Positions 1 to 14,269 are shown, counted from the stretch's first letter. The stretch: DNA of 14,269 bases from an uncultured Deinococcales bacterium (GCA_964244895.1 CAXTKV010000140.1:1-14269), one strand, 5' to 3'. Notes: a model not told the origin generated them from the letters alone. Program-made: numbers and translations.

Positions 1-81
1 GAACCTCGCCTACAGCGCGTCGAGGTCGTTGCTTTTCCCTTATTCCCTTGTCCCTTCTCTCCTCGAGTCAGCCCTCATCGA

Positions 82-110
82 CACGCTCGTGAAACGCGTC
101 AGGGACGGTG
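82..110. repeat. Degenerate copy of the dispersed palindromic element, overlapping the lpxC stop
   Basis: Minus-strand CACCGTCCctgACGCGTTTCAcga-GCGTG aligns to the copy at 7097-7128 (CACCGTCCagcACGCGTTTCAagaataGCGTG). Confidence 0.6.
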
Positions 111-944
111 CTGGCGCAACTCGAGGGCCATCGCCACGTTGGCGGCGTGGCCGTTGCGTTCGCCCACGATCACGGCCTGAAGGGGACGCCCGACCAGGTA
201 CAGGTCGCCCAGCAGATCGAGCGCCTTGTGGCGGGCGGGTTCGTCCGTGCCGCGAGGTTTCAGGCTCGGGCCTTCCTCGCCGTACACGACGGCGTTTTCG
301 GCGGTCACGCCCATGCCGCGACCCATCGCCCAGAGGCGCTCCAGGTCGCGCTCGAAACCGAAGGTGCGGGCGTCCAAGAGCGTGCGCCAGTCGTGCTGAT
401 GACCGTGCCAGACTTGCGCCGTGATGGCCGGGTGCGGGTAGCCGATGGTGACGCGCACGGCGGCGGACTGACCTGCGGGCACGGTCTCGAGGCCGACGTA
501 GCCGCCGCGCACCTCGACCGCGATCTCGGGCGGTACGAGGCGTTCGGGCAGGGTCTCGGGTTCGATGCTCGCCAGGGCCTGCGCCCAACCGAGCGCGCTG
601 CCGTCCAGGATGGGGACTTCCGGGCCGTCCACTTCGATCAGGAAGCCGCTCCAGTGGTTCATGACGTACAGGGCCGCCAGCAGGTGTTCGACCGTGGAGA
701 CGCGAACACCGCCCACGGCCAGTTCGGTGGCCAGGTTGGTGTCCACGACGTTCTCCGCGATCAGCGCGATGCGTTGCCCATCGCGCAGCAAGGCGATCGG
801 TTCGCCGGGCGCGCGGTGGAAGCGAACGCGGGTGTTCTGGCCGCTGTGAATGCCGATGCCATCTATCCAGGCGGATGCGCCCAGTCCGTCCCAGGCGTTG
901 ATGATGGAGGTGTTGTGGCCTTGAGTGGTCTGAGATGAAATCAC
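99..944 (-). CDS. lpxC: UDP-3-O-acyl-N-acetylglucosamine deacetylase
   Basis: LpxC motifs GIGIHSG, STVEHLLAAL, EVPILDGSA, ARTFGF, DEPARHKALDLLGDL and NGHAAN. GTG start with GGGGG upstream. Downstream of lpxD. Confidence 0.95.
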   Translation of the reverse strand: MISSQTTQGHNTSIINAWDGLGASAWIDGIGIHSGQNTRVRFHRAPGEPIALLRDGQRIALIAENVVDTNLATELAVGGVRVSTVEHLLAALYVMNHWSGFLIEVDGPEVPILDGSALGWAQALASIEPETLPERLVPPEIAVEVRGGYVGLETVPAGQSAAVRVTIGYPHPAITAQVWHGHQHDWRTLLDARTFGFERDLERLWAMGRGMGVTAENAVVYGEEGPSLKPRGTDEPARHKALDLLGDLYLVGRPLQAVIVGERNGHAANVAMALELRQHRP

Positions 945-972
945 GGTTCGTCCCCCGGCGTTTCAGTATGAC

Positions 973-2145
973 CTACGTGGAATGTTTACCACGTGATGGT
1001 TCGATGTGAGCCTTCATCTTCGAGTTCCCGGACTCATTTGCGTCCTGCTCGAGCCGATCAGCCTCGTGCTGCTCGAGCCGATCAGCCTCGTTCTGCTCGA
1101 GCCGATGCGCGTCTCGTCCTTCGAGCCGATCCTCGAGCGACTTCAATCGGGCTTCCAGGCGTTCCAGATCGCGGATTTTGGCCTCGAGCCGGAGCTGATC
1201 GCGGATCGGTTGCGCCGGGCTGCCCCGATACACGCCGCCCGCCGGAAGGCTCTTGCTGATGCCGGACTGCGCGGTCACGGTCGCGCCCGCCCCGATGGTG
1301 ATGTGTCCGACTGAACCGACCTGACCCCACAGCACCGCCCGATCCTCGATCGTGACGCTGCCCGCGAGTTGCACCGCGCCGATCAACAGCACGTCCTCTC
1401 CGATCGAGGCGTTGTGCGCGATCACGCAGGCCGGGCCGATCTTGGTGCGCGCCCCGATGCGGGTCTGACCGACCGTTCCGCGATCCACGACCGTATTGAC
1501 GCCGATTTCCACGTCGTCGTCCAGCGCGACCGTGCCGATGTGCGGCAAACGCACGTGATGGTGTTCCGCCGTGCGCCGGAAGCCGAAACCGTCGCTGCCG
1601 ACGACCGCACCCGATTGCACGATCACGCGATCACCGATGGTCACGCGGTGCAGGATGCTGGCGTTCGGGTGGATCAGGCAGCCCGCGCCCAAGCTGGAAT
1701 CCTCACCGATGTAGGCTCCACCCAGGATCACGCAACCGTCCCCGACGCGAACGTTTCTGGAAACCACCGCGTTCGGCCCGACGTGAACCCCTTCACCCAG
1801 GCGGGCGCTCGGGTGGATCTGGGCGCTCGGGTGAACGCCGGGTTGGCGATCCAGATCCGGAAAGAACGCGCCCAAAATGCGTTCCCAGGCGAGTTCCGGG
1901 TCGGGCACGCGTAAAAAAGACCGTCCTGGACGCGTTTCTAAATTCGCGTCCAGGACGGTGTCTCGATGAATCACGATCAGGTGGGCGGCGCTTTGCAGGC
2001 ACGCAGGCAAATACTTCGCGTGGCGCACCACGACCACATCTTCGAGTGCAGCGTCCTCGGGATCGCGCAGGGCGATCACGCTTCCGTCCTGACCCTCGAG
2101 CCTGCCGCCCAGCAGCGCGGCCAACCCGGATCGGGTCTGGGTCAC
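973..2145 (-). CDS. lpxD: UDP-3-O-(3-hydroxyacyl)glucosamine N-acyltransferase, with repetitive C-terminal tail
   Basis: Hexapeptide left-handed beta-helix repeats, GAVVGSDGFGF, PHIGTV, VDRGT, IAHN, GQVGSVGH and YRGSPAQP. GTG start. Confidence 0.95.
   Translation of the reverse strand: MTQTRSGLAALLGGRLEGQDGSVIALRDPEDAALEDVVVVRHAKYLPACLQSAAHLIVIHRDTVLDANLETRPGRSFLRVPDPELAWERILGAFFPDLDRQPGVHPSAQIHPSARLGEGVHVGPNAVVSRNVRVGDGCVILGGAYIGEDSSLGAGCLIHPNASILHRVTIGDRVIVQSGAVVGSDGFGFRRTAEHHHVRLPHIGTVALDDDVEIGVNTVVDRGTVGQTRIGARTKIGPACVIAHNASIGEDVLLIGAVQLAGSVTIEDRAVLWGQVGSVGHITIGAGATVTAQSGISKSLPAGGVYRGSPAQPIRDQLRLEAKIRDLERLEARLKSLEDRLEGRDAHRLEQNEADRLEQHEADRLEQDANESGNSKMKAHIEPSRGKHST
1041..1130. repeat. 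24-bp tandem repeat (~3.7 units) in the lpxD tail
   Basis: CTGCTCGAGCCGAT at 1045, 1069 and 1093, degenerate at 1117. Encodes DRLEQxEA units. Confidence 0.9.
1920..1959. repeat. Dispersed palindromic element inside lpxD
   Basis: Perfect 15-bp arms ACCGTCCTGGACGCG / CGCGTCCAGGACGGT with a 10-nt AT-rich loop. Confidence 0.88.
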
Positions 2146-2167
2146 AGCTTCACCGTCGAGGCGCGCA

Positions 2168-4048
2168 TTACTTTTTCACCGTCAGCTCGAGCGGGATCAG
2201 GCCCGAAACGGGTGCGCTCTGGGCCTCGAGCGCCAGCACGGTCGGCGTGCCGGAACCGTCGGCGCGCATCTCGACCAGCACGTTCTCGCCGGAGATGCGG
2301 TTGCGCAGTCGCTCGAGCAGTTCCTCGAAGCTCAATATGCCATCGAAGACATCGCGCGTGCTGCCCTCGGTGTCCGGGCGAGCGGTCAGGCCGCCGCGCA
2401 CGGTCAGGTTGAAGGCACCGTCCGGCGCACTGTCCGGGATCTTGACGGCGATCCGGCGCACCACCGGCGCGGCCCGGTACGGCTGAAGGCGCACGTTCAA
2501 CCCGATCACCTGCCCCGGTTTGACGATTTTCGATTCCGGTTCCACGCGCACCAGCCGCGTCAACGCGAACGGGCTGATCTCGAAACCGATCTTGACGGAT
2601 TTCAATCCCGGCGTCCTGAACGGGTTCTGGGAAATCAACGCGACCACCAGCGCTGCCCGGAAGGCCGCCAGCGAACCGATGTCGTTCTCGTCCGCCACGC
2701 GGTCTCGCACGGTGATCGGGTCGCGGTCGGTGAAGGACAGCGTCCAGGTGATCGAGGCCGAACCCGGTGCGGAACCTTCCAGCCCCGCCTCGAGCGCCGA
2801 AGTGGACGCGATTTCGGTCAGCGCCCCCAGGAAACTTTCGACGGGCGCGACCGAAATGCGTGTGGTGCGGGTCAAGTTGCCGTTCTTGAAGCCGATCTCG
2901 AACGGAATGAAGCCCGCGTCCGCCCCGACGGTGCCGCCGATGCCATAGGGTTTATCCGTGCTGAACGCGCCGAAAGGCTTACTGATGTTCTCTGCGATCT
3001 TGAACGGGAAATTGCTGGATGCAACGATGGCGTTGACGTAGGCCGGAGCCGCCGCGTACCGCGCCCGAGCATCGCCCAGGAACGGGTGGCCGAAGGCCAG
3101 AATGGTTTTACCGTCGATGCTGGTGATCGTGCCGACCGCGCCCACGATCAGATCGCCGGTGATCAATTGCGCGCTGACCGCCGCGCCCGGCTCGAGCTTG
3201 TATGGTCTGTCTGGGGTGCTGCCCGAAGCGCGGGTTTGCATCGGCGAGCTGATGGTTTCGATGCCCCTGGCGTTGAGCAGGCTGGTCAGTTTCAGACCCG
3301 CCCGGCCCGACAAGCCCGAGATCAGCAACGGAGCGGACAGCGGCACGGCCTGCCCGAGTTTCTCGAGCTTCGGCAAGCCATTCGCACCCGAGAAGATCGG
3401 TCGCTCGAGCCCGTAGCTGCGCGTCGGTGACTCGAGCCCGTAGCCGCGCGTCGGTCGCTCGAGCCTGGACTCGAAGATCGGTGACTCGAGGCCGTACTGG
3501 CGCGCCAGGCTGATGGTCGTGGGTTTGGGCGCGGCGCGCTGCATGACCTCGATCGGCGTGACCAGCCCGAGCTTGTGATCCGCCTCCGGGAAACCCGCCG
3601 AAATCGCGCCCGCCAGCCTGTTGTCGAAATACACCGGGCTGCCGCTCATGCCCGCCGCGATGCCGCCCGAGGCGTCGATGAACGCACCCGACGCGCGCAC
3701 CATGATGTACGGGAAGCCCTGGCCCTGTTCGGCCAGAATCTCCTCGACCTTGACGGGAAACCGCTGAATGACGTTGCCCGCACCCGCCGTCAACGCGTAG
3801 CCCTCGAGCCCCTTTTTGACATCGGAGAACGCGAAGATCTGCTGGGCGCTGGCTTGCGAAACGCCGAGACACGAGACGAGCCCGAGCGCCAACCCAACCA
3901 TAGAAGAAACCGCTCGAGGAGACCGTCCAGCACGCAAGTAATAAGATACGTGCTGGACGGTGTTTTTCGTGTCGAAACCATCTGATAGAACGCGTCGGAT
4001 GCGCGCACGAACGCCTTGAAGCTGCCCGAGCCAGGAGTTCGAGCGCAT
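2168..4048 (-). CDS. SpoIVB peptidase S55 domain-containing secreted protein
   Basis: GIAAGMSGSPVY..LAGAIS S55-type motif, GAVGTIT..LAFGHPF, and a signal-peptide-like segment MVGLALGLVSCLGVSQASA. The ATG at 4048 directly abuts the mreB stop (TAG ATG). An alternative start is the ATG at 3901. Confidence 0.8.
   Translation of the reverse strand: MRSNSWLGQLQGVRARIRRVLSDGFDTKNTVQHVSYYLRAGRSPRAVSSMVGLALGLVSCLGVSQASAQQIFAFSDVKKGLEGYALTAGAGNVIQRFPVKVEEILAEQGQGFPYIMVRASGAFIDASGGIAAGMSGSPVYFDNRLAGAISAGFPEADHKLGLVTPIEVMQRAAPKPTTISLARQYGLESPIFESRLERPTRGYGLESPTRSYGLERPIFSGANGLPKLEKLGQAVPLSAPLLISGLSGRAGLKLTSLLNARGIETISSPMQTRASGSTPDRPYKLEPGAAVSAQLITGDLIVGAVGTITSIDGKTILAFGHPFLGDARARYAAAPAYVNAIVASSNFPFKIAENISKPFGAFSTDKPYGIGGTVGADAGFIPFEIGFKNGNLTRTTRISVAPVESFLGALTEIASTSALEAGLEGSAPGSASITWTLSFTDRDPITVRDRVADENDIGSLAAFRAALVVALISQNPFRTPGLKSVKIGFEISPFALTRLVRVEPESKIVKPGQVIGLNVRLQPYRAAPVVRRIAVKIPDSAPDGAFNLTVRGGLTARPDTEGSTRDVFDGILSFEELLERLRNRISGENVLVEMRADGSGTPTVLALEAQSAPVSGLIPLELTVKK
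3397..3496. repeat. 27-bp tandem repeat (~3.7 units) in the S55 gene
   Basis: Units start with TCGGT at 3397, 3424, 3451 and 3478, each with CTCGAG (3404, 3431, 3458, 3485). Encodes YGLE(S/R)P(T/I)xx. Confidence 0.88.
3922..3961. repeat. Dispersed palindromic element in the 5' part of the S55 gene
   Basis: Perfect 13-bp arms ACCGTCCAGCACG / CGTGCTGGACGGT with a 14-nt AT-rich loop. CTCGAG at 3913. Confidence 0.88.
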
Positions 4049-5080
4049 CTAAGACCGCGAAAAGTTGTCGCTCGAGGTCAGGTGGTCCTTCAGCACGTGC
4101 TTCATGTCGAGCGCCTTGCCCGTGCCGATGGCGACGGCTTCGATGGCGTTCGAGGCGACGATCACCGGAATCCCGGTTTCCTGGCGCAGCAACTCGTCGA
4201 AGTTTCGCAATAAACTGCCGCCGCCCGTCATGATGATGCCCCGATCCACGATGTCGGAAATCAATTCCGGCGGTGTGGCCTCCAGGACGCGCTTGACGAG
4301 TTCCACGATCTTGGAGACGGGTTCCGCGAGCGCCTCGATCACGTCGGCGGTGCTCATGGTGATGGTTTTCGGCAGGCCGTTGATCAGGTCGCGACCGCGC
4401 ACCTCGGCGGTCAGTTCCTCGCTGCCGGGACGGTGCATGGCCGCACCGATCTTGACCTTGATTTCCTCGGCGGTGCGCTCACCGATCATCAGGTTTTCCT
4501 TGCGGCGGGCGTAGCGGATGATCGATTCGTCGAACTCGTTCCCGGCCAGTTTGATGCTGTCCGAAACCACGATGCCGCCCAGCGAAATCACCGCGATGTC
4601 CGTGGAGCCGCCGCCGATGTCCACGATGATCGAACCCGTGGGTTCCTCGATCTTGACGCCCACGCCGATGGCCGCCGCGAGCGGTTCCTCGATCAGGTAG
4701 ACCTTGCGCGCCTGCGCGTCGCGCAGCGCCTGGATGATCGCGCGGCGTTCGACATCGGTCACGCCGGACGGGATGCCGACCATCACGGTCGGTTTGAACA
4801 ACCAGTATCCGGTCAGGACTTTCCTCAAAAACAGTTGCAGCATCCGGCGCGTCAGCTCGAAATCGGCGATCACGCCATCCTTGATCGGTTTGACCGCGAC
4901 GATGTTGCCCGGCGTGCGCCCGATCATCCGGTAGGCTTCCTCGCCGACCGCTTTGACTTCTTTCGTTTCGCGCTGCATGGCGATCACGCTGGGTTCCTGC
5001 AAGACGATGCCTTTGCCCCTGACGTACACCAGGAAGTTCGCCGTTCCCAGGTCGATGCCGATGTCTTCTGAAAATTTCAC
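4049..5080 (-). CDS. mreB: Rod shape-determining protein MreB (343 aa; start revised from 5185 to GTG 5080)
   Basis: IGIDLGTAN, EPSVIA, PIKDGVIADF, IEEPLAAAIG, VDIGGGSTD and TGGGSLL. AGGAG RBS lies 5 nt before the GTG at 5080. Confidence 0.96.
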   Translation of the reverse strand: MKFSEDIGIDLGTANFLVYVRGKGIVLQEPSVIAMQRETKEVKAVGEEAYRMIGRTPGNIVAVKPIKDGVIADFELTRRMLQLFLRKVLTGYWLFKPTVMVGIPSGVTDVERRAIIQALRDAQARKVYLIEEPLAAAIGVGVKIEEPTGSIIVDIGGGSTDIAVISLGGIVVSDSIKLAGNEFDESIIRYARRKENLMIGERTAEEIKVKIGAAMHRPGSEELTAEVRGRDLINGLPKTITMSTADVIEALAEPVSKIVELVKRVLEATPPELISDIVDRGIIMTGGGSLLRNFDELLRQETGIPVIVASNAIEAVAIGTGKALDMKHVLKDHLTSSDNFSRS

Positions 5081-5220
5081 GCTGTCTCCTCGGGTTTTTC
5101 GTTCTTTGCGGCACTCGAGCCCCGATTTGACGGTTTCGAGCGCCGTTTCTTGAGGCGACAGTATACCGTGCGCGTTCTGAGACACGTCTAAGTCGCAAAA
5201 ATGGCGCCCTTGAACCCGTT

Positions 5221-5313
5221 AGAACCGCCCAGCACGCGGTTTTTGTGGCTCAAGAATCGGGTTTCGGCGTCCCGGACGGTCTTCTTGGTGTGCGCAAACA
5301 CCGTCTGGGACGC
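5221..5313. repeat. Three arms of the dispersed palindromic element in the mreB-rsmF divergent region
   Basis: AGAACCGCCCAGCACGC (5221-5237), GCGTCCCGGACGGT (5267-5280) and ACCGTCTGGGACGC (5300-5313). The last two are inverted with 1 mismatch. Confidence 0.75.
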
Positions 5314-5353
5314 GTATTTCTGAAGACCGCAGGCTCGCGGTAGCCTGAAGGCG

Positions 5354-6736
5354 ATGCTGCCCGATACGTTCCTGATGCGAATGAGACGGTTTCTCGGGGC
5401 CGAATTTGGCGCGTTTGAAACCGCCATGCGCGGTGAGCGCACCAACAGCCTGCGCGTGAATAGCCTCAAGCTCGAGCCCGATGAGATTGGGAACATCCTG
5501 CCCGCCAGCCTCAGCCCGATCCCGTGGTGCGATGCGGGGTTTTACGTCTCTCACGAATCGCGCGTCGGTTCCAGCCTGGCGCACGCGCTGGGGCTCATCT
5601 ACGTCCAGGAAGCCAGCGCGATGGCGGTCGCGCTGGCCCTGGCTCCGCAAGCTGGTGATCGCGTGCTGGATTTGTGCGCCGCGCCCGGCGGAAAAACCAC
5701 GCACCTCTCGCAACTGATGGGCGGCGATGGCTTGCTGGTCGCCAACGAGATCAATGCGTCCAGGGCGCGAATTCTCGAGGAAAATCTGGAGCGGCTGGGT
5801 TGTCCCGGCGTCGTCACCAACGAAGATCCGGCGCGGTTGGCGCAGGTCTGGCCCGCGTACTTCGACCGGATTCTGGTGGACGCGCCCTGCAGCGGCGAGG
5901 GCATGTTCCGCAAGAACCCCGACGCCGCCCGCGAGTGGCGACCCGAACTCGTGCTGACCTGTGCGCGCCGCCAGACGCAGATTCTGGACGCTGCCGCGAT
6001 CATGATCAAACCCGGCGGAACGCTGGTCTACTCGACCTGCACCTTTGCGCCCGAAGAGAACGAAGCCGCGGTCGAGGGGTTTCTGGAATCTCACCCGGAG
6101 TTTGAATTGCTCGAGATCGCGGGATTCTCGCCCGGACGACCCGATTGGATCGATGGCCCGAGAGATCGCTCGGGCGAACTCTCGAGAACCGCGCGGTTGT
6201 GGCCCCACCTGCTGCGCGGCGAGGGTCACTTCATCGCCAAGCTGATCAAACAGGGCGGTCAGGCGTACCGCCTGCCGCTCGAGGAAATGCATCCACCCAG
6301 CGGCAAGGCGCGCGGGCTGTGGAAAGATTTCGCCAACCGCTTCGGCCTGCCCGGTGATGGCGTCACGATCTTCCGCGACCGCATCGAGCGACTCCACCCG
6401 GAAACGCCCGCGCTGGCGGGCATCAGAACCCTGCGCGCCGGAACGAAAATCGCGGAGGTCAAAGCGGATCGCCTCGAGCCCGAGCACGCCCTGACGCACG
6501 CGCTGAAGCGCCACGCCGACGCGCCCGCGCTCGACCTCGAGCCGGACGACGCGCGGGTCGCGGCCTTCTTGCGCGGCGAATCCTTTGAGGTCACAGAAGA
6601 CGTACCGGACGGCTGGATCGCGGTTCGGGCGCACGGTTTCGGGCTGGGCTGGGGCAAACGCGTCAAACGAACCCTCAAGAACCACTACCCGAAATCCTTG
6701 CGCGGGGCGCTCAGCACGGTTCCGCTCGAGGACTGA
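5354..6736 (+). CDS. rsmF: RsmF/YebU-type 16S rRNA cytosine-C5 methyltransferase (RsmB/NOP family)
   Basis: YVQEASAM, LDLCAAPGGKTT, DAPCSGEG, YSTCTFAPEENE, RLWPH..GEGHF, and an RsmF-like C-terminal domain ending LGWGK..LKNHYPK. Confidence 0.9.
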   Translation: MLPDTFLMRMRRFLGAEFGAFETAMRGERTNSLRVNSLKLEPDEIGNILPASLSPIPWCDAGFYVSHESRVGSSLAHALGLIYVQEASAMAVALALAPQAGDRVLDLCAAPGGKTTHLSQLMGGDGLLVANEINASRARILEENLERLGCPGVVTNEDPARLAQVWPAYFDRILVDAPCSGEGMFRKNPDAAREWRPELVLTCARRQTQILDAAAIMIKPGGTLVYSTCTFAPEENEAAVEGFLESHPEFELLEIAGFSPGRPDWIDGPRDRSGELSRTARLWPHLLRGEGHFIAKLIKQGGQAYRLPLEEMHPPSGKARGLWKDFANRFGLPGDGVTIFRDRIERLHPETPALAGIRTLRAGTKIAEVKADRLEPEHALTHALKRHADAPALDLEPDDARVAAFLRGESFEVTEDVPDGWIAVRAHGFGLGWGKRVKRTLKNHYPKSLRGALSTVPLED

Positions 6737-6766
6737 GGGTCTTGATCCGAATCGAGCATCCTTGGC

Positions 6767-6838
6767 TGTCACCCTGAGTGCAGCGAAGGATCTATCGCTG
6801 CTGGTCGGCTGACTACCGCATCGGCAAGAGATCCTTCG
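6767..6838. repeat. TGTCAxCCTGAG..GCGAAGGATCT-type palindromic repeat, right arm truncated
   Basis: TGTCACCCTGAGTGCAGCGAAGGATCT (6767-6793) and AGATCCTTCG (6829-6838), a 10-bp inverted match. Confidence 0.65.
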
Positions 6839-6841
6839 ATA

Positions 6842-6980
6842 AACCTCTTGCGAACGCGGTCGGCAACGTCTCGAGGGAAGGGTAGGGACAAGCCCTACCC
6901 CTACAACACCTGTCCTGTAGGGGCAACCTCATGGTTGCCCTCGCGTCAACACGTGCCCGAGACGAGGTTCGCAAGAGGTT
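6842..6980. repeat. MITE-like element with 14-bp terminal inverted repeats enclosing a GTAG-REP doublet
   Basis: AACCTCTTGCGAAC (6842-6855) / GTTCGCAAGAGGTT (6967-6980). REPs are GTAG-GGGTAGGG-CTTGT-CCCTACCC (minus, 6904-6880) and GTAG-GGGCAACC-TCAT-GGTTGCCC (plus, 6917-6940). Confidence 0.8.
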
Positions 6981-7092
6981 CAACGCCAATTCCTTGGGAT
7001 GAGGCATGGGGCGGGTCGCATCGCGCCAGTCTCTTTCGGTACCGACGCGACCATGCCAGTCTCGAGAAGCCATCTCGAGTGCTCAGTTTCAG

Positions 7093-7142
7093 AGAACACC
7101 GTCCAGCACGCGTTTCAAGAATAGCGTGCTGGACGGTGTTCT
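7093..7142. repeat. Best-preserved dispersed palindromic element; contains the patatin stop codon
   Basis: Perfect 19-bp arms AGAACACCGTCCAGCACGC / GCGTGCTGGACGGTGTTCT with a 12-nt loop holding the TGA (7115-7117). Confidence 0.92.
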
Positions 7143-7972
7143 TCTTCTGAACGCCCGAAAAGCTCGCGTAACTGATCGAGATGATCTTCCGCGACCTTGA
7201 CGCCCGCCGCGATCGTGTCCTTGGACTTGTGAAACCCGAACAGGTTGATGTCCGGCATGCTCGGCTCGAGCACCAGGTCGGGTTTGAACAACGCCAGGCG
7301 CACGTCGCTGATGCGGGTCTGCATGATCTCGACCGCGCGGTACATGGCGCGCATGCCGGTCAGGTCGCGGTCGCGGCCCATCCAGTGATCCCACCAGCTG
7401 CGAGATTCGCGCGGCGAGACATCCAGTTGCGCCAGCGCCGTGACATCCACCGCGACCGTGATGGTCGCGCCCAGGAAACGGGTGGCGTCGGCTGGAACCT
7501 GGTTCGTGATGCCGCCATCGGCCAGCAGTTGATCGCCGACCCAGATGGGATCGATCGCGCCCGGAAAGGCGATGGTGCAGTGCAGCGCCTGGTACAGATC
7601 GCCCTCGGAGATGTAGACCAGCTTGCCGTTGACCAGGTTGGTGGCGGTCACGCAAAAAGGTTTTTGAAGCCCGCTGAAATCGGGCGGCAGGTGCTTCTTG
7701 AGGATCTTCTCGAGTTCGAGGAAGCGCAACATGTCCTTCAACGGGTTGATGTCCAGCAGCCTGTAGAGCTGCACGTCGCCCACCACGGCTTCGACCTGTT
7801 TCGAGTCCAATCCTGCCGCGATGAACGCGCCGACCAGACCGCCCATGCTGGTGCCCGCGATCACGTCCGGGTGCAAGCCCTCGCGCTCCAGGACGCGCAT
7901 CACGCCGATGTGTGCGTAACCCCGCGCACCGCCGCCACCGAGAGCCAGACCGAGTCTCGTGCGATTCGCCAT
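7115..7972 (-). CDS. Patatin-like phospholipase (NTE/RssA family); start revised to ATG 7972
   Basis: LALGGGGARGYAHIG oxyanion motif, GTSMG nucleophile elbow and DGG catalytic Asp. A TAACCT -10-like hexamer lies 7 nt before the ATG. Confidence 0.92.
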   Translation of the reverse strand: MANRTRLGLALGGGGARGYAHIGVMRVLEREGLHPDVIAGTSMGGLVGAFIAAGLDSKQVEAVVGDVQLYRLLDINPLKDMLRFLELEKILKKHLPPDFSGLQKPFCVTATNLVNGKLVYISEGDLYQALHCTIAFPGAIDPIWVGDQLLADGGITNQVPADATRFLGATITVAVDVTALAQLDVSPRESRSWWDHWMGRDRDLTGMRAMYRAVEIMQTRISDVRLALFKPDLVLEPSMPDINLFGFHKSKDTIAAGVKVAEDHLDQLRELFGRSEEEHRPARYS

Positions 7973-8049
7973 GCGAATCAGGTTACGCGAAAACTGGTTC
8001 CGAAGGCTCGAGGTGCCCCGCAGATCAGTCAAGTCTCATGACCCCAGGG

Positions 8050-8367
8050 TCAATGAACCCTCGAGATTCTGTCCCGGTATTCCTCGGGCACCAGATCCGC
8101 GAAATCCTGATGCCTGCGAATGTAAGCCGCCACGAACGGGCACATCGGCGCGACCTTCAGGTTGCGCGCCCGCGCGTCACGAAGCGCGAATTCGATCAGC
8201 GCGCTGCCGATGCCCTGCCCCTCGAGCGATTCGGGCACTTCGGTGTGCGTGAAGATCATCACCGAGTTGCTGAGCATGTACTGCGCCACCGCGATCTGAG
8301 CGCCCACGTGCGCCTCGAAGCGGTGCTGGTCGGGGTTGTCACGAATTTCCAAGGCTGGTTGGCTCAC
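8050..8367 (-). CDS. YjdJ-like small GNAT acetyltransferase (105 aa)
   Basis: C-terminal part of ORF 8050..8826: HRFE..FTHTEVPESLEGQGIGSALIEFAL..KVAPMCPFVAAYIRRH. The GTG at 8367 overlaps the upstream TGA (GTGA) and has a GGAGGA RBS. Confidence 0.9.
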   Translation of the reverse strand: MSQPALEIRDNPDQHRFEAHVGAQIAVAQYMLSNSVMIFTHTEVPESLEGQGIGSALIEFALRDARARNLKVAPMCPFVAAYIRRHQDFADLVPEEYRDRISRVH

Positions 8368-8801
8368 GATTCCTCCGGCACCGGATTGCGGTGCGTGTTG
8401 TCGCAGAAGGGCGCGTTCATTGAACGACCGCACCCGCACAGGCTCGCTCGCGTCTCGCGCACCGCACCGCTCGGCGTCGCGATGACCAGGTCGCCGCGCA
8501 GATAGATCGGGCCGTCCGGGTCCAGGCGAACGCTGGTGGGCGCGTCCGGGATTTCGTTGCCGTCCGGACGCGCGTACTGCAGCGCGCCGCTCGGGCATCT
8601 GCGAATCACGTCCGCGACGGTTTGCGCGCTCGCGAGATCGGGCTGCACCCACGGGCGTCTGCTGACATCGAAAACCTCCGGCAGGCCGCGCACGCACTCG
8701 GCGGCGTGAATGCAGCGCCGCGCGTCGAACGTCACTTCGATGCTCGGGGCGCGGTAGGTCTTGATGGGTCTGGATTCGTTTTGTTCGGGTGCGTCGCTCA
8801 A
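8364..8801 (-). CDS. YjdI-like divergent 4Fe-4S protein fused to a CDGSH-type Fe-S domain
   Basis: CIHAAECVRGLPEVFD..RPW..P..CPSGAL, then GPIYLRG and LCGCGRSMNAPFCDNTH. TTG start at 8801 with GGAGG 6 nt upstream. Confidence 0.88.
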   Translation of the reverse strand: MSDAPEQNESRPIKTYRAPSIEVTFDARRCIHAAECVRGLPEVFDVSRRPWVQPDLASAQTVADVIRRCPSGALQYARPDGNEIPDAPTSVRLDPDGPIYLRGDLVIATPSGAVRETRASLCGCGRSMNAPFCDNTHRNPVPEES

Positions 8802-8885
8802 GGAAAGCCTCCGTTCCAAAAACCACCGATGGTTCCCAGCCTAATTGTCCGGTTCCTTCTGGAAGGTGTCAGCGCCGACAAGCGA

Positions 8886-8911
8886 AACACCCCTCGAATC
8901 TCGAGGGGCGC
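8886..8911 (-). terminator. Probable intrinsic terminator of clpB
   Basis: Minus-strand hairpin GCG-CCCCTCGA GAT TCGAGGGG-TGT followed by TTCGCTT, about 30 nt after the clpB stop. Confidence 0.6.
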
Positions 8912-8941
8912 TCCGCAGCAGGAAGGGGAGAGGAGGTCGTG

Positions 8942-11506
<2,565 letters not shown>

Positions 11507-11576
11507 GGTGAACCTCCGTGATGGTGGAAATGCTCGAGACACGGGTTTCCGTGCGGCTCGAGGTTCAGTCCTAAAT

Positions 11577-11605
11577 ATCATAAGACTTGAGTGTAGTCGT
11601 GTCAA
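11577..11605 (-). promoter_or_regulatory. sigma70-type promoter of clpB
   Basis: TTGACA (11605-11600), 17 bp spacer, TATGAT (11582-11577) on the minus strand. Confidence 0.85.
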
Positions 11606-11606
11606 G
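11586..11606. promoter_or_regulatory. HAIR (HspR-associated inverted repeat) operator
   Basis: CTTGAGT-gtagtcg-TGTCAAG versus consensus CTTGAGT-N7-ACTCAAG (12/14). It overlaps the clpB -35 box and spacer. Confidence 0.8.
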
Positions 11607-11657
11607 TTAAATTATCTCACCGATTGAGCTTCGGCTGCTTCCGGGCCGAATGGTCTC

Positions 11658-11710
11658 GCGCGCTGGACGGCGTTCCCAAACGCACAAGATTGCGTTCTGG
11701 ACGGTGTTCT
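11658..11710. repeat. Two direct arms of the dispersed palindromic element upstream of clpB
   Basis: GCGCGCTGGACGGCGTTC (11658-11675) and GCGTTCTGGACGGTGTTCT (11692-11710). Confidence 0.7.
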
Positions 11711-11769
11711 CTGGATACTCGAGCCATGAGAAAACCCTCATCGGGCTCAGGCTAGCGTGAAGGCACGCC

Positions 11770-12276
11770 ATGCTCGACGACGACACGAAAGCCAAAATCC
11801 GCGCAGAGGAGGAAACAAAGGCCGCGCAACGCGCCGCCCTCGAGAGTGAGGCCGAAAAAACGCGCCTGGAACGCGAGTACCGGGCGCGCATCGCCGCAGA
11901 ACTGAAAGGCAAACGTGTCAGAAGAAACAGGTTCGTCTGGGTCGGCGGTCTCGCCCTGATCGGTGCGGTCATCGCTGGCGCGATTCTGCTGCGATCCTAT
12001 AGCCCGAAACTCGAGCCGGACGACGGTTTCGGCGGCATCCGCACCTCGGATTTGATCGAGCGCTGCAAAACCGACGTGCGCGGCAGGCTCGGCGACGGAC
12101 AGGCCGAATTCCCAGGTGACGCCGAAGCCCGCGACCAGATCAGCGCCTCGAGCGACGGCAAACGCTGGGATGGCTGGGCGATCTGCCCGAACCTGCCCGG
12201 ACGCCCTCGGGTCGAATTCTCGTGCAGCTACACGCCTTTGTCGGACACCACCGAAATCGAAATCATCAAGCCGTGA
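11770..12276 (+). CDS. Hypothetical single-pass membrane protein
   Basis: Charged coiled-coil-like N-terminus, one TM segment (FVWVGGLALIGAVIAGAILL) and a Cys-containing C-terminal domain. GC3-rich codon usage. Confidence 0.8.
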   Translation: MLDDDTKAKIRAEEETKAAQRAALESEAEKTRLEREYRARIAAELKGKRVRRNRFVWVGGLALIGAVIAGAILLRSYSPKLEPDDGFGGIRTSDLIERCKTDVRGRLGDGQAEFPGDAEARDQISASSDGKRWDGWAICPNLPGRPRVEFSCSYTPLSDTTEIEIIKP

Positions 12277-12300
12277 TGCGGCAAGCCCGAGAGGAATCCC

Positions 12301-12861
12301 ATGAAACGAACCGTCCTGGCCGCACTCGCGCTCTCAACGTTGCTCGCCGCCGCCACCGCGCAGACCTCGAGCGCACCCGCCCGCGCGCCCGTGGTCAGCG
12401 TGCCCGTGCCGCGCGACAAGATCAACCTGATCTGCAAAGACGATTATTTCAAGGTCGAACGATTGAACTTCTTCTTGCAGGACGAGAACTACGCCCAATG
12501 CACCCTGCGCGTGCCGCTGGCGCTCAAGGAACGCTGGCCCGGACGCCGCACCTTCTACGTCATCCCTCGCGTCAGCGCATCCTTGTTCGCGGGCGAGGGC
12601 GAGAAAGGCCGCTGGGTGCCGCTGACGCCGCTCGCCAATCCGGGCGGCGACCCGTTCCACCGCGCGCTCGATTCAAAGGAGTACAAGGCCGTGGAACTCG
12701 AGGGGCGCATCGGCAAGTTGACCGAACGCGCCGGGGAACTGCTGCCGAACACGGTCAGCGCGGGCGGCAAGATCACGGTCTGCGCCGCGCCCGTGTACCG
12801 AGGTGAAAGCCCCTGCACGACCTTCGATATCGCCGCGCGCTTCAAGGTCTACAAGCGCTGA
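12301..12861 (+). CDS. Hypothetical secreted protein
   Basis: Sec signal peptide MKRTVLAALALSTLLAAATA, GAGAGGA RBS and four Cys. Confidence 0.85.
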   Translation: MKRTVLAALALSTLLAAATAQTSSAPARAPVVSVPVPRDKINLICKDDYFKVERLNFFLQDENYAQCTLRVPLALKERWPGRRTFYVIPRVSASLFAGEGEKGRWVPLTPLANPGGDPFHRALDSKEYKAVELEGRIGKLTERAGELLPNTVSAGGKITVCAAPVYRGESPCTTFDIAARFKVYKR

Positions 12862-12955
12862 CTCGAGAACACCGCTCTCGCTCGCAAAATAGCACCTAAC
12901 GGGCTACTCGCGCTCAGGGACGCACGCTCGAGCACACCGCACTGGATGGTGCTCT
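12862..12955. repeat. Degenerate element copy upstream of the SIMPL gene
   Basis: CTCGAGAACACCG at 12862. 12918-12955 matches 13867-13904 at 34/38 nt. Confidence 0.75.
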
Positions 12956-13058
12956 GGCTTGTTCGGGCCAGACGCGCGACCGCGAAGCTTTAAGGTTTTG
13001 ACGCGACCTCGAGCCACGCCGTACACCCGTCTCGCACCGAAAGAGGAGCGTACCAACC

Positions 13059-13853
13059 GTGAACAGAGTCTTCCCGCAGGTGTTCTGGAGCGTCGTCGTC
13101 GTGGGTCTCACGCTGATTGCGCTCGCGCTGATCGGCATCGGCGGCGTGCAACGCCTGCGCGTCAGAACCTACACCATCGGCGTGACCGGCAGCGCCGTCA
13201 AGACCATCCGCAGCGACCTGGCCGTCTGGAGTTTCAGCGTGTCCTACACCGGTTACGACGAGTACAAATCGCTCTACCGGAAGCTCAAACCCGTACCGCA
13301 GGCGGTCGAAGGCTTTCTCAAAGCCCAGGGTCTCGACGGGGACGAAGTTCAGGTCGGCGCATCGCAGGTGATTCAGGAAGTCGAAAGCAAGGAAGTGGAC
13401 TGCAAACCCCAGGAGGACGGCTGCTACACCGTCGTCAAGGACAAGATCGCGCTGCGCTACAAGACCGTCTCGAGGCTTCGCTACACGGTCTCCAGGTCGT
13501 TCACCGTCGAGAGCGCCAAGGTGGATCGCGTCACCAAAGCCTCCAACGCGGTCGATGCGCTGTTCGACCAGAACATCGTCGTGGCGGGCAGCGAACTCAA
13601 ACTGATCTACACCAAACTGGCGGAACTGCGCCTGGAACTCGTCAAGGCCGCCTCGGAGGACGCCTTCAAACGCGCCGAATTGATCGCGCAACCCGTCGGC
13701 AAGCGCATCACGATGATCGAGGACGGTCGGTTGGGCGTGTTCCAGATCAACGCCAAGAACGATCCCTCCATCAGCGATGTCGGCAACTTCGACACGACAT
13801 CGTTGGAAAAAGACGTGCGAGCCATCGTCAACGCGACCTACCGGATCGAGTGA
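13059..13853 (+). CDS. SIMPL/DUF541-domain protein
   Basis: N-terminal TM anchor, TIGVTGSAVK.I.SDLAVW, AFKRAELIA, GVFQI and DTTSLEKDVRAIVNATYRIE. GAGGAG RBS. Confidence 0.85.
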   Translation: MNRVFPQVFWSVVVVGLTLIALALIGIGGVQRLRVRTYTIGVTGSAVKTIRSDLAVWSFSVSYTGYDEYKSLYRKLKPVPQAVEGFLKAQGLDGDEVQVGASQVIQEVESKEVDCKPQEDGCYTVVKDKIALRYKTVSRLRYTVSRSFTVESAKVDRVTKASNAVDALFDQNIVVAGSELKLIYTKLAELRLELVKAASEDAFKRAELIAQPVGKRITMIEDGRLGVFQINAKNDPSISDVGNFDTTSLEKDVRAIVNATYRIE

Positions 13854-13857
13854 AAAA

Positions 13858-13913
13858 CACCGTCCAGGACGTACGCTCGAGAACACCGTACTGGACGGTG
13901 CTCTCGAGCGTAC
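13858..13913. repeat. Compound element copy between the SIMPL gene and moaC
   Basis: CACCGTCCAGGACG / CGTACTGGACGGTG (13858-13900), overlapping GTACGCTCGAGAACACCGT / ACGGTGCTCTCGAGCGTAC (13871-13913). Each pair has 1 mismatch. Confidence 0.85.
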
Positions 13914-13934
13914 TGCTCGGGCTAGACTGAAGCC

Positions 13935-14269
13935 ATGAACGAGCTGACGCACTTCAAGGACGGCGCACCGCACATGGTGGACGTGTCCGACAAGATCCCC
14001 ACCAAGCGCGAGGCGACCGCCGAAGCCTTGGTCAAACTGCCCAAAGAAGCCCAGGACGCCCTCGAGCGCGGCGGCGTCGGCAAGGGCGACCCGTTGACGG
14101 TGGCGCAACTGGCCGGAATCATGGCGGCCAAGAAAACCTCCGAGTTGATCCCGTTGTGCCACCCGATCCCGCTTTCCAGCGTGGACGTGAGCCTCGAGCG
14201 GGTTTTGGGCGGCGTTCGGATCGTTTCACAGGCACGCACGACGGACAGAACGGGTGTCGAGATGGAAGC
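13935..14269 (+). CDS. moaC: Cyclic pyranopterin monophosphate synthase MoaC (5' part; runs off the window; not in the ORF track)
   Basis: Manual translation: MNELTHFKDGAPHMVDVSDK..KGDPLTVAQLAGIMAAKKTSELIPLCHPIPL..TGVEME. Confidence 0.95.
   Translation, partial: MNELTHFKDGAPHMVDVSDKIPTKREATAEALVKLPKEAQDALERGGVGKGDPLTVAQLAGIMAAKKTSELIPLCHPIPLSSVDVSLERVLGGVRIVSQARTTDRTGVEME

What the first reader, a model, noticed from the sequence alone, without database searches (positions are those of the whole stretch)
82..13913. Dense family of ~40-bp palindromic mini-elements with CTCGAG-linked ends (about 8 loci in 14 kb)
Seen: copies or arms at 82-110, 1920-1959, 3922-3961, 5221-5313, 7093-7142, 11658-11710, 12862-12955 and 13858-13913. 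The rough consensus is (CTCG)AGAACACCGTCCAG(C/G)ACGC-loop-GCGT(G/C)CTGGACGGTGTTCT(CGAG). The ACCG-to-CGGT span is exactly 40 nt in three intact copies and 41 nt in a fourth. Loops differ, and arms show paired changes (TCCTGGACG/CGTCCAGGA in lpxD versus TCCAGCACG/CGTGCTGGA elsewhere), so structure and length are conserved more than sequence. Several ends abut CTCGAG (3913, 12862, 13876, 13903) or CTCGA (1962). It lacks the GTAG/CGTC lead of classical REPs. Inference: a non-autonomous mobile palindrome that targets or carries the iterated hexamer, comparable to small dispersed repeats that insert in cyanobacterial HIP1 sites. This may be one coupled, undescribed system with the CTCGAG iteration.
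Basis: partly seen in the sequence, partly recalled or inferred. Interest (0 to 1): 0.85.

Follow-up and report, generated by a model that had tools for sequence, protein, structure and literature searches.

The report
Dense REP-like hairpin repeat family
The window holds copies of a real hairpin-forming DNA repeat found at about 3,000 places in this genome, mostly just after stop codons; it resembles the REP elements of other bacteria, likely no longer moves, and its link to the over-abundant word CTCGAG is likely a side effect, not one coupled system.

Summary
The repeat family is real. A 19-nt arm (AGAACACCGTCCAGCACGC) occurs 5,606 times in the 5.12-Mb assembly, against 73 in a reversed-sequence control. 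The arms fall at 3,011 loci. The basic unit is a 25-nt palindrome, mostly paired as 50- or 60-nt inverted doublets. Copies lie within about 20 nt of stop codons and occupy 40-66% of intergenic regions. All 738 50-nt copies differ: arm cores are 93-98% conserved, while loops are AT-rich and variable.

The architecture is REP/REPIN-like. However, no Y1 (RAYT), TnpB or IS110 gene was found. No GTAG tag or unpaired CGTC tag was seen. In a roughly 90%-identical relative, 13 of 13 bridged loci were filled.

CTCGAG abuts 12.5% of arms. But all 18 sister genomes have the CTCGAG excess without the element, and elements hold only 5% of CTCGAG sites. The "one coupled system" reading is therefore weak.

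One result was unexpected. Hundreds of arms lie inside genes (12-70x a codon-shuffle null), and 40 of 52 testable ones show no length change against orthologues. They were written in place, not inserted.

The scan already reported this family on other DNA of this genome (e1-2224752).

The parts
96..114 (-). Weak solo arm overlapping the stop codon of lpxC (99-101)
   Evidence: 12.3 bits. LpxC ORF 99-944(-), PF03331.
280..298 (-). Weak arm-like match inside lpxC
   Evidence: 13.2 bits. May be chance or an in-place arm. Not followed up.
1915..1964 (.). 50-nt inverted doublet lying in frame inside lpxD (residues 61-77, RDTVLDANLETRPGRSF)
   Evidence: Arms 24.8 and 22.4 bits. Translation. RNA fold -32.1 kcal/mol, z -8.7. 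The G000 loop is 3-8 aa longer than in 10 orthologues. Conserved without gaps in the run-X1 relative.
2412..2430 (+). Solo arm-like match inside the S55 peptidase gene, in place
   Evidence: 14.9 bits. Gap-free orthologous alignment (row C140_2412).
3917..3966 (.). 50-nt doublet between mreB (stop at 4049) and the likely start of the S55 peptidase gene (about 3902). CTCGAG at 3913 is in register.
   Evidence: Arms 25.1 and 28.0 bits. CTCGAG position. Fold -30.3 kcal/mol, z -7.2.
5219..5313 (.). Compound locus in the divergent mreB/rsmF spacer: decayed arm 5219-5237, arm 5267-5285(-), arm 5295-5313(+)
   Evidence: 8.9, 25.7 and 21.8 bits. The last two fold together.
7093..7142 (.). Consensus 50-nt doublet. 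The stop codon of the patatin-like gene (7115-7117) lies in its loop, and the right arm encodes the last residues.
   Evidence: Both arms 32.0 bits. ORF 7115-8032(-), PF01734. Fold -40.3 kcal/mol, z -9.7.
11658..11710 (-). Two arms in direct order, 15 nt apart, upstream of clpB
   Evidence: 20.6 and 28.4 bits. No strong hairpin (z -0.7). A promoter-like site for clpB lies at 11605-11577.
12862..12955 (.). Decayed remnant starting right after the stop codon at 12859-12861, with CTCGAG at 12862 and 12927
   Evidence: Best arm 11.5 bits at 12937-12955. Window 12861-12997 (135 nt) is 91 nt in the run-X1 relative.
13854..13904 (.). Composite 50-nt-class locus right after the stop codon of the SIMPL gene (13851-13853): arm, then a 25-nt mini-palindrome. 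CTCGAG at 13876 and 13903.
   Evidence: 27.3, 18.9 and 22.6 bits. Fold -31.7 kcal/mol, z -4.9. Conserved in the run-X1 relative, with 1 gap in 1,273 nt.

Best explanation
This is a very dense family of REP/REPIN-like palindromic repeats (a 25-nt unit, mostly as 50- and 60-nt inverted doublets) that sits just after stop codons. It likely spread in the ancestor of this genus through an enzyme acting in trans that was not found here. It is likely fixed and vertically inherited now. Its hairpins would serve as two-way 3'-end RNA structures (terminator or mRNA-stabiliser type).

Shown:
- the census and the anatomy;
- the position next to stop codons;
- the restriction to this lineage;
- stability against a relative;
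- no Y1, TnpB or IS110 gene found in the 91%-complete assembly;
- independence of the CTCGAG excess from the element.

Inferred:
- past spread by insertion (from the discrete 50/60-nt sizes and the AT-rich loops with a residual consensus);
- maintenance of the arms by selection or short-patch conversion;
- the RNA-level function.

The CTCGAG at the element ends is most simply the genome-wide CTCGAG bias acting on an element end that reads CGAG.
For: **Census**
- 5,606 arms against 73 in the control, at 3,011 loci.
- Locus types: 742 of +(12)-, 217 of +(22)-, 176 lone 25-nt palindromes, 323 composites with 16/17-nt gaps, 124 composites with 6/7-nt gaps, and 1,014 solo arms.

**REPIN-like traits**
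- Inverted doublets dominate.
- The spacer has a fixed length but a variable sequence: 709 distinct loops in 738 copies.
- There is partial compensatory covariation: odds ratios 3.2 and 3.3, P about 1e-13.
- Solo arms are weaker than doublet arms (median 16.7 against 22.1 bits, P = 2e-89).
- 439 of 977 solo arms keep a decayed partner at the expected offset, against 7 on the control side.
- The same traits are described for REPINs in passages of PMC3116915.

**Position**
- 65% of loci are purely intergenic, against 16% of random placements.
- The distance from stop codon to element peaks at -5 to +20 nt.
- 272 of 4,165 predicted genes end inside or at a multi-arm element.
- Occupancy is 394 of 599 convergent, 1,044 of 1,983 tandem and 227 of 570 divergent spacers.
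- Canonical hairpin-plus-T terminators are scarce: 215 of 2,586 element-free 3' ends against 134 in the antisense control, and 37 of 1,324 where an element is present.
- The window has 9 terminator-like sites against 13.3 in shuffles.
- Folds reach -30 to -40 kcal/mol with z -7 to -10.

**Insertion origin of intergenic copies**
- Loop GC is 31%, against 57% in the flanks.
- The loop keeps a directional consensus: 6.2 bits against 1.6 in the control for 50-nt copies, and 11.8 against 1.7 for 60-nt copies.

**Old and static**
- 13 of 13 bridged loci are filled in the relative.
- A different 145-nt inverted-repeat family lies in a stretch that is 271 nt shorter in the same relative. This shows that length differences of this kind are visible in the comparison.
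Against: - No transposase partner was found.
- No empty site or target duplication was seen.
- No RNA data exist, so the function is untested.
- Only 224 of 1,324 elements next to gene ends also have a T-rich tail.
- The arm core is conserved as sequence (93-98% per position), far beyond what a hairpin alone needs. That points to a sequence-specific protein or to conversion.
- 40 of 52 testable arms inside genes show no length change against orthologues.
- In pheT and miaA the spacer between the two arms is the native coding sequence. These copies did not arise by insertion.
- The gene calls come from my own crude caller, so position counts are approximate.
Confidence: 0.5

Rival explanations
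1. The arms are a long iterated motif written in place. A lineage-specific, sequence-directed process overwrites 12-19-nt patches with the arm sequence at fixed spacings. Candidates are short-patch ectopic gene conversion from the thousands of copies, or template switching between quasi-palindromic arms. Most copies would then never have transposed. This would be a long-motif counterpart of HIP1, which is reported to spread by substitutions.
For: - Arms in 3.17 Mb of deep coding sequence, against 24-34, 12-14 and 2-3 after codon shuffling: 367 at 14 bits or more, 267 at 16 or more, 196 at 18 or more.
- 867 kb of sister-genus DNA holds 7, 2 and 0 at those thresholds.
- 40 of 52 arms spanned by an orthologous alignment have no gap within the arm plus or minus 6 nt.
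- These arms are more diverged than their surroundings. Nucleotide identity is 55.5% against 60.4% (P = 0.009). Amino-acid identity is 45.1% against 56.7% (P = 0.0005). The arm is below its flanks in 29 of 40 loci.
- In pheT, four codons next to a CTCGAG were rewritten, and the loop THLKVLKID is native. In miaA, two arms were written with no length change.
- Every one of the 738 50-nt copies is unique.
- Template switching that homogenises inverted-repeat arms and causes multinucleotide changes is described in the abstracts of PMC8604942 and PMC7202029 (search listing).
Against: - Intergenic loops are not like local DNA (31% against 57% GC) and keep a consensus.
- Sizes are discrete at 50 and 60 nt.
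- Two genes (nuoG and cheA) carry the same loop peptide PSSTQIKNTV, as expected for an imported unit.
- metH, A2M and lpxD show added length: +19, +9 to +22, and +3 to +8 aa.
- Arms in genes favour the frame AAC ACC GTC CAG, which is made of GC3-rich codons (235 of 400). Prior likeness plus a few substitutions may therefore explain part of the excess.
- No enzyme is known or was found for such writing.
Confidence: 0.2
2. The arms are double-stranded DNA binding sites for a lineage-specific dimeric protein of the nucleoid, gyrase or BIME type. The fixed 12- or 22-nt spacers would place the two half-sites on one face of the helix. The hairpin potential would be incidental.
For: - The arm core is conserved as sequence, not merely as pairs.
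- The two spacer classes differ by 10 nt, about one helical turn.
- There is no orientation bias relative to transcription: 165 against 153.
- Copies also occupy 40% of divergent spacers.
- An earlier scan note (e1-9586728, unchecked) proposes docking sites in this genome.
Against: - Compensatory covariation at positions 12 and 14 favours pairing.
- The sharp placement after stop codons, and the preference for convergent over divergent spacers (66% against 40%), fit a role at transcript ends better.
- No binding protein was identified.
Confidence: 0.12
3. One reading: an active non-autonomous mobile palindrome that targets CTCGAG sites and forms one system with the hexamer's iteration.
For: - In-register CTCGAG stands at 701 of 5,592 arms.
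- CTCGAG pairs lie in the 60-nt loops: 110 starts at offsets 23, 24, 30 and 31 in 217 copies.
Against: - The CTCGAG excess is present in 18 of 18 sister genomes that lack the element.
- Elements hold only 5% of CTCGAG sites.
- The conditional share at element ends (54%) is near the genome's own 40-47.5%.
- Both ends carry CTCGAG in 7 of 738 copies, against 16.4 expected under independence (P = 0.003).
- 13 of 13 loci are shared with a relative.
- There are no empty sites and no transposase.
- In orthologues, CTCGAG is not enriched at the places where G000 has in-gene arms: 9 starts in 35 loci, against a background of 0.0065 per position.
Confidence: 0.05

Closest known systems
REPINs (REP doublets forming hairpins) with their RAYT transposases; Bertels & Rainey 2011, PMC3116915 (abstract and passages read)
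   Same: - Short palindromic units are mostly paired as inverted doublets.
- The spacer is less conserved than the arms but has a fixed length.
- Compensatory changes occur.
- Singlets are more decayed than doublets.
- The location is extragenic.
- Inheritance is vertical and lineage-specific.
   Different: - No RAYT or other Y1 gene was found.
- There is no GTAG.
- There is no master sequence: 738 of 738 copies are unique.
- There is no sign of excision or gain.
- The doublets are far shorter (50-60 nt; the paper's simulation used doublets of 71 and 110 bp).
- Density is about one locus per 1.7 kb.
GTAG- and CGTC-tagged REP superfamilies; Di Nocera et al. 2013, PMC3733652 (abstract and passages read)
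   Same: - Copies lie downstream of genes, between tandem and convergent ORFs.
- Head-to-head dimers predominate.
- Intragenic units occur in known genes, including replication and repair genes (here ftsK, recQ and dnaX).
- CGTC REPs likewise lack a dedicated transposase.
   Different: - That paper's CGTC REPs have an unpaired CGTC tag, stems of 8-9 bp, loops of 4-5 nt and a 3-nt tail.
- Here CGTC lies inside a 12- to 19-bp stem, and there is no tail.
- The paper treats intragenic copies as insertions. Here most testable in-gene arms show no length change.
Rickettsia palindromic elements; passage of the review PMC10969869
   Same: Palindromic repeats lie in frame inside unrelated housekeeping genes and add or replace a recurrent peptide. 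Here the peptides are NTVQDGVL, TPSxT and RPGR.
   Different: - RPEs are about 150 bp, and nearly half of them sit in ORFs.
- Here only 37 of 1,997 multi-arm loci are deep inside predicted genes.
- Several of these are rewritten native sequence, not inserts.
HIP1 (GCGATCGC) of cyanobacteria; PMC5861425 (abstract and passages) and PMC4390886 (passages). The title of Robinson et al. 1997, 'HIP1 propagates ... via nucleotide substitutions', was seen only in a reference list.
   Same: - CTCGAG here is a hyper-abundant short palindrome shared by a whole family of genomes.
- The idea that an iterated motif can spread by substitution rather than transposition matches the in-place arms.
   Different: - HIP1 is 8 nt, whereas the arm is 19-25 nt.
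- CTCGAG is not mentioned in either paper (0 occurrences).
- No methyltransferase link was tested here.
E. coli REP/BIME elements, and REPs within 15 nt of stop codons that lower upstream gene expression (Liang, Rudd & Deutscher 2015). Recalled only: the paper was not held.
   Same: Hairpin repeats lie right after stop codons. Several roles have been proposed, including mRNA stability, termination and protein binding.
   Different: Nothing was tested here at the RNA or protein level. The sequences are unrelated.

Membership tests
REP/REPIN-RAYT system | High-copy short imperfect palindromes, mainly extragenic | tested here: met
   5,606 arms against 73 in the control. 65% of 3,011 loci are purely intergenic, against 16% of random placements.
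REP/REPIN-RAYT system | Inverted doublets forming a hairpin, with a less conserved spacer of set length and compensatory changes (PMC3116915) | tested here: met
   Locus types. 709 distinct loops in 738 copies. Covariation odds ratios 3.2 and 3.3. Folds with z -7 to -10.
REP/REPIN-RAYT system | Doublets better conserved than singlets | tested here: met
   Median 22.1 against 16.7 bits, P = 2e-89. 439 of 977 solo arms have a decayed partner.
REP/REPIN-RAYT system | Cognate single-copy Y1 transposase (RAYT), usually flanked by its REPs | tested here: not met
   No PF01797 match in the 91.4%-complete assembly. The same search rang in 6 of 14 control genomes. The gene could lie in the unassembled part.
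REP/REPIN-RAYT system | Conserved GTAG at one end, the site cleaved by RAYT (PMC3733652 passages) | tested here: not met
   The arm and flank consensus has no GTAG.
REP/REPIN-RAYT system | Evidence of mobility (excision reads, filled/empty sites) | tested here: not met
   No intragenomic empty site among 1,997 multi-arm loci. 13 of 13 bridged loci are filled in a 90-94%-identical relative. Population reads of the organism itself were not available.
CGTC-tagged REP superfamily (PMC3733652) | Unpaired CGTC tag at one end, stem 8-9 bp, loop 4-5 nt, 3-nt tail | tested here: not met
   CGTC lies inside the paired stem (ACCGTCC). The stem is 12 bp in the 25-nt unit and 19 bp in doublets. Loops are 1-3, 12 or 22 nt. 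No tail was seen.
MITE | Terminal inverted repeats plus target-site duplication, and a related autonomous IS | tested here: not met
   The flank consensus shows no direct repeat. Both ends carry CTCGAG in 7 of 738 copies. No related IS was found among the three transposase families searched. Other DDE families were not searched.
Rickettsia-palindromic-element-like in-frame inserts | Element inserted in frame in ORFs, adding a conserved peptide | tested here: inconclusive
   37 multi-arm copies lie in frame. 19 of 20 hosts tested have Pfam domains. Added length is seen in metH, A2M and lpxD, but none in pheT and miaA, and 0 to +3 aa in nuoG.
Intrinsic (Rho-independent) terminator | GC-rich hairpin directly followed by a U tract, at gene 3' ends | tested here: inconclusive
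   The position fits. The hairpin is strong. A T-rich tail is present in only 224 of 1,324 copies. No RNA data.
HIP-type iterated palindrome (for CTCGAG itself) | Short palindrome many-fold over-represented across a whole clade | tested here: met
   64 in the window against 7.6 expected. It is the commonest hexamer, at 21,883 copies. The 18 sister genomes carry 12,028-35,442 each. A link to a methyltransferase was not tested.

The most novel reading that the evidence does not exclude
The arm is not (or is no longer) a transposing element. It is a 19-25-nt iterated motif that a lineage-specific, sequence-directed process writes into existing DNA at fixed spacings, in genes as well as between them. 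The process would be short-patch conversion or template switching seeded by a protein that recognises the arm. If so, this genome shows de novo birth of REP-type repeats by overwriting rather than insertion. It would run alongside, but separately from, the family-wide CTCGAG drive.
Probability: 0.2. Interest if true: 0.8.

Novelty: new variant of a known kind. Interest (0 to 1): 0.5.

Why it matters
How REP-type repeats arise, spread and persist is still open. One of the papers read here ends by asking whether de novo formation still occurs (PMC3733652).

This genome offers an extreme case:
- one locus per 1.7 kb;
- an element in about half of all intergenic spacers;
- no RAYT found;
- no turnover against a 90%-identical relative;
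- hundreds of arms written into coding sequence without any length change.

If the hairpins are the organism's usual transcript-end signal, gene-end annotation and expression models for this uncultured lineage depend on them.

The work also separates two things that look coupled in a single window. The CTCGAG excess is a trait of the whole family of genomes. The hairpin repeat is a later, genus-level addition.

Tried and rejected
- **Rfam:** 0 matches in the window at gathering scores.
- **RNA evidence:** no RNA holder listed, so expression and transcript ends could not be examined.
- **Metagenome contigs searched with the patatin-like protein:** the best relatives are only 50-55% identical, so they were no use for empty sites.
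- **Arm pattern over species-representative genomes:** It says little about absence elsewhere.
- **Intragenomic empty sites:** 3 candidates were found, and none was empty. Two are local repeats and one is a duplicated filled site.
- **Does the CTCGAG end go with one loop orientation?** No: 107 left against 113 right.
- **Is the shortage of copies with CTCGAG at both ends explained by stop codons at one end?** Only partly. With neither end near a stop codon, 8 copies have both, against 14.8 expected. This remains unexplained.
- **Orientation relative to transcription:** none for 50-nt copies (165 against 153). Composites are weakly biased (115 against 150, P = 0.04).
- **Do in-gene arms arise at ancestral CTCGAG (Leu-Glu) sites?** I thought so from a few alignments. 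The count does not support it: 9 CTCGAG starts in 35 loci, which is background level.
- **CTCGAG spacing:** it shows codon periodicity and a spike at 7 nt (115 pairs), but no spacing that defines the element.
- **RNA ligase host gene:** no orthologue was found in five relatives.
- **Liang et al. 2015:** not held, so it is cited from memory only.
- **Phylum:** the label Deinococcota comes from earlier scan notes and was not checked here.
- **Not searched:** DDE-type transposase families, Vsr and methyltransferases.

Full report
**The observation**

The window is contig C140 of a 5.12-Mb draft genome with 328 contigs, 62.7% GC and 91% completeness.

I built a 19-nt arm matrix from the commonest size class. 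Its consensus, AGAACACCGTCCAGCACGC, is an exact stretch of the window at 7093-7111. The matrix finds 5,606 arms at 12 bits or more in the genome, against 73 in reversed sequence. At 20 bits or more the counts are 3,190 against 1.

In the window, six of the eight reported places are strong. Two are weak or decayed: 96-114 and 12862-12955.

**Anatomy**

The arms cluster into 3,011 loci:
- 742 are two converging arms with a 12-nt spacer (50 nt in all).
- 217 have a 22-nt spacer (60 nt).
- 176 are lone 25-nt perfect-type palindromes (AGAACACCGTCC-n-GGACGGTGTTCT). Here the two arm matches overlap by 13 nt.
- 447 are composites of such a mini-palindrome plus a further arm.
- 1,014 are solo arms.

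The arm is itself close to the mini-palindrome. The family is therefore best described as a 25-nt unit that mostly occurs as head-to-head doublets with 0 or 10 nt between the units.

Solo arms are weaker than doublet arms. 439 of 977 keep a decayed partner at the expected offset, against 7 on the control side.

No two of the 738 50-nt copies are identical. Arm core positions are 93-98% conserved. There are 709 distinct loops. The loops are nonetheless not random. Their GC is 31%, against 57% in the flanks. They also keep a weak directional consensus, ATTTTTAAATTC. The 60-nt loops carry TTTCTCGAGnCTCRARA.

Positions 12 and 14 of the arm covary with their partners, with odds ratios of about 3 and P of about 1e-13. 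About a quarter of copies are mismatched there.

Representative copies fold at -30 to -40 kcal/mol, with z scores of -7 to -10.

**Position**

I wrote a crude codon-usage gene caller. It gives 4,165 genes and reproduces 12 of the window's genes but misses the small acetyltransferase. With it:
- 65% of loci are purely intergenic, against 16% of random placements.
- The near edge of an element lies overwhelmingly -5 to +20 nt from the end of a stop codon.
- 272 genes end inside or at an element.
- In the window this holds for lpxC, the patatin-like gene, the ORF ending at 12861 and the SIMPL gene.
- Elements occupy 66% of convergent, 53% of tandem and 40% of divergent spacers.
- They show no orientation bias to transcription.
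- Canonical hairpin-plus-T terminators are barely above control in this genome, and rarer still where an element is present.

**Relatives**

The arm pattern occurs 842 times here. It occurs 0-2 times in each of 30 relatives, 18 of which belong to the same family but to other genera.

I sampled 400, 350 and 117 kb from three sister genera and looked for repeats de novo. No comparable hairpin family appeared. One genome has an unrelated repeat that looks like an IS end.

CTCGAG behaves differently. It is hugely abundant in all 18 family members. Its reverse, GAGCTC, is nearly absent from them.

One public run (X1) holds a relative that is 90-94% identical. Its contigs bridge 13 element loci: 4 in the window and 9 in a second 20-kb stretch of G000. 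None of the 13 shows a length difference large enough for the element to be absent. The copy inside lpxD is among them. Many contigs end at arms, so other loci could not be judged.

The same comparison does show a 271-nt shorter stretch where the window carries a copy of a different 145-nt family with 19-nt terminal inverted repeats. Length differences of that kind are therefore visible in this comparison.

No empty site exists within the genome. No Y1, TnpB-type or IS110 gene was found.

**The CTCGAG link**

CTCGAG overlaps the arm's first AG in 701 of 5,592 arms. At most other offsets the count is about 30-70. In the 50-nt class each end has CTCGAG in about 15% of copies. Both ends have it in only 7 of 738, against 16.4 expected.

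The element end reads (C)nCGAG. Among ends that read CGAG, 54% read CTCGAG. Genome-wide, 40% of all NNCGAG are already CTCGAG, and 47.5% in intergenic DNA.

Elements cover 2.9% of the genome and hold 5.0% of CTCGAG sites.

Together with the family-wide distribution, this makes the hexamer excess independent of the element. The element's CTCGAG caps look largely like a product of the same bias. It remains possible that the founder copy carried CTCGAG at its unit ends.

**Copies in genes**

37 multi-arm loci lie deep inside predicted genes. All are in frame and encode recurrent peptides (NTVQDGVL, TPSxT, RPGR).

19 of 20 hosts tested have clear Pfam domains. They include FtsK, PheT, RecQ, MetH, DnaX, CheA, MiaA and NuoG.

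Alignment with orthologues gave a split result:
- metH (+19 aa), A2M (+9 to +22) and lpxD (+3 to +8) carry extra length in variable linkers.
- pheT and miaA show no length change at all. The sequence between their arms is the native, conserved coding sequence.
- nuoG shows 0 to +3 aa.

I widened the test. There are 400 arms of 14 bits or more deep in genes, and 52 are spanned by an orthologous alignment in the 1.78 Mb of relatives' DNA that I held. Of these, 40 have no gap, and they are more diverged from the orthologue than their surroundings.

Arms in coding sequence exceed a codon-shuffle null 12-fold at 14 bits or more and about 70-fold at 18 bits or more. They are almost absent from sister-genus DNA.

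Many arms were therefore written in place.

They favour the frame in which the arm reads as GC3-rich codons. So prior likeness plays a part.

**Reading**

The best-supported account is an old, now static, REP/REPIN-like family. It was founded by insertion in the genus ancestor and is retained at gene ends as a hairpin.

The sequence-level conservation of the arms and the in-place arms call for an extra process. That process could be short-patch conversion or template switching, or a sequence-specific protein. It may be more important than I credit.

Intragenic REPs and transposase-less REP families are already in print (PMC3733652). In-place origin is not described in the passages I read.

My two literature searches on CTCGAG and iterated palindromes found no paper describing a CTCGAG-rich bacterial lineage. 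Two HIP1 papers that I checked do not contain the word.

The scan had already reported this family on another piece of the same genome (e1-2224752). My tests agree with that note's main verdict.

Noticed in passing
window 6839-6983 (within 6730-7124): This is a second, unrelated repeat family. It is about 145 nt long with 19-nt terminal inverted repeats (CGATAAACCTCTTGCGAAC / GTTCGCAAGAGGTTCAACG). At least 39 other copies lie in the genome at 77-90% identity (40 of 110 candidates were scored, one being the query itself). The stretch 6730-7124 is 394 nt here but 123 nt in the run-X1 relative, so this region differs between near relatives.
   Followed up: partly
window 1041-1131 and 3397-3504: These are tandem repeats inside genes, each unit carrying one CTCGAG. 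A 24-nt period gives LpxD a C-terminal tail (RLEQxEAD repeats) that the orthologues lack. A 27-nt period lies in the S55 peptidase gene.
   Followed up: partly
whole genomes G000-G018: GAGCTC, the reverse of CTCGAG, is almost absent from the 18 sister genomes (0-161 copies) but occurs 568 times in G000. G000 also has the lowest CTCGAG density of the family: 4.3 per kb, against about 4.6-6.8 from rounded genome sizes.
   Followed up: no
loci L093-L112 (G006, 1.0-1.4 Mb): The sister genome G006 has its own dispersed repeat. Its two conserved ends read ...GCCGAACTCAGTAA and ...GCCGTTATCAGTAA. It looks like the ends of an insertion sequence or its miniature derivative, and is unrelated to the hairpin family.
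   Followed up: no
window 99-2145: lpxC and lpxD (lipid A synthesis) stand side by side and are conserved across the family. Earlier scan notes place this genome in Deinococcota, which I did not check. If that is right, these lipid A genes may deserve a look, since by my recollection Deinococcus itself lacks lipopolysaccharide.
   Followed up: no
genome-wide, 50-nt class: CTCGAG at both ends of one element is rarer than independence predicts (7 against 16.4 of 738). The shortage persists when neither end is near a stop codon (8 against 14.8 of 1,020). It is unexplained.
   Followed up: partly
window 11577-11605 (-): A near-consensus promoter-like site (TTGACA, 17 nt, TATGAT) lies upstream of clpB, next to the arm pair at 11658-11710.
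   Followed up: no
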